A DNA stretch of 64,000 nt from an uncultured virus (IMG/VR IMGVR_UViG_3300005618_000016) (lineage: Duplodnaviria > Heunggongvirae > Uroviricota > Caudoviricetes). A program made the position numbers and the translations under genes. This document shows, one piece after another, positions 1 to 64,000 of the stretch. Location: the IMG/VR virus record IMGVR_UViG_3300005618_000016, one strand, 5' to 3'. Below the pieces are notes generated by a model that was not told the DNA's origin, searched no databases, and worked only from the letters and a program-made list of their open reading frames with translations. Every line of letters starts with the position of its first letter. Position 1 is the stretch's first letter.

Positions 1-498
1 GTACTCGATGCCAAAGCTGTCGATGAGCTCGTCGATCTTCTGCTCGTCACCTGCGAGAGACCCCTTGGCCAAGGAGACCGTCTTCACGAGATCGAACCGG
101 AACGGTTCCGCAGCCTCCTCGGCTTCCTCCCTGTCCATCCCGAGCTCCTTGCCGATCGCGACGATGACCTTCGGCAACTGGAGCGACATGTCGTCGATGA
201 TGCGGTGCACGCGGTTGTTCTCGATGCGGAGACGACCCAGCGACGCCGTGATCGCCTTCAGGCCGTACGAGTGGAGCGTGGAGACCTCCACGCCACGAGG
301 AGCCTTCTTCTTGAGCTCCTCTGCGATCGACTTGTTGAACGCGACGAAGAGCGTCGAGAAGCCCGGCGGGATGTACTTCATCGACTCGACGATGGTCGTC
401 GTCTTGCCGCTGCCCGCCACGGCCTTGATCACCGTGTGCCCAGAACCGTTTGCCACATCCTCGAAAACAGCCTGCTGATACTTGCTCCACTTGGTCAT
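1..498 (-). CDS. UvrD/Rep-like SF1 helicase, N-terminal part (runs off the window edge; not in the ORF track)
   Basis: Manual translation from ATG 498: MTKWSKYQQAVFEDVANGSGHTVIKAVAGSGKTTT...LFVAFNKSIAEEL...VSTLHSYG (Q motif, Walker A, motifs Ia/Ib). Confidence 0.85.
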   Translation of the reverse strand, partial: MTKWSKYQQAVFEDVANGSGHTVIKAVAGSGKTTTIVESMKYIPPGFSTLFVAFNKSIAEELKKKAPRGVEVSTLHSYGLKAITASLGRLRIENNRVHRIIDDMSLQLPKVIVAIGKELGMDREEAEEAAEPFRFDLVKTVSLAKGSLAGDEQKIDELIDSFGIEY

Positions 499-527
499 GA
501 AGGGGGATCTCCTTTTCCCTTGGTGTT

Positions 528-553
528 GGGGCGGGGGTTACCCGCCCCTATTT
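528..553. terminator. GC hairpin between the SSB-like and helicase genes
   Basis: ggggcggg-ggtta-cccgcccc followed by tatttt on the + strand. Confidence 0.4.
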
Positions 554-600
554 TCCGGATCAGAAAGTTCTACGTGCCGATCTGAGAAATCTTCCCTGCC

Positions 601-1077
601 TCAGAACGGAGGCTTCGGACCCCCTGCCGTTCCGCTGCCACTGCCCGCCGAGGGAGCGGTACCCCCGAGCATCTTCAGACGCGCCTTGAACGTGCTCAGA
701 TCGACCGGCTTGGACAGCGTCACGGTCCCGACGGTGATGATCTCGAGCTTGGACTGGCCCATCTTCTTGGAACCGTCGTCCGCGGTGTACGGCTCCGGTG
801 CGGTGACCCGACACGGGACCTTGTTCGTGAAGATGTCGTCGAGCTTGTCGATGTCCTCCGGACCGGTGCCCTTCCACCCGAGGAGACGCAGCCGCTCGTA
901 GGCGTAGACCTGAGCTCCCTCGGTGAAGTACAGGAACGTCGTCATCTCCCCGACGCTGTTGTTCTGACCGTCGAACAACTCCATGTTGATCGCGATCTGG
1001 AGGTTCCCGGAGTTCGTTTCACCGAACTGCACGCCGCCCTTGACTGCCTTGCCTTCGTAGTTTCCTGCGCTGATCAT
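601..1077 (-). CDS. DUF669-like putative single-stranded DNA-binding protein
   Basis: MISAGNYEGK... beta-rich body with a Gly-rich tail ending in PPF; lies next to a Sak4-like ATPase. Confidence 0.6.
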   Translation of the reverse strand: MISAGNYEGKAVKGGVQFGETNSGNLQIAINMELFDGQNNSVGEMTTFLYFTEGAQVYAYERLRLLGWKGTGPEDIDKLDDIFTNKVPCRVTAPEPYTADDGSKKMGQSKLEIITVGTVTLSKPVDLSTFKARLKMLGGTAPSAGSGSGTAGGPKPPF

Positions 1078-1997
1078 TTCCCTGTTTCTCCTACTTTGTT
1101 ATCGGTCGCCTTGGTTGCTTGCTTTTCTTCGAGCCGCGCCGCGACGCGATTGCGCGCCTCGACGATCATTCCGGGGTTCGCGCGCAGGTACTCCTTGACC
1201 TGAGCGTCGAGATTCTTGTCGCCGATCTCGGCGAGCATCACGGCGATCTCCTTGCGGAGCGCCTCTGCGCGTTCGGCGTCGGCAGCACGCGCCTGAGCGA
1301 ACTCGTCCCACGAGAGCAGGATCCGTTCGGGGAACAGCGTGGTTCCGCGAGACTTCGCGTCGAATGCGGGCGATCGCTGGGTGTGGAGCCAGCGGGTGCC
1401 ATTCGTGACGGCCTTGACATCCCCACCCACCTTCTGCTGAGAGATTTCCTCTCGGGCAAACAGAACGTAGTCGGACCACTGCCGAACCAGGCCGGCGAGC
1501 TTTCCGCGCATGGCGAGCTCAAAACGATCGAACCCGGGTCCCGTGGGATCGTCGAAGTGCTTCACCTGCATGTGCCCGACGAAGACGATCGCCTTCCCGG
1601 AGAGCCATACACGTTCGAGCACGGAGATCAGTTCGCGCCAACGGGCGACCGCGAGCTCTTCGCCCTTTCCGTATCCCCCGTCGTACTTCGTGATCGTTGT
1701 TCCCGGGAAGAACTCGACGTTGCCGAGGTGTTCCAGATCCCCGAGAGCATCGATGACGAGTGACTTGCACTTCACCTGACCTTTTTCCACAGCCTCGATC
1801 CATTCGAGCACCTCCGTCCAGCTCCCTGGGGCTACACGCTGCACGTCGTACGCGAAGCTGCCCTTGTTGACGTCGATGAAAAACGGATCCGGGGCTCCCG
1901 CTGCGAAACGCGTCTTTCCTACGCCGTCCGATCCGTAGACCGTCACGCGCGGGGCGCGTTCCTGTTTTCCGCCGCTGATTTTCTTCAAGTCGATCAT
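1074..1997 (-). CDS. AAA_24 / Sak4-like ATPase (recombinase)
   Basis: VYGSDGVGKT Walker A, LVIDAL Walker B, IVFVGH, AFDAKSR. Confidence 0.85.
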   Translation of the reverse strand: MIDLKKISGGKQERAPRVTVYGSDGVGKTRFAAGAPDPFFIDVNKGSFAYDVQRVAPGSWTEVLEWIEAVEKGQVKCKSLVIDALGDLEHLGNVEFFPGTTITKYDGGYGKGEELAVARWRELISVLERVWLSGKAIVFVGHMQVKHFDDPTGPGFDRFELAMRGKLAGLVRQWSDYVLFAREEISQQKVGGDVKAVTNGTRWLHTQRSPAFDAKSRGTTLFPERILLSWDEFAQARAADAERAEALRKEIAVMLAEIGDKNLDAQVKEYLRANPGMIVEARNRVAARLEEKQATKATDNKVGETGK

Positions 1998-2008
1998 GTG
2001 TCTCCTTC

Positions 2009-3070
2009 TCAAACTGGGTTGATCAATTCTCCGGCCGCCTCGGTCTCCACGATCGCGTCCACTCTCCCACCGAGCGAGAACGTACGCGACGCTGCGCCGG
2101 TCTCAGGGTTCACGAGCGGAATTCGGAAGGTTTGCTCCACGGCGATGATCCCGGTCGGTTTGCCCCACCGCGCAGCGTACCCGGTGAGCATCGCCTCCTC
2201 TTTCGCACGCACGAACGGATCCTCGGTCTCGAGCGCCTTCTTCGCGGCGTCTAGATCTCCTCCGCTACGACGGTAGACGTCGAGCGCCGCGTGGATACTG
2301 TGTCCCGTGGTGAGTGTTTCGGGTTTCTTGATCGGACGCATCCGGAGCACGTATCGGATCTGGAACTTGCGCGGGCACGACCGGTAGGCGCGCATCGCGC
2401 TCTGCGTGAGCAGGCTCGCGTCGTCGGTCAGCGTGGTCGCCACACCCTCTTCAGCGAGTTCTTCGTGGATGTCCTCCTCGAATCGGAAGAACAACGGATC
2501 CTTGAGATCCATCATGCCTGCGCAGACCGAGAGATAGTCACATTCGCGCCCCCACGAGACGCAGGCGTCGACGTTGCGGGGATAGATGTTGAGCCGGCGT
2601 GCGTCTCGCATCAACGACGCCGTGTTCCACATGTCCTGCGCAGCTTCGCGCTCGTCGGCCTCGAGCCGAACGATGACGCCCCTGGCGTAGAACTTTTCGG
2701 GAGCCTCTGCGATGGCAGCGAGACACCGTGCGCCGTACTCCTCTGGCGTCTCGGGACGAGACTGGAGCACGTAGCCCAGTTCGGTATCGCCGGTCTGGCG
2801 CCATTTCTTGCCGTCCTTCGTTCGGACACGGAGACCGTTCGCGTCGAGAACGATTTTGAGACCGTCCGCGTCGAGGACCGGAACGTTGCTCGGACGTTGA
2901 TCAGGCTTCCTCAAAACGTCGTAGACGCAGCCGTGAGGATCGTGGCCCAGTTTTCGGATGGCAGGGAGGTAGAGCGAAAGCTGCGGGTCGAGCGTGGTGC
3001 GCTTCCAGAAGGTGGAGCCGGGAGAGATGTCTTCGCCGGCCGTCTTCGTCTCCAACAGGTAGCACTTCAT
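2009..3070 (-). CDS. PD-(D/E)XK (Cas4/AddB-like) nuclease, circularly permuted
   Basis: LETKT, QLSLY and C-x6-C-x5-C precede QSAMRAYRSCPRK, GHSIH, AVEQTF and GRVD. Confidence 0.8.
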   Translation of the reverse strand: MKCYLLETKTAGEDISPGSTFWKRTTLDPQLSLYLPAIRKLGHDPHGCVYDVLRKPDQRPSNVPVLDADGLKIVLDANGLRVRTKDGKKWRQTGDTELGYVLQSRPETPEEYGARCLAAIAEAPEKFYARGVIVRLEADEREAAQDMWNTASLMRDARRLNIYPRNVDACVSWGRECDYLSVCAGMMDLKDPLFFRFEEDIHEELAEEGVATTLTDDASLLTQSAMRAYRSCPRKFQIRYVLRMRPIKKPETLTTGHSIHAALDVYRRSGGDLDAAKKALETEDPFVRAKEEAMLTGYAARWGKPTGIIAVEQTFRIPLVNPETGAASRTFSLGGRVDAIVETEAAGELINPV

Positions 3071-3642
3071 AGTTTCCTCCCCTTCGCACCGACTGGCGAA
3101 CACGTGTGAAAGCGTTCTGGAACAGGATGCGGATCCTCCTCGGTTCCGATCTCCGCTTCGATGCTGCACGCTATGCACTTCGGATTACCGATCCCCGGTT
3201 CCTTGCGAATTTTGCTGAGCGTTTGCCAAGCCTCACTGTCCTTGTTCGACGCAGCACGATCGACGGTTACTGCCTCTACGAGAGCCCCCACGTCGTCGGC
3301 GATGACGAGGTAGTGCGTCGCTTCCTGCCCAAGCGCCTCACGTACGTTGTCGATCGTTTCGGCGAACGCGCGTGCCTCGCGTGCGGCGGCCTGAAATCTC
3401 CGCAGCAACTCCGGCGCGTACAGCCCCTCGACCGCATCGTTGTAGGTGGAGAACGGACGCTTGCGAAACACGAAGCAGTTGTCGATCGCGTGCTGCATCT
3501 GCTTCACGAACGCTTCGTCGTTCAGAGCCGGAACGAGCGCCTCCCACTCCCAGGAGTTGCAGCGTAGCTCTTCGAGCTCGGAGGCGGTGACGTTGCCTCG
3601 TTCGACGAGTTTTTTGATTTCGTCCCGGACGTGCTCGCTCAC
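3067..3642 (-). CDS. hypothetical protein
   Basis: GTG start overlaps the upstream stop; its own stop overlaps the next start. Confidence 0.6.
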   Translation of the reverse strand: MSEHVRDEIKKLVERGNVTASELEELRCNSWEWEALVPALNDEAFVKQMQHAIDNCFVFRKRPFSTYNDAVEGLYAPELLRRFQAAAREARAFAETIDNVREALGQEATHYLVIADDVGALVEAVTVDRAASNKDSEAWQTLSKIRKEPGIGNPKCIACSIEAEIGTEEDPHPVPERFHTCSPVGAKGRKL

Positions 3643-3914
3643 AGTGGTACCGATCCAGCGATGAAGACGCGCTCCTGCCAGGCAACCGCGAGCCCAACGG
3701 TTATGTCCCGCAGCATCTTGAGCTCCACAAGACGATCGACGGCCGCCATCATCTCCCAGGTATTTCCCGAGCCCGCGGCACTCAGAAGTCGCTCTGCGAG
3801 CACTGCACCTGAGCATTCGATGCACTCGCGAGCCTTGCGAACGACTCCGAGAACTCGAAGTTGTCCCTCTTCGGTGAACATCTTCGGCCGCAGCTCCGTG
3901 TACTGGTAACTCAC
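3639..3914 (-). CDS. hypothetical protein
   Basis: GTGA overlaps at both ends. Confidence 0.6.
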   Translation of the reverse strand: MSYQYTELRPKMFTEEGQLRVLGVVRKARECIECSGAVLAERLLSAAGSGNTWEMMAAVDRLVELKMLRDITVGLAVAWQERVFIAGSVPL

Positions 3915-4633
3915 GACGCCACCTGCCTCACCTTGAACGGCAACTCCTTCACGTCGTCGATCGCCATCCGGCGCCACCAGACCTTCCGGTCCGGATCCCA
4001 TCGGAAGCCGGAGTTCTTGACGATGTCCTTCATCTCGAACGGCGCGAGAGAGTGGAACATCGCCTTCGGTCGCATCGCGTGTACGAGCATCGCTTCTAGG
4101 TCGTGACCCTTCTCGGCGAGCCGAGTCAGGATGCGCGAGAGGGTGTCCACGTCGCTCATCGCACGGTGAGCGTGCGCGACACCGAGGCCAAGCGAGAGCG
4201 CGAGGTGCGCGAGCGAGCCGCCTCGACCTCCTTTGGTGCTGCCGGGCCACGTAATGTCGCCCTCGCTGCACACCCACGGCTTACCCAGATCCGGCGTGAA
4301 CTGCCGATCGAACTCCGAGTTGTGCGCGATGATGATCTGTGCCGGCTCGATGACCCATCCGACCGCACTCCACACGCGCTCGGCTTCGCGCGCCTCGGGG
4401 AGCATCGTCGCCGGGATCCCGTTCGCCGACTGCGCCTCGTTCTCGGCGGGACCTCGGATGAGGCTAGCAAAGCTCGCGACGGGTTGCGCGTGCTTCACAT
4501 CGAACAGCGCGACCGCCACCTCGATCGTCCTGTCTGTGTCCGGGTTCAACCCGGTGGTCTCCGTGTCGAGGAGCGCAACGTATCGAATGCGCGAATCACC
4601 GCCCACGGAACGAGATTCGTCCGCCATCTTCAC
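3911..4633 (-). CDS. DEDDh 3'-5' exonuclease (DnaQ-like) with a small C-terminal domain
   Basis: LLDTETTG, IAHNSEFD, HAHRAMSDV; C-terminal GFRWDPDRKVW. Confidence 0.9.
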   Translation of the reverse strand: MKMADESRSVGGDSRIRYVALLDTETTGLNPDTDRTIEVAVALFDVKHAQPVASFASLIRGPAENEAQSANGIPATMLPEAREAERVWSAVGWVIEPAQIIIAHNSEFDRQFTPDLGKPWVCSEGDITWPGSTKGGRGGSLAHLALSLGLGVAHAHRAMSDVDTLSRILTRLAEKGHDLEAMLVHAMRPKAMFHSLAPFEMKDIVKNSGFRWDPDRKVWWRRMAIDDVKELPFKVRQVAS

Positions 4634-4719
4634 TCAGCCTTTCTCTCAACTCAACTCTCTAGGCGCACCCTAGCTGGCGCCGTTGCGCTAGTCAACAACA
4701 TTCGCTACGCTGCATAGCC

Positions 4720-4890
4720 ATGGAACGTCAGGACGTGGTCCTAGGGGCTCGAGTCAGCAAAAACCTACACGCCAAGATCATCGCCGAGCAGCGGCGCATC
4801 GAGAAGGAGACGGGGCTCAAGTTGACCACCAACGGGATCGTGCGACTGCTCATCGAGAAGGGGCTCGAGGCGAACGGAAAAAAGCGATGA
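4720..4890 (+). CDS. small ribbon-helix-helix-like regulator (not in the ORF track)
   Basis: MERQDVVLGARVSKNLHAKIIAEQRRIEKETGLKLTTNGIVRLLIEKGL; first gene of a divergent operon. Confidence 0.6.
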   Translation: MERQDVVLGARVSKNLHAKIIAEQRRIEKETGLKLTTNGIVRLLIEKGLEANGKKR

Positions 4891-5423
4891 CCATCGCCCT
4901 CCGCTTCTGGACCTGGTTCGCTTCCCTCCTCGCGCACCCCCGCGTCATCTACGATCGCGAAGGCAGCTCGCCGTACCTGTCCCGGTACTACCTCACGGCG
5001 CGCCCGCGCATGCCGGATGGTTCGGATCCGTTCACCAAGGAAGGCAACGTGCGCCCCGGCGTGCTGGAGCGCGAACGGTTCTGTTCCGTGTTTCTTCATC
5101 GTTTCCACCGCGGAGATGACGACCTCGCGTTGCACAACCATCCGTGGCGCTGGGCGGTGTCGCTCGTGCTCGCCGGTGGCTACCTCGAAGAACGCCGCAT
5201 GGAGAATGGAACCGTCGAGCAGCGCGTCGTACGGCCCGGCACGATCAACATCATCCGAGATACGACCTACCACCGGGTCGATCTGATCGAGTCGGAATGC
5301 TACTCGCTCTTCCTTGCGGGTCCGCGCGCGGGGAGCTGGAGCTTCTGGGAGCGCGACACGGGGCGCACGGTGCCGTGGAGACAGTTCATTCGCGAACTCA
5401 GAGGTCGAAGGAGACAAGCGTGA
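4887..5423 (+). CDS. phage cupin-like protein
   Basis: FLHRFHRGDDD.LHNHPW...LAGGYLEE...YHRV. Confidence 0.7.
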   Translation: MTIALRFWTWFASLLAHPRVIYDREGSSPYLSRYYLTARPRMPDGSDPFTKEGNVRPGVLERERFCSVFLHRFHRGDDDLALHNHPWRWAVSLVLAGGYLEERRMENGTVEQRVVRPGTINIIRDTTYHRVDLIESECYSLFLAGPRAGSWSFWERDTGRTVPWRQFIRELRGRRRQA

Positions 5424-5743
5424 AAAATACCGAAGCCATCGATCGTGTGCTCATGTCCGGTGTGAACGACCCGGAACAGTTCGCTGCGATGCTGGGGTCT
5501 CTGGGGTTCTCGGTCATCCCGAAAGGCGACGCTGACCATCTGGAGCGCGTGCGACGAAAGATGGGGGGAGTTCATCCAACCGCGCCCGGGCAGTGGCAGA
5601 TCAACTCTACGCAGAACGGATGGGTTTCGTTCTGGGCCGGGTTCAACAGCAACGAGAGCCCAGGAATGTTCTCTCCGGGAGAGGCGAGAGAGATCGCTGT
5701 GGCGCTGATCGTGATATCTGAGCAAGAGCAGGCGCGCCGGTGA
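5420..5743 (+). CDS. hypothetical protein
   Basis: GTG start with AGGAG upstream, overlapping the previous stop. Confidence 0.55.
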   Translation: MKNTEAIDRVLMSGVNDPEQFAAMLGSLGFSVIPKGDADHLERVRRKMGGVHPTAPGQWQINSTQNGWVSFWAGFNSNESPGMFSPGEAREIAVALIVISEQEQARR

Positions 5744-5918
5744 AAATCACCGAACACGAGATGCTCCTCACGCTCGCCACCATGGCGATCAAGATGGACG
5801 ACCTCACGCCGCACGACATCATCGAGGCGTTCCGAGAGTTGGGGCACGGATCGGTGCTCGATGAAGCGAGGCGCGGAGCTACCGTTCCCGGGGTTCGCGT
5901 CCAGGGCAGGAGAGTCAG

Positions 5919-6359
5919 GTGAGCACTTTCGGGCCCGCGTATTCCGGACCCATCGACGGGGATAGACTGTCGAAACAATTCGACAGGATTCTGGCACTGG
6001 TGAGAGACGGCCGATGGAGAACCTTGAGAGAGATCGGGGAAACGACCAAGGATCCTCCTGCTTCTGTCTCTGCGCAGCTGAGACACATGCGGAAGCAACG
6101 GTTCGGCGGGTATCTCGTTGAGAAGCGCCATCGAGGTGAACCGAGCAACGGTCTATGGGAATACCGGTTGGTGCTTGAGCGGACCAACGACAGAGAATCG
6201 AACGCAAGACACCCCGTGCAATTCCTCACGGAGGACATGAGGCTCTGTTTGGAAATTTTGCGCAACATCTATCCGAGTCTGACTCCGGAACAACGGGAAC
6301 CGATCGGAAAACTAGGACAGTGGTTGGCGTCGCACGTGCAGGAAGAGATACCGTCATGA
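5919..6359 (+). CDS. winged helix-turn-helix protein
   Basis: WRTLREIGETTKDPPASVSAQLRHMRK...WEYRL. Confidence 0.6.
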   Translation: MSTFGPAYSGPIDGDRLSKQFDRILALVRDGRWRTLREIGETTKDPPASVSAQLRHMRKQRFGGYLVEKRHRGEPSNGLWEYRLVLERTNDRESNARHPVQFLTEDMRLCLEILRNIYPSLTPEQREPIGKLGQWLASHVQEEIPS

Positions 6360-7636
6360 TTCGCTCCGACCTCTCCCCCGATCAGCGTCGCGTCTACGAG
6401 TCGATGCTCGACTGGGTGCGAACGCCGAACAGTTCACTGTTGACCGTCGGTGGCTACGCCGGCACGGGCAAGACCACCGTCCTGAGCCTATTCGCCTCCG
6501 AGATGTCCGACCTCCGTATCGCGTACATCTGCTTCACCGGTCGCGCCTCGAGTATCCTGGGCCGCAAGCTCAACGCTTCCGGGACTCGCACAACGAGCCG
6601 CGCCTGCACGGACGACGATAGCAAACTCGACGGACCGTGGAGCCATCTCTTCTACTCGCCAGGTGACACCGAGGCGAACTACCCGTTCTGCGGCACCATC
6701 CACCGCCTGCTCTACCGCCCGTTCATCGACAGCGTCACCGAAGAGCTCCTAGGGTGGGAAAAAAGGACCGAGCTCGATCGGAACTACGACCTCGTCGTGA
6801 TCGACGAGGCGTCCATGGTCGACACTCGCATCATCGAGGACATCCGAAACCACGGCGTGCGCATCCTCGCGGTCGGCGACCACGGACAGCTCCCACCGGT
6901 GATGAGCGAAGGGTCGCTCGTTTCTCGCCCGATGCTGAGGCTCGAGAAAATCCATCGGCAGGCCGAGGGCAACCCGATCATTCAGCTCTCGCGCATCCTG
7001 CGTGAGGAGGGGCGTCTCGCCACAGAGCTAGACGACGGCGATCATCTACGATTCGGAAGAAAGAGCGACATCACGCATCCGCGACTCGCGGAGATGCTCG
7101 CAGAGAAAAAGCTCGACGCCGCCGTGCTGTGTTGGCGCAACGCCACGCGCGTGCACGTGAACCGAACCGTTCGGGGACACCTGGGGTTCGCGGGGAAGCC
7201 ACCACAGGCGGGAGAACCGCTCATCGCGCTGAGAAATCACGCGCCCGTCTTCAACGGGATGCGCGGGCTCCTGACCGAGGCGGCGACGTCGCCGTACCAG
7301 GAGGAGTTCTGGCTCATGCGCGCGAAGATCGAGTTCCCGGACGAAGGACTCCCGGAGGCGACGTACGAGATCTGTCGCGATCAGTTTCATCGTGCGAGGC
7401 CGTTCGAGTCGGTCGACGAGCTCGAGAGGGCGGGTATCAAGGTGCACACGATGGGTAGCGCGGGGCGCCTGTACGATTTCGGTTACGCGATGACCATCCA
7501 CAAGAGCCAAGGGTCGCAGTTCAAGCACGCGGTTGTCGTTGTGGACTGGAAGCAGGACTACTCGCAGGAGAACACGCGGAGGCTCGCGTACACGGCGGTG
7601 ACGAGGGCTTCGGAGAGGTTGACGGTGCTGACATGA
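6356..7636 (+). CDS. Dda/RecD-like SF1B helicase
   Basis: GYAGTGKT, VIDEASM, VGDHGQLPPV, YAMTIHKSQGSQF, YTAVTRA. Confidence 0.92.
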   Translation: MIRSDLSPDQRRVYESMLDWVRTPNSSLLTVGGYAGTGKTTVLSLFASEMSDLRIAYICFTGRASSILGRKLNASGTRTTSRACTDDDSKLDGPWSHLFYSPGDTEANYPFCGTIHRLLYRPFIDSVTEELLGWEKRTELDRNYDLVVIDEASMVDTRIIEDIRNHGVRILAVGDHGQLPPVMSEGSLVSRPMLRLEKIHRQAEGNPIIQLSRILREEGRLATELDDGDHLRFGRKSDITHPRLAEMLAEKKLDAAVLCWRNATRVHVNRTVRGHLGFAGKPPQAGEPLIALRNHAPVFNGMRGLLTEAATSPYQEEFWLMRAKIEFPDEGLPEATYEICRDQFHRARPFESVDELERAGIKVHTMGSAGRLYDFGYAMTIHKSQGSQFKHAVVVVDWKQDYSQENTRRLAYTAVTRASERLTVLT

Positions 7637-8373
7637 GTACATCGAAGGTCTCAACAAAAGTCGAGAGCGATGTTCACGCGGATGCATTGGCCTACCTTTC
7701 CTTTGAACGCCCACGGCTCTACAAAGGCAAATCTCCGCGGTGCTACTACTGCAATAGGAGCGTTGCTGCTCGTGCCTACGTAAATAATGATGTCCCGGAG
7801 TACGCTCGCTCGCCCTGGGACGACGTGTTCCGAGTGTGCGTTAATTGCCTTGGGAAACCTCTCATGGAGAGGCTTCGCTCATCCGGACGCTGCACTCAAC
7901 AAATCTGCGAGACCCGCAAATTTATCTCTCTATGCGGTCGCCCGCTCCCGTGCTCAGAACACCAAGAAACAAAGCTCGACGTTAAAACGTTCAAGGGACG
8001 GCTTAGGTCATGCAGTGGCGGACGTGGAATACAGCCGACAACAAAAAGCGAATCACCAATCGAAACATCGATGTTGTTGGCGCTGAGCCGAGCGCTCCCG
8101 TCGTTCGCGTTGATTCTTCAACAGATACCTCTATGCGGAGGTAAGTACAGAGCAGACTTCGTCGTCATTCTTCCTCCGAGTGGCCTCGTAGTTGTCGAAT
8201 GCGACGGTCACGACTTTCATGAGAAAACGAAAGAACAGGCAGCCAGGGACAAGAAACGCGACCGAGATATTCAGATCGATGGGTGGCGTGTGCTTCGTTT
8301 TACCGGATCCGAGATTTACGCGAATGCAGATCGGTGCGCCCAAGATGTGCTCTCACTGCTTCGTCTGAAATAA
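7633..8373 (+). CDS. DUF559/Vsr-like endonuclease with an N-terminal Zn finger
   Basis: YRADF, VVECDGHDFH, RDKKRDR, WRVLRFTGSEI; visibly lower GC than neighbours. Confidence 0.85.
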   Translation: MSTSKVSTKVESDVHADALAYLSFERPRLYKGKSPRCYYCNRSVAARAYVNNDVPEYARSPWDDVFRVCVNCLGKPLMERLRSSGRCTQQICETRKFISLCGRPLPCSEHQETKLDVKTFKGRLRSCSGGRGIQPTTKSESPIETSMLLALSRALPSFALILQQIPLCGGKYRADFVVILPPSGLVVVECDGHDFHEKTKEQAARDKKRDRDIQIDGWRVLRFTGSEIYANADRCAQDVLSLLRLK

Positions 8374-8385
8374 GCCTCCGCTCTG

Positions 8386-10008
8386 ATGTCCACTCTCCCC
8401 CTCTTCGACCGCATCCCCTCCCTCTTCGCCACCGATCCGCCCAAGCTCCGCCCCTACCAGTCGCGCGCCATCCAGACGCTCCGAGACCGCGTGCGCGCTG
8501 GCAAGCGCCGCATCCTTCTCGTTGCCCCAACCGGTGCCGGCAAGATGACGATGATCGCGGCGATCATCCGTACGTCCTCGGTGCCGGTGGTTTTCGTGGT
8601 CCACCGCATGGAGCTCATCGATCAGTGCGTAACCGAGCTCGCCAAAGTCGGCATCACGAACGTCGGCGTCATCCGCAGCGACGATGAACGCACGAATCCG
8701 AACGCTACTGTCCAGGTTGCCTCCGTTGACACTCTTCGCCGCCGCGAGAAGCCTCCCGCTGGACTCGTACTCATAGATGAAGCCCACAGAGCAGTTTCAG
8801 ATTCGTATGTCGCTCTGCTTGAATACTTTAAAGAAGCCATCATCCTCGGCTTCACCGCCACGCCCACACGTCTCGACGGACGCCCGCTCGGAAACCTGTT
8901 CGATTGTCTCGAGATCGTCTGCACGTACGCGGATCTGATCAAGGGTGGCTTCATCGTCGCGCCACTCTGTTACAGCGGCCCCCAGGAGCTCGATCTCTCA
9001 ACCATCCGCCTTATCGGCGGAGACTACGACGAAGACAAGCTCAGCGACGTCATGCGCAACGAGTCGCTCGTTGGGAACTTACTCGACCACTGGCTCAAGC
9101 TTTCTCACCTGTACCCGAGCAGGCACAGTGACAACCCGTACGACGGTCGACTCGTAGAGGGTCCACCGCGTCGCACACTCATCTTCGCCGTCAGTATTCA
9201 ACACTCGTTAGACATCTGCGAACGCTTCTCGGCGGCTGGGATCCACATCGCTCACCTCGACGGAAAGACCTCTGACACCGAGCGGAAGCGCATCGTGAAG
9301 GCAATCGGGTGCGGCGATCTCGACGCCGTAACCAACGTCGGCATATTGCTCGAGGGCGTCGACATCCCGAGCGCGAAGTGCGTTCTGCACGCCAGACCAA
9401 CGCAGTCGATCGTGCTGTGGAGGCAGTCGGTTGGCAGGATCCTCCGACCGTGGCACCCAGTTCGCGGAGAGAAGAGTTTGACGCCTCTCCTCCTCGATCA
9501 TGCTGGGAACATTCAAAGGCTCGGTTTCCCCCATGAGGATCTACGCTGGGAGCTCACCGAGAAAGCGCGTCGCCTCGAGAAGAAACAACCCATGCGGATC
9601 TGCAAGGGCTGCTTCGCCTACCTACCGGCGCACAAGCGGATCTGCCCGTACTGCGACACAGAGGCTCCTCCTCCTCAGCAGGGTGATGTTCCAACGGAGA
9701 CCGAAGAGAAACTTCAAGAGCTTGCTTCTACCCCGGAAGCAATGCGCCGCATGTACTACGACACGATCGTCAAGGTCGCGCGCGTGAAGGGGTACAAGCC
9801 CGGTTTCGCTGCCGCTCGCTACAAGGACCGGTACGGCGCATGGCCTCCATGGGATTGGAGCGAGCAGACGAGGTCTTCCTTCGCGAGCGATCCCGTGTGG
9901 CAAGCGAACTACGAGAAGCACCTGAGCTTCAAGAAGAAGCTCGAGGCGAACAAGCTCGCCAAGGAGCTCGCAAAGAGCGGGCAATTGGATCCGGAGGAGA
10001 ACGAGTGA
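8386..10008 (+). CDS. SF2 DEAH-box helicase (RadD/YejH-like) with a C-terminal Zn ribbon
   Basis: LRPYQ, APTGAGK, IDEAH, GFTATP, EGVDIP, QSVGRILR, CKGC...CPYC. Confidence 0.92.
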   Translation: MSTLPLFDRIPSLFATDPPKLRPYQSRAIQTLRDRVRAGKRRILLVAPTGAGKMTMIAAIIRTSSVPVVFVVHRMELIDQCVTELAKVGITNVGVIRSDDERTNPNATVQVASVDTLRRREKPPAGLVLIDEAHRAVSDSYVALLEYFKEAIILGFTATPTRLDGRPLGNLFDCLEIVCTYADLIKGGFIVAPLCYSGPQELDLSTIRLIGGDYDEDKLSDVMRNESLVGNLLDHWLKLSHLYPSRHSDNPYDGRLVEGPPRRTLIFAVSIQHSLDICERFSAAGIHIAHLDGKTSDTERKRIVKAIGCGDLDAVTNVGILLEGVDIPSAKCVLHARPTQSIVLWRQSVGRILRPWHPVRGEKSLTPLLLDHAGNIQRLGFPHEDLRWELTEKARRLEKKQPMRICKGCFAYLPAHKRICPYCDTEAPPPQQGDVPTETEEKLQELASTPEAMRRMYYDTIVKVARVKGYKPGFAAARYKDRYGAWPPWDWSEQTRSSFASDPVWQANYEKHLSFKKKLEANKLAKELAKSGQLDPEENE

Positions 10009-10181
10009 CCTACGAGTACCAGTGCCGCTCCTGCGGTCACCAGTGGGAGACGGAGCAACGGATCACCGAGGCGCCTCAGTCGCGCTGCCCATCGTGTGAG
10101 AAGGAGACGGCGATGCGTCTCATCTCGAAGACCTCGTTCATCCTGGAAGGAAAGAACTGGGAGAGCAAAGATGGGTACTAA
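10005..10181 (+). CDS. FmdB-family zinc-ribbon protein
   Basis: TYEYQCRSCGHQWE...RCPSCE...RLIS...F.L.GKNW. Confidence 0.8.
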   Translation: MTYEYQCRSCGHQWETEQRITEAPQSRCPSCEKETAMRLISKTSFILEGKNWESKDGY

Positions 10182-10380
10182 GGAACTTCTCGCTGGCATC
10201 GAGGCTCAACGAGATCGCCAGCGCTTCATGTCGCTGCCGCTCGAGACGCGCGTTCGGAACACGTGCCCCGGTTGCGGGTGCCGGCTCATCGACAACGACT
10301 ACACGCGCGCGCTCGTTTTCGTCACCGGTCCAGAGAAGGAGGGGCGGTGCTCGAAGTGCGGATGGGAAGGAACCAAATGA
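10171..10380 (+). CDS. small Zn-finger protein
   Basis: CPGCG...CSKCGW. Confidence 0.55.
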   Translation: MGTKELLAGIEAQRDRQRFMSLPLETRVRNTCPGCGCRLIDNDYTRALVFVTGPEKEGRCSKCGWEGTK

Positions 10381-10736
10381 GCCTCGAATCCCAGTTCCAG
10401 TCCGCTCTCCTGCTCGCCGCTCCGGCGCGTTTGCCGTCACTGCGACTCTTCCGTCGAAACATCGGAGAGGCGCGTCTCAGGGGCGGCTACACGGTGCAGT
10501 TCGCGATTCCGGGGCAGTGCGACCTCTACGGGATCGTTCGCGGGGGCGGGCACATCGAGATCGAGTTGAAGGGTCTGAAGACGCGCGTCGAGCCCGAACA
10601 GAGAGCGTGGGCGGACTGGTGCGCCGAGTGGCGTGTGCCGTACCTCCTGCTGAGGCCAGAGAAGAGCGAGACGGTGACGCAGACGGTCTACCGGTGGTGT
10701 CACGAGATCGAGAATCAGATTTTGAACTTCCGGTGA
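10377..10736 (+). CDS. VRR-NUC-like nuclease / resolvase
   Basis: PGQCDL...IEIELK...EQRAW. Confidence 0.75.
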   Translation: MSLESQFQSALLLAAPARLPSLRLFRRNIGEARLRGGYTVQFAIPGQCDLYGIVRGGGHIEIELKGLKTRVEPEQRAWADWCAEWRVPYLLLRPEKSETVTQTVYRWCHEIENQILNFR

Positions 10737-11215
10737 CGAAACTCTTCTCTCTCCATGTTGATCCCTCTGGCTTCCGATTCAGAAATCACTCCGTCCAGAT
10801 AGACTCGCAACCTATCGACCGATCCACAGGTTTTGAGTATTCGACTTTTTCCTTCGGAAGATGTCGCTTTCATCTCGGTCTTGATCGAGTACAAAAAGTT
10901 GACGCACAACGAACGAACGCGCGCGTATCCCTGGGCGTGGTTTCCAATGAGACCGCCAAATCGCATTCTTGGAAAGATCACGGGGACTCGACGCTCTATT
11001 TCGATCGCTGCCTCATGCGTCGGACACCACTCGCTCGGGAGCTGATCGCTCTTGTTGCCGTTGCACGTTGAGCAGGCTCGTACGAGATTCCACGGCTCAT
11101 GAGGACCACCTCTGGCGAGAGGAACAACGTGTTCTTCGTCGAGCAGGGACTCCTGGTCGCAGTAGAAACAGGTTCCCTGCGTTCGGTACCTTGATCCCTC
11201 TGGGCGCTGACTCAT
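10715..11215 (-). CDS. HNH endonuclease
   Basis: CFYC...EEHVVPLARGG...NLVRACSTCNGNK; start uncertain. Confidence 0.85.
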   Translation of the reverse strand: MSQRPEGSRYRTQGTCFYCDQESLLDEEHVVPLARGGPHEPWNLVRACSTCNGNKSDQLPSEWCPTHEAAIEIERRVPVIFPRMRFGGLIGNHAQGYARVRSLCVNFLYSIKTEMKATSSEGKSRILKTCGSVDRLRVYLDGVISESEARGINMEREEFRHRKFKI

Positions 11216-11339
11216 CGACTCGATGCGACAACCTGGACAGACGGTACCAAGCGTTTCGCAGTCTCGCTTTCCACAGACCGGACAGAAGAACCGTACCATT
11301 ACAGTGTTACTTGAGTTGGGATGGTTAGGTGGAGTTGGG

Positions 11340-11566
11340 TTTTTCACTCGTCACCGTTTCTCGCCACACACTGATGTGACGTAGCATCCCGGATGTTGAT
11401 TCTATTCTCGGAGATCTAGATAGATCTAGAAATGCAACCGATATCGGGGAGAACCCAACCGTACCCCGTCATCCCCACTCAAGTATTACTGTAAATCGAT
11501 CATAAGTATTTGAAATATATAGTTTGAAAATATCCGTGCCAAACCACCAAGACAACAAGATCGATT
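11340..11566. other. candidate replication origin
   Basis: AT-rich non-coding stretch with AGATCTAGA x2 and TTTGAAA(A)TAT x2, beside the primase-helicase gene. Confidence 0.4.
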
Positions 11567-14392
11567 CTACTCGGTAGTGTCTGGTACCAGGGAAAGATTC
11601 GGGCCAACAGTCGACTCTATCTTCCACCTCATGACCCCGCCGCCTCCGGATTTGGTAACCAGGCGCAGCCCCCCGATGATGCGCCCCTTGAAGGCGCCCA
11701 AACGCTTCCCCAGCTCGACCGGGTCGGGCGCGGTGCTCCTGCCCTCGAACTTCATCCCGCGGCGCCCGACGAGCGTCTCGATGGCGTCCCGGAGGTCTTC
11801 GAGCCCGTCCTCTCGAAGGTTCCCTTCGCTGTCCCTGGGTCGCTCGCATTTGTAGAGGAGCTCGACGATCGAACTGATCCGAAACCAGTCGTCTCCCTGG
11901 ATCTCTCGCAACCTGGTCATGATGCACCGAATGCTTCGGAGGTCGTTGTCGACCTCCTCCTCTGCTTCTGGCCGAGCTCCCATCGGATCGGCTCCGCCAG
12001 CAAACTTGATCGCGTGTGGAATGAGCCTCGACCATTCCTCGAAGGATCCCCAGCGAGCGCACCCCATGTCGGGGCGTCCGGCGCACCAGTACGCGCGAAG
12101 GAGGAGAAGCGCAGCCGACACCATGCGAGGTCTCTCCTTTCGGATCCACCCAAGCAAATCGTCGTGCTCGAACTTCGTGCGATGCTCGGGACTCTCCTCT
12201 GTTGGCTCCAGCCTGGCCATCAACACGCGGCGACTCGTGTCACCGTAGAGACTCATGTTGTTCCCGGTTGCCATCACGAGCGCGCGCCAAGGGATCGTGA
12301 GCACCTTGGTGGCCCCGAGAACTCGGAGCTCCACCTCGTCTCGAGCGGTGATGACCCGATCCATCGGTCCCCCTCCGAACGGACGCATTGCCGGGACGTT
12401 GTCGAGGCATATGAATGGAGATCCCTTGAGTGCGTACCCAGCGAGTATTTTCTCCAGCTCGATCTCATCGGTCGTGTAGTTCATGCGTGGAGCGCCGCGA
12501 CCTGTGACCACCATCGCAATGGCGTCTGTCTGAAGGGTCTTGCCTGATCCACGCGTTGAGGCGTCGAATAGGATCGCCGGAATCGATCCAAGAATCGCCG
12601 GTCGAGCAACGAGTGTGAGGATCGCTGCGATCGGCACCGAGCGATGAGCGTCGTTCACGTACGGGAAGTCGGCGAAGATCTCGCTCAAGTATTGGAACGC
12701 CCAACGCGCGTTGTCGCGCGTCGCGTGGTCGTCGATGATGTCTGGAAACTTCGTGCTCGGAACGTACACGTAGTGCGTGATCTTGTCGTATCCAGCATCC
12801 TGAATCACCACGCCGTCGGGGCGAAGGATGGGAGTTTCGACGACGCCGACGATTGTGCGGATCCCGGGCCAGTCTCCTTTGCGCTTGTGCAGTGAGCTGA
12901 CGATTTCGTCGGTCGGCATGATGGGTACGTACCGCTGCTGCTTTTCGACCCACTTCTGGAAGATCGCCGCCTTGGAGAGCCGCTCGCGAGTGTTCGGCAT
13001 TTCTAGCTCAATGATCAGCGGCGTTCCTTCGACGAGCTGTCGATGGATCTTGCCGTCATCGCTTGCTACCGGAGCCGAGTTCTCACTCTGCTCCCTCGAA
13101 ATCTGAGTGATGCAGACGAGCTTCTGCTCGCGCTGGTACAGGTTGTCGTCCGTGCGTAGCGCGACGATCGCCTCGTCGACGTTCTTGAACAGCTCGTGCG
13201 TGACCTTGATCGCCGGTTTCCCTCCCTGCGTGATCAGTGGAGATTCGGAGGGTCCCGGAGGCTCGGAAACCCCGCTGGCTACATAGGGACCCGAAGATGG
13301 AGAAGAGCTGGAGGTGAAGGTTGAACCTTCCGGCTGCGCCAGCACCATCGGAACCTTGGTGCTGCCGCTCTCTCGGATGCGCCTCTCTGCGCTGGCGATC
13401 GTCTTGCGAGATTCGGTTTCGGTGAGCCCGCATGCGCGCGCCGCACGAAGCAACTCGTCGTGCACCCACTGCCACTGGTGTGACAGGTGCATCCCGGCGC
13501 AGTATTCAAACATCCTGCACGAGGTGCTGTATAGCGTGTTGTTCCGGTTTCCGTGTCCACATGCGGCGAGTGCGCGCGCTTGGTTCGTGACCGCAACCTC
13601 GAGATACCGCTCGGCCCTCTTACGGTGGTTGCCGGGCTTGGTCATCTCGGCCGGCGTGTACTTGCCGACAAACTTCGGGATCTCCAGCTTCGGCTTGAGA
13701 AGCTGCATCGCCCAGTGCACCGGAAGCGGCGCGATTGGACCTACGACGGTCCACTCGTACCGCTTCCCGTTGGCGTGCAGCGACGGCGCGACGACGACCT
13801 GACCACCTTCCACCTTCGCGTCTACGCCGGGGATCTTGTCCTTGCCGGTCGCGCCGGGGGTGAGCGCAGTGACGTTTTGGAGTTGGTCTGGATCGATCTC
13901 GGGCGGGGCGCTGTAGAAGAGACGGTACCCGCGCCCAGAGTCGCAACGAGGGGTAGGTGGAAGCAAGCCGAGTTCTTGCTCGAGAACGGCGATGCGATCA
14001 GCCTCGTCGATGTCGATCGCGATGATGTACTCGCCACCGGGCTGCTTGCCGAGTACCAGGCCGATGTTCGGCGTGAACCGCTGGCGAGCTACTTGGTCTC
14101 GCAGATCGTCGAACGAGAACTCCCTCTTCTGCCAGTTGGGAAGGATCGGATGCTTACCGATGGAGCTCGAACCGGATGCGGTTTTGTCGTGAGCCTTTCC
14201 GCATGAGCACCCGCCGTTTTCCGTCGGAGCGTGCAGCAGGACGATCTTGAGCCCGGTCTCGTAGTAGATGGCGACGGTCTCCTCCACCGTCTTCAGAGAC
14301 AGGAGCGAGTCAGGGATCGACAGAGACACCTGCGGCTGCGGTGGCTCAGTGGGTCCGGGTGGTTCGAGCTGATCGTTTTCCACGGAATCCAT
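11567..14392 (-). CDS. bifunctional primase-polymerase (Prim-Pol) + PriCT + P-loop helicase
   Basis: GKHP, NIGLVLG, IAIDID, GRGYRLFY, VVVAPSLHANGKRYEW; GNRNNTLY; RGSGKT, ICLDN. Confidence 0.9.
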   Translation of the reverse strand: MDSVENDQLEPPGPTEPPQPQVSLSIPDSLLSLKTVEETVAIYYETGLKIVLLHAPTENGGCSCGKAHDKTASGSSSIGKHPILPNWQKREFSFDDLRDQVARQRFTPNIGLVLGKQPGGEYIIAIDIDEADRIAVLEQELGLLPPTPRCDSGRGYRLFYSAPPEIDPDQLQNVTALTPGATGKDKIPGVDAKVEGGQVVVAPSLHANGKRYEWTVVGPIAPLPVHWAMQLLKPKLEIPKFVGKYTPAEMTKPGNHRKRAERYLEVAVTNQARALAACGHGNRNNTLYSTSCRMFEYCAGMHLSHQWQWVHDELLRAARACGLTETESRKTIASAERRIRESGSTKVPMVLAQPEGSTFTSSSSPSSGPYVASGVSEPPGPSESPLITQGGKPAIKVTHELFKNVDEAIVALRTDDNLYQREQKLVCITQISREQSENSAPVASDDGKIHRQLVEGTPLIIELEMPNTRERLSKAAIFQKWVEKQQRYVPIMPTDEIVSSLHKRKGDWPGIRTIVGVVETPILRPDGVVIQDAGYDKITHYVYVPSTKFPDIIDDHATRDNARWAFQYLSEIFADFPYVNDAHRSVPIAAILTLVARPAILGSIPAILFDASTRGSGKTLQTDAIAMVVTGRGAPRMNYTTDEIELEKILAGYALKGSPFICLDNVPAMRPFGGGPMDRVITARDEVELRVLGATKVLTIPWRALVMATGNNMSLYGDTSRRVLMARLEPTEESPEHRTKFEHDDLLGWIRKERPRMVSAALLLLRAYWCAGRPDMGCARWGSFEEWSRLIPHAIKFAGGADPMGARPEAEEEVDNDLRSIRCIMTRLREIQGDDWFRISSIVELLYKCERPRDSEGNLREDGLEDLRDAIETLVGRRGMKFEGRSTAPDPVELGKRLGAFKGRIIGGLRLVTKSGGGGVMRWKIESTVGPNLSLVPDTTE

Positions 14393-14646
14393 TGGGTTCA
14401 GCGAAACAGCGGGAGCTGCTTCTCAGGTTTTTCGGTGAGGCTTCGTACGTAGCGACGTGCGGCGGCGCGGGCTGATTTGCGAGAAGAGGCTTCACCGTGC
14501 GACGGACGCGAATGGTGGACGCGCCACACCCAGATCTCCCCGTCGTCCTCGAACACTTCCGCTTCTGCGCCGGTACGCTTGTCGTACGAACGCTCTCGGA
14601 GCGCCGTCCAACGCCGAAGTGTGTCGTCGCGTTTCACGCGACCCCC

Positions 14647-14688
14647 AGAAAAAGAAAACCCGCAGCCCCCGTCGAAAAGGGCTGCGGG
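14647..14688 (-). terminator. intrinsic terminator
   Basis: 10-bp stem cccgcagccc/gggctgcggg followed on the minus strand by TTTTCTTTTTCT. Confidence 0.7.
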
Positions 14689-14976
14689 CAGGAGCTCGCG
14701 CTCGAGGCTGAAAGATAACGTAGCGGGCGCGACGTGTCCAGCGTGGTCACCGACGCCTCCGTTCCGCGTCCGCCATGCGAGAACCCTTCTCGGTGAGAAC
14801 GACCGCGACCGAAGGTCCATGCTCTGCGAGCGGCAACACTTTCACGATGTCGTTCGCGACGAGCTGTCCCAAGAACTCCTCGGAGCACCAATGCACGACC
14901 ATCGCTCGCAACGGTGCGTAGCAGTTCTTCTGCTGGTACCGTTTGATGTGCCGGCAGATCTCGTAGGCGTCGTCGA

Positions 14977-15765
14977 TCATCGGATCAGGATCACCTTGTC
15001 GCACTGCGTCCCGCACCATCCGCTCTCGTGCGTCGAGGGTCGTCCGCAGCCGCACATTGGATCGCGAGGCACGCGGTGGTACCCGGCGATCCGTAGTGCC
15101 TCCTCCAGATCGTCCGCAAACTCCGCGTCGACCGCTCGACGTCGCTGCGCGTACTCCCAGAGGAGATCTTGCGCGGTGACATCCTTCACGCTGAGCGGCA
15201 CCTTGCCGCGCGGAGTGGTTGGGTACTTGTCGCTCTGAAATTCTCCGTTGATGAGGTGTGGGCGCGTGGCGGACACCGAGAGCGAACCGTTAGGTTCGAG
15301 GCGCACTTCGACGTCGTCTGGTATCTCTAACTTTTCAGGCGGATCGCCGATGACTTCCGGGAGATCGACGTATTCCGTATGCACTGCGCAGAGACGTAGG
15401 CTTCCATTGAAAGCAACGGCCACGTTTCCGCATTGCGCCCACATGCAGCATCCATCGAGAGGTGAAAGTAGTTGACCGGATGGGCGCGTCGACGGTGACG
15501 GTTTCTTCGGTGCCTCGAACGGTCTTGCTGCGACCTTGGCGTTGTGTTCTTCCACCCCTGGAAGCTCCTCGATGGAGCGCACAGCCGGATCACGTCCGCG
15601 CGTGATCACTGCTTTCCGCACGATCCAAGAGAGCTCCTGGCGCGCGAGACGTCGCGTCTCCTCTGCTGCTCGTGGCGGCTCCCTCTCGATGATGCACGCA
15701 AGATTCGGCGCGATGTACGACAGCGCTATCTTTTCGTCTTCGGTGAGATCTTCCTCGTTTTTCAC
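14977..15765 (-). CDS. hypothetical protein; N-terminal domain paralogous to 39096-39317
   Basis: PNLAC(I/V)IEREPPR..EETRR.ARQE is shared. Confidence 0.6.
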   Translation of the reverse strand: MKNEEDLTEDEKIALSYIAPNLACIIEREPPRAAEETRRLARQELSWIVRKAVITRGRDPAVRSIEELPGVEEHNAKVAARPFEAPKKPSPSTRPSGQLLSPLDGCCMWAQCGNVAVAFNGSLRLCAVHTEYVDLPEVIGDPPEKLEIPDDVEVRLEPNGSLSVSATRPHLINGEFQSDKYPTTPRGKVPLSVKDVTAQDLLWEYAQRRRAVDAEFADDLEEALRIAGYHRVPRDPMCGCGRPSTHESGWCGTQCDKVILIR

Positions 15766-16667
15766 GGTAGCCCCCACAGCAAGAACGGAACGACGAAGAG
15801 CACGAAGACGAGGAAGACCGCCAAGAACAGCCACGTCGGAGGCCACGGTGGCGCGTACTCGACGACGGGTGCGTAGTTACACACCCACGGAACCCCAGTG
15901 GTCATGGTTCTGCTGGCTGTGACTTGCTGTCCGAACGCCGACGCTTCGAGCGGCGTGAACGGACCGGCTTCGAGTTTCTGCGTCTCCGACGTCGCTTCCG
16001 GACCGGTCAGGGGTCGGAGCAGGAACCTGTAACGCGTCTTCTTCATCGTCATTCCTCGGCGAAATCTCCGTCGTGAATTGCTTGACCTGTCCTCTTGAGA
16101 CACCCGACACAAGCGTACTGGGGCTCTACCCCTGACTTCATTGCCCGCTCATACACGCGTTCTCCGAGCGCTGTGAGCGGTCGAAAGACAGCGGCGATCT
16201 CTACATCTGCCGGTTTGCCGCAAGACAGACACAGCGGCACCTGATGATGAGAAACCATTGAGGGTGGGCACCACAGGGTTGCGTTCCTGCTACCGCACGA
16301 GCACAAGACCGGAAGTAGATCGTCCATCCAAGGGAGCGGCAACTCGCAAGTGTCGCATTTCCAAACGTGAACGCGCTCGACGTGACCGCAGTTCGTGCAA
16401 CCACCATCCGTCCCTGACGCTCTGTTCCAGGTTGAATCCGTCACCGTTTTTCTCCGACGAGTTCGTCCGCCATCGCCCGAAGCACGCGCGCCGTCTCAGC
16501 CGCAGCCGCTTCCGGGACGTCGAGCGTGATCTTCGTCGGCTCGGTGGAGGTGATGCGTTCGCGCCTGGTTGCGAACTGAAAGTCGCTAAGATCTCGATTG
16601 AATCCGGCCAGCATGGAAATACACGGCACGACTCCGACGGGAAGCTTGCCCTCGACCCTGTGAAACT

Positions 16668-16973
16668 TCACGCTTCCCCCACTTTCTGCTTCCCCCAAAT
16701 CCGATCGTACCCCTCGCGATACGCCGGAGTGGCGACTTGCGCCGGTCCCTCGCTCTTGTAGATCGACGTCAGCTCGCGCCAGTGCCCGTCTCCGCACTCG
16801 CAGCTCGCGTCGCCAACATGTGCGAGTTCCAATCCGGGCTGCATGGGTTGCCCCTCCTTAGCCTCCCGTACGAGCACCTCCTTCACTTCGTCGTCTTGCT
16901 TGCGCAGAGCAATGCGCACGCCGGGGGCCACTTCGGGGCCGATGGAGATCTCATCCTTCTTGGACGACTTCAC
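16668..16973 (-). CDS. hypothetical protein
   Basis: coupled ORF in a minus-strand run of small genes. Confidence 0.55.
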   Translation of the reverse strand: MKSSKKDEISIGPEVAPGVRIALRKQDDEVKEVLVREAKEGQPMQPGLELAHVGDASCECGDGHWRELTSIYKSEGPAQVATPAYREGYDRIWGKQKVGEA

Positions 16974-18061
16974 AACGCCACCGGATTTGGAAACCGGACC
17001 TCTGACAGACGTTCGCTGTATTCGTGCGCCATCGCGGCAGCTCCGGCTACGAAACCGCGCCGGTAATGTTCTGCCGCATCCGCGCTGATCTGAGCAAGAA
17101 GATCACTCTTCTCGCGCTCGAACTCCGCCGTGACGCGATCGAACTCACTCTTCATCGATAGGCGTTCTGCTTCGACGGCGCGAGCGATAGCTTCGTCTCG
17201 TTCTTGCTTCAGGTCTCGGTACCTCATCGACGCTCCTCCTTGACACCCATGGCTTCCTTCAGGTCCCGCACACCCTTCTCGTACCCGCGACGCTCACCGA
17301 CGGTCCAGGCCGCGAGGAGCGGCAGACCGACCACTGGGATGACCCGCAACCCGACGTTCTGCACTGCGAACGCCATCCACGCGAGCATGACGGCCCAGAG
17401 GATGCCGGTGTAGATGGTGCTCAGGATCTCCGCCTTCATGGTTTCTCCTGCAACACCGAGCACACGACGCACCCGCAGAACACGGACCAGGCGCCGGTGA
17501 AGAAACAGCCGTGCGTCACGAGGCAGACGCAGAGCGCGATCAGGGCGACGTACATCATCCGGGGCACCGGTGGGTGGGCGACGTAGAGCCGCAGCAGATG
17601 CAGACGCAACGACCCTCTCGAGCCAACGTGTCGACACGACGCTGCCATCCCAGGATTGAGTTCGTGCCGCGACCCAGTGGATGAGGGATACGAGCTCGCG
17701 CCGTTCGTAGCGGCGGATGGATCCGCGGAAGAGGCTTCGCTCGTTTCGCTTCCTCCAGAAGCGCTTCGTCCGTGATCGGACGGTCCTTGAAAAATGCCAA
17801 CCTGAGTACCCCGAACTCCCTCCCCTGCCCCAGGCGTGCGGCATCGGAGAACAGCTCGATGACGCCGATGCGGAGCTCCTCGAAGGCGTAGCTCACGCAG
17901 TCCTCCCCTGGAGCAGACACGTGTACCGGGTCGACAATGGCTCGACTTCCTTTCGACGTTTCGACGGTGAAGAGGGTGATGCTAGATCCGGGACCCGGGC
18001 GAGGTCAAGGATTTCCGTGATGGTTGTTAAACACTACGGATTCGCGTATGGTCTGGGGCGC

Positions 18062-18244
18062 ATGAAGAATGAGTTCATCGGTGTCCGTGTTTCCGGCGAG
18101 CTTCGCAGGGCACTCAAGAACGAGTGCAAGCGGATCAGCAAATCTTCGGGCGTCGAGGTGAAAGAGAGCGCCGTGATCCGCTCCATCCTCGAGCAGAAAT
18201 TGATACCGAAGCGTCGTTCTGTTACGAGCGAGCGCGCAGCGTGA
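18062..18244 (+). CDS. small ribbon-helix-helix-like regulator
   Basis: FIGVRVSGELRRALKNE...SAVIRSILEQKL; heads a divergent operon. Confidence 0.6.
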   Translation: MKNEFIGVRVSGELRRALKNECKRISKSSGVEVKESAVIRSILEQKLIPKRRSVTSERAA

Positions 18245-18699
18245 GCGCCGCTGTCATTGCTCGGGCTCAAGACCCAAGGGGATCGGCGCGTCGGAGCCCC
18301 ACCGCCGGAAACCGCGGACAGGGTGGCAAGTGGTTACACCCAACGACACGTCGACGCATCTACGAGCGCGACGGGTGGCGGTGTGTGTGGTGCTGCGCTC
18401 AGGTCGAACGAAATGCGGTAGGAATTGTCCGCCAGGCAACGATCGATCACGTGATACCTCGCTCGCGAGGGGGATCGAACCGAGCAAGCAACCTGATCAC
18501 CTGCTGCTCCCTCTGCAACGCGAAGCGCGGACACCGCAGCGTTCCGGCGTTCGCGGTGGCTCTTTGTGGTGTCTCGGATCAGGTGCCGCCGGTACTCGTC
18601 GGATACCTTCGTCACCTGGAGCCGATCAAAATGATCGTGAGGCGAGTTCGAGCGGCGCAGCGTCGCAAGTTGCCTACCATCCCGGAGCCCATAAAATGA
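18241..18699 (+). CDS. HNH endonuclease
   Basis: IYERDGWRCVWC...TIDHVIPRSRGG...NLITCCSLCNAKRG. Confidence 0.88.
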   Translation: MSAAVIARAQDPRGSARRSPTAGNRGQGGKWLHPTTRRRIYERDGWRCVWCCAQVERNAVGIVRQATIDHVIPRSRGGSNRASNLITCCSLCNAKRGHRSVPAFAVALCGVSDQVPPVLVGYLRHLEPIKMIVRRVRAAQRRKLPTIPEPIK

Positions 18700-18932
18700 A
18701 CTTCAGTCAGGCGCTCGAGAACTTGAAACTCGGCAAGAAGCTTCGTCGCAAGGGAAACGCCGAGGTGCTGCGACTCGTCACCCCGGACTCGGATCTCCGT
18801 GTGCAAACCGGAAAGGGCACGCGCGGAACGTTCGGAACGTTCATCGGTGTCGTGTGGGAGGGAGGACAGGTCTCTCCTTGGCACGTACCGCACGCCGATC
18901 TGCTCGCCGACGACTGGGAGATCGTGAAGTAA
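18696..18932 (+). CDS. DUF2829 / Tad2-like anti-Thoeris sponge
   Basis: MNFSQALENLKLGKKLRRKG...PW...ADLLADDWEIV. Confidence 0.75.
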   Translation: MNFSQALENLKLGKKLRRKGNAEVLRLVTPDSDLRVQTGKGTRGTFGTFIGVVWEGGQVSPWHVPHADLLADDWEIVK

Positions 18933-19115
18933 ATCGACCGCCCGCAGGCGAACGGAAAAGCCTGCGAGCGGTCTAGGGCCCCACAACCGTACTTTGGGAA
19001 GAATGGCGAAGGGGCCCTGAAGTTGAAGTTGACACTCGTCGCGGATCTCTGTCAATCTACGCGCGGGAAGAATGGCGAGAGAGTTTCGCCTTCTCTCTGC
19101 GAAGGAGACGAAGCG

Positions 19116-19373
19116 ATGGCGACGGAGTTGAACGTGAAGGAACTGTGGGTCGGGTGGACCCGAGATGCGGCTCGGCAGTACGAGCGTCCCGACGACCTCG
19201 ACGAGGAAGACGTGGTGAGCGACATGGTCGACTTCACGACCGAGTACGCCGATATGATGCTCGAGGAGTACGAGGGCTTCACCGCGAGCGGGCGCAACGC
19301 GCGCAAGAAGAAGAAGCGCAAGAAGGTCGAAGAGCCCGACGACGACGAAGAAGACGAAGACGACGAGGATTGA
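19116..19373 (+). CDS. small highly acidic protein
   Basis: AGGAG SD; D/E-rich with a poly-D/E tail. Confidence 0.65.
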   Translation: MATELNVKELWVGWTRDAARQYERPDDLDEEDVVSDMVDFTTEYADMMLEEYEGFTASGRNARKKKKRKKVEEPDDDEEDEDDED

Positions 19374-19384
19374 AGGAGAATCAG

Positions 19385-19498
19385 ATGGCTTCCAAGAAGA
19401 AAAAGAAGACGGGCTCGAAGCGCAAGTGCGGCGTGTGCGGCGTGCGAGGGCACAACAAGCGCAGCCACAAGCGCGGTGGCAGGCTGGCGCGTAAGTGA
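19385..19498 (+). CDS. small basic zinc-knuckle peptide
   Basis: MASKKKKKTGSKRKCGVCGVRGHNKRSH; AAGGAG SD. Confidence 0.6.
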   Translation: MASKKKKKTGSKRKCGVCGVRGHNKRSHKRGGRLARK

Positions 19499-19628
19499 GA
19501 GCGTACGGGCTCATGAAGAAGACGCCTCCGGGGAAGAAAAAATCCCCGAAGGCGTCGAAAACGAAGCGCGGCGACATCCGGCGCAGGCACAACGCGCGCA
19601 GCATCTTGCCGTTCGGGAGACCCGCCAA

Positions 19629-19928
19629 ATGAGCGAGAAGGAAGAGAAGCGCGAGAAGGCGAAGAAGCTCATCGAGCAGGCCCTCGACGACAGCGTCGAG
19701 GGGGCAGAGCGAGCGGCATTCGCGCTGCGCGCGATCAAGATCATCCGCAAGTACGAACTGCTGAGTCCTCCGCCGCTCGACGGGATCCTCGAGAACGACA
19801 CCGTACGCGCTGTGAAATCGGTCGCCGACAAGCTTGCCGATCCGGAGCTCGTGGGCGGGCTCAAGGTGTTGTTCGGCGTGGCGAAGTCTGCGGCGTCAGC
19901 GGCGAGCAGGAGAAGGAGATCACGATGA
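19629..19928 (+). CDS. hypothetical protein (DUF2786-like N-terminus)
   Basis: KAKKLIEQA...AERAAFALRAIKIIRKY. Confidence 0.5.
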   Translation: MSEKEEKREKAKKLIEQALDDSVEGAERAAFALRAIKIIRKYELLSPPPLDGILENDTVRAVKSVADKLADPELVGGLKVLFGVAKSAASAASRRRRSR

Positions 19929-20254
19929 GACAGAAGATCAGCGAACAGCATCGACTCGACGAAAACGAGAACCCGGCAGGCGGCACCACCACTGGTGTCG
20001 GGATCCTCATCGACTGGCAGAACGGACCTCTCGGGAGAGGCGCGGACCGCAAGGAGCCGAATGGGGCCTTCGTCGAGGGCGTGATCGAAGCAGCGATCGG
20101 CCGTATACGGCACTACCAGACGGCGAACCGCGGCAAGTTCGCATGCCGCGAGAACGCCATCGCGCTCACGAAGCTCGAGGAGGCGCTCATGTGGCTCGAC
20201 AAGCGCACCGCCGACCGTGAGGCGCGAGAGGTCGAGGGTACGCATCGGGTCTGA
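19925..20254 (+). CDS. Tad1-like (Tad1/Acb2 family) cyclic-nucleotide sponge
   Basis: WQNGP...NG...RIRHYQ...FACRENAIALTKLEEALMWLDKRT..R..REVEGTH. Confidence 0.85.
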   Translation: MRQKISEQHRLDENENPAGGTTTGVGILIDWQNGPLGRGADRKEPNGAFVEGVIEAAIGRIRHYQTANRGKFACRENAIALTKLEEALMWLDKRTADREAREVEGTHRV

Positions 20255-20256
20255 AG

Positions 20257-21600
20257 ATGAGTCGCTTGGATCTCGTTCTTCAGAAGCACCCCGAGCACGA
20301 AGAGGGACTTCGCCTGCTCGCCTCGCGCGACCCGTCGAAGGATCTCAAGTACATCAACTGGGGTGCGAAGATGCTCGCCTCTGGGCAAGCACTCGCTCCG
20401 GAGATCGCCGACATCGTCGAACTCCATCACCAGTTCAGGGGGAGGCCGACCGCCAGCTACCCGAGCAGAAAACGAATCGAGGCGGACATCTACGTGTACC
20501 GCCCGCAAGATCTGGCGAAGCTGCGCAACGATCTCTTCAAGCTGAAACGCGCGCAGGATCGCAAACGTCGTGAACGGGAGCGTCTGTACCATCTCGACGA
20601 GTCGATCGAGGCGGATGTCGTGTACGAGTCGAACGATCTCATCGTCCGGCACATCAAAAACAAGTCCGCGAGCGCGCACTACGGTCTCGGAACGAAGTGG
20701 TGCATCTCGATGGTTCGAGAGGGGTATTTCGAGGACTACGAGACCCAGAACGCGACCTTCTTCTTTTTCGAGCGCAAGAATCGACTCGGAGACGAGTACG
20801 ACAAGGTCGCGCTCATGATCCCTCGCTGCAACGATGGGCGCTCCGTCGCGGACGCTTTTACGTCACTCGATCGACGTGTCGGCATGTTGGAGCTCGTCGA
20901 GGTGTACGGGGTGATCGTCTTCGACGTCTTCCGAGTGGTGTACGAGCGTAGCGCCAGGCATCCGCCCTCCTCGTCTTTTCTCGTGCGTCAGGGGAAAGCG
21001 ACTGCCGAACAGCTCGAGGACACATTCTCGAAGATCCACAAACTGCCACCGCATGAGACTCGGTCGACCCTGGTGGCAATCTGTTGCAACGACTCGGCCA
21101 CTGCGACTCTTCTCGAAGAGATCAGAACGCGAGCGCGTTCGATACTCTTGGCGTCGGAGCGACGTCGAGTCCGTGAGTCGGATCGGTTTTACCGCGCTCG
21201 TTTTCGACGCACCAGAAGAAGAGGTGTACCTCGAAGGGGTACCAAGGCGCGTACCGAAAAGGCAGTTCGAGATGCCGTTCGAGATCTGAATGCGGCACTG
21301 GTGATCCATCTGAACACTCCTGCAAGCGTGAGCTCGGAGTTGAGCAAGACGCTTCGTCGAGCTCATGTGGACATCGGATCGATTCGGCGTGTGGAGGGGG
21401 CTCGGATTGAATACAGCACCCCGTGTGGTCCCAACTCTTTACGCCGTCGTCTGCTTCGTCATCGGCGTGTACGACCGAAGACAGAGAAGGCGTTTCTAGC
21501 GCGCGCCGGAGTTTGCGAGCGACAGGCCAAGAGGTATCGAGCCAGGGCCGAGAAGGTTCGGCGCGAAGAATCCAAGAAGAAGCGAAGCAAGCGAGGTTGA
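20257..21600 (+). CDS. hypothetical phage protein with a YGLGTKWCIS motif and an Arg-rich C-terminus
   Basis: 447-aa ORF coupled to its neighbours. Confidence 0.65.
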   Translation: MSRLDLVLQKHPEHEEGLRLLASRDPSKDLKYINWGAKMLASGQALAPEIADIVELHHQFRGRPTASYPSRKRIEADIYVYRPQDLAKLRNDLFKLKRAQDRKRRERERLYHLDESIEADVVYESNDLIVRHIKNKSASAHYGLGTKWCISMVREGYFEDYETQNATFFFFERKNRLGDEYDKVALMIPRCNDGRSVADAFTSLDRRVGMLELVEVYGVIVFDVFRVVYERSARHPPSSSFLVRQGKATAEQLEDTFSKIHKLPPHETRSTLVAICCNDSATATLLEEIRTRARSILLASERRRVRESDRFYRARFRRTRRRGVPRRGTKARTEKAVRDAVRDLNAALVIHLNTPASVSSELSKTLRRAHVDIGSIRRVEGARIEYSTPCGPNSLRRRLLRHRRVRPKTEKAFLARAGVCERQAKRYRARAEKVRREESKKKRSKRG

Positions 21601-22155
21601 ATGTCACACCCTGGTTTTGTGTTCTACGGTCTAGTCGGGTTCATTTGGTTTTTGGTGAGCCTCAACGGTTTGTTCGTAGGATTCCGTGACGAACACATCT
21701 CGGTGAGCGCCGACAAAGACACACCGGAAGCGCGCACCGAGATGTGGTGGCAGATCTGGAACTTGTTTGCGGGCACTGTGGCTTCCGCAGCGCTTTGGCC
21801 TCTGTCGATGCCGGGCACCTTGCGTCACGTCGTTTGGTGGTTGAATCACGGAAAGTTGCCGTCCTACCACGTTCGTGTGCACGAAGACCCGTTCCGAGGC
21901 ATCGACGACGCGCTCCTGGGAGAGATCCTGACCGATCTTGCCGAATGGCGTGAGACGCGCCCGGAGCGTTTCGGTAATCCAGCGGTCTCGGTCGCCCTCA
22001 TGAACGTCTTGGCTCAAGAGGGACGGAAGATGCTCCAAGACTGGTCGACGAAAGACCGTCGTCTCGCGCTGGTCGACGGATTCGGGAACGTCCTCGACAG
22101 TTACGACAAGGCGGAAGAGTCGCTACGCAAGGCGGGGCTGCGCTCCGATCCCTAG
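21601..22155 (+). CDS. membrane protein
   Basis: two hydrophobic segments. Confidence 0.55.
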   Translation: MSHPGFVFYGLVGFIWFLVSLNGLFVGFRDEHISVSADKDTPEARTEMWWQIWNLFAGTVASAALWPLSMPGTLRHVVWWLNHGKLPSYHVRVHEDPFRGIDDALLGEILTDLAEWRETRPERFGNPAVSVALMNVLAQEGRKMLQDWSTKDRRLALVDGFGNVLDSYDKAEESLRKAGLRSDP

Positions 22156-22163
22156 TTACAATC

Positions 22164-22346
22164 CTAGACGGTGACGCTCGATCCGCTCCGCCCGATCTCC
22201 CCGCGGTACCGCGGCCCCCACCCCGTCGCCGCGAGGATGAGCGCGACGACCCCGATCGCTACGAGTCCGTACCCGACGGGCTTCGGCGCCGAGATCGCGC
22301 CCATGATGATGACCGCGCAGCAGAGGAGGATGACGGCTAGCCACAT
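22164..22346 (-). CDS. small two-helix membrane protein
   Basis: MWLAVILLCCAVIIMG...GLVAIGVVALILAA. Confidence 0.55.
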   Translation of the reverse strand: MWLAVILLCCAVIIMGAISAPKPVGYGLVAIGVVALILAATGWGPRYRGEIGRSGSSVTV

Positions 22347-24514
22347 GCCGTCAGCGTAACCCCGTTCACGTAGGGTGTCGATGTGGCGTTTTGGCTAATC
22401 CCAGTCGATCTCCGTGACGATGATGTAGTGCGAGTAATTCCGGAGCAGTTGCGAGGCGATCCTGGGGCCCACGAAGTAGATGTTCCCGCTGAAGATGTTG
22501 TAGGCGGTGAACCGTTGGGAGGTCTGCTCGACGAACGTGCGCACGAACGCGCGTGTTCTTCGGGCGTACTCGTCTTCGTCGACGATCATCCCTCGACTCC
22601 CCCGTCGCAGAACGGGCACTCCGGATGGGCGTCGGTACCCCTCGCCATGTAGGCACCGCAACGCTTGCAGGAGGGTCGGGGAGGCGGCCTCGGAATGGGG
22701 TTGGCTTCCGGTCTAAGGCGCAACTGGCCGTTCTTGTCGAGTTCCACGTCCGCTGGCGTGATCGTGTACTCGCCTGGCTGTAGCGGCTTCCTGGAGGGCT
22801 TCTCAGGCATCAGGCGCTCCCGGTATCCTCCCGCCACCGATGACCTTGAACGCCACGATGAGGAGCGGCTCGACCATGTGCTCGGGTACCTCCAGCTTGA
22901 GCTCCGTGGACGCGCGTTTCATGGCTTCGTCGAACCGGAGGCGTTCGTTGCCCTCGGCGCCGAGGAGTTCGACCATTCTGCGCAGGACGGGGGCGTACTT
23001 CATGGCGTCGGATTTCGGTACGATCATTGCTCGCTCTTGATTTTGCGTTTGGGGGAACCGTCCACGACGCGCGTGAACTCGAATCGTATTTTGTCGCAGA
23101 GGCAGCCACCGCAGGACATCAGGTTGAGGAGCTCCTTGGCGTTTGGTTGATCCCAGGCGACGCTGTCGTAGTCGAAGATGTTGTCGGCACACCAGGATCC
23201 ATCGTTGTACATGAACTCGATCATGCTTCGATCCCAACAGTAAGGGACGTCTAGTTCCCACATTCCGGTGACAGCATCGTCGAAGGACTTGATCCGCACC
23301 AGAACGCGTTTTGTCACGATGACGCAGTCTTCTCTGTGCGGACTTCCTATCTTCTGGTTGCAGTAGAAACACGAACCAGGATCTCCTGCTGGGCGGATTC
23401 CGTCATCTAGATCATGTACCAGGGGCCAGTTCATCGACGGCACCCGTGAAACCCGTCCGACGGAACCCAGCTTTCCGGGCACTTCAGGTAGCACTCCGAC
23501 CATCCGTTGATCTTCGCGATCTTGAATGGAAGGCCCGCAGCTGATCCCTGTTCGGGGCACCATTTTTCTGAATGGTTGTTGATCATCTTTTCACATCCGA
23601 AGGCCACCATGAAGATGGTGACAACCATGAGGGCGGTGACGATGGTCACTTCCTTGTTCACGGTCGCACCTTCCGCATTGCGCTCGGGCGAGTGATGAGC
23701 TCGAGTTTGTTGAGCGCGTTTCTGAGTATTGGGAGAAGTTCTGGGCGAGACGTATCTCTCCCCCAGTTATCCCCGACCCACGCATCCGCCAACTCGCACG
23801 CGAGCTCGCTCGACTGTAGGTCCATGACCTCCTGCTCGTCGTCGATGCGAGCCTCGAGCATCGCTTGGCGCGTCTCGGCGGCTCGCGGGTGTGTTTCAAA
23901 CAGACTCTTTCGTACAGGTTTTGTGGGCATCAGTTCTCTCCCATCGGCTCACACCGATCGTCTTCGGCGCGCATGTGAGCGATGGCCGAATCTACGTCGG
24001 ATTCGGAAGCGCACATGTCGAGCGCTGCCTGACGGTATCCCTCGTACTTGTCCTTGATCATGACGCCCTTCGTTCGAGTTCGTGGTCGATCGCGATCAAC
24101 CAGTCTCCGTAATCCATCGGTCTACCCATCTGCCTACGTAGGTTGAAGAGTACGACTGCGTCGGCGTGGATCTCGTCCACAATCGACAGCGCCATCTCGT
24201 GCCGATCCGCGTCGCGGTGCACCGTGTACCGGTACACGTCCTCGAGCAGCTGCACCTCGGCGCGGCGTAGCTGCAGCTCCGCCGTTGGAGCATCGGCGAC
24301 GGCGTCTTTCAGGCTCATCGGAGCCCCCGAGACACGATTCCGGAGAAGGTTCCGGACTTGGCCACGCGGATAGGCCCCCATGCCCCATGAATGCATCGAA
24401 GGGCCTCGATGAATTCATCGATCGCGGTGCCCGCCTCCCGAGCCATGTGCGCCTCCAGCATCACCTGGCGCAGGAGGCGGAAGCGGACGCTCTCGAGCGG
24501 GTCCTGCAAGGTGG

Positions 24515-24703
24515 TCACCGTTTCCCCTCGTCTCCGTACTTGCGCTCTTCTGCCACCCGCAGCCCCGTATGGAGGAGCCACGTGCTGACCCCAAGGCCCT
24601 CTCGGGAGGCGATAGCCTCGAGCGCCTCCTTCTGTTTTGTCGTGAGACGCACGTTGACGACCTCCTCCTTCGTCTCTTTTGTCGGCTTCTTCGTTCGCGG
24701 CAT
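24515..24703 (-). CDS. ribbon-helix-helix regulator
   Basis: VVNVRLTTKQKEALEAIASREGLGVSTWLL. Confidence 0.7.
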   Translation of the reverse strand: MPRTKKPTKETKEEVVNVRLTTKQKEALEAIASREGLGVSTWLLHTGLRVAEERKYGDEGKR

Positions 24704-25495
24704 TGGTCACTTGCCTTTCGGGCGGTTCTTGATCCTGGAGATCACTTCGTCGAGGCTACCGATCATCATGTCGGTCACCCCGGTGCGCTGGACCGGGAGT
24801 CTCGCGCAAGCATGCCTCAACTCCTCGAGCGTTTGGACGCACTCGTCGAGTTCCTGCTCCGTCGTCGGACGACGGCGCCCGAGTATGGGATCGAGCGTCT
24901 CACGCGCGGAGTGGAGCTTCTCACGAGCCTGGGTCACGTTTCCACCGCCTCGTAGCTGAGGGTCTGCGCGGCTTGTGCCGCTGCGTCCTGGGCCGTCTCT
25001 CCGAAGAAGACCCTCGTTCCTTCTGGCGTTCGGATCGCGGTCTGGAACTTGCTCGATGCGCTGAGTCTCACGTAGGCGCCCTCCGGGTTCGCACGCATCC
25101 ACTCCGTGAAGATGTCGAAGATCCTGGCAGCGGCATCGGCGTGCCGGATCCGGGTGCGCTCCTCCGCACTCGGCACTGGCGTGACCGTGATCTTCTCCCG
25201 AACCCGGAAGACGAGACGGCATGCCAGATCGATGAAGGCTTCCTCGGGGTCTTTTTCGAGGTAGGCGGTGTCCGTGTTCTCGATGACGTCACGGAGCCCC
25301 GCGGCGAGCTCGCGGATCATGTCGTCGAGGCCCATGGGGGGCTGACGGGGGGCGGGGGATTGATCGGGTTTCATTTGGCTCCTTCGATGGGTCGTTTTGG
25401 TTTCTTTCGAGCGATGCGAACGACGCAGCGAGCGCAGGTCACCTTCTCGCCGTTCTTCTTGCTCAGGCGGTAGCACTTGAGGCAGGTCGGTTTGC

Positions 25496-26041
25496 TCACG
25501 CAGCCTCCAAGGCATCACCGTCGACTGCCCGAAGAAGCGCAACGACGAGGAGCCCCGCGACGCAGCCACCGATGTGGCACCCGAACGAGACGTTGTCTTC
25601 GCCTCCGACGAAGGCGTGCCAAACGTTGATGCCGACGAAGGCGACTACGAAACCCATGAGGCGAGGGCGAAGGACCCCTGCCACAGCAAGGACTCCGAAG
25701 ATGGCCCCAGAGGCGCCCACCAAGGGCTCACTGGCGTTCGGGTTCACGAGTATGTGGAAGAGTCCGCCGGCAACGCCAGCGAGCGTGTAGAGGCTCAGGA
25801 AACGGAGGCTTCCGAGAGCCCTTTCCACGACGGTCCCGAAAAGGACCAGGAAGGCCATGTTACCGCCCAGGTGGATCAGGCTGTTGGGGTCGTGGAGGAA
25901 GAGGCTCGTGAAGAGAGTCTCGGGAGCGAAATGGACCGGGATCAGGCCGTAGATGTTGCAGACCGCCCGGCCACCGGCCCCTAACTCGAGGAGGTAGGCC
26001 AGAACGTTGGCGACCACGAGGAGGAGGGTCATGACTGGCAT
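25496..26041 (-). CDS. rhomboid-family intramembrane serine protease
   Basis: FTSLFLH...HLGGNM, VERALG, catalytic GASGA and CHIGG; about six TM segments. Confidence 0.92.
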   Translation of the reverse strand: MPVMTLLLVVANVLAYLLELGAGGRAVCNIYGLIPVHFAPETLFTSLFLHDPNSLIHLGGNMAFLVLFGTVVERALGSLRFLSLYTLAGVAGGLFHILVNPNASEPLVGASGAIFGVLAVAGVLRPRLMGFVVAFVGINVWHAFVGGEDNVSFGCHIGGCVAGLLVVALLRAVDGDALEAA

Positions 26042-27345
26042 GTGTAGTAGACGAAGCCTATCAGAGGTATATTCATTCTGCAACTTTTCCACCCCGGTTG
26101 TATGGACAAAAAGCGTTGGCTTCGTGAATACCGGCGGGATACGCTCCGTCTGGCCTCCCATGACCATGATTCACGCGATGAACGAGGCTCGCCGGAGTGC
26201 GTTCGATCTGATGCGCCGGCAGAGCCTCCGTACGGGGCGAGGGCTCGCTGAGGTGTACTTCCTCGGCGACGTCACGACCCACAGCATCGCCCACGCGCTC
26301 GAAGATCTCGGTTGGTTGACGATCCTCCCGGGGCGCAAAGGCCGTCCTTCGCAGATCCGCCTGACCGACGTGGGGCTGTGGGTGCTCGGGGGCGCATCGT
26401 GAGCCGCGTTGAACACTCGTACACGATTCTTCTTCCAGTTTCAGGAGAAGCGTTCGGGCGATGGCTCGACGAAAACCACGCGACCGTCGAGATCTCGTGC
26501 GCGCTAGGAACGTACCACGTTCGCGTCAACCGGCACCGTCTCGACTCTTTCAAGGAGTCCGGAAACGTCTCTGTTCGGCGGTGCGGAGACCTCGAAGTGT
26601 CCGCCTACAGCAAGACGCTCGAAGAGGCGCTTCTTACCGCCATGCAGAAGTGCATGGAGGAGCCTTTCAAGTGAGCCGCCGCGACACGCTGGCGCAGGCC
26701 GCCTGGCGCATTCAAGTGTTCGCGGCGAACGGGCGGGTTACGCAAGAACACCTGTTTTGTACGGGCGACTACGCGGTGGATGGCCACAACGCGCGCAAGC
26801 TCTTCGATGGGTTGAACCTCGTCGAAGGAAGTCGTGCCGAGTACCAAATCCGCCAAGAAGGAAAGTCTCGTTTTCAGACGTGGGGGCGCAAGGAACAACG
26901 CGACGGTCAAATGCGTCACCGTGAAGGCAAGCGATGATCACCACCGACCTCAAGCTCCTCGTCGACGTCGCCTGGCACAACCGAGACGGCCAGGCCCCCT
27001 ACCTTCTCGCCAAGGGTGAGTACGCCGCCGCCGAGCGCCTGTTGAAGCGCGGCCTGATCATGAACGGCGGAGGCGGACAGGTGGGCATCACCAGCGCCGG
27101 AGAACAGCTCATCGTCACGCTCTGCGGAAGGGTTGCGCGGGGCGGGGTGCGGAAGGCGAGAGGTGCGCTCTGATGGCCTGGCGTTACACCCAAGCGGGAC
27201 GAGAGGTCGGGCGACCGAGTAGCGAGCACGGTTTTCACGTGGAGGGTCCCCTCACGTCGGAAGACTGGAAGGGGATCATTCACGACATCGTCGAGGAGAT
27301 GGTCGAACAGGCGAAACTAGAAAGCGAAAGAAAGAGAAAAGTCTG

Positions 27346-27612
27346 ATGTGTACGATCTGGAAATTTCCCGTGCCAGTGAGCGATGAGTTTCCGCTGGTGT
27401 TGCCTACCGGAGCTCAGTTTTTGAGCGTTCAAACGCAAGGAACGCTTCCGCAGATGTGGTTCCTGCTCGATCCGAAGGCTCGACCGACGCATCGTCGGTT
27501 CGCGGTCTTCGGTACGGGACACGTGATCGAAGATCTAGATAGGCTCGCGTATCTCGGAACGTTTCAGATGAACGGCGGGTCGCTTGTCTTCCACCTGTTC
27601 GAGCGGCGTTGA
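27346..27612 (+). CDS. conserved-looking phage hypothetical protein
   Basis: TIWKFP...FLSVQTQ...FGTGH...YLGTFQ...LVFHLFE. Confidence 0.6.
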   Translation: MCTIWKFPVPVSDEFPLVLPTGAQFLSVQTQGTLPQMWFLLDPKARPTHRRFAVFGTGHVIEDLDRLAYLGTFQMNGGSLVFHLFERR

Positions 27613-27849
27613 GGCAGATGCCAACCGGAGTCCCTATCTCACTCAAATGCCCCCGTTGCATGCGCGGTAAGTGGGGCAAGCTACCGCGTGTGAAAGGCGT
27701 GAGACCGAGCGGCATATTCGAGACGAAGTTGACGGCTCGAAGTACCCGTCGCGTCGGCAGAGGGCCGCGCGTCTACCGGCAACGTGTCGACTGCTTCGAC
27801 TGCGGGCACTCTTGGTGGTCGACGCTTCCGGGCGTCGCTCGTCCGTGGC

Positions 27850-28635
27850 TCACTCCTTGACGAACACCGACACGCCGATCTTGCCCTCGGCGTGCTTCTC
27901 GACGAGGGACACGAACACGCGACCGTCGGGTCCGTACTCCGTGCGCTTGAAGCCGGGGACGATCTCTGGCTCCTTGCCGATCTCGGCAGCGATGCCTCGC
28001 GCGGAGTCCAGGATCTTCGGAGGGATCTCCTTCGGACCGACACGGCGGTACCCGGGTAGCGTCGCTTTCGAGTGGTCCGGGCGTTTCGCCATCAACTTGA
28101 GCCAGAGATCGGCGCGTTGCCAGTCGCGGTCTTCCGGCTTGCACTTCCCGCCGCTCGCGAAGCTTGCCAGCATCTTCGCGACCCGGTTCCTGTCGGCGCG
28201 CACTCCGATGAACACGCCGCACTGACGCGCCTGCGAGACGACGACACGGAGCCCGTACTGCGCGCACAGGTGCGTGGCATCGGTCCCAAGCCCCACGAGA
28301 CGCTCCCACACGTCCTGTGGAACTATCCCGGACACATGAAGCTGAAACCCACACCGGGCAAGGCCATGATCCTGCGTCCACGTAGGGTGCTGCTCACCGG
28401 CATGGATGCGCTTGTCGAAAAGCGTTTCGCTGTACCAGATCACGGCCCCAGCGGCGGCTATCTCGGTGGAGGTCCACCCGGTTCCGTTCGCGTACGGCGT
28501 AGCCTCCTCGGCGAGTGCCGTGGCGATCTGCGTTACACGATCGACGTACTCCTCGCGGGTTTCTCCAGGGGCATGGGAACCCGGGAGGCGCGTCAATTCA
28601 GAGGCGAGCCAGGCGGCTACGACGGCTGTTTTCAC
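27850..28635 (-). CDS. putative lysozyme-fold/lytic transglycosylase-like protein with a C-terminal domain shared with 45870-46292
   Basis: AVIWYSETLFD...DHGLARCGFQL resembles the ES and GLMQL motifs; function is weakly supported. Confidence 0.4.
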   Translation of the reverse strand: MKTAVVAAWLASELTRLPGSHAPGETREEYVDRVTQIATALAEEATPYANGTGWTSTEIAAAGAVIWYSETLFDKRIHAGEQHPTWTQDHGLARCGFQLHVSGIVPQDVWERLVGLGTDATHLCAQYGLRVVVSQARQCGVFIGVRADRNRVAKMLASFASGGKCKPEDRDWQRADLWLKLMAKRPDHSKATLPGYRRVGPKEIPPKILDSARGIAAEIGKEPEIVPGFKRTEYGPDGRVFVSLVEKHAEGKIGVSVFVKE

Positions 28636-28710
28636 GAGCCCCCGACAGCGTGTGTGATCGACATGACACGCACCCTAGTCAGATGAGCAACCTTCGTCAA
28701 TAATGGGACC

Positions 28711-29034
28711 ATGAGCGCTCTGAATCAAGTTCGGGCTCTATCTCGCATCCGTCGAGCGCTCGTAGAGATGGAAGCCGAGGTCGTCGATAGCGAGCGAGAA
28801 TTCTTGGAGTCTGGGGGCGTCATGCCGGCCGACGTCGACGCCGCTCTCCGTTCGTTCCATGCTCGCCTCCGGATGGCCAACGGGATGGTGACGACGTATG
28901 CGAAAACGTTGAGCGCGGACTACGACGATCAGAAGACTCCGGCGCGAACTCCGAGCGCGATGATCCGGGCAGCGAGCCCCGAGGCGATCCAGGCGTTCGA
29001 GAAGAGCGTCGAGTTGATGCAGAAGAAGCCGTAG
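28711..29034 (+). CDS. hypothetical protein
   Basis: 107-aa ORF in an isolated divergent position. Confidence 0.55.
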   Translation: MSALNQVRALSRIRRALVEMEAEVVDSEREFLESGGVMPADVDAALRSFHARLRMANGMVTTYAKTLSADYDDQKTPARTPSAMIRAASPEAIQAFEKSVELMQKKP

Positions 29035-29037
29035 CCC

Positions 29038-29346
29038 CTACGGGAAGAACCCCTGCGTCGTCCCGGGCGCAGGAGGATTCTTCGCCTCGTACGCCTTCCA
29101 GGCGGCCCACGCGAGCACGAACGCTTCGATTCCGAGGGCACCTGCCACGGCGTTCCGAACTAGGTGCTTCCGCTCGCCAGCGACCGCCATGCCGGTCCCG
29201 ACGAGCACCGAGCGCCCCAGGGTGTGCCCCACGACTCCGACGATCCCCATCGGGTCTCCGGTCATGAGGCGGTAGGCGCTCGTGCCGGAGGGGAGCGCTG
29301 GGTACGCGGGAGGGGTAATCGCTTCGCCGAGGCCGATGTGCATCAT
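29038..29346 (-). CDS. small membrane protein, possibly in the virion
   Basis: MMHIGLGEA N-terminus resembles the 44-46 kb proteins; hydrophobic helices. Confidence 0.55.
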   Translation of the reverse strand: MMHIGLGEAITPPAYPALPSGTSAYRLMTGDPMGIVGVVGHTLGRSVLVGTGMAVAGERKHLVRNAVAGALGIEAFVLAWAAWKAYEAKNPPAPGTTQGFFP

Positions 29347-29424
29347 GGCGGTACAATCGTACCGGAACTTAGTCGCACCGTCGAGCTTGACTGTTCGGTT
29401 TAATCGGAGTAAAACCCGATCTCG

Positions 29425-29592
29425 ATGATTTTGAAGGTCAGAAAGTTGGGGGGAAGCCTTGCCTTGATCATCCCGCACGACGTGGCCAAGTTGATGGGGC
29501 TCGTCGAGGGTACCGAGGTTCGGTTGACGTTGTCCGGACGCAAACTCACCGTCGCGCCGCAGGTGCCCAAGAAGCCGAAAGGCAAGTCTTAG
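29425..29592 (+). CDS. AbrB/MazE-like DNA-binding protein (not in the ORF track)
   Basis: MILKVRKLGGSLALIIPHDVAKLMGLVEGTEVRLTL; GGAG SD. Confidence 0.8.
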   Translation: MILKVRKLGGSLALIIPHDVAKLMGLVEGTEVRLTLSGRKLTVAPQVPKKPKGKS

Positions 29593-29875
29593 TGCACATC
29601 ACCGTGAAACGTGAAGCTCCTGACGGCCTATCGCAGATCGTTTGGGTGTTCTGGTTGTTCGTGGAGTTCAGCGCCACTGCGCAGGTACGCCCGAACGAGT
29701 ACCGAGAGGAAGAGCGCCCTACCAAGCGTCACAAATTTCGTACCGTGCGGGCCTGGAACAGAATTTCATGGAACCGTCACGACGGCACAAAAACGAAGTG
29801 GATCGATCCGCCTGAAGACGTTCGAGAAGAGGTCATTCGGATCATCGTGTCCAAGATCGTTTTCGTAGATCCGTC

Positions 29876-30610
29876 ATGATCGGTTCGCTCTTCTCCGGTA
29901 TCGGAGGGTTGGAGCTCGGCTTGGAGTGGGCCGGCTTCGGGCCAGTGTCGTGGCAGTGCGAGATCGATCACTTTCGACGCCTCGTGCTCGCGAAACACTG
30001 GCCGAACGCCACCCGCTACGAAAACGTCCGGAGCCTATCCGGTAGGAAAAGAGATGGCTCGTACCTCATCGAATCTCTCGCGCACGTCGATCTCATCTGC
30101 GGCGGGTTCCCGTGTCAGCCGTTCTCTGCCGCGTCTCGCGGTAGACGATCACTCGACCTCACGCTCTGGAAAGCGTTCGTCGAGGTCGTCGAGCGGGTCA
30201 GACCGAACCAAGTCGTCGTCGAAAACGTTGCGAACAACGCGACGAAGCACTGGTTGCCGGCGGTGCGGCAAGATCTGCTCCTGCTTGGTTATCGAACGCG
30301 CTCCCTTCGGATTGACGCGCGAGACGTTGGGGCTCCCCACGCCCGTGCCCGCGTCTTCGTTGTTGGCTACGCCGACGCGAAAGCACAACCAGCTAGCGCC
30401 CAGCATGGCCAAATGGCCCGGGTGCCGGCGGCTGCAAAAGCTGGCAGGGCGTGGCGGAAACCCCTCCCCGGAGCTCTACGAATGGATGATGGGGTTTCCT
30501 TCGGGGTGGACCGACTTGCGGCGCTAGGCGACGCGGTCGTGCCGCAGGCTGCCTTCGTCGCGGGAAGCGTTCTGGTGGATTGGGTTCACGCCCACTCCGG
30601 ATCGGTCTGA
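29876..30610 (+). CDS. C5-cytosine DNA methyltransferase, large subunit (motifs I-VIII and X)
   Basis: SLFSGIGG, CGGFPCQPFS, VVENV, PHARARVF, RLAALGDAVVPQ. Confidence 0.9.
   Translation: MIGSLFSGIGGLELGLEWAGFGPVSWQCEIDHFRRLVLAKHWPNATRYENVRSLSGRKRDGSYLIESLAHVDLICGGFPCQPFSAASRGRRSLDLTLWKAFVEVVERVRPNQVVVENVANNATKHWLPAVRQDLLLLGYRTRSLRIDARDVGAPHARARVFVVGYADAKAQPASAQHGQMARVPAAAKAGRAWRKPLPGALRMDDGVSFGVDRLAALGDAVVPQAAFVAGSVLVDWVHAHSGSV
30054..30527 (+). CDS. nested out-of-frame C5-methyltransferase small subunit (motif IX)
   Basis: LLATPT...NPSPELYEWMMGFPSGWT; true start uncertain. Confidence 0.7.
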   Translation: MARTSSNLSRTSISSAAGSRVSRSLPRLAVDDHSTSRSGKRSSRSSSGSDRTKSSSKTLRTTRRSTGCRRCGKICSCLVIERAPFGLTRETLGLPTPVPASSLLATPTRKHNQLAPSMAKWPGCRRLQKLAGRGGNPSPELYEWMMGFPSGWTDLRR

Positions 30611-31179
30611 ACGGCTCTTGCCGCATCCTTGGGCGTGTTGAAATCCGCGTAGTGAACCTGAACCCACTCGTCCTCGTCCTTGAGCTCGTACAAACCGAGC
30701 TCGACCGGGGATTCCGGATCGCGCGGTTCGTGGTCGTCTTGTGTCATGACCAACAGACGTCTACGCCCGTTCTTCGAGTTCAATCCGCGAGTCGCAGCGC
30801 TCGCGCTGATCTCGTTGTTCCAGCCGACGCTCCATCCTTTCAAGACGTAGCCGAGATTGTTCGATTCGCGGAGAGCGTGAGGCGTACCGCCTTCGATTCG
30901 CGCCGACGCCACTCCGAGCTTGTACCAGCTAGAAAAATGGTACTCCCCGTGATCCCGCAGTTCTTCGCCCATCTTCTGGGCTTCGTGCTCCGTTAGGTTT
31001 TTGCCGATTTTCTTCTTGAGGATCCTCACGGCTTCTTGAGTGTTCTCGACGGGGACGCGCTCTTCTTTGGTCAGTATGCGTTTTCCTTCATGCTGTCCGC
31101 TTTCGGTCCACGTGATGATCAGCGTTTTTTGAGGGGCGGTCAGCGCTTGCGGCGTGGCGCTGACCGTTTGGCTTTTGGG
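30586..31179 (-). CDS. C-terminal extension of 31140-32453 reached by -1 frameshift
   Basis: open frame with no ATG/GTG start near the junction; slippery site plus hairpin. Confidence 0.65.
   Translation of the reverse strand, partial: PKSQTVSATPQALTAPQKTLIITWTESGQHEGKRILTKEERVPVENTQEAVRILKKKIGKNLTEHEAQKMGEELRDHGEYHFSSWYKLGVASARIEGGTPHALRESNNLGYVLKGWSVGWNNEISASAATRGLNSKNGRRRLLVMTQDDHEPRDPESPVELGLYELKDEDEWVQVHYADFNTPKDAARAVQTDPEWA
31137..31179 (-). promoter_or_regulatory. programmed -1 ribosomal frameshift signal
   Basis: C_CCA_AAA in frame, 6-nt spacer, perfect 10-bp stem CGGTCAGCGC/GCGCTGACCG with a 10-nt loop. Confidence 0.75.
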
Positions 31180-32453
31180 GGACGCTTCTCGCGCTTCGAG
31201 TCGCGATCCATCGCTCGCGTCACCGCCGTCCCGAGTCGCTCGAGAGCACGCGCGTGGACGACGAACAGCTCCCCGCGCTGCGTCTCTACGAGTACGGTGC
31301 CCTCTCCCTTGAGGAAGCGCTTGTTGTGGTCGTCGAGAGCCGCCAGGCGCCGCGCGTCGGGCTCGACGACCGTTCCAGTCATGCCGCGGTACATCGAGTC
31401 GGAGCCCGCGACGCGAACGGGCGTCCCGGGGCGAGCGGTCGAGCGGGTGAGGCGACCCGTGCGAGGGCCGCGTCGACGGTCTTCTTCGACGTCCCCACCG
31501 CCCATCTCGCCCTTGATCCGCAAGAGTTCGTCTGCGAGCCACCCTCTTGAACCGTCGAGCGTCTTCCGGAACCCTTCCCAGAACGCAGCGTCTTCGTCTA
31601 GATTTCGCTTCGTGTCGTTCTCCAAGTCCTGGAGCATGTTCCGCGCGATGACCATCGCGTCTCGCTTCGTTTCGAGCGGGAGTACGTCCTCGGGAGGCAT
31701 CTTGCTGGCCTCGATGAGCTGAGTGCGAACCCAGTCCATGAAATGATCACTTTCGAGCTGACGGGTGGCGTACTCGATACCTGCGGTTTCGGCGCGAGCG
31801 GACATGTCTGTAGCGGGCCTGTAGTTTCGGCGTGGCGCATCAGCGTAACCGAACGATCGGCGTCCACCTCGCCCACCACCGTACTCCTCGATCGGTACAG
31901 CGGAGCTCGGTAGCTGCGTCACCTTCTTTCGAGAGCTAGGCCCCTCCGTGTGCCAGTACCCGCCTTCGGAACGTACGTTCGCCTCGTCGTACGCGCCGTC
32001 GCTGCGTGGGAAGTAGAGTTTCGTTGCTCCTTTGCCTGTCCCTCGAATGAGCAGCGAGACCAGATGCGTCGCTCCCTCTCCGCGCGCGTGCGCGACGAGG
32101 TCGTCTAGCGTGTTGAAGTCGGCGACTCGGTGGCCGGCGGCTCGTGCCCGCGGGGAGACGAAATGGCGCCCGGGTTCGGGAGGCTTCTGGTAGCGGCGAG
32201 CTTCGCTCGTCCCGCTAGTGTCTGGCGTCGGCCACACTTCGCGTTTGCGGCCCATATACGCGCGAATGAACGCTCGCGCGACCTCTCCGTTGACATCGAT
32301 CATGCCGCGTGAATCGACGATGCCGAGCTTGTACGACAACTCTCCGACCCACCACTCGGCGCGTTGCTTCGATCGTTCGCGGCCCAAATCGTCATCGTGG
32401 TTCGCAGCTTGACGCGCCTGCTGACGCATCGCGTGTTCTTGTTCGCGTGTCAT
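31140..32453 (-). CDS. multidomain hypothetical protein with Arg-rich linkers
   Basis: ATG with AAGGAG SD, overlapping the upstream stop. Confidence 0.7.
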   Translation of the reverse strand: MTREQEHAMRQQARQAANHDDDLGRERSKQRAEWWVGELSYKLGIVDSRGMIDVNGEVARAFIRAYMGRKREVWPTPDTSGTSEARRYQKPPEPGRHFVSPRARAAGHRVADFNTLDDLVAHARGEGATHLVSLLIRGTGKGATKLYFPRSDGAYDEANVRSEGGYWHTEGPSSRKKVTQLPSSAVPIEEYGGGRGGRRSFGYADAPRRNYRPATDMSARAETAGIEYATRQLESDHFMDWVRTQLIEASKMPPEDVLPLETKRDAMVIARNMLQDLENDTKRNLDEDAAFWEGFRKTLDGSRGWLADELLRIKGEMGGGDVEEDRRRGPRTGRLTRSTARPGTPVRVAGSDSMYRGMTGTVVEPDARRLAALDDHNKRFLKGEGTVLVETQRGELFVVHARALERLGTAVTRAMDRDSKREKRPPKAKRSAPRRKR

Positions 32454-33058
32454 CGCGGTCTCCTTCGAGCGTGTCCCATGTGCTGCTCGTAGATGGTGTC
32501 CGGAGTTACACCATTCTGATTGAACAGCTCGGCGATGAGGTGGGTGGCTCCGTCGGCTTCCACCGGTCTCGTGTCGGTGCCCTCTTTGTCGAGGTGCGCG
32601 AAAGGGCGTCCGTTGAAGGCGAGATAGCGACCGGGTTCGACCGTCCATCCCACCTCGAGTGGCCGATGCGGCCCACGCGGCGCTGCCACGCGCCCCTTCG
32701 GTGCCTCGTCGACCAGCTCACTCTCCGGATCGTCGAGCGCCTCCTGAAGCGCGTCGCGGATGTACCGGAGCTCGTCGATCTCGGCTTTGGAGAAGGTACC
32801 CTTCCCGAGCTGAAACTTGTTCCTACCGAGCTTCTTCACGCGGGCAAGATCACTGTCGATGTTCGCGATGGCGTCCGTGAAGACCCATGCGTAGTTCCAG
32901 CCGCCAGATGACGAGATGGCGTAGAGCGGGTCGGTCTCACCGCCCGTCCACCCCTGCATCAGCTTGAGCGCTTCCTCGTCATAGACAGCGATCTTCCGCA
33001 TGTCGCGCTCGTCTTTCTCGGGCGCGGGATCGTCGTCGTAGGGGATGGGCTTGGACAT
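32450..33058 (-). CDS. hypothetical two-domain protein
   Basis: coupled ORF; linker VDEAPKGRVAAPR. Confidence 0.7.
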   Translation of the reverse strand: MSKPIPYDDDPAPEKDERDMRKIAVYDEEALKLMQGWTGGETDPLYAISSSGGWNYAWVFTDAIANIDSDLARVKKLGRNKFQLGKGTFSKAEIDELRYIRDALQEALDDPESELVDEAPKGRVAAPRGPHRPLEVGWTVEPGRYLAFNGRPFAHLDKEGTDTRPVEADGATHLIAELFNQNGVTPDTIYEQHMGHARRRPR

Positions 33059-33597
33059 CAGCGTCCCCTCCGAGCTGCTCGAGATCCCACGGGTGGGCCG
33101 CGACGGGGAGCCTCTTCGACCTGATCCTGATCTACGGTGATACCTTCTGCGTCGATCTGCTGTTGAACGTCACGCTCCATCGCGGCATGGGCGAGCGCGG
33201 CCCAGTTGATCGAGTCACCCTCGACCGCCGGTTGCCCGTATTCCTCGCTGTAGGCGTCGTGGTTGTCCGAACACATGAGCACCTGAAAGTTCGCATGTGT
33301 GTAGATGACCCAGTACGAACCATCGACCGTCTGGTGTAGCCACTGGTCCAGGCTTTCCTGATCGGTAACCTCTCCGTCCTTGATTGCACGTCGGAGGTCT
33401 TCGACGGTACCGCGCACGCTTTGGTAGTATTCGGCGCGCAACACGCGCATCGCATCCTCGTGCTGTTCATCGGTGATGCGTCCGTCGTTCTTGGGGTTTG
33501 CGCTGCCTGAACTACCCCTACGACCGCCCGGCGCGCCGCCCCTTGAGATCTTCTTCTTCGGGGCCATCATGCTCTTCTCCTGAAAATGTCGTTTCAC
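33058..33597 (-). CDS. Ocr (T7 gp0.3)-like DNA-mimic anti-restriction protein with basic tails
   Basis: DQESLDQWLHQTVDGSYWVIYT..FQVL..SD..DAYSEEYG recalls the Ocr core. Confidence 0.55.
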   Translation of the reverse strand: MKRHFQEKSMMAPKKKISRGGAPGGRRGSSGSANPKNDGRITDEQHEDAMRVLRAEYYQSVRGTVEDLRRAIKDGEVTDQESLDQWLHQTVDGSYWVIYTHANFQVLMCSDNHDAYSEEYGQPAVEGDSINWAALAHAAMERDVQQQIDAEGITVDQDQVEEAPRRGPPVGSRAARRGR

Positions 33598-33866
33598 GGG
33601 ATCCTCCCAACGTTGTTCACACGGATCTCGAAGCGCTCGAAGACGCTCGCTTCAGGATCTTCCTTGTACTGTGCGACGGCCTCCGGGCCGCCGTAGAACT
33701 TCGCGCCCCACGTGCTGTAGATGAGCACGTCGAGGTTGGCGCTACCGGTAGAGGCGGCCATGCCGAGCGCGAACGAGGCGGCCTCGTCCCAGGTCTTGAA
33801 GATGCGATCCTTGCCGCTGCCGTCTTCGACCGCGTACTCGACGTCCTTGTGTTTGCGCTGGGCCAT
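33594..33866 (-). CDS. hypothetical protein
   Basis: coupled ORF with AAGGAG SD. Confidence 0.65.
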   Translation of the reverse strand: MAQRKHKDVEYAVEDGSGKDRIFKTWDEAASFALGMAASTGSANLDVLIYSTWGAKFYGGPEAVAQYKEDPEASVFERFEIRVNNVGRIP

Positions 33867-34909
33867 CAGTCTTCTCCTTCTCTGGAATCCCACACGAGTT
33901 CTCCGTCGCGCGTGATGACGCGCACGTAGTCTCCCTCGAAACTGGAAGAGTCGGCGATCTTCTGCGCCTCACGGATCGTTTCGTCCTCGTCGTCGTAACC
34001 GTATTCGTAACCAGAGACGAGAGTTCCGTCAGAGTAGAGCCCTTGGATGACGTACTCCGGATCGTCTTCGTTTTCCTCTTCCTCTTCTTCCGGCTCGTCG
34101 ATCTCGATGAACTCCGCAGCCTTGGTGCCCTTGATGGCATCGGCAAACTCGCGCGGTGAGAGTTCCCACATGATGCCGTCGAACGTCTCTCGGAACACTT
34201 CGCTAGCCGCCTCTCCGTACTCCTTCTCGAGTTCGGCGTAGTATCCGGGGTTGTGATCCATCTCCCACTCTTCGAGGATCTCGTCGGCCACCTGGAGCGC
34301 TTCGTCGATGTGGCCGCCTTGCGTCACGGCAATCGCGCCGACGTGCGGCCCGTAGCCCTGCACGTTGACGACGATCGCTACCGAGACGGGATCGTCATCG
34401 TCGAGATCGATTGAGTTGTTGTCGACGATTTCTCCGCCAACGAGGAGGACGCCCTTCGCGAGCACCTCTTTGAAGTTCTCCAGGTCTTTTGAAATTCCTC
34501 TCGGCATGTTCATGTTCTCCTGCGCTCGAACCCGAGCGTTTGATTCTTTGACGTACCCGTCGTGGTACCCGAACGCGCCGGGTACTACGACGGACAACGG
34601 TTCATCTGCGGGGCGGATTGCATCCTCCCACGTGAGTCGCTCGCGTACCCACCACGATGGTACGCCCTGGTCCCATCTGCGGGGGCTGATGCGATCTACG
34701 AGCTCGTAGATCTTCTCGCCGACCTTTTCCTTCGCGTCACGAAGCTTCTCGAGCTTCTTGCGCTCCGTCGAGGAGAGCCACTGCGTCTGAAACTTGTGCC
34801 CGTGCTTGCCGCCGAGCTGGATCTCGTACGCGAGCAGCGCCTCACTCGCTTTCGCATAGGCCGCGTGCAGCGTGTCCCACTTCTTCTTATCGGCTGCCGT
34901 CGCCATCAT
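33866..34909 (-). CDS. multidomain, very acidic protein
   Basis: D/E-rich C-terminal two thirds (e.g. EPEEEEEENEDD). Confidence 0.7.
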   Translation of the reverse strand: MMATAADKKKWDTLHAAYAKASEALLAYEIQLGGKHGHKFQTQWLSSTERKKLEKLRDAKEKVGEKIYELVDRISPRRWDQGVPSWWVRERLTWEDAIRPADEPLSVVVPGAFGYHDGYVKESNARVRAQENMNMPRGISKDLENFKEVLAKGVLLVGGEIVDNNSIDLDDDDPVSVAIVVNVQGYGPHVGAIAVTQGGHIDEALQVADEILEEWEMDHNPGYYAELEKEYGEAASEVFRETFDGIMWELSPREFADAIKGTKAAEFIEIDEPEEEEEENEDDPEYVIQGLYSDGTLVSGYEYGYDDEDETIREAQKIADSSSFEGDYVRVITRDGELVWDSREGED

Positions 34910-35307
34910 GTTCTCCACTCGACCCAACCCGGGTCGACTTCTAGCGGTAACTCTGACGTGGGCACGCCCACCGTCTTCAAAACTCCTCGGAGCGTCTTCC
35001 ACTCTTCGGCGGCGATTTCCGTGAGGTACTCCTCCTCGGAGTCGCTCTCGATGCCGTTCAAGCCGCCGCTCTGAAGCGTCTGGAGGATCCCCTCGATGTT
35101 GACGTCAGCTTCGGCGCGCGCGCTCACGAAACTGAACTCGCCGCGTCGGTACTCGTCGCGACGATCCTCGAACTCGTCCTGGTCGAGGTACGAAGCGTCG
35201 GCGTCTTCGTCCTGGTCAAAGATCACACGGATCGCCTGCAACCTCACCGCCGGTCTACGGGCGGGGGCTGCGACCACGCGGCGTCGCGTGCGCTCGGAGT
35301 CGACCAT
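34906..35307 (-). CDS. acidic hypothetical protein
   Basis: DQDEDADASYLDQDEFE...GLNGIESDSEEEYL. Confidence 0.7.
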   Translation of the reverse strand: MVDSERTRRRVVAAPARRPAVRLQAIRVIFDQDEDADASYLDQDEFEDRRDEYRRGEFSFVSARAEADVNIEGILQTLQSGGLNGIESDSEEEYLTEIAAEEWKTLRGVLKTVGVPTSELPLEVDPGWVEWRT

Positions 35308-36306
35308 CTTGTGCCTGTAGTGTCCCCGAGCCCGGAGGGGCCGTCAAGAGGGCGGTTGCAGAAGGCTCACGGAGGGTGTACGGTAGGTGAATAAACGTCG
35401 AACCCGCTCCGTCCGAGCCAATATGCCGTCGAAACCCCAAACGTGGGCACAATGGGCCCGCGCCTGCATCCGCGACCCCAAGAGCCCATCCAAGATCACC
35501 AAGGACATGCTCGCCGCCCTGACGGGTACCGACGCCCGCGCCCTGGACGCCATCGTGGCGTGCTGGACCGTGTACGCCTACACGGGCGACCCGTTCGTGT
35601 TCGAGGCCGTGCGGGTGCTCGTGCGCATCATGCAGGTGCACACGCGCCCGCTCGCGCGAGAGCTCATCCCGTTCGTGCTCGACTGGGGCGACCGGGAACG
35701 GTTGTGGCCTCTCGTTCAAGTCACCCACGTGGAGGATCACGGATGAACGTCGTGAGCTCGAAGCAGAAGTCGAAGTTGCAACACCTCGCCGTCAGCGGCG
35801 ACCCGCAGGCGGCGCGCGCCGAGGAGATCCTCCGGTGCCTCGACAAGGGCATCGTGCCGCCACCGGAGGCGGTCGAGTGGCTCATCGAGTGGCTCCGGCG
35901 AGGAGCAGCGTGAGAGTTGAACTACTCGCCGAACTCGCCGACCTGTTCTCGCGTGAGGCGATCAGAGCGAAGAAGTGCGGAGATCCGATCGAGTCTGATC
36001 GACTCGAGGAACTGGCAAACGAGTGGCAAGAGCTGTTCGCGAAAGCCGATCGCGCTGAGATGTTGAGGGCGCTTCGGTGACTCGTCGCGGTAAGACGCTC
36101 GGTCAACTGTTCCCGCGAGCGGCGAGACGGTGGCCGAGAACGTTCTTGCTCGGAATTGTCATGTTGTCCGGCACTGTCGCAAGCGTCGCCGTGACTTGCG
36201 TTGCGTTGTATCTGAATCCCAACGGGCCTCTCTACTTTGCTGCAGCAGTGGTTCTTGGGTTGATGGTCTGCGCGATACGTGCAGACATCCAAGATCGGAA
36301 GGACCA

Positions 36307-36564
36307 GTGAAGAGATCGTTCTCTCAGTTCGTGAAACGCCTCGGCGCCGTCGGGCTGCTGAACGGCGTCGAGGATCGCTCGCTCGCTCTCCATGTCTCGT
36401 TGAAGGAGCTCTACGAGGGTCCGAACCGCGCGCCATCGATCACTGCCGCTCGACGTGCCGTCTACCTGTGGCTCATGGAGGAGGGCAAGGGGAACAACGA
36501 GATCGCGCGGCTCTTCGACCGGGCGCCGAACAGCGTGTGGAAGATGACGAAAGGGAAGTCATGA
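36307..36564 (+). CDS. DnaA-C/TrpR-like helix-turn-helix protein
   Basis: ITAARRAVYLWLMEEGKGNNEIARLFDRAPNSVW. Confidence 0.6.
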   Translation: MKRSFSQFVKRLGAVGLLNGVEDRSLALHVSLKELYEGPNRAPSITAARRAVYLWLMEEGKGNNEIARLFDRAPNSVWKMTKGKS

Positions 36565-36939
36565 GCGAGAAGAACTCCAAGAAGATGAAGCGCATCGTGC
36601 GAGACTTGCAGGAGCTTCGAGGTTGCACGTACACGGCGGCCCTTCTCGAGCTTCGGGCGCTGCCGGAGGGCACGGACTGGAAAGAGCACGTCATGCGTGT
36701 GGCGCTGCAAGAACCGGAGGAAGGCGCGCAAAAATGAGTGATGAGCGCCACGTGATCGCGACGTTCTACTCGGACCATTCGCTCTCGTCCGAGCGAACTC
36801 GAATTGAGATCTGGTCCGACGGCGAGATGTCGCTGGTCGTTCCGGGGAAAGAGCCCGTGCAGATCGCGAAGTGGGGCGAACGTCCATATCGAGGCAGCAA
36901 AAGCATGTTCGAGCTTTGCGCGCTGCCGACGAGGGAGTC

Positions 36940-37302
36940 GTGAGCCACACCTGCCACTCCCCCGACTGCACGCGCCCAGTTCCGCCGCGGATGCTGTTCT
37001 GCTTGCCCCACTGGCGAGCGCTTCCGAAGAAAGTTCAGGACGCCGTCTGGCGTGAGTACCGCTCGGGTCAGGAGATCGACAAGAAACCGAGCCTTCGCTA
37101 CCTCTCCGTGCAACGGCTCGCGTGCGCGCATTCGGTGTTCAAGCCGGACGATGAAGAGGCGGCGCTCCTCGCGCTCGTCTGTTTGAAGGAAGCCGTCAAC
37201 TACTCCAGGGCGGCGGTCGAGGCGGGCCTGGGAGATCCGCTCGAGAACCTTGCGCCAAAGGACGGGCTACTTGCGAAAGCGCGCCTCAGGGTGGTGAGGT
37301 GA
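36940..37302 (+). CDS. Zn-binding hypothetical protein
   Basis: HTCHSPDC...LFCLPHWRALP. Confidence 0.6.
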   Translation: MSHTCHSPDCTRPVPPRMLFCLPHWRALPKKVQDAVWREYRSGQEIDKKPSLRYLSVQRLACAHSVFKPDDEEAALLALVCLKEAVNYSRAAVEAGLGDPLENLAPKDGLLAKARLRVVR

Positions 37303-37755
37303 TGGCTGATCTGTTCGTCATGGTGCACGACGACCCCCGCGTGTGGAGGTTCACCGGGCAAACGAAATCCTTCGTCACGCTCGAGTCGCACGACGGGACC
37401 GCATCGGCAGCGGTGAAGACGCTCTGCCGGGTCGGGACCGCGCGGGACTGGCGCACGTCGGAAAGCTTCGCGAGTGCGTGGAAAGCCGGTGGCGGGGAAC
37501 GGTTCAGATGAGCGCCGTCAAGGAGGTGGAGTTACGTCTCGAGGGGCTTACGGACATGGCCCTGATCGGATCCGACGATTCGATCTGGCTCGTCGTTCCG
37601 CTCCGGTGGTGGGATTTGGCGACGCTCATCTGGTGGGCGTTCGTTCCGAACGACAAGAAGGCCACGGTGAAACTCACCCTGGCGGACGGGAAAAAAGTCA
37701 AATGCAAGACGGTACGTGTCGCAACGAAACACGTGCGAGTGCGGGGGATAAGCGC

Positions 37756-38595
37756 GTGACTACGTCCGAAGCACCCCCCGTTGCTCGACCTTTCCTCAAG
37801 TGGGCAGGAGGCAAGGGCGCTCTGCTACACGAGATCCTTCCGCGCCTTCCGAAGAAGATCGAAACGTACTACGAACCATTCGTCGGTGGTGGTGCAGTGT
37901 TCTTCGCGCTCGCGGCGGAGAAACGGTTCAATAGAGCCGTGATCGGAGACACGAACGACGATCTCATCGAGACGTACTACGCGATCCAGAACGATCTCGA
38001 CGAGGTCGTTCAACGGTTGAAGATTCACGCCGGTAAGCATTCCGAAGAGTATTTTTACAAGGTGCGCGCGCAACGGGGTTCCTACGTTGCGGCTCGGATC
38101 ATCTATTTGAACCGTACGTGCTTCAACGGGCTCTATCGCGTGAACCAGAAGGGCGAGTTCAACGTTCCGTTCGGGAAGTATGCGAACCCGAAAATCTGCG
38201 ACGAAGAGAACCTGACCGCAGTGTCAGAGGTGCTGCATGGGGTAGATCTAGAAACGAATGACTTCGAGACGATGGTGGTCACCGCGCAGCGAGGAGATTC
38301 GGTCTACTTCGATCCGCCGTACGCTCCTCTCTCGGATACGTCGAACTTCACCGCCTACACCGCTGGAGGTTTCGGTTCGTCCGAACAGGAGCGTCTCCGA
38401 GATGTCGCGAAAAAGCTCATCGACCGCGACGTGCACGTGTTGCTGTCGAACAGTGACACGCCGTTCGTCCGAGATCTCTACGGCATGACGCGCGTGTTCA
38501 AGATCGAGGAGGTTCAAGCGCCTCGCCGTGTGAACTCGAAGGGCAAGAAGCGAGGGAACGTCGGAGAGCTTCTCATCTCCGGGAGGACGCGATGA
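37756..38595 (+). CDS. dam: Dam-like (D12 class) DNA adenine methyltransferase
   Basis: PFLKWAGGK, YYEPFVGGGAV, YLNRTCFNGLYRVN..GEFNVPFG, YFDPPY. Confidence 0.92.
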   Translation: MTTSEAPPVARPFLKWAGGKGALLHEILPRLPKKIETYYEPFVGGGAVFFALAAEKRFNRAVIGDTNDDLIETYYAIQNDLDEVVQRLKIHAGKHSEEYFYKVRAQRGSYVAARIIYLNRTCFNGLYRVNQKGEFNVPFGKYANPKICDEENLTAVSEVLHGVDLETNDFETMVVTAQRGDSVYFDPPYAPLSDTSNFTAYTAGGFGSSEQERLRDVAKKLIDRDVHVLLSNSDTPFVRDLYGMTRVFKIEEVQAPRRVNSKGKKRGNVGELLISGRTR

Positions 38596-39095
38596 GAAAG
38601 TGGATCACAGAGTTACTCTCCGCGCTGGGGTTCGCCTTGATCCTTGGTGGCATCGGCTGGTGGGTGGCGTATCTGCTGTCAGGGAAACCGCCCCCGTGTG
38701 TGCTTCTCACGGATGCCCAACCTTTCAACCTGGTGATACGTGACGGGCGCTTCATGCTCTGCCGTCCGTTGAGCGACGAAAGTATCGACGTGGTGTGTCG
38801 CGTCTTGGAGGAGAAGCCATGTCGGTGAAGACGTTCGTGGGAGAAGCGCTCGCCTTCACCGTAGGCGCGTTCGGCGTGCTCGTCGTGAAGGGCATCGTGA
38901 AGCTGCTCGAGGTCGCGGCGGAAGCGGACCAGGCGTGGAGACAGAGGGGTTCGAGATGACGGGGGAGGAAGAGCTTCGGGCGTTCGTAGAACGGGTCGTG
39001 AAGAAGATTCACGAACGGTACGACGCGATGCGCGAGGTCGTACGTAGGCGCGGACAGGATGCGCGGGACGAGCAACGCCAGAAGGATGAGCGCGA

Positions 39096-39317
39096 ATGAA
39101 GCAAGAGACTCAGCCCGTCCCCGAGGCGAGCGCGCCGGTCGATTCTGACGACCTGACGGAGCGCGAGCTTTGCGAGTTGTCGTGCTTCATGCCGAACCTT
39201 GCATGCGTCATCGAGCGGGAGCCGCCTCGGATGGTTGAGGAGACGAGGCGTGCCGCAAGACAGGAGGTCGCGTGGCTGCTTCGCGAAATCATCCGCCTGA
39301 GAGGCGGCGCAACATGA
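39096..39317 (+). CDS. hypothetical protein, paralog of the 14977-15765 N-terminus
   Basis: DDLTE.E...LS...PNLACVIEREPPR. Confidence 0.65.
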   Translation: MKQETQPVPEASAPVDSDDLTERELCELSCFMPNLACVIEREPPRMVEETRRAARQEVAWLLREIIRLRGGAT

Positions 39318-39569
39318 AGAAACGTCACCGTTGGGACGATGCCGATCGGTGCCGTGACTGTGATGTCAGGCGCGAGGGGTATGGCGGAGGTCGGACGGGC
39401 TTTCTGTGCTACTACCGCGCGGACGGGACGTTTATCGGACTCACGGCGCCGTCGTGTCAGGTCGGCGGGACTGAAACCGGCAAGGGCTCTCGAAGATGAA
39501 GCACGGATGTACGGCAGGCCGCGCGTATCGGGACACGAGACGGTCTAATCTTTCAGAGAGGAGCTACCA

Positions 39570-39935
39570 ATGAACGCTTGGCAGGAATTGCAGGAGTCGC
39601 TGGAACCGGGAGAGACCGTGGAGGCGATCGTCTTCGGTCCGTGGGGATGGGGCTCGGCCCCGACCAAGGGCGAGGACTGGGAGCCGGGCTATGACGAACC
39701 CGACCCGCCTCCTGTGCCGTTCGACAAGCGCGGTATCGTGTTGAAACCAGAAGAGGCGGAGCCGTTCATGCAGACGTGGAAGTTCTCCGGCGGCTTCGGT
39801 GCGCCTAAGTGCTACGCGGTGCGGATCTGGACCAACCGCCGTATCTTGTGGGTGACCCAATACGACGGCTCGACGGGTCTCGATTCGTCGGCGCGCCATC
39901 CGTATGCGCACATGCCGGACATGCCCGGTGGCTAG
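39570..39935 (+). CDS. hypothetical protein
   Basis: GAGGAG SD; 121 aa. Confidence 0.65.
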   Translation: MNAWQELQESLEPGETVEAIVFGPWGWGSAPTKGEDWEPGYDEPDPPPVPFDKRGIVLKPEEAEPFMQTWKFSGGFGAPKCYAVRIWTNRRILWVTQYDGSTGLDSSARHPYAHMPDMPGG

Positions 39936-39957
39936 CTCAAGAGACGGAGTCGCGAAG

Positions 39958-40740
39958 ATGAAGCATCAGAAGGCGGCTGTCCGGAAACGACCGGTCACGC
40001 GAACGGTTGAGCCCTCCACCAAGAAACACATCTGCATTGCATGCGGTCATGTCGCGGTCCCCAGACGCCAGACGTTTCATAGCGGGTGCTCCGGCGAAGT
40101 CTGCGCGAAGTGCGGCTCCGAGGACATATTCGCCTACGAAACTAAATCGGACATCGCGGAGCACAAGCGCGCGTGCGCAGAAGATCAGGAAGCGAAAGAG
40201 GCCGCCGCTAAGAGGCGCAGGCGGTCGGAGTATTGGTGAGCGCGCACATGAAAGACGAATTGAGCCGCGTGAAGCAGCCCGACACGACAACTCCGACCGA
40301 GCCCGTCACGCGCGAGTTGAGTGCTCCACCTATCGGCGCGACGTGCACCCACCCACGGATGCGCTGCCCGAACGGGACGCACGGATGCGGCAAGGCGTGC
40401 GGTCACTGGTGGTGCCCGGACTGCGGGCTGTCTTGGGACGAGGGCATGTGATGGGCTGGATCTCTGACCGCCACATGCGCCGCGGCGGGTCGATCGGCCC
40501 CGGCGGCCTCAAGGCGCATAAGCGCGGCGCGCCGCTCCGGAAGATCGTCGGCATCGTTCGCCCATCGGAGAGCATCTTCGAGCCCGCGCGCGTCACACTC
40601 GAATGCGGGCACGAGGCCGAGTCGTGGGGCGGTGTCCGAGCTAGGTGTGTCGCGTGCAAGAAAGCTGCGGTGCAACCGTGAAGCATCAGGAAACGACAAC
40701 CCCGACCGAGCCGGTCACGCGAATGGCAGATGCTCCACCT
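39958..40740 (+). repeat. three degenerate ~63-bp gene-start repeats (39958, 40269, 40678)
   Basis: (a/g)tgaagca...cc(g/c)gtcacgcg...ctccacc. Confidence 0.7.
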
Positions 40741-41064
40741 AGAGAGCCCGTGTGCTGGTTCGCGGGCGTCATGGAGGCCAAGCTCCGCGAGAACGACCAC
40801 AAGGGCGGATGGGGGGACTGTGACTTCGACTATCTGGAGAAGCGTATCCGGGAGGAGCTTGCCGAGCTCGCAACGGTGCTCATGCAGTACCAGATCGCGG
40901 CCCTCTCGCCGCATGAGGTGACCCGGACGCGATACCTCGGAGAGAAGGCGAAGCGCGAGGCCGCGGACGTTGCGAACTTCGCGATGATGATCGCGGACCG
41001 GTTACGCGGGGAGCTTCTGGATCTGGATAGCCCAGAACCAGAAGAAAGCGAGCGCGCCCCGTGA
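40678..41064 (+). CDS. MazG-like nucleotide pyrophosphohydrolase fold protein
   Basis: KLRENDHKGGW...REELAEL...REAADVANFAMMIAD. Confidence 0.6.
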   Translation: MKHQETTTPTEPVTRMADAPPREPVCWFAGVMEAKLRENDHKGGWGDCDFDYLEKRIREELAELATVLMQYQIAALSPHEVTRTRYLGEKAKREAADVANFAMMIADRLRGELLDLDSPEPEESERAP

Positions 41065-41479
41065 ATCAGTCGAAGCCGGCAGATCCCCTCACCGACGACA
41101 TCAAAGCATCGATCAGTCTAGCGGCTCGAGTAGCAGTCGATCGTTCCGTCCCGCTCACCGAACTCTCGGACCTACTACAGAAGGAATACGAGTCCGCCCA
41201 AGCCATCAAACAGCGTCCGAAAGCGTTCGAGCCAGCACGCCCCGGTTCCTTCGTCACGTACGTCGATCCGAAGAAAGGCCCACTACTGGCGCACGTGCTC
41301 GACGTGTACGAGTCGAACAAGATCAAGTTGCGCGCGCACCTGACGGCGCAACCGGACTTCGACAGGGACCAGGTTCCGTTTTCGGACAAGCCGTCGCCGG
41401 GACATTGGAGCTTCCGGTGAAGTCACGCTGGAATCCGAAAATGGGGAAGAAGCTGTTCATGCGCGACGTAAGGGAGAAC

Positions 41480-42058
41480 ATGATGACGCGAGGTAGTTTT
41501 GTTCTGGCTCTCCTCCTGACCGGTTGCGGGGGCTCCCCGTTCGACGCTCCGGCGTTCACGGAGACGGACAGCGGCGGGGTCGTCGCTCCGGCGGCCGACG
41601 CTGACGGTACCGGAGGCGGCGCCTCGCTCGGGACCGGTGGTGCTACGCCCGGAACAGGAGGCGCCATCGGTGCTGGCGGCAGCATGGAAGAGGACGGTGG
41701 GGTGGTAGAGGGCTCGGGAGGGGCCCTGGGCACCGGAGGCGGCGTAGTCGCTGCCGACGCGTGCGCACCCGTCACGCACGACAACGGCCTCGGGCAGACC
41801 TGGCAGGACTGCGTCGCGCTCGGCACCTACACGCAGGTGCAAGCGATGAAGGCGTGCGCGGCATCCGGCGCAGGAATGTGTCTCGCGCTCAACGGATGCG
41901 GCGGCATCAACTGGGAGGTGCGTGGGTACACCACGGACGGCTCTCAGGTTCTCGGTTTCTGGATGTACGGTGGATCCGGTACCGGGCTCGTCGCCCCGGG
42001 GGCATCCGGATCTCCCCCTTGCTCAGGTCCGACTGCGTTCACGCACCAGTGGGAGTAG
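41480..42058 (+). CDS. Gly/Cys-rich lipoprotein
   Basis: lipobox LLTG-C, GTGG repeats, Cys-rich C-terminal domain. Confidence 0.75.
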   Translation: MMTRGSFVLALLLTGCGGSPFDAPAFTETDSGGVVAPAADADGTGGGASLGTGGATPGTGGAIGAGGSMEEDGGVVEGSGGALGTGGGVVAADACAPVTHDNGLGQTWQDCVALGTYTQVQAMKACAASGAGMCLALNGCGGINWEVRGYTTDGSQVLGFWMYGGSGTGLVAPGASGSPPCSGPTAFTHQWE

Positions 42059-42947
42059 CGCGCGCGAGCTCGAGGTATCGCTCGAATGGAAAATGGGCGC
42101 CGGGGTCTGTGTGATCCGGCCAGAACCCCATCGTTTTCGGATTCGGGAGTCCGTAGTGCTTCCAGTCCTGATACACGCGGGTCGAGTCGAAGTGTCCGCA
42201 GATCCCACCTCGACTACCTGAAAGTTGTCCGTGCAGTACACCCTTTCGGATCAGCGCGTCGCGCGTGCAAACAGCGACCTCGTCGAGCGACAGGCGCCTG
42301 AGCTCGAATCCGAAGTGTTGCGCTGCCTTCGCCGCGTGTTGCGCTGAGAGGCGAAGCATGGCGCCGTTGTCCGGACTCGCCCAGTCAGCATCGAGCTCTG
42401 CTGAGTACCCTGCGTGCTCTACGTGGTACCCGTTTGAATTCGCGCCAGGAGCGCCCCACGCGACGTCGCGCGGCAGAACGTACTGGACCCCGGAGTCGCG
42501 ATCGAATCCGGCGTGCGCGCTCGCCTTCGGCGCGAACCCGGGCGGCGGGGGCGACACGGGCGACTGCGGTTTCGCGAACCAGGCCCCGACCGCCTCCGCC
42601 GTATTCGATCCTTGTCGCGCTTCCATCACATGGACGATGAACAAGTTCACGAATCGTGGAACGGACACCCTCGTGTACCCGCTCGCCTGGATGAACCGAA
42701 GCGACGTGTCGAACAAATCCGGGGAAACGATCTCGGGACCCGGTGGACGATCCACAGCAGAGAGGGTACTCGGTCCGACCTCTCCGTCGGCCTTGAGCCC
42801 GTGGTCGTGTTGAAATTGGATCGTCGTCTTCTCGGTGCGCGGTCCGAAGTTGCCGTCCGCCTTCGTCGGATACCCGAGCCGATCCAGCGTGTTTTGCCAG
42901 TCGAACACCACCAAACCGTGTGACCCTAGCTTCAAGATGGTCGTCAT
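42039..42947 (-). CDS. endolysin: peptidoglycan-binding domain + N-acetylmuramoyl-L-alanine amidase
   Basis: LKLGSHG..V..WQ..L...ADGNFGPRT...FQ...GLKADGEVGPST; IVH, SAH, VAWGA, HVEHAG, GH, HTDPG. Confidence 0.9.
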   Translation of the reverse strand: MTTILKLGSHGLVVFDWQNTLDRLGYPTKADGNFGPRTEKTTIQFQHDHGLKADGEVGPSTLSAVDRPPGPEIVSPDLFDTSLRFIQASGYTRVSVPRFVNLFIVHVMEARQGSNTAEAVGAWFAKPQSPVSPPPPGFAPKASAHAGFDRDSGVQYVLPRDVAWGAPGANSNGYHVEHAGYSAELDADWASPDNGAMLRLSAQHAAKAAQHFGFELRRLSLDEVAVCTRDALIRKGVLHGQLSGSRGGICGHFDSTRVYQDWKHYGLPNPKTMGFWPDHTDPGAHFPFERYLELARATPTGA

Positions 42948-42967
42948 GTTGGGTCTCGCATGTTAAC

Positions 42968-43363
42968 ATGCACCCCATGTTGAAGACAGGGCTCGAGTTC
43001 GCACCCGGAACCAGCAACGACTGCAAGAAGTTGATCGGACGACTCTTGACCCCAGAGAACATTCTGTCTGCGTACCGCACCGCGCGTGAAGAGTGCGGAA
43101 CGAGCGACATCGTGCTCTTCTTGTCCGATCAGGATCCGACCATCCACGGAGGATCTCGAATCGCGTACTGCAAGCACCTCCAGAAAGTTTTCGGCAGAGC
43201 CGCCTCTGGCTTCAGGATGTGGAGTCACTCCGCGCACGGGGTCATGAAGCTACCGAACGACTCGGAGGCCACGTGGCTCGTCGTCGACGTTCGAGGGGCG
43301 GACTTGCCGGTGATGTGCGTGATCTACGCGATGCCGTACGAAGTCACCATGAGCCCGAACTGA
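42968..43363 (+). CDS. hypothetical protein, inverted within the lysis cluster
   Basis: ATG lies within a 14-bp palindrome. Confidence 0.55.
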   Translation: MHPMLKTGLEFAPGTSNDCKKLIGRLLTPENILSAYRTAREECGTSDIVLFLSDQDPTIHGGSRIAYCKHLQKVFGRAASGFRMWSHSAHGVMKLPNDSEATWLVVDVRGADLPVMCVIYAMPYEVTMSPN

Positions 43364-43870
43364 TCATCGAGGCCGCGACGGAAGCTTCGGTCGAGGCAGT
43401 GGGCGTTCCTCTGGAGGTGTCGAATCATCCGAGGAGTGACTGTAGCGCGTGTCTTCTGGTGGCCGAACCCGCTGCATCTTGTCGGTAGAGTCGCTGCTCC
43501 TCATACCGGCCGGGACGATGTCCACAAGCCGATGTACACCGGTAGGCAAAAGCTCACCGGTTTCTTGCGCTGCACCGATCGACAGCACGTAGCTGGCCAT
43601 CTTGTGAAAATCTTCCTCTCGTGCTTTCACGAGCGCGTCGTGCTTCTCGCCGAGTCGCTTCAAAGTTTCCTTCGCGTCTGCCCGTTCGCGCTCGCGTTCT
43701 TCGCGTTCGTGTTTCAGTTCGGCCTTCAGTGTCGCGATCTCTTCTTTCCGCGTGACGCCGATGGCGTTCCAGATCGCCTTCACCGCGAGCACGAGTGCTC
43801 CTCCTACAGCAGGAAGGATTACTCCCCACTCGATGGCGCTGATCTGGTCGGCCACGGATCTGTCTCTCAC
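43364..43870 (-). CDS. single-TM coiled-coil protein (holin/lysis accessory candidate)
   Basis: WGVILPAVGGALVLAVKAIW followed by a charged coiled coil; near the endolysin. Confidence 0.5.
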   Translation of the reverse strand: MRDRSVADQISAIEWGVILPAVGGALVLAVKAIWNAIGVTRKEEIATLKAELKHEREERERERADAKETLKRLGEKHDALVKAREEDFHKMASYVLSIGAAQETGELLPTGVHRLVDIVPAGMRSSDSTDKMQRVRPPEDTRYSHSSDDSTPPEERPLPRPKLPSRPR

Positions 43871-44325
43871 GGATCGCTTTGCGGTTCGTCTTCCGCCGCC
43901 TTGGGCGGCTCGATTCCCAGCCGTCGCTCGATCTCATCGAGCCTGAAGTCGGTTGCGTTCTGAGATGTCATGAGACGGTGCGTGCGCTCTCTCAGGCGTT
44001 TGATCTGCTTGTCTTGCTCCACGAGCTTTTTCGCCTGCTCGTCGGCGCGCTTCGTAGAACGCTCGTAGTGCGCGACGATCTGCGAGCCGATGTCTCGGAT
44101 CGCCATCAGGATGCGCTCATCTCGCTTGTCGATCTGATCGATCAAGTCTTGCCGGAAGTGACTGAACACGTCGAGCACGTCCTCCGCGGTAGGCGGTGGC
44201 ATCGGCTGCGTTGCGCGAAAATCCGGAAGTCCCTCTCCGGTCTTTCGTTCCCACGGCGGTGGGGGATCCCCGGTCGGATGATCTTCGGGTATCGGGGTCT
44301 CTCGGTCGTTTTCGATGTCGCTCAT
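43867..44325 (-). CDS. coiled-coil hypothetical protein
   Basis: coupled ORF. Confidence 0.6.
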   Translation of the reverse strand: MSDIENDRETPIPEDHPTGDPPPPWERKTGEGLPDFRATQPMPPPTAEDVLDVFSHFRQDLIDQIDKRDERILMAIRDIGSQIVAHYERSTKRADEQAKKLVEQDKQIKRLRERTHRLMTSQNATDFRLDEIERRLGIEPPKAAEDEPQSDP

Positions 44326-45137
44326 GTTCGTTGCGGCTCGGGGAGAGTTGGGGTCGATCGGTGAGGAACGTAGTACATGATGAGCGCGCCGCCGACTACG
44401 ACGGCAGCGATGGTGGCGGTGATCCACACCCACCGAAACGTGTTCGGTACCTCTTCTGCGGCTCCCTTGAGCCCCTTCGCAACGGCCTGCGTGACGTCCG
44501 CCGCCATCCCGAGCTCGTCTGCGACGCCGTACCCGATGAGCTGGAGCACGCCCTTGGTGGTGATGTACGCACCTTCTATGCGCGCACGGAGCTCTTGCTG
44601 CGCGCTGAACGACGGAACGTCCGGGAGCTTCACCGGGCTGAGGTGAAAGTTCTTCTCGATCTCGCGGAGCTGGTTCGCGTAGTCGCGACCGACCCGCATC
44701 ACGGCGTTCTGCTGCGCGGCGAGCATCGACGGAGCGCCTGCGACGATGTCGGCAGCGGACTTGTCCTTCCACGCGTTCCACTGCGTGAGGATCCCGCCCG
44801 GATCGGTGGGGCTAATCTTCCTCCTCGTGAGCGAAAGTGCGTTGCAGAAGTCGCTGACGCTCGTCGACGTCGTTGCCGGCAGCTTGTCGAAGATGCCAGT
44901 AGGACACTGCTGCGCCATCGGGTTTTGCTCGAAGGCGTCGTTCAGGTCGCGCCAGATCTGGAGGTGCGCAGAGATGAAGGGTTCCCACATCTGTCGGTAG
45001 GCGAGCAGGTCGCCTGCGTCTCCGACTCCGACCCCTTGAAGCCCCGGGTTCAAGGCGATGACCTTGCGACCCCCGTAGTAGATCCCCTCCGGTCGAATGA
45101 TTGGGCATTCGCCGAGGAACAGGTTCTCGTGCATCAT
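44322..45137 (-). CDS. C-terminally membrane-anchored putative virion protein
   Basis: MMHENLFLG N-terminus, GVGVGD motif, C-terminal TM. Confidence 0.65.
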   Translation of the reverse strand: MMHENLFLGECPIIRPEGIYYGGRKVIALNPGLQGVGVGDAGDLLAYRQMWEPFISAHLQIWRDLNDAFEQNPMAQQCPTGIFDKLPATTSTSVSDFCNALSLTRRKISPTDPGGILTQWNAWKDKSAADIVAGAPSMLAAQQNAVMRVGRDYANQLREIEKNFHLSPVKLPDVPSFSAQQELRARIEGAYITTKGVLQLIGYGVADELGMAADVTQAVAKGLKGAAEEVPNTFRWVWITATIAAVVVGGALIMYYVPHRSTPTLPEPQRT

Positions 45138-45694
45138 GTCAGGCTCGCGTTCTCTGGCGCTTTTGCTGGTGCGCGCGCGATGTTCGAGAATGTGATCTTG
45201 TCGGCCCAGTAAGACGCCAGCGGCAACGAATTCGGTAATGTCGTAGGTCGCGTAGGAGTGAGCGCGAATGTGATGACGCCTACGTCGGTGACGTTGAAGA
45301 CGCGCTGGTCGAGAATTTTGAGTCCAACATCAGTTAGAGCGGCCCGCACAGCGCGTTCTACCTCGGTCTCGTCGTATCCGTTGCCCCTAATCAGATTCAA
45401 CTTTCCGACGGCTGTCCATACTTCACCCGGCTGCATTTGCTGAGACGAAGAGGATACGGCACCGGATACGCGTATCCCAAGGAGTGAACCGGCAACTCCT
45501 CCGAAGACGGTTCCCGTAGCCGTACCGAGAACACCCTTAGTGATGGCGTGTCCCAGGTACGCGCCACCGACGGCTCCGAGAAGACCTCCTAACACGAACC
45601 CTTCGTAGGAACGCTTCTCCGAGTCCTCTGTGGAAATCGCCGCACCGAATCCGATGACCGGTGCTGCTCCCAAGTAGATCTTCTCGTGCATCAT
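45134..45694 (-). CDS. glycine-zipper membrane protein
   Basis: MMHEKIYLG; GxxxG-rich TM helices. Confidence 0.65.
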   Translation of the reverse strand: MMHEKIYLGAAPVIGFGAAISTEDSEKRSYEGFVLGGLLGAVGGAYLGHAITKGVLGTATGTVFGGVAGSLLGIRVSGAVSSSSQQMQPGEVWTAVGKLNLIRGNGYDETEVERAVRAALTDVGLKILDQRVFNVTDVGVITFALTPTRPTTLPNSLPLASYWADKITFSNIARAPAKAPENASLT

Positions 45695-45870
45695 TTTCGT
45701 TTCCCTCGCACGCTGCGTGCGGCTTCTTCGATGACCCATCCGGCGGCAGCGCTCATGACGCTCGTCGCGAGCGCTAGTGCCCACGAAGGTGTCTGCGCGG
45801 TGGCCGGCGCTACCACCTCGGACTGACCGAACCCCGCGCTCGGCGCGTCTCCCAAAAACAGTTGCTCCAT
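45691..45870 (-). CDS. small membrane protein
   Basis: MEQLFLGDAP..GFG; TM and basic tail. Confidence 0.6.
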   Translation of the reverse strand: MEQLFLGDAPSAGFGQSEVVAPATAQTPSWALALATSVMSAAAGWVIEEAARSVRGKRK

Positions 45871-46292
45871 CACCCGCCCTTTTTCAGAGAGTAGATGGTG
45901 GCGATCGTTCCCGCCGCGAGACTGGCCGCCGTGAGTATCGTCACGGCCTTGCTCCACTTGCTCTCCTCTTCAGGAGATTTGATCCCCTCCGCATCCGGGG
46001 TGCCGCTCGGTAGGAAAACGCTTCCAGCTCGGAAGCACCCTTGCACCAAGTTTCCTTGCTCGTCGCGTCCCCACGCATGCGGCTCGACTCGGATGAGCGC
46101 CGTGATACCCGGCAGCGGATAGCTCTCGGTCGCCCCGAGCGGGACGGACGTGTCGGACGCGATAGCACCGGCTCGCTTGGCGAGCGCATCGGGGACGGGT
46201 CCATCACTCTCCAACCAAGGTCGCCAGCCGTCCGGCGGAGGTACGCGGGGACACTGCGCGGCAAGCTCTGGGCCGACGCCGTACTGTGCCAT
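45870..46292 (-). CDS. C-terminally anchored membrane protein
   Basis: C-terminal TM followed by KKGG. Confidence 0.6.
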   Translation of the reverse strand: MAQYGVGPELAAQCPRVPPPDGWRPWLESDGPVPDALAKRAGAIASDTSVPLGATESYPLPGITALIRVEPHAWGRDEQGNLVQGCFRAGSVFLPSGTPDAEGIKSPEEESKWSKAVTILTAASLAAGTIATIYSLKKGG

Positions 46293-46317
46293 CCCGCAAG
46301 AGTCTACGTGTGACGGC

Positions 46318-46348
46318 TTGACACGTCTACCTGCGAGCCTGTAAGTAT
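46318..46348 (+). promoter_or_regulatory. sigma70-like promoter candidate at the divergence point
   Basis: TTGACA, then 17-18 nt, then (G)TAAGTA. Confidence 0.4.
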
Positions 46349-46388
46349 GCCAGAGGGTGACCCGAAGGTGACCGAAAGTAAAACCCGG

Positions 46389-46595
46389 ATGAAGAACACC
46401 CCGAAGCCGATCTCCAAGAAAACAAGGGTGGCGGTCGTCAAACTCACCCCGGAGCAGTACGAGCTGATCGAACAGCGCGCTTCGGAGTGCGGAGTACGGG
46501 TTGGGCACTGGATGCGGTCGATTCTGATGCAAGTGGCGAATCGCCCCGCGAAGGGTTACCTCAAAATCCGCGAGCCGAACGGAGCATTGAGCTGA
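46389..46595 (+). CDS. ribbon-helix-helix regulator
   Basis: VAVVKLTPEQYELIEQRASECGVRVGHWMRSIL. Confidence 0.65.
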   Translation: MKNTPKPISKKTRVAVVKLTPEQYELIEQRASECGVRVGHWMRSILMQVANRPAKGYLKIREPNGALS

Positions 46596-47089
46596 TGGAT
46601 CCGCGCAACATGATGGGGTTCGACATCCCGGGCGACCAGCGTGTGCCGGTTCCGGTTCGGGACTGGAACGCGATGAAGCTCGCGGTCTGGCGCAGCCGAG
46701 TGGGTTGGAAGATCGCGGAAGATCGCGCGATGGAGATCATCGCGTCGTGTCGTCACGCGGACGGATGTCAGGGGAAGGACATCGAGACCGCTCCGTGTCT
46801 GTCCGGTTGCCCGGATCGCGAGTACCGCATGAGCGCGCTCGTCATCTTGAACGCCGCTCGGATGTTCGCTCCGGTTCACGCGCCGAAACCTGCGGACGCG
46901 CCGTACTACGCGCCGAGCCGAGAGTATTTCAGCGATGTGCTGGCGGAGCTCGCCGGATCGCAGGTCGAGATCTTGCGACTGCGCGAGATGCTTCGCGCGG
47001 CTGGTATCGAACCGTCGCCGCCTTCACCGGATCCGGCGCTACCGCCGTCCGCGTCTGTGCCTGCTCAGCTCGAGGAGAAAACGTCGTGA
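46595..47089 (+). CDS. hypothetical Cys-containing protein
   Basis: coupled ORF. Confidence 0.6.
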   Translation: MDPRNMMGFDIPGDQRVPVPVRDWNAMKLAVWRSRVGWKIAEDRAMEIIASCRHADGCQGKDIETAPCLSGCPDREYRMSALVILNAARMFAPVHAPKPADAPYYAPSREYFSDVLAELAGSQVEILRLREMLRAAGIEPSPPSPDPALPPSASVPAQLEEKTS

Positions 47090-47415
47090 GGGAACCGAAG
47101 AACAAGTGGATGGTCGGCAAAGCGATGCTCGCCAAGATGCCGGAGCGAACCATCGTCCTGGTAGGGGATCCGTCCCGAAAGGTGACGCGCTACTACCTGA
47201 TCGAGGACGTGAGCGAAGAGGCGGCGGCACAGGGGTACAAGTCTGGGGACATCGTACTGGCGCGCGTAGCGCACGACATTTTCCTCAGAGCGGGAACAGA
47301 GCACGCTGTGGCCATCGAGACGCACGAAGTGATCTACGTCGAGCGAAGCATGGTGCTCGCCGAATTCACGGATCTGCAAGGCGCGCCGATGGTGGTGCCC
47401 GAGGCGGCGCAATGA
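47086..47415 (+). CDS. divergent GroES-like co-chaperonin
   Basis: EPKNKWMV...TIVLVGDPSRKVTRYYLIEDVS...YKSGDIVL versus GroES [21 protein letters not shown]...VKVGDIVI. Confidence 0.55.
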   Translation: MREPKNKWMVGKAMLAKMPERTIVLVGDPSRKVTRYYLIEDVSEEAAAQGYKSGDIVLARVAHDIFLRAGTEHAVAIETHEVIYVERSMVLAEFTDLQGAPMVVPEAAQ

Positions 47416-48041
47416 ATCCGCTCCTGCGGAAACATGAAGCGTGCGCGTGTCGCACTCCGAAGCGAACGCTCGTGCGTCCTCGCGGTCCGCGCCTGGTGCG
47501 CGAAGTCTCCGAGTACCAACGCCCGAAGCGACCGAGCGGTACGGAGCCCGTCGTCATCGTGGGTAAGCCCGGCTCGAAGTGCCGACCATTCCTCAAGATC
47601 GAGAAGGATGCCGACAAGTTCGCAGCGTGCAACGCGCTCGCCGACGAGCTGGGCGAGATCGACGCGCCCAAGAAGGCGTTCCGTATCATCGAAGATGCGA
47701 TCGGGGACGAGGTCAACGAGGTGTTCGGCGTGATGATGCTCGACATCCATCTTCGCTTCAAAGGTCTCGCGGAGACCGGACGCGGGGAACCGGCGAGCGT
47801 CATGGCGCCGCTCCAACCGACGCTTCAGATCGCGCTCGCTTCGGGAGCGAATTCGATCGTCATCTGGCACTGCCACCCCTCGGGGATCGAAGCGGAACCG
47901 AGCGAAGCCGACAAGGAGACCACCGAAGCGTTCGCCGAAGCGTGCGAGATCATCGGTCTGCCTCTCATCGATCACGTCATCGTTGGGGGCACGTCGCGCA
48001 AGCGCAGCTACTTCTCGTTCGCAGAGGCCGGCCTGCTGTGA
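47412..48041 (+). CDS. JAB/RadC-like domain protein
   Basis: NEVF, IWHCHPSG..EPSEADKETT...LIDHVIVG...YFSFAEAGLL. Confidence 0.88.
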   Translation: MNPLLRKHEACACRTPKRTLVRPRGPRLVREVSEYQRPKRPSGTEPVVIVGKPGSKCRPFLKIEKDADKFAACNALADELGEIDAPKKAFRIIEDAIGDEVNEVFGVMMLDIHLRFKGLAETGRGEPASVMAPLQPTLQIALASGANSIVIWHCHPSGIEAEPSEADKETTEAFAEACEIIGLPLIDHVIVGGTSRKRSYFSFAEAGLL

Positions 48042-48085
48042 GAACCGTCCCCCGTTCACACCTTTCCCACGGAGTTCACCCCGCG

Positions 48086-48493
48086 ATGCTCGAAACGAAG
48101 ACCACCGAACTGCCTCCGCCGAATCCGGAAGCACCGATGCTCGTGACCGTATTCACCGACAATCTCGTCCCCGACGACAGGGACAACAACGCTTCGGTGG
48201 TGTGGGCTGTCAGCAAATCTCACCCGTACGTACCCGGGGTGAAAGTCCTGCGCATGTTCATCGCTCTCGAGCGCGGCGGAATCGAGATTTACTCCGTCTC
48301 CGAAGACGGGAAAATCTGCATGCGCGATCTGGTGCCGATGAGCCGCCTTCGTCTGGCCCAGGAAGCGATGACCTCCGAAATCTTCATCGACGAGCTCGCC
48401 GCCGCGGAAGAGGGCGGTGACGACGACGAAGACGAACCGGAAGACGAGCCCGAAACAACCCAGCCCTCCGCCAACGGGCAGGCGGCATCCTGA
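48086..48493 (+). CDS. hypothetical protein with an acidic tail
   Basis: GGAG SD. Confidence 0.6.
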   Translation: MLETKTTELPPPNPEAPMLVTVFTDNLVPDDRDNNASVVWAVSKSHPYVPGVKVLRMFIALERGGIEIYSVSEDGKICMRDLVPMSRLRLAQEAMTSEIFIDELAAAEEGGDDDEDEPEDEPETTQPSANGQAAS

Positions 48494-48497
48494 ACCG

Positions 48498-50090
48498 ATG
48501 TCGACACGTCGTAAACGATCCACCACGGAGCGCGAGGAGCGCTCTGGTTCCGTTCTCCTTCCCGATCAGGACGACGAAGCCGACATCTTGCGTGAGGTAG
48601 GCGCCGAGCCCGACGAGAACGGAGGCATGGTCGCCGACGAAGACAAGGTGCGCGAGATCGGGGCCGTGGACGCCGAGACCGTGCGCGCGAATCGCAGGAT
48701 GGAAGAGTTCCGGAAGCAGAAAGTCGGCAACGTTCCGGGCGTCATGTTCGGATCTGACGACGTGCTCGAGAAGTACGAGGCGATGTTGAGGGTGTGGCCC
48801 GCGAGCACTCTCGACATCTCCGTCAAGCGTCTCACCGGTGACGGTTCGACTCACACGATCAAGAGTCGTCCGCGTTCGGGGCACGAGCTCTACGAGGCGA
48901 TCCTATCCGTACACGGACAGAACGATGTCACCGAGTACGAGGTGAAGTGCTTCGACACGACCAGCAAGCAGTACCGCATCCACGGAGGGCGCATCAAAAT
49001 GCCGGACACGCGTCCTCCGACGCAGCAAGGACAACCCGCACCCATGCTGTACCCCCCGCCCGGGTATCCTCCGCAGCCTCCTTACTCGGGGTACCAGGCT
49101 CCGCAGCAGCCGGCGGCACCAGCGGCACCGGCGCATCCGGCCCCAGCTCCCGCCGTCGTCGATCCGATGGCGATGATGGGGCAGCTCCTTCAAATGCTGC
49201 CCCAGATCCAGCAGTTGTTGCAGCCGCAGCCACAGCCGCAGGTTGCGCAGCCGCCTCCGCCTCCTCCGCAGATGCCGCCGATGCCTCCGGCGTCCGATCC
49301 CGGCGCGATGCTGGTGTGGCTCCAACAGGCGGTGCAGACGATTCAGCAGATCCAATCCACGGCGCAGCCTCACCCTGCTCCGCAACAGCCTCCTCCGTAT
49401 CAGCCCCAGCAGCCGCCGCAACAGCAGCAGCCTCCGATGCCGCAAGGCCCGACGCGCGCGGCTCCTCCGGGCATGGCGTGGATCTGGGAACCCGGGTACG
49501 GTTTCGTGCTCTCCCCGGTCGGAGGAACTACTCCGTCGACTCCGATGTCTCCGATGGCGCGCGGACCGCGTCCCTCTTACTACAACCCGCAGAGGGACGA
49601 TCAACCGCATCGGGAGCCGCAGCGGGAAGCAGCGTTGCCACCGCCACGCACGGCCGCTCAGCAGTTCCAGGACTCGATCTCGACCATCCGTACCACTGTG
49701 GAGATGATGCGAGAGCTCAACGATCTGATTCCTGGCGCGGATCAGTCGAGCCCGTCCACTCCTTCTCAAGAGAGCGACAGCCCGATCGCTGTCATCCCCG
49801 CAGGTCCCGCCAAGATCGTCGTCAACACGTCGGACGGTTCGCTTCGTCTCATGGAGACTGCCTTCGCGAATATGGGGCCCCTCGCGAATTGGGTTGGAGA
49901 ACAGCACAAGATCATCCAGAGGGCTGCGGCGGATCGGCAGCGCCAGCAGCAGCCGCAACAGCAGCTCCAGGGACACGCGGTAGTGGAGGAAGCACCAGGA
50001 ACGGACCTTCCTCCTCCTCCAGAAGACGTTCCGCCTCCGATACACACAGGCAGGCGGACGTGGGAACCGCCCACGATCCCCGAAAGATGA
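48498..50090 (+). CDS. Pro/Gln-rich low-complexity protein
   Basis: globular N-terminal domain followed by long P/Q tracts. Confidence 0.75.
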   Translation: MSTRRKRSTTEREERSGSVLLPDQDDEADILREVGAEPDENGGMVADEDKVREIGAVDAETVRANRRMEEFRKQKVGNVPGVMFGSDDVLEKYEAMLRVWPASTLDISVKRLTGDGSTHTIKSRPRSGHELYEAILSVHGQNDVTEYEVKCFDTTSKQYRIHGGRIKMPDTRPPTQQGQPAPMLYPPPGYPPQPPYSGYQAPQQPAAPAAPAHPAPAPAVVDPMAMMGQLLQMLPQIQQLLQPQPQPQVAQPPPPPPQMPPMPPASDPGAMLVWLQQAVQTIQQIQSTAQPHPAPQQPPPYQPQQPPQQQQPPMPQGPTRAAPPGMAWIWEPGYGFVLSPVGGTTPSTPMSPMARGPRPSYYNPQRDDQPHREPQREAALPPPRTAAQQFQDSISTIRTTVEMMRELNDLIPGADQSSPSTPSQESDSPIAVIPAGPAKIVVNTSDGSLRLMETAFANMGPLANWVGEQHKIIQRAAADRQRQQQPQQQLQGHAVVEEAPGTDLPPPPEDVPPPIHTGRRTWEPPTIPER

Positions 50091-50094
50091 GGCC

Positions 50095-50286
50095 GTGCGC
50101 TACCGAATCATCATGAGCGTCGAGGTCGTGGCGCGCGACGATCGACAGGCACACGAGAACGCGCTCAAGCTAGCCGATCTGCTCAAATCCCCCATGGTGA
50201 AGATGGCGGTTACCAGCGCAGGGATTCAGCTTTCTGGCGATGACGGGGATCCGATCGTACACCGTCCGCAACGCTCGGTTGCCTGA
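50095..50286 (+). CDS. small hypothetical protein
   Basis: GAGG SD and GTG start. Confidence 0.5.
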   Translation: MRYRIIMSVEVVARDDRQAHENALKLADLLKSPMVKMAVTSAGIQLSGDDGDPIVHRPQRSVA

Positions 50287-50315
50287 AGTAGCGGGTAGCG
50301 CGTAGTCTTCTGGGT

Positions 50316-51416
50316 ATGCGCCTCTACGAAGTGCGGCCTGGCGATAGCCCCGCGGGCATCGCTTCTCGCCCTGACATGGCCGGCTGTCCCAAGTGTGCGA
50401 TCGATCTCATCCGCGCGAATCCGCACAAGGAGGCCGTCACGCTCCCGAACGGTTTCGTGACGTTCAAGGAACTGCGCGAGGGAGAAAAGCTCAACCTTCC
50501 GGACAAGTGGTTCAACGGCAGCTTGGACGCTCGTCCGAAGGCGTACTTCGCGGCGTTACCGCACCCTGACGGTACCTCGCCATCGAGTCTAGGACTCGCG
50601 GCAGCAGCAGGAGTGCTCGGCGACTACGCCGCTCTCGACGACGCAGTCGCCAGCGTGAACGCGCTCTCGACCATGGACGATCTCGCGTTCAGCTCGGCCG
50701 TCGAGGACGCTAGTACTCTGATCGGTAGAGCTGTGACCGAGGCAGCGAGCAGCACCAACCAGGTCGCCTCCGGTGCCGCAAAGGACGCGCAGGCGGGCGC
50801 CGTCTGGGCGATACGACGAGCTGTCGAGATGGCGTCCGCGCTCTCCTCAGGAGACCAAGCGACGGTCTACGCTGCGCGCCAGGACACGCAGAACGTGCTC
50901 TCCACGGCGCTCGACAGCGCTAGGACCGCATTGCGTGCTCTCTACGATCAACCTCAGGTGGACGTTCAGATCGGACCGGTCACCGTGGACACGTTCCCTG
51001 CGAACGTCGTGGACACGGCCAAGCGCGCCTCCTCTGCCATGGCTGCCGACGCGAACTACTGCGCGTCCGTCGCTCGCGCCGGCACCCCGGTGAACTCGAA
51101 CGTGCACGCCTTCAAGACCGCGTGGAACGCGTCGCAACCGAATCCGGTGCCGATCAACACCGGAAACTACGAGCAACCGACCGCCGATGCGCTTGCGAAG
51201 GTACTCGGGAACGCCCCATCAGCGTGCTCGACCCGAGCCGCGACTCCTGCTCCCGCTCCGATTCCTGCGCCGGTACCGGAGCGCATCGTATCCGTTCCGC
51301 AGAAGAAACCGATCAGCACTGCCGCAATCGCAGGCGCTGCCGCACTCGTTGCAGGCGCGGTCGGCGGCGTGGCTTACCTGGCCTCAAAGAGTCCGAAAAG
51401 AAAAAGGCGACGATGA
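50316..51416 (+). CDS. LysM-like membrane-anchored virion protein
   Basis: YEVRPGDSPAGIA...LIRANPHK...LREGEKLNLP; C-terminal TM and KSPKRKRR. Confidence 0.75.
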   Translation: MRLYEVRPGDSPAGIASRPDMAGCPKCAIDLIRANPHKEAVTLPNGFVTFKELREGEKLNLPDKWFNGSLDARPKAYFAALPHPDGTSPSSLGLAAAAGVLGDYAALDDAVASVNALSTMDDLAFSSAVEDASTLIGRAVTEAASSTNQVASGAAKDAQAGAVWAIRRAVEMASALSSGDQATVYAARQDTQNVLSTALDSARTALRALYDQPQVDVQIGPVTVDTFPANVVDTAKRASSAMAADANYCASVARAGTPVNSNVHAFKTAWNASQPNPVPINTGNYEQPTADALAKVLGNAPSACSTRAATPAPAPIPAPVPERIVSVPQKKPISTAAIAGAAALVAGAVGGVAYLASKSPKRKRRR

Positions 51417-52096
51417 CCCTGATCGACAAGCCGGTGGAAGGTGTGAAGACAGACGCTCGGCCTCATCCGGCTGGAGCGAAGGGTGCTCGCTTGTCGCTCA
51501 AGGAGGTCGCGGAGCGCGCGTGGAAAGCGCGCATGAGTCCGCGTCTTCGCGCGTGGGCCACGCAGGTGCTCGCCAAGGCGAACGTCTCGACCGGGAACCG
51601 TCGTCAGAAGGGGAAAGCGATCCTAGACGCGTACCGAGCGAAGGTTCCGTACATCGCCGATCCGGTGATGGGCGAGTTCATGGAGACTCCGGATCAGACG
51701 CTCTGTCTCGACGAGGGCGGACTCTGCTTCATCGGAACGGACTGCGACGGGTCCGCGATTGCGCTCGCTGCGGCGATGATGTCGATCGGGATCCCCGCGA
51801 TGATCGTCGGCAGCTCGCACAAGAATCCGTCTGACACTCCGACGCACGTGTTCATGGCGTTCGAGGACGACGACGGATCGTGGGTACGCATGGACGGAAC
51901 GACGAAGCACGAAGTTGGCTCCGCGCCTCCGCGCAAGCGCGAGTGGTGGGTCGAGCCCGGCGCGGAAGCGAAGGAGCGCGGTGAGGGAGACTTCGTCGGA
52001 ATGAGCGGAACGAACTCGTTCCTCGGGAACAGCTCCCCCAAAGAACGTCACCCGTCCATTTCACTGCTCGATCTGCGCTATCCCACGATCCGATAG
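51413..52096 (+). CDS. transglutaminase-like cysteine protease
   Basis: Cys-His-Asp triad: TDCDGSAIALAA..MSIG, THVF, WVRMDGT. Confidence 0.8.
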   Translation: MTLIDKPVEGVKTDARPHPAGAKGARLSLKEVAERAWKARMSPRLRAWATQVLAKANVSTGNRRQKGKAILDAYRAKVPYIADPVMGEFMETPDQTLCLDEGGLCFIGTDCDGSAIALAAAMMSIGIPAMIVGSSHKNPSDTPTHVFMAFEDDDGSWVRMDGTTKHEVGSAPPRKREWWVEPGAEAKERGEGDFVGMSGTNSFLGNSSPKERHPSISLLDLRYPTIR

Positions 52097-52344
52097 TGAT
52101 CCTGAAGTGATCCACTGAGATCACTTCTGTGTTCCTTATCTAGATCGTCGCGAGACACGTAGAAGGCCGTTTGGAACGGCACGTGTGATCCGCGTAACCG
52201 CACGGTTTGGTTGCCGTTTTCGCGCACGTGTGGATCTGGTGACGCACTCGACTTTCTCGTAACCACTGCTGTCGTGCGAAGCAAGTGCGCACGCTCGTAT
52301 TGACTCATCGAATTCGTATTGCGAGCCTGTTCAGGCACCGTGAC

Positions 52345-53991
52345 ATGGGCCTTTACGACGATCGACTTGCCGATCTCAGCGAAAAGCGGAGAAGCCGTAG
52401 CGTCGCGTCTCGGGGAAACCCGATGCTTCGCTCGGCAGGCAAAACTCGCTCGGGCTCAATGTCCGTCCAATCGCTGCTCTTCGATCGCAGCGCTGGCTGG
52501 ACGGAGAGCAGAGCCAAAGCGTGGGCGCAGTCGCACGGGTACAAGCACGGCAAGGCGGACGTCACCGACCGGTACGTTCGTCTTCGGCAGTCCGATCCAA
52601 AAGGGTTCGACGTAAAGAGGACCGTTCCATTCGGCCGCGGAATTCGAGCGGTCGTTGCACGCGAGGAAAGCAAAAGCATGGCCACCACCCGAAAGTCCAC
52701 CCGTCGCCGTCCCCGCCGCTCTTCCAAGAAGAAGACGGCGCGCAAGAGCCCTCGTCGTCGTGCTCGTCGAGTGTCCGCCGTCGCGGCACCCCGCCGTCGT
52801 CGGCGTCGGCCAGTGCGGGCGGCAGCTCCCAAGCGCGCGCGTCGCTCGTCGATGGTGATGGAGGCCCCGCGCAAGCGGCGGCGCCGGAGTCGGCGTCGCA
52901 CGACGGCGCGCGAGGCGTGGCGCGGCGACTCCCAGGGGCACGCGAAGGCGGCCCGGAAGGGGTGGCGCCGGAAGAAGAAGAGCGTCAAGCGTCACGGTCG
53001 GCGTCGTGCGCGCGAGTCCACCGTGATGGAGGCTCCGCGTCGCCATCGTCGGCGTCGCTCGAGTCGTCGGGTGCGTGAGACTTCGGTGGCCGCGCCGCGC
53101 AGGAGTCGTCATCGCCGTCACGCCCGGCGACATCACCGCATGCACGCGCCCTCGCGGCGCCGCGGTGGAATGGGCATCGGCATGTTCGCCGTCGCCGTCA
53201 CCTCGGGCGGGTTCGGCTTCATCGCCACCGACCTCATCGATCGTCTGCTCGCGACGTACGACCCGTCGGCGTCCGAGAAGCCGAAGGACCGATTCACGAG
53301 CGACGGCGCCGGCACGCTCGCGAACGTGCTCAACGTGGGCTCGCGTCCGACCCTCATCCGGGCCGGAGCAGGCGTGGGCATGACGGCGCTTCCCGCCATC
53401 GGGTCCATGTTCGTCGACAACCCCTACGGCAAGGCGGTGCTCCAGGGCACTGCATTCGGCGCAGGCGTGTCGACCCTGAACATGCTCTGGAAGACGCTCG
53501 TCATGCCGATGCTCGTCGGCAAGGACACGAGCGTTCCGACCCTCCAGAAGTCGTACATCGCGCGGCTCTACCCCGCCGAGGTGGCAGCGAAGATCAACCG
53601 TACGCAGAACCAGACTTCCGTCTCGAGCGCAGGCTCTGGCGCGCTGTCGGGTTCTCAGGACGTGGGTCCGTTCGCGCTCGCGGACTCTTCGCCGTATCCG
53701 TCCGCGGCCGATGCGCTTCGGCATCAGGCGGGAGTTCACGGTGACAGTCCGTACCCGAGCGCCTCGCAAGCGATCGGAACGCACGGCGACTCGCCGTACC
53801 CGAGCGCGAATCAGGCGCTCCGTTCGCAGGCCGGCATGGGTTACAACCCGGGCCCGCCCGACGGCCCCGGTCCGGGTCCCCAGGCCGAGCCGCACAAGGA
53901 CGCAGCGTGCAGCTCTTGCCTCGGTGATCCGACGATGCGGTTCTCGGCGTTCCTCGGAGACTCGTCCTCGGACGAATCGGCGACGCGCTGA
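52345..53991 (+). CDS. putative core protein: Tlr6F-like domain + protamine-like Arg-rich region + membrane helices + DSPYPSA repeats
   Basis: VQSLLFDRSAGWTESRAKAWAQSHGYK...YVRLRQ; about 165 aa rich in R/K/H; possible internal start at 52678. Confidence 0.75.
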   Translation: MGLYDDRLADLSEKRRSRSVASRGNPMLRSAGKTRSGSMSVQSLLFDRSAGWTESRAKAWAQSHGYKHGKADVTDRYVRLRQSDPKGFDVKRTVPFGRGIRAVVAREESKSMATTRKSTRRRPRRSSKKKTARKSPRRRARRVSAVAAPRRRRRRPVRAAAPKRARRSSMVMEAPRKRRRRSRRRTTAREAWRGDSQGHAKAARKGWRRKKKSVKRHGRRRARESTVMEAPRRHRRRRSSRRVRETSVAAPRRSRHRRHARRHHRMHAPSRRRGGMGIGMFAVAVTSGGFGFIATDLIDRLLATYDPSASEKPKDRFTSDGAGTLANVLNVGSRPTLIRAGAGVGMTALPAIGSMFVDNPYGKAVLQGTAFGAGVSTLNMLWKTLVMPMLVGKDTSVPTLQKSYIARLYPAEVAAKINRTQNQTSVSSAGSGALSGSQDVGPFALADSSPYPSAADALRHQAGVHGDSPYPSASQAIGTHGDSPYPSANQALRSQAGMGYNPGPPDGPGPGPQAEPHKDAACSSCLGDPTMRFSAFLGDSSSDESATR

Positions 53992-54108
53992 CCTCGACCT
54001 GAACCCACATCTCGCCCCGGTAGGACCGAAAGGAGCCCCGGGGCCGAGGTGTCAGAAGAACAAATCCTCGCGGCGGACAACCGGAACGGCGAGGTACGGA
54101 GAAACGAA

Positions 54109-55434
54109 ATGGCCAAGCAGCAGAATCAGAGCAAGAAGAGCCCCAAGGCGATCATCGGTCGCCAGATCCACACCTTCCAGCGCGAGAAGGGGCTTCCCCA
54201 GAAGGCGAAGTTCGGTCTCGGTCAGCCCGCGCCGAAGCTCGACGAGGTTGGACTCGGCAGTCCCGAGGCTAAGGTCGGTCTCGCCGCCGCCGAGAAGTGC
54301 ATTCGTTGCAGCTTCGGCAACGTCCCCGTGATCGAGGAGGTCGTGTGGACGATCCCGCTCCCGCTCACGGCGGAAGAGGCGCTCTCGACCCTCGGCGACA
54401 CGGTGAACCTGCTCTCGGGCAGCTCCAGCGTGCCGGGCGTGGCGTCGATCGACTCCACGTTCCTCATCAACGGCATCCTCCAGACGGACATCCTCGCGCA
54501 GGGCGTGGGCGTGCACGTGTTCTGCGAGCCGATGTCGTTCTCGACGATCGGCAACGCGTTCAGCGCGCCGGACACGACTGTGGCTCCGCCTCCGTCGCCG
54601 GACGTGTTCACGTCGAACGATCTCGACAACGGTGCGTTCCCCGCATCCGTCGAGACGGACGGGTCGAACTTCGGTCCGGCCGTGTTCGAGTTCGGCAACC
54701 CGGTCTGGCGCGCGGGCTGGAACTTCATCAACGCGTACCAGTTCCAGTGGCGCACGTCGCAGCGCGAACTCGTGCTGAACGAGCTCGCGGCGGACGTCTC
54801 GTACTTCGGCTCCTTCGCGGACGCCGAGGCGGCGGGCACGAGCGAGGTCGCCATCATCGAGTACGTGGCTGCGGTCAACGCGACGTACCGCTCGAAGGGC
54901 AGCGCGACGATCTTCCTCCCCGTCAACTTCCGGCGGGTGGGCAGCGTCAACACGACGCCCGGCGACGCGACGACGAACACGGGCGTGTTCCACCCGACGC
55001 GCGACTTCGATCTCGCGCCGGTCACGTGGGGCGGCATGCGATTCCAGGGCTACGGCTGCCGAGGCCAGATGTACCGGCCGATCGAGAGCCCGTGCTTCCT
55101 CGAGCGCGGCATCCCCATCGGCATGCTGTTCCAGGTGCAGGACGCCGTGCACCAGGCGCAGATGCTCGAAGCGGTCACGATCAACAACGAGCCGCTCGGC
55201 ATCAACGTCAGCCCGGACGAGAACCTGTCCGACACGACGGCCACCGGCGCGGCCGTCATGCTGGAGCAGACGCTCGACGCGACGCCAGCCAACGTCCCCC
55301 AGCAGACCAACGTCTCCCGTCAGGTCTTCAAGGGCGGCATTCTCAAGCTCGCGATCAAGATCAAGGGCTGGGAGATGCCCGGCGGCTGGAAGGCGTTCTG
55401 CGCGGACTCGGGTCTCATCCCGAAGGCCGGCTGA
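54109..55434 (+). CDS. putative major capsid protein (jelly-roll candidate)
   Basis: 441 aa, beta-rich, near-exclusive C/G third positions, structured 5' UTR, terminator downstream; fold not verified. Confidence 0.6.
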   Translation: MAKQQNQSKKSPKAIIGRQIHTFQREKGLPQKAKFGLGQPAPKLDEVGLGSPEAKVGLAAAEKCIRCSFGNVPVIEEVVWTIPLPLTAEEALSTLGDTVNLLSGSSSVPGVASIDSTFLINGILQTDILAQGVGVHVFCEPMSFSTIGNAFSAPDTTVAPPPSPDVFTSNDLDNGAFPASVETDGSNFGPAVFEFGNPVWRAGWNFINAYQFQWRTSQRELVLNELAADVSYFGSFADAEAAGTSEVAIIEYVAAVNATYRSKGSATIFLPVNFRRVGSVNTTPGDATTNTGVFHPTRDFDLAPVTWGGMRFQGYGCRGQMYRPIESPCFLERGIPIGMLFQVQDAVHQAQMLEAVTINNEPLGINVSPDENLSDTTATGAAVMLEQTLDATPANVPQQTNVSRQVFKGGILKLAIKIKGWEMPGGWKAFCADSGLIPKAG

Positions 55435-55453
55435 TCCCCAGACCGAGTAGCCC

Positions 55454-55498
55454 ACGGGCGGCGCGACCGAACTGCGTCGCGTCGCCCGTAGTCTTTTT
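55454..55498 (+). terminator. intrinsic terminator after the capsid candidate
   Basis: acgggcggcgcgac/gtcgcgtcgcccgt stem followed by tcttttt. Confidence 0.7.
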
Positions 55499-55525
55499 CA
55501 GGGACCGCGAAGGAGACCATTCGAG

Positions 55526-56134
55526 ATGACCCAGCCGAGAGACGATCAAATCCGCAACCTCGCTCTGTACGCGCCGAAGATCGCGTTCGGGATGGTCGCA
55601 GGCGTGCCCCGCGTTCCGTTCGTCGATGAGATCCCGGTTCAGTTTTCGTCCTCGACGGTGAACGCGCCGCCGGTGGTGAACAACTTCCAGAACAACCTGT
55701 CGCAGGACACGTTGATCGAGCGCATCTCGTTCAACCTGTTCCAGCAGAACAGCTTTCCGGGCTCTCCGTTCCAGAGCACCTACTTCAACCAGCTCAAGCA
55801 GAGCGGCGCAACCGGCATCGGCGTGCAGCTTCAGGTGTACGGCGGTCCCAAGTACATCGTCTCGAACACCTTCGTCGATCTCGGCAACCTCGCCGACGTG
55901 CTCGCTGTGACGTGGCCGGCAGGATGGCCGCTCGCGAAGCAGAGCAACGTGAAGGTGAGCGCGATCCTCACGGAGACTCCCGTGAGCGTCCCGTACAACG
56001 CCACTCTCACGTTCCTCGGGTGGCAGTTCCTCGACAAGACGCTCGACGATCTCAGCGACGACGATTGCCGCGACCGCCTTCGGTCTCTCGGCATCGAAAC
56101 TCCCGATATCAAGAAGCTTCTGCTCCCGAAGTGA
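55526..56134 (+). CDS. putative small capsid protein (single jelly-roll candidate)
   Basis: 202 aa beta-rich; AAGGAG SD; ends in a TLTFLGWQF strand echoing IKIKGWEM in the capsid candidate. Confidence 0.5.
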   Translation: MTQPRDDQIRNLALYAPKIAFGMVAGVPRVPFVDEIPVQFSSSTVNAPPVVNNFQNNLSQDTLIERISFNLFQQNSFPGSPFQSTYFNQLKQSGATGIGVQLQVYGGPKYIVSNTFVDLGNLADVLAVTWPAGWPLAKQSNVKVSAILTETPVSVPYNATLTFLGWQFLDKTLDDLSDDDCRDRLRSLGIETPDIKKLLLPK

Positions 56135-56136
56135 AC

Positions 56137-57039
56137 ATGAGCGTCCGAGTCGACAATCTGATCCGCTTGCAGACGCACCCCAACGGTGCGCTCGGTGAGC
56201 TGCGATCCGTTCTCGATGACGGGCGCTACGAGATCGTCACCAACGGACCGAACCCGGAGTTTTCGTTCATCGGGAGCGACCCGTACAACACGAACGCCGG
56301 AACAGGGCTCATCGTTCCGACGACTCCATCGAGCGAGATCGACGATGCGCGGTATCTGTTCGTGCTCGCGCGCGCGAGTTTCGGGGTCGGAGAACAGAGC
56401 TCCGAGTACCGCGGGGTGCGACTCGTCGGAATTCGACAGTACGCGGAGCTCATCGCCCGAATTCCGCCCGGCACCCCGCCGCTTCCGAGTGAAGGAGGAC
56501 CGTCGGGTATCACCGTCTTCCGCAAGGAGATCGTGAGCCCGCTCTGGCACCCACCGGACGGGGACATCTCCTGGCACGTGATGATCATCAACAGGGTGCA
56601 GCGCGACAAGAGGAACCCGTTGAACTCGGACGGGCTCATGTTCCAGGACTCGCTCAGCCCGGCGATGCTCTACCAGACGATCGCGGGATCTTCGATTTCG
56701 CCCACCGCCTACACCGCGCCGAACGGCGGGCGTCCGTGGGGAAAGCCGCTCGCGGCGAGCCTCGGCAACATCCACGAGATGCGGTACCCGTGGCGCATGT
56801 TCAACGGGGAGTACGCGCTCGACATCCCGATCCCGGTTCCTTCCGACGTCGTGCTGTTCGCGAGCGTTCGACAGAACGATCCCGACACGAACCCGACGCT
56901 CGACACCACCGACTGCGCGTTCTTCTCGGCACTCTCCGAGGAGGATCGGTTCATGGTCGCCTACCACGAGTTCGCGCAGTACGGCGCCATCGCGGGGGCA
57001 CTCACGTTCGAGGAGAACCTCGGTAAGGAAGTCCCATGA
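56137..57039 (+). CDS. putative capsid/penton protein
   Basis: 300 aa beta-rich; third gene of the capsid cluster. Confidence 0.45.
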   Translation: MSVRVDNLIRLQTHPNGALGELRSVLDDGRYEIVTNGPNPEFSFIGSDPYNTNAGTGLIVPTTPSSEIDDARYLFVLARASFGVGEQSSEYRGVRLVGIRQYAELIARIPPGTPPLPSEGGPSGITVFRKEIVSPLWHPPDGDISWHVMIINRVQRDKRNPLNSDGLMFQDSLSPAMLYQTIAGSSISPTAYTAPNGGRPWGKPLAASLGNIHEMRYPWRMFNGEYALDIPIPVPSDVVLFASVRQNDPDTNPTLDTTDCAFFSALSEEDRFMVAYHEFAQYGAIAGALTFEENLGKEVP

Positions 57040-57296
57040 GCCGTTTGGGGATCGTGGCGAGCAGTATCCTGGGGTTCGGTATCGGTGGTGTCGTCGGAGG
57101 CTTCGCCGGTAGAGAACTCGAGAAGCAAATTGGATCCCGTGCGGCGCTGTCTCAAGACGAAGCGACGCTCGGTGGCGGTGTCATCGGAGCGGCGATCGGA
57201 TCTGCACTCTTCGCGGCGTTCGCTGCGACTCCCGACGCACCCACGAAGACGGGCGTCGGTGATCTACCGCGCGTCTCGCACCCGAGGTTTCCATGA
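57036..57296 (+). CDS. glycine-zipper membrane protein
   Basis: two GxxxG TM helices; GVGD motif. Confidence 0.65.
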   Translation: MSRLGIVASSILGFGIGGVVGGFAGRELEKQIGSRAALSQDEATLGGGVIGAAIGSALFAAFAATPDAPTKTGVGDLPRVSHPRFP

Positions 57297-58006
57297 CCAC
57301 CCCCGCACAAGTCACCGGTCACCCCGACTTCATCACGGACGTTCCGGTTCAGGGCCCGACTGATCAAGGACTCCGTGAAGCGGATTGCAGGTGGGCGCGT
57401 GATCGCTCGCTTCACAATCCGTCGTGCGTCGACTGCACGGGCACGGTTCCGGCGTGGGCACGGAGCAAGGGACTTCTAGCAGGAGCACCGACAATGATCG
57501 CAGAAAGAATTTCTCTGGGAGGCGCCACGCGCCGAGGTTTCTCGCTCGGCGCCGCGGGAGATCCCGACATCTGGTCGTCTCTCTCGAACGCGCAGCAGAC
57601 GTGGGTCGGCGCGACGCTCTCCAAGTTGAACGATCTGATCGTCAAGCAGACCGGAACGACGTGTCCGCAGTGGGCCCCCACGATCCACCAGGCCGGGTTC
57701 TGCTTCCAGGGCTGGTTCAACAGGCAGAACTTCGGAATGACGAAGGCCGACGGATCTCCGGTCGTGCTTCGTACCGACGGCGCCTTCGATCAGGACACGC
57801 TCGACGCGCTTCGCACCGTCGTCGCGCTGAACCAGAAGGACTTCCCGACGCCGTATCCCGGTACGTCGCTTCCGGGCGAGACCGGAACGGGCGAGAAGAA
57901 GCTCTCCACCGGAGCGATGGTCGGAATCGCAGCCGCGGGTGCCGCGACCCTCGGCGGGGTCATCTACGCCCTCACCAGCGGGAAGAAGAAGTCAAGGAGA
58001 CGCTGA
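57293..58006 (+). CDS. membrane-anchored protein with a peptidoglycan-binding-like motif
   Basis: LRTDGAFDQDTLDAL; KKLSTG-TM-GKKKSRRR. Confidence 0.65.
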   Translation: MTTPAQVTGHPDFITDVPVQGPTDQGLREADCRWARDRSLHNPSCVDCTGTVPAWARSKGLLAGAPTMIAERISLGGATRRGFSLGAAGDPDIWSSLSNAQQTWVGATLSKLNDLIVKQTGTTCPQWAPTIHQAGFCFQGWFNRQNFGMTKADGSPVVLRTDGAFDQDTLDALRTVVALNQKDFPTPYPGTSLPGETGTGEKKLSTGAMVGIAAAGAATLGGVIYALTSGKKKSRRR

Positions 58007-59454
58007 TGAACAGCTACAAGATCCAGCCGGGTGACAGCCCGGCCCTCATCGCGCGCGCCTTCGGCGTGCCGTTCGACAAGCTCATCGCGGCGAACCCCCA
58101 CAAGCCGACCACGGTCGTCGCGGGGCGCCGCACCTGGAGCGGTGTGATCCCCGGAGAGAAGGTTCGCGTACCGGTCGGCGTCGGCGACGCTGTGGCGGAT
58201 GCGATCAACGCGCTCGTCGCAGCGGGCGGCCCATGCCTTCAGGCGAACGTCTCGCTCGTCTGCAACGCGCAGCGTGCGCTCGGCGTCACTGTCGACGGAA
58301 AGTGGGGCAGCGGATCTTCGACCGCGGCTCGCGCTCGAGTCTCGAGCGCGCCTGCTGCGTGCTCTCCGCGCCCGGCATGGTGGGCTCCCGTCGGACAGAG
58401 CAACTGCCCGACCGCGGCGGCAGCGCCCGCGCCCGCTCCGTCGGTCTCGGTTGCAACGGTTCCTCCGGCCGTGCAGGCGCTCGTCGGAATTGATCTGTGC
58501 AACCCCGCAAACGTTGCGATCGTTTGCGCCGCTCAGAAAGCGCTCGGCGTCACCGTAGACGGGAAGTACGGAAGCGACACCGCGAACGCGGCGTACCGCC
58601 GAAATCCGAACGTGCCGAAGGCGTGTAGCCCTCGTCCTCTGTGGTGGGCGCCTGCCGGCAAGAGCAACTGCGGTGGCGTGACGACCGCAACGTCGACTCC
58701 GGCGGCACCTCCGCCTCCCCCGCCGTCCGGGCCCATCCCGGCAACGACCGTCGCTCCGTCGACGTCTTCGGCTCCGGCCGCGGTGCAAGCGCTCCTCACG
58801 ATCAACCCCTGCGCGCAGTCGAGTGCGCCCGCAGTTGCCGCTGCACAGCGCGCGCTCGGGGTCATGATCGACGGCAAGTACGGGAACGACACCGCCACCG
58901 CCGCACGACGCGTTCTCCCGAGCGCGCCGGCAGGTTGCAGCCCGAGACCGACGTGGTGGGCCCCCGCGGGGCAGACCAACGTCGTGCCCACGACGAAGAC
59001 CCAGTCGGCGAACCAGGCCGCTGCCGCTGCGCAGACGGCGACGCAGGCGGCCCAGGAGGCTCAATCCAAGGCGGCGGCGGCGCCCGGAGACACGCAGGCG
59101 GCAGCGGCGGCACAGGCCGCGACGCAGGCGGCCCAGACCGCTCAGACGGCGGCTCAGGCGGCCCAGACGGCCTCCTCGACGGATGCGGCTGCAGCGGCAG
59201 CTCAGACGGCGGCAGCGGCGGCGCAGACGGCACAGAACGCGGCCCAGGGCGGCCTCGTGGCTCCCGAGCAGAAGAAGCTCTCCACCGGGGCAATCGTCGT
59301 CGGAGCGGTGGGGGCTGCGGCCCTCGTCGGCCTCGTCGCCTTCGCCGTATCGGGCAAGAAGAAGGGCGGTACTCGGTCTCACGGGCACAGCTCGCGGCGC
59401 CCGACGCATCACCCGAAGAAGCGGAAGCCCGCGCACAAGAAGAAGAGGAAGTGA
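58006..59454 (+). CDS. LysM + three Cys-rich peptidoglycan-binding repeats + Ala/Gln stalk + TM anchor
   Basis: YKIQPGDSP; AQ(R/K)ALGV..DGK(W/Y)G...CSPRP.WWAP x3; KKLSTG-TM-basic tail. Confidence 0.8.
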   Translation: MNSYKIQPGDSPALIARAFGVPFDKLIAANPHKPTTVVAGRRTWSGVIPGEKVRVPVGVGDAVADAINALVAAGGPCLQANVSLVCNAQRALGVTVDGKWGSGSSTAARARVSSAPAACSPRPAWWAPVGQSNCPTAAAAPAPAPSVSVATVPPAVQALVGIDLCNPANVAIVCAAQKALGVTVDGKYGSDTANAAYRRNPNVPKACSPRPLWWAPAGKSNCGGVTTATSTPAAPPPPPPSGPIPATTVAPSTSSAPAAVQALLTINPCAQSSAPAVAAAQRALGVMIDGKYGNDTATAARRVLPSAPAGCSPRPTWWAPAGQTNVVPTTKTQSANQAAAAAQTATQAAQEAQSKAAAAPGDTQAAAAAQAATQAAQTAQTAAQAAQTASSTDAAAAAAQTAAAAAQTAQNAAQGGLVAPEQKKLSTGAIVVGAVGAAALVGLVAFAVSGKKKGGTRSHGHSSRRPTHHPKKRKPAHKKKRK

Positions 59455-59732
59455 TGGGCATCCGCGTCGCAATCGACAAGGCCACGCTCAAGCTCCACCG
59501 GGCTTGCCGCGCCGCCTACACTTCCCCGGAGTGGAACGAAGCGGAGCAAGCGCTCATCTACGAGGACTGGGACGCGACCGTGAAGCGCCACCTCGCGATG
59601 GGATTCGACAAGGACGGGATCCACATCGGGCTGTACCGCCTCGAGTGGTTCGTCAACCACGGCCTCGTGCCGATGACTCGAGAAGAGCTGAACGCGCTCA
59701 AGAAGGCGCACGGAGGATCGGACAATGGGTGA
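59454..59732 (+). CDS. hypothetical protein
   Basis: coupled ORF. Confidence 0.55.
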   Translation: MGIRVAIDKATLKLHRACRAAYTSPEWNEAEQALIYEDWDATVKRHLAMGFDKDGIHIGLYRLEWFVNHGLVPMTREELNALKKAHGGSDNG

Positions 59733-60465
59733 ATTCATTTCAAGACTGGGTGGAGCAGGCGGAAGCTCGAGAGCGCACCACGCCTACCCGGACAATGCAC
59801 GAGCCGCTGCGCTCGCTCTCTTCGCGCGGAACTACGCGACGGGGCCGAAGGTCGATACGGCGGTCGGGGCACCCACCGAGATCCCGTGGAACGCGATCGA
59901 TTCGACCGCTCTGGCGTTCTCGGTGGCAGCGGGAGGCGTGACCGTTTCCATCCCGGGAGACGTCACGAGCCTGTTCACCAACGGTGACTCGCTGACCATC
60001 CTACCGACCACGCCGGACGTGCTTCCGACGGTGTCCCGATCGGTCGCGAGCGTCCCCGCGTTCGCTTCCGGGGTCACGACGTTCGATCTGAACTCGTCCA
60101 TCGATGGATCCACGACCGGCGGGGCCATCGAGAACAATTCGACTCCGTCCGCCGACGTTCCGATCACTCCGCGATCCACAGGAGTCGTTCTCGTCTCCGG
60201 TGTTGTCACGGTCCTGAACGACACGGGTGGCCCGATCGATGCGATCGTCAACGTGATGGTCGACGGAACGGCACTTCCTGTTCCTTCTTCGATCACGACC
60301 ACGATCGCGGCGGGGGAAACGGCAGCGATCCCGTTCATGGCGGAAGCGTTCCTTCCCGTCGGAACGACCACGCCCATCCAGGTTCAGGTGACCGGTACGG
60401 GCGCCACGCTCGTCGCGGACTCCTCGGTCGTGAACGTGCAAGAGGTTTCGGTCGCGACCGGCTGA
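59725..60465 (+). CDS. beta-rich spike/decoration protein
   Basis: T/V/G/S-rich; GGAGG SD. Confidence 0.6.
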   Translation: MGEFISRLGGAGGSSRAHHAYPDNARAAALALFARNYATGPKVDTAVGAPTEIPWNAIDSTALAFSVAAGGVTVSIPGDVTSLFTNGDSLTILPTTPDVLPTVSRSVASVPAFASGVTTFDLNSSIDGSTTGGAIENNSTPSADVPITPRSTGVVLVSGVVTVLNDTGGPIDAIVNVMVDGTALPVPSSITTTIAAGETAAIPFMAEAFLPVGTTTPIQVQVTGTGATLVADSSVVNVQEVSVATG

Positions 60466-60477
60466 GAAGAGGCGATC

Positions 60478-60672
60478 ATGGAACGAACCAAGGTCCACGA
60501 CGAAGTTTTACAATGTGGCTACAAGAGATGTTGCCCTCGCGTCGAAGTCTTCGACGACGGATCCGTCGAGATCTCTGATGACGACGCGGAGACAGGATCG
60601 GTCGGAACGATCAAGCTTCGCCCGAAGGCGGCCGCCCGCCTCCTCGAACTGCTCTCCGCGAACAAGAAGTGA
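60478..60672 (+). CDS. small hypothetical protein
   Basis: GAGG SD. Confidence 0.55.
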   Translation: MERTKVHDEVLQCGYKRCCPRVEVFDDGSVEISDDDAETGSVGTIKLRPKAAARLLELLSANKK

Positions 60673-60702
60673 ACGCGTGGCGGGGTTTCCCGTCGGAAGG
60701 GT

Positions 60703-61959
60703 GTGATCATGGCTCGAGTCATCGGAAGGGGTCGATACGCGACCGAAACGTATCCGGAAGGTCCCGGGGGCGGCGGAGCAGCGGCAGGAATCGTTCCTCT
60801 GTCCAGGCAACGCTTCGTCGACGGCGACACGGCGACAACCGGGAGAACCGGATCGGTAGCCGAACCGTTCAAGACCATCGCCGAGTTCATGGCGGCGCGC
60901 GGTAACGCGTCGGTAGCGGACGCGACGGCAAACTTCGTCGGGTGGCTGATGCCGACGCTTGCCGGGTACGTCGAGAACGTCGCGTTCCCTCCCTACGCCT
61001 CGACGGAGCTCCGCGCTGATTCGCTCTCGCTTGCCGCGGGGACAATCATCTCGGGGAACGTGACCTGGGGCAATATTCTTGGAGCAAAAGCGGCCAGTCC
61101 CGTGGCGGCAGTGGCGATGCACAACGTGTCCGTAACAGGAACCGTAACCATTACGGACGACCCCGGAGCTCCCACCTCGATCTTCAGTTTCAGCGCCGAC
61201 GAGATCGGTGACGACTCCGCGTCGATCGTCGGTGGTTTCGTGTCGAGCGCGACCACGAAGCTGCAAACGGCGCTGTTCACCAACGCCTTGATCGACGACA
61301 TCAACGCAGGAACCGCGGCAAACAGCGCGTTCGTCCAACTCTTCTACTCCACGATCTCCGGCACGATCTCTGCGCAGGGATTGAGCTGCGTAGGATCAAG
61401 GATCGACGTGTCCGCGATCACGGTCAACTCGAACGGCCTGTGTTCGTTCCAAGACACCAACTTCGCCTCGGGGTCCAACCCGGTTCTCACTGCTATCGCA
61501 AGCGCGAACTTCGATGGGGCCTCGTGGCGAAGCTTCCTGGAAGCAGGAGGAACACGCGCTCCGGCAGGCGACGCAGGTACTCCGGTGCTGGTCGTCGGCG
61601 GATTCAGCGCAGGAGCCGTCGAGGGCGCCGTCACGGCGGGAGGTTCCGGAACGTTCGACGTCTCTCTCAACGGCGCGGGCGCCACCGCGGGGCTCCAGGG
61701 ATCGAACTCGGGGAACAGTTACGCGTTTACCGGAATGGGCGGGGATGTCACCGTCAACCTCCAGATCGGAGGGGCCAAGGTCGGCGACACCATCATGATC
61801 ACGAAGCCCGGCTTGGACGCGCACACGATCACGGTCCACAACAGCGGCGGAACCCCGGCGGACATCGGAATCATCCCATCGGGCGGAAGAGGGTTCCTCT
61901 TGGCCCGCTTCGACGGAACGGACTGGAAGTTCGTTTCAGGAGGGTCGCTCGCGGCCTGA
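60703..61959 (+). CDS. spike/fibre (receptor-binding) protein
   Basis: RFVDG...TGS..EPFKTI beta-helix entry motif; G/S/T/A-rich. Confidence 0.65.
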   Translation: MIMARVIGRGRYATETYPEGPGGGGAAAGIVPLSRQRFVDGDTATTGRTGSVAEPFKTIAEFMAARGNASVADATANFVGWLMPTLAGYVENVAFPPYASTELRADSLSLAAGTIISGNVTWGNILGAKAASPVAAVAMHNVSVTGTVTITDDPGAPTSIFSFSADEIGDDSASIVGGFVSSATTKLQTALFTNALIDDINAGTAANSAFVQLFYSTISGTISAQGLSCVGSRIDVSAITVNSNGLCSFQDTNFASGSNPVLTAIASANFDGASWRSFLEAGGTRAPAGDAGTPVLVVGGFSAGAVEGAVTAGGSGTFDVSLNGAGATAGLQGSNSGNSYAFTGMGGDVTVNLQIGGAKVGDTIMITKPGLDAHTITVHNSGGTPADIGIIPSGGRGFLLARFDGTDWKFVSGGSLAA

Positions 61960-62246
61960 TGCACGAGTTCCTGATCGTCTCCGCGCTCATCGGTGCGACG
62001 CTGCTCGTTGTGCGTAGCACCATCTTCCGTTCCGTTCGACGACTCTATCCGGCACTGCTCGAGTGCTGTCAGTGTTCTGGAACGTGGATCGGAGCGGCGG
62101 CGGGCGTGAGCGGAGTTGCGAGTACAGGACACGGACGAGTGATCGATGCGATCGTCGTTGGCGCAGCAACGAGCTTCCTATCGATGCTTGCCGATGCGAT
62201 ACTTCTACATCTGCTCGGGGATCCGAGTGAAGGAGACCAGTCATGA
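61959..62246 (+). CDS. DUF1360-like membrane protein
   Basis: LLECCQCSGTWIG flanked by TM helices. Confidence 0.55.
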   Translation: MHEFLIVSALIGATLLVVRSTIFRSVRRLYPALLECCQCSGTWIGAAAGVSGVASTGHGRVIDAIVVGAATSFLSMLADAILLHLLGDPSEGDQS

Positions 62247-62494
62247 GGCGAAAATTGCGCAATTTGAAAAACAAGAGCGGACACTCGGAAAACGGTTGTC
62301 CGCGCTCGCTCATCGACGAGGCCGTTCACCGCGAGCACATCAACAACGCGAACGTGTTCGCCAACGCCGGAAGCGATCCCGGAGACCCCTCGCCGCACTA
62401 CGACACGGAGTACAGCGGTTGGTCCAACGCTTCGCGCCCGCGCGACCAGGCCATCTCGCTGAGATCCATCACGCCGCTCGATCGTCCGGACTGA
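62243..62494 (+). CDS. hypothetical protein
   Basis: AAGGAG SD. Confidence 0.5.
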   Translation: MRRKLRNLKNKSGHSENGCPRSLIDEAVHREHINNANVFANAGSDPGDPSPHYDTEYSGWSNASRPRDQAISLRSITPLDRPD

Positions 62495-62542
62495 TCGAGT
62501 TCGCGGCAAGGAGCCGCAAGAGGCTCCTGAGGACGCAGCCCC

Positions 62543-63298
62543 ATGAGCCACATCATCGGAAGAAGGCGCTACGCAGGGGAGACTTACCCTCTCCCTCGTT
62601 TCGCAGGCGCTTCTCCGCCCTCGTTGCTCGGGTACGGTTTGTACGCTGCCAGGCCCGCCCCAGGGAATCTTGGGGCTCGGTACGTGTGCTCGGATGGCGC
62701 GGTTGAGTTCGTCGACGACGGAACCGTCTGGAAGCCACTCGTCAACGGACGTCCGGGCACGCAACCGCCACTCGTCTCCGCGTTCACGGCGCTCTCTTCC
62801 GCGGCCGGCGCTACCTGGACCGACGTGGCCGGCACCATCGTATCGGTTGCATCTCAAGTTGGGGGAGAGGCGGCACTACTCGTTCAGGAGAAGCCTGCGA
62901 CGTGCGAGCTCGTGATCCATGTCACCGACGTGCAGCTCGGAACGAACGGTGTCGAAGGGCTCGTAGTACGGAACTCTGCGAACGATTTCTTCATCATCTT
63001 CGGGATTTCTGCCGGCGGCGTCTCGGTCGCTCTGTGGTCTTCTCTCACGAACCGAATCGACAACGAGTACACCGGATCAACACGACCTATCGGCGACACG
63101 TGGCTTCGCTTCACTGACGACGGTGCCACGTTCCGATACTTCATCGCTACGGACGGGCTCACATGGCTCGACCTCACCAGCGACGTGAACCTCGCGAATG
63201 GCGGACGAGACATCGTTGGAAACGCCGATCAGATTGGACTCGGAGTCGAGCGTACCGATGGACCGGTGACTGTGTACCGCTCGTACGATTTGCAGTGA
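62543..63298 (+). CDS. lectin/ConA-like beta-sandwich spike protein
   Basis: GLYAARPAPG...WLRFTDDGATFRYFIATDGLTW...QIGLG. Confidence 0.6.
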   Translation: MSHIIGRRRYAGETYPLPRFAGASPPSLLGYGLYAARPAPGNLGARYVCSDGAVEFVDDGTVWKPLVNGRPGTQPPLVSAFTALSSAAGATWTDVAGTIVSVASQVGGEAALLVQEKPATCELVIHVTDVQLGTNGVEGLVVRNSANDFFIIFGISAGGVSVALWSSLTNRIDNEYTGSTRPIGDTWLRFTDDGATFRYFIATDGLTWLDLTSDVNLANGGRDIVGNADQIGLGVERTDGPVTVYRSYDLQ

Positions 63299-63308
63299 AG
63301 GCAACACC

Positions 63309-64000
63309 ATGGCCATTTGTTCCACAGAAGGTGACCACAAGGTTCTCGTCGATGGCGACGACACGACGCCTGACTACTTGGCGCCTAAGCTAACCGGATC
63401 CGGCGGGATCACGCTGACTGTACTGAACCCGGGAGGAGACGAGCAGCTCGACATCGACGGTGGAAGTGTTGCCGGAGATCACAAGTCACTGGTCAATGGC
63501 GCAGACACGACTCCGAACTACCTAGAGCAGAAGGTAGTTGCCGGAGCGAACATGGCGGTGACCGTCGTTGATCTTGGCGGCGGAGATTTGGCGTTATCGC
63601 TCGCGGCCGTCGTCCCGCCTGGAAGCTCCGATCACAAGGTAATCGTCGACCTAGCGGACACGACCCCAAACTATCTTGGTTCCAAGATCGTCGCTGGATC
63701 AAACGTCACCTTGACGGTGCTGAATCCTGCTGGAAACGAGCAGATCCAGATCGACGTCGCCGGAGCTCCTCCTACAGGAGCAGCCGGCGGAGATTTGGGA
63801 GGCACGTATCCGAATCCGACTGTGATCGCTGTAGAAGAAACCGGAGGTCCCACTCGCCTTACGATCGGAGCGATCGCTGACACACAAGTGCTCACGAGAT
63901 CCGGAACAACGGTGATCGGTACGGCTCCTAGCTCGCTCGGGATCACGTGGGCGAACGTACTTGCATCCGGTAATCTTTCTGGGGGTACGAATCCGACCAT
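63309..64000 (+). CDS. fibre protein, partial (not in the ORF track)
   Basis: manual translation: three DHK..V...DTTP(D/N)YL..K repeats, then AGGDLGGTYPNPTV. Confidence 0.75.
   Translation, partial: MAICSTEGDHKVLVDGDDTTPDYLAPKLTGSGGITLTVLNPGGDEQLDIDGGSVAGDHKSLVNGADTTPNYLEQKVVAGANMAVTVVDLGGGDLALSLAAVVPPGSSDHKVIVDLADTTPNYLGSKIVAGSNVTLTVLNPAGNEQIQIDVAGAPPTGAAGGDLGGTYPNPTVIAVEETGGPTRLTIGAIADTQVLTRSGTTVIGTAPSSLGITWANVLASGNLSGGTNPT

Follow-up and report, generated by a model that had tools for sequence, protein, structure and literature searches.

Adenovirus pVII/pre-mu and baculovirus P6.9 are very arginine-rich core proteins, cationic and of low complexity, and are encoded among the particle genes of dsDNA viruses. 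Protamine-like viral proteins are named as a class in PMC3281028, which finds no evidence that a large contribution to neutralizing the dsDNA genomes of phages comes from basic proteins; in the standard view given there, cations and polyamines neutralize phage DNA and a motor packs it, with basic proteins playing a minor part. Among viruses of prokaryotes, the model for a protein-condensed genome inside a membrane inside a shell is the Portogloboviridae, whose member SPV1 possesses, according to PMC8459092, a shell, a lipid layer inside it, and a core of nucleoprotein composed of VP1 and DNA.

In this study, we analyzed a gene (the target gene) in a 64,000-nt stretch of DNA from an uncultured virus, hereafter the window, whose product resembles the adenovirus and baculovirus proteins in composition and genomic setting. 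It shows no sequence relation to them, however, and differs in that its arginine-rich arm is fused to a putative membrane anchor, in the absence of adenain sites, and in its bacterial host. The arrangement proposed below for its virus is that of SPV1, although SPV1 infects archaea, its genome is a 20-kb circle, and VP1 is a separate soluble nucleocapsid protein rather than an anchored arginine arm. The ORF, which opens at ATG 52345 and ends with the stop at 53991, encodes, in order, a leader, a 70-aa folded domain (the N-domain), the arm, three hydrophobic stretches, and three DSPYPSA repeats (Table 1). All of the sequence features listed in the preliminary description, i.e., the domain peptide, the R/K/H arm, the hydrophobic segments, the DSPYPSA repeats, and the GAGGA, are present.

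Table 1. Positions of the target gene, its parts, and its neighbors in the window.
Feature	Position	Strand	Basis or remark
Transglutaminase-like (papain-fold) gene	51410..52096	+	Transglut_core E 2e-5, over cut-off
Terminator-like hairpin after the transglutaminase-like gene	52104..52127	+	1 site vs 1.8 expected in shuffles
Conserved upstream region, TTGAC-like box then CGTGAC abutting ATG, no Shine-Dalgarno	52300..52344	+	Sequence comparison
Long-form coding sequence, 548 aa	52345..53991	+	ORF and homologue matches
Leader, residues 1-38 (MGLYDDRLADLSEKRR...)	52345..52458	+	Retained also in relatives lacking the N-domain
N-domain, residues 39-108, small alpha/beta, unnamed mostly viral family, not Tlr6F	52459..52668	+	1126 hits, AF2 model
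Internal Shine-Dalgarno GAGGA, within Arg-Glu-Glu codons	52663..52667	+	SD-like in 12/13 sequences
Arginine-rich arm, residues 109-272, V(M/A)(E/A)AP(R/K)RRR repeats	52669..53160	+	Composition, homologues
Predicted short form, 437 aa, arm and anchor without leader or N-domain	52678..53991	+	Internal ATG
Conserved island within the arm, EAWRGDSQGHAKAARKGWRRKKKS	52912..52983	+	Consensus EAWxGDxAGHAKAAxKGHRR
Main hydrophobic (putative membrane) segment MGIGMFAVAVTSGGFGFIA, then invariant DRLLATY	53170..53226	+	KD 1.66
Two moderately hydrophobic stretches	53353-53409, 53461-53517	+	KD 1.19, 1.20
Three (D)SPYPSA...QALR repeats	53689..53808	+	Protein level only
PGPPDGPGPGPQ tract and CSSC motif near the C-terminus	53848..53919	+	Homologue alignment
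Gene for the likely major capsid protein (441 aa), best conserved in the module	54109..55434	+	Conservation, GC3

The ORF is not a chance occurrence, because 166 database proteins with the same architecture match it at E<=1e-3 and the gene is found at 19 IMG/VR loci in an unchanged gene order. Its leader (MGLYDDRL..LSE) is kept in all 12 sequences in which it was found and the sequence 5' of the leader is not, and ATG 52345 is therefore taken as the true start. Homologues of about 300 aa that seemed to contain the C-terminal half only (P0093 and similar) turned out to be gene-calling truncations, as the matching locus has the full frame and the leader. Searches of the whole protein and its parts against Pfam, PHROGs, and NCBIfam gave no match over cut-off, the full-length profile reached a best E of 0.68 against the PDB, and none of 50,697 phage records was matched in tblastn by the whole protein, the N-domain, a second member of the family (P0190), or the capsid candidate.

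The protamine-like character suggested earlier for the arm is borne out by its composition, which is Arg-rich, strongly cationic, and of low complexity: the 164 residues include 36% Arg, 8.5% Lys, and 8 His, with a net charge of +67, and they match no Pfam family even at E<=10. The charge is +51 to +89 in all 18 sequences compared (the window and 17 loci), though the arm sequence diverges, and the median charge ahead of the anchor is +70 among 107 homologues, 65 of which carry an AWxG(D/N)-type motif as in the conserved island. By complete genome the arm charge is +60 (96 kb), +67 (109 kb), +55 (116 kb), +82 (117 kb), and +83 (120 kb); a scaling of charge with genome size was rejected, as these five non-independent points show no robust trend. 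The membrane segments proposed for the C-terminal half likewise correspond to three hydrophobic stretches, although, scored as 19-mers, only the first is strongly hydrophobic and the other two are marginal. All 40 invariant columns of the alignment fall in this anchor half. The (D)SPYPSA units lie at 53689-53706, 53746-53763, and 53791-53808, with no DNA tandem repeats in the gene, and further on P502-Q513 is nearly invariant and C522 invariant.

The same frame may be translated from two starts. GAGGA is located 10 nt ahead of ATG 52678, and an in-frame internal ATG occurs 1-7 codons past the N-domain in 13/13 sequences, and 12 of the 13 also have an SD-like motif; this supports at the sequence level the second start proposed in the preliminary description. 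The conservation of the Shine-Dalgarno motif is confounded with that of the protein, however, because the Arg-Glu-Glu codons would yield GAGGA anyway. Four loci lacking the N-domain retain both the leader and the internal Met. Ahead of ATG 52345, (C)GTGAC or a close variant is present in 10 of 12 sequences, and a scan of the upstream region for the sigma-70 consensus revealed no promoter. The hairpin that follows the transglutaminase-like gene faintly suggests that the target gene opens a new transcript.

The surrounding gene order, RadC, P/Q-rich protein, 63-aa protein, LysM protein, transglutaminase-like protein, target, capsid candidate, p202, and p375, is kept among the relatives. The three genes 3' of the target occur at 19/19 loci and the upstream genes at 15-17 of 19, including the transglutaminase-like neighbor at 16 of 19 with 55-75% identity. 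The gene directly 3' of the target, across a gap of 117 nt, is the capsid candidate, as had been proposed, with its start corrected from GTG 54049 to ATG 54109 on the basis of 17 relatives. It has a GC3 of 0.92 and is present at 19/19 loci with 64-77% identity. Its best E against PDB sequences is 0.63, the AF2 model built from 13 close sequences has a pLDDT of 33.9, and its Atlas feature matches are Cressdnaviricota capsid-type clusters at 0.88-0.90, which we take as a lead only. At that confidence the model establishes no fold, the vertical jelly-roll of a Varidnaviria-type capsid protein included, so that even the particle type of this virus group is a prediction.

The target gene is best explained as coming from bacterial viruses of soil, 80-125 kb in size, that form an undescribed group and in which it belongs to a fixed particle module. 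The host is considered bacterial because LysM, PG-binding, and amidase domains are encoded. In these viruses we detected neither a terminase, portal, or HK97 capsid nor an FtsK/A32 ATPase. Among five complete genomes, Terminase_6N and Pox_A32 were found in none, and FtsK_SpoIIIE in none over cut-off, with a single 11-bit match (E 0.006). Pfam and PHROGs head and packaging families were absent from the 40 ORFs of the window and from 80 ORFs of a 116-kb relative with terminal repeats, four ORFs of at least 130 aa lying outside the latter scan. Thus, the hallmarks of tailed phages (Caudoviricetes), namely the terminase large subunit, portal, and HK97-fold capsid (the last two judged from the ORF scans), are not seen, nor is a Varidnaviria-type FtsK/HerA or A32 packaging ATPase; these negatives concern detectable similarity, and a very divergent ATPase is possible.

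The N-domain was said in the preliminary description to match Tlr6F of Polinton-like viruses and virophages, and a possible link between bacterial and eukaryotic Varidnaviria was raised, with a profile comparison suggested as the check. Run with hhalign on 46 N-domain sequences and 36 of 64 distinct Tlr6F ORFs, a set that was gathered via one motif and so samples part of the family, this comparison gave no match (probability 0.1%, E 0.55, 12 aligned columns). According to PMC12220804, Tlr6F corresponds to Pfam DUF5754 (PF19058), and 36/36 Tlr6F proteins indeed match that family; in contrast, 0 of the 46 N-domain members do so at E<=0.1, and PF19058 finds neither the whole target protein nor the N-domain even at E<=10. 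DUF5754 was also absent from 5/5 genomes of this virus group, in a search that included no positive control match. The stand-alone Tlr6F proteins of about 100 aa carry the motif KKxMAxF...KTTHFGAxG...Y..RH...AGxLS..ILW, both in 13/13 CDS annotated in supplementary file 1 of PMC4642659 and in the 36-protein set, whereas the conserved motifs of the N-domain differ. The Tlr6F/OLV2 family of Polinton-like viruses, virophages, and giant viruses and the N-domain are alike in being small, uncharacterized, and spread across many viruses, and RTIxFG of the N-domain is a five-residue look-alike of KTTHFG without detectable homology. By these profile comparisons the Tlr6F identity is refuted, and the proposed bridge between bacterial and eukaryotic Varidnaviria goes with it, which clears away a false evolutionary link to Polinton-like viruses.

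Instead, the N-domain belongs to a large unnamed family that is mostly viral, with 1126 hits at E<=1e-3, of which 133 reach E<=1e-10. The peptide first noticed, VQSLLFDRSAGW...RLRQSDP, corresponds to residues 41-85, within the 70-aa domain, and residues 39-108 of the window protein are a clear family member (E down to 6e-32; HMM E 3e-35). The 46-sequence alignment gives the consensus QSLLFxR..WT..AK.WA..HGY..GKVDVTD.Y.RLRQ.DP...RTI.FG.GIKAVV with W22, R43, Q44, and P47 invariant, and the window domain shares with the family the invariant W, RxRQ..P, and RT.xFG.G.KAV. Its AF2 model is a confident beta-alpha-beta4 fold (pLDDT 91.7) without a PDB counterpart, by sequence profile (0 hits at E<=10) or by Foldseek (0 hits at E<=1e-3), and the closest clusters in the Atlas consist of viral hypothetical proteins of 70 aa. 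Ish1 matches of 17-18 bits in 6/46 members remain below the cut-off of 26.6, and the HeH/DNA-binding idea was dropped, as the model has a single helix over the Ish1-matching stretch; DUF5894 (3/46 members, best E 0.021) was taken as chance, and the JGI name ‘HU-beta’ on homologue P0079 lacks Pfam support.

The N-domain occurs once per genome and is optional, being missing from 4 of 17 related loci. Elsewhere it is usually stand-alone or at the extreme C-terminus (85 of 122), and in 31 of the 51 longer proteins it is immediately preceded upstream by a strongly hydrophobic stretch, whereas the copy in the window is N-terminal with the arm behind it. As it usually ends proteins after a membrane helix in other viruses, the N-domain is most likely a membrane-proximal interaction module. 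Its fusions elsewhere are with SLT- or glucosaminidase-like, RelA_SpoT, and NUDIX domains, the last three exceeding or approaching Pfam cut-offs.

Taken as a whole, we tentatively propose, as a reading with a reasonable chance of being correct, that the target is a virion protein, made as two isoforms, by which DNA is condensed and fastened to a viral membrane. The arm would bind and neutralize the viral DNA, the hydrophobic C-terminal half would be inserted in the lipid membrane of the virus, and the protein would thus tether the condensed genome to that membrane. The long product, from ATG 52345 with no Shine-Dalgarno, would carry the leader and the optional 70-aa domain, and the short product from ATG 52678 would consist of arm plus anchor only. 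Its location in virions, its binding to DNA, its membrane insertion and topology, and the use of both starts are all predicted from sequence. Condensation by protein may also replace, at least in part, a motor-driven packaging for which recognizable genes are lacking. A conserved anchored arm of +67, encoded in the particle module of viruses that show no such genes, points away from the standard view and toward a virion build so far known only from archaeal and eukaryotic viruses. A bolder and more doubtful version is that these viruses are a motor-less 80-125 kb lineage with a jelly-roll-type shell, in which a membrane-anchored protamine, made as two isoforms from nested starts, would condense the genome, and DNA, internal membrane, and shell would co-assemble as in the archaeal portogloboviruses, with cores comparable to those of adenoviruses and baculoviruses. 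If true, it would give bacterial viruses their first example of a protein-condensed ‘chromatin’ core.

One difficulty with the tethering role is topology. The +67 arm should be cytoplasmic, and this is the side that a PRD1-like assembly turns toward the capsid instead of the DNA. The protein might instead serve as membrane-to-capsid glue or as an assembly scaffold, its arm lying between membrane and shell, binding acidic lipids and the inner capsid face, and aiding shell formation on a membrane patch. In PRD1 or PM2, such a part in assembling the shell on the membrane is ascribed to small membrane-associated proteins. The positive-inside rule would place the arm on the cytoplasmic face, where soluble capsid proteins would assemble; the gene directly precedes the capsid candidate; and the N-domain is membrane-proximal in other viral membrane proteins (31/51 of the longer ones). 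However, +67 per 164 residues with 36% Arg far exceeds what lipid or protein contact needs and fits DNA-condensing proteins, and with no detectable packaging motor a condensing agent is needed, for which the target is the obvious candidate. We consider a glue or scaffold unlikely.

The combination of a DNA-binding-type arm and membrane segments in one protein would also suit a genome-delivery (pilot) protein that enters the host with the DNA, coats and protects it, and uses its hydrophobic half to cross or remodel the host membrane. Neighbors with cell-wall binding or degrading domains (LysM, PG_binding, the transglutaminase-like papain fold) are consistent with such a role, as are the N-domain fusions, whose partners are characteristic of proteins that are injected or act in entry. 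There is no sign of ejection, however, and it is the anchor half that is strictly conserved rather than any recognizable membrane-active motif. This role, improbable as it appears, is compatible with that of a core protein and does not exclude it.

The DNA-condensing proposal does not extend to proteolytic maturation. The preliminary description envisaged a polyprotein processed like adenovirus pVII, and, by analogy with pVII/mu, the target could be a precursor cleaved into free arginine peptides at V(M/A)(E/A)-AP(R/K) or in the anchor, by the adjoining papain-fold protein or by a conserved rhomboid whose gene is common to the window and the 116-kb relative. Five AP(R/K) sites would divide the window protein into pieces of 13-56 residues, and homologues carry the motif too, at a median of 2 copies and at most 8 in one protein. 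However, some homologues have none, and the residue ahead of it is variable over 274 sites (Ala 48%, Glu 20%), the low share of Glu also discounting T4-type (L/I)xE cleavage. Neither an adenain-type site, (M/I/L)xGxG or (M/I/L)xGGx, nor an adenain homologue was found; the papain-fold neighbor, surrounded by cell-wall-binding genes, could itself be a hydrolase of the wall; and AP(R/K) may merely space the Arg runs. The claim of pVII-like processing is thus not supported, and we regard cleavage into arginine peptides as quite improbable.

Very improbable is a non-virion membrane protein that compacts or sequesters host or viral DNA in the infected cell or times lysis: lysis control is a classic setting for dual-start membrane proteins, the two starts resemble holin/antiholin pairs, and presence in the virion is a prediction, but the gene is fixed at all 19 loci within the most conserved, high-GC3, particle-type block, the amidase is 10 kb off on the opposite strand, and 548 aa with a +67 arm is unlike any holin.

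In the literature on protamine-like proteins in membrane-containing phages and on portoglobovirus-like bacterial viruses, we did not find this protein or this virus group described. The 24 sequencing runs that contain the sequence, none of them an RNA run, are all from soil, rhizosphere, or freshwater metagenomes.

Every sequence feature named in the preliminary description is present in the 548-aa ORF at 52345-53991, whose layout is summarized in the table. The open frame spans 52285-53991, and its conserved start is ATG 52345, where the peptide MGLYDDRL..LSE begins in the window and 11 related loci. Our best reading of the sequence is that this ORF encodes a virion protein that would condense the genome through its basic arm while its C-terminal half would sit in the viral membrane, the particle type itself being a prediction. 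Of the three hydrophobic stretches, only the first is more than marginal, and no DNA tandem repeats lie behind the (D)SPYPSA peptide repeats.

Layout of the 548-aa product and its internal start
Feature	Position	Description
Leader	residues 1-38	
N-domain	52459-52668	70 aa; contains the peptide quoted in the preliminary description
Arm	52669-53160	164 aa; 36% Arg, 8.5% Lys, 8 His; net charge +67
Hydrophobic half		one strong and two moderate stretches (KD 1.66, 1.19, 1.20)
Tail	53689-53808 (repeats)	three (D)SPYPSA repeats, PGPPDGPGPGPQ tract, CSSC motif
GAGGA	52663-52667	10 nt 5' of the internal ATG
Internal ATG	52678	

Comparative sequence evidence supports both the membrane anchor and the protamine-like character of the arm. 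A word-indexed search (8000 candidates scored) returned 166 homologues at E<=1e-3, all of metagenomic origin and none with a Pfam domain, the best sharing 56-58% identity across 94-99% of the query. In an alignment of 20 homologues, all 40 invariant columns fall in the anchor half and the arm aligns poorly. In all 18 sequences compared, the arm's net charge lies between +51 and +89, and 107 homologues have a median charge of +70 ahead of the anchor. In one subgroup (L014, L016 and L017, on contigs of 117-125 kb) the protein reaches 1060-1210 aa, with a longer, Lys-richer arm (net charge between +82 and +89) and some 430-520 additional residues after the anchor. A repeated arm motif, (V/A)(M/A)(E/A)-A-P-(R/K)-R-R-R, hardly resembles a fixed protease site, because the residue preceding Ala-Pro varies (Ala 48%, Glu 20% of 274 sites), as does the number of sites per protein (0 to 8). 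As adenain-type sites are also absent from the protein, the proposed pVII-like processing is unsupported.

A live alternative is that the protein glues membrane to capsid, since the arm should remain cytoplasmic, and in a PRD1-like pathway the cytoplasmic side faces the shell rather than the DNA. For genome condensation beneath a membrane, the Portogloboviridae, prokaryotic viruses described as having a shell, a layer of lipid and a core of nucleoprotein, provide a precedent for the proposed architecture (PMC8459092). Small arginine-rich condensing proteins occur in the Adenoviridae, Asfarviridae and Baculoviridae, whereas basic proteins are not considered to neutralize phage DNA (PMC3281028). 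Judged by its sequence, the protein would be a variant among the known viral DNA-condensing proteins, encoded by an undescribed group of bacterial viruses.

The nested start suggested earlier finds comparative support. An in-frame ATG lies 1-7 codons past the N-domain in 13 of 13 sequences and is preceded at 8-15 nt by a Shine-Dalgarno-like motif in 12 of them, most commonly GAG-GAA (Glu-Glu), with GAA, an AT-ending codon, set in a GC3-rich genome. The internal Met is also kept in all four loci that lack the N-domain, with a clear Shine-Dalgarno motif in three. Given this conservation, a 437-aa short form consisting of arm and anchor is likely, and it may be the major product, because no Shine-Dalgarno motif precedes the upstream ATG. 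The only conserved sequence upstream of the latter (window and 11 related loci) is a (C)GTGAC box immediately 5' of it, and the long form may be made from a short-leader or leaderless late transcript. A consensus promoter scan upstream of ATG 52345 found nothing; a TTGAC-like box is seen about 40 nt 5' of this ATG (window 52300-52344; loci L001-L019).

The N-domain had been assigned to Tlr6F, a small protein without known domain reported from Polinton-like viruses, virophages, giant viruses and some phages (PMC4642659, PMC3671162). All 13 CDS labelled Tlr6F in supplementary file 1 of PMC4642659 share the motif KKxMAxF...KTxHFG...Y..RH...AGxLS..ILW, which differs from the N-domain of the window. 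A short degenerate motif found 87 loci in IMG/VR, giving 64 distinct ORFs, 36 of which were aligned; this alignment samples the Tlr6F family through that one motif, and all 36 sequences match Pfam DUF5754, named as the Tlr6f family in PMC12220804. The profile check proposed with the assignment gave no match: hhalign of the N-domain alignment (46 sequences) against the Tlr6F alignment returned a probability of 0.1% (E 0.55, 12 aligned columns), DUF5754 was found in 0 of 46 N-domain proteins at E<=0.1, and the window protein did not match it even at E<=10. A search of five genomes of this virus group, in which no control genome gave a signal either, likewise gave 0/5. The assignment is thus refuted, and with it falls the proposed evolutionary link to eukaryotic viruses, because that link rested on the Tlr6F match.

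The N-domain belongs instead to a widespread family, with 1126 matches at E<=1e-3, of which 133 reach E<=1e-10 (phmmer, residues 39-112, 1.84 billion representatives). In the alignment of the window domain with 45 small proteins among the matches listed, W22, R43, Q44 and P47 are invariant, and the confident AF2 model derived from it (pLDDT 91.7, pTM 0.79) has a strand-helix-four strands fold. Two BFVD proteins match this model at E<=1e-3, namely one of 97 aa from Armadillidium vulgare iridescent virus (TMq 0.78, 26% identity) and one of 311 aa without a name; a Pseudomonas phage SM1 protein is next in the list. In the Atlas, the closest clusters contain 70-aa hypothetical proteins of viruses, with Uroviricota as the main label; one is chiefly labelled Preplasmiviricota (39 of its 281 members have a known phylum). 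On the basis of these matches, what occurs in some eukaryotic-virus records is a small mobile module, not Tlr6F.

We assessed 122 N-domain proteins (133 listed, minus four of the target family and seven without the seed motif). The domain is C-terminal in 85 and the protein is no longer than 160 aa in 44; in 31 of the 51 longer proteins with a C-terminal N-domain, a strongly hydrophobic 19-mer lies no more than 90 residues upstream. Partner domains exceeded the Pfam cut-off in 5 of 45 multi-domain proteins (HAMP, RelA_SpoT, NUDIX, DUF5661 and L5 gp82), SLT and glucosaminidase fell just under it, and no Pfam family covered the N-domain itself. One giant protein, P0137 (4336 aa), has four N-domain copies and a HAMP domain. 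An NP dipeptide, typically as (R/F)ENP 4-22 residues upstream, lies within 30 residues upstream of 50 of 98 copies vs 17% of background windows (P0121-P0253), and may be a linear motif or a cleavage site; the window protein has RGNPMLR at this position, which the N-domain-less relatives keep. When the window, the 116-kb relative and the loci of this virus group were searched with an HMM, only the target protein carried the domain, at one copy per genome. The domain is in frame with the anchor in 13 of the 17 loci having the 5' part and, from this comparison, is dispensable, because the other four lack it and retain leader and junction.

The target family occupies 19 IMG/VR loci, the contigs ranging from 5 to 125 kb, and among these loci L012 and L013 are one sequence on two contigs and L010 and L015 probably likewise. 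A tblastn comparison of 18 window proteins with these loci revealed a fixed order: RadC-like, P/Q-rich 557-aa, 63-aa, LysM, transglutaminase-like, target, 441-aa, 202-aa and ~300-aa protein. The three genes 3' of the target are present in 19/19 loci, the transglutaminase-like gene in 16/19 and the others in 15-17/19. The 557-aa protein (48417-50090, +; 15/19 loci) has a long Pro/Gln-rich middle with PQQPP runs and no family match, and the opposite strand there also carries a long ORF. The 441-aa capsid candidate is the best-conserved module gene (64-77% identity, GC3 0.92). Its start is ATG 54109, as 17 relatives begin MAK...S(I/L)(I/V)GR at the matching Met, and not GTG 54049, the start of the ORF as listed (54049-55434); several relatives carry a stop codon upstream of this Met. 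AF2 gave a low-confidence model of this protein (pLDDT 34) and no PDB sequence matched; as a lead only, its language-model features resemble Cressdnaviricota capsid clusters (0.88-0.90). The 202-aa (55526-56134) and 375-aa (55912-57039) ORFs overlap as listed, but the latter probably starts near 56134, because relatives match it only from residue ~57-83. Both proteins, with 47-79% identity over the 19 loci, are probably further shell proteins.

The host is a bacterium, judging from the gene set of the window, which comprises phage-type replication genes (AAA_24, PD-(D/E)XK nuclease, exonuclease, SF1 and SF2 helicases, a 941-aa primase-polymerase), two DNA methylases, a rhomboid protease, an amidase with a PG-binding domain, and LysM and PG-binding proteins. 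The conserved rhomboid intramembrane protease (window 25496-26167, -; 116-kb relative L022:4434-5117, -) is unusual in a bacterial virus and could process the single-pass membrane proteins of the virus. Five relatives (G002-G006) of 96-120 kb are rated complete, the 116-kb one having direct terminal repeats. In the latter, 80 of 180 heuristic ORFs were scanned (at least 130 aa; four at segment edges left out), and Pfam identified replication genes, ThyX, rhomboid, subtilase, glycosyltransferases, a collagen-like fibre and integrases, with no terminase, portal, capsid, tail or packaging ATPase. PHROGs agreed on these 80 ORFs, its structural labels being only low-complexity collagen and a partial 'baseplate hub' match. 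A six-frame search of the five genomes found no Terminase_6N or Pox_A32, and no FtsK_SpoIIIE over the cut-off, nor was a portal, an HK97 capsid or a tail gene detected in them. Genes for a collagen-like fibre, subtilase, glycosyltransferase, ThyX and integrase are present in these relatives, which look like an undescribed virus lineage. The 116-kb genome (G004) also contains an IS1595-family transposase (L022:17269-18303, +). Among the sequencing runs listed as carrying DNA near-identical to the window, none is an RNA run, and soil and rhizosphere metagenomes from several studies are represented.
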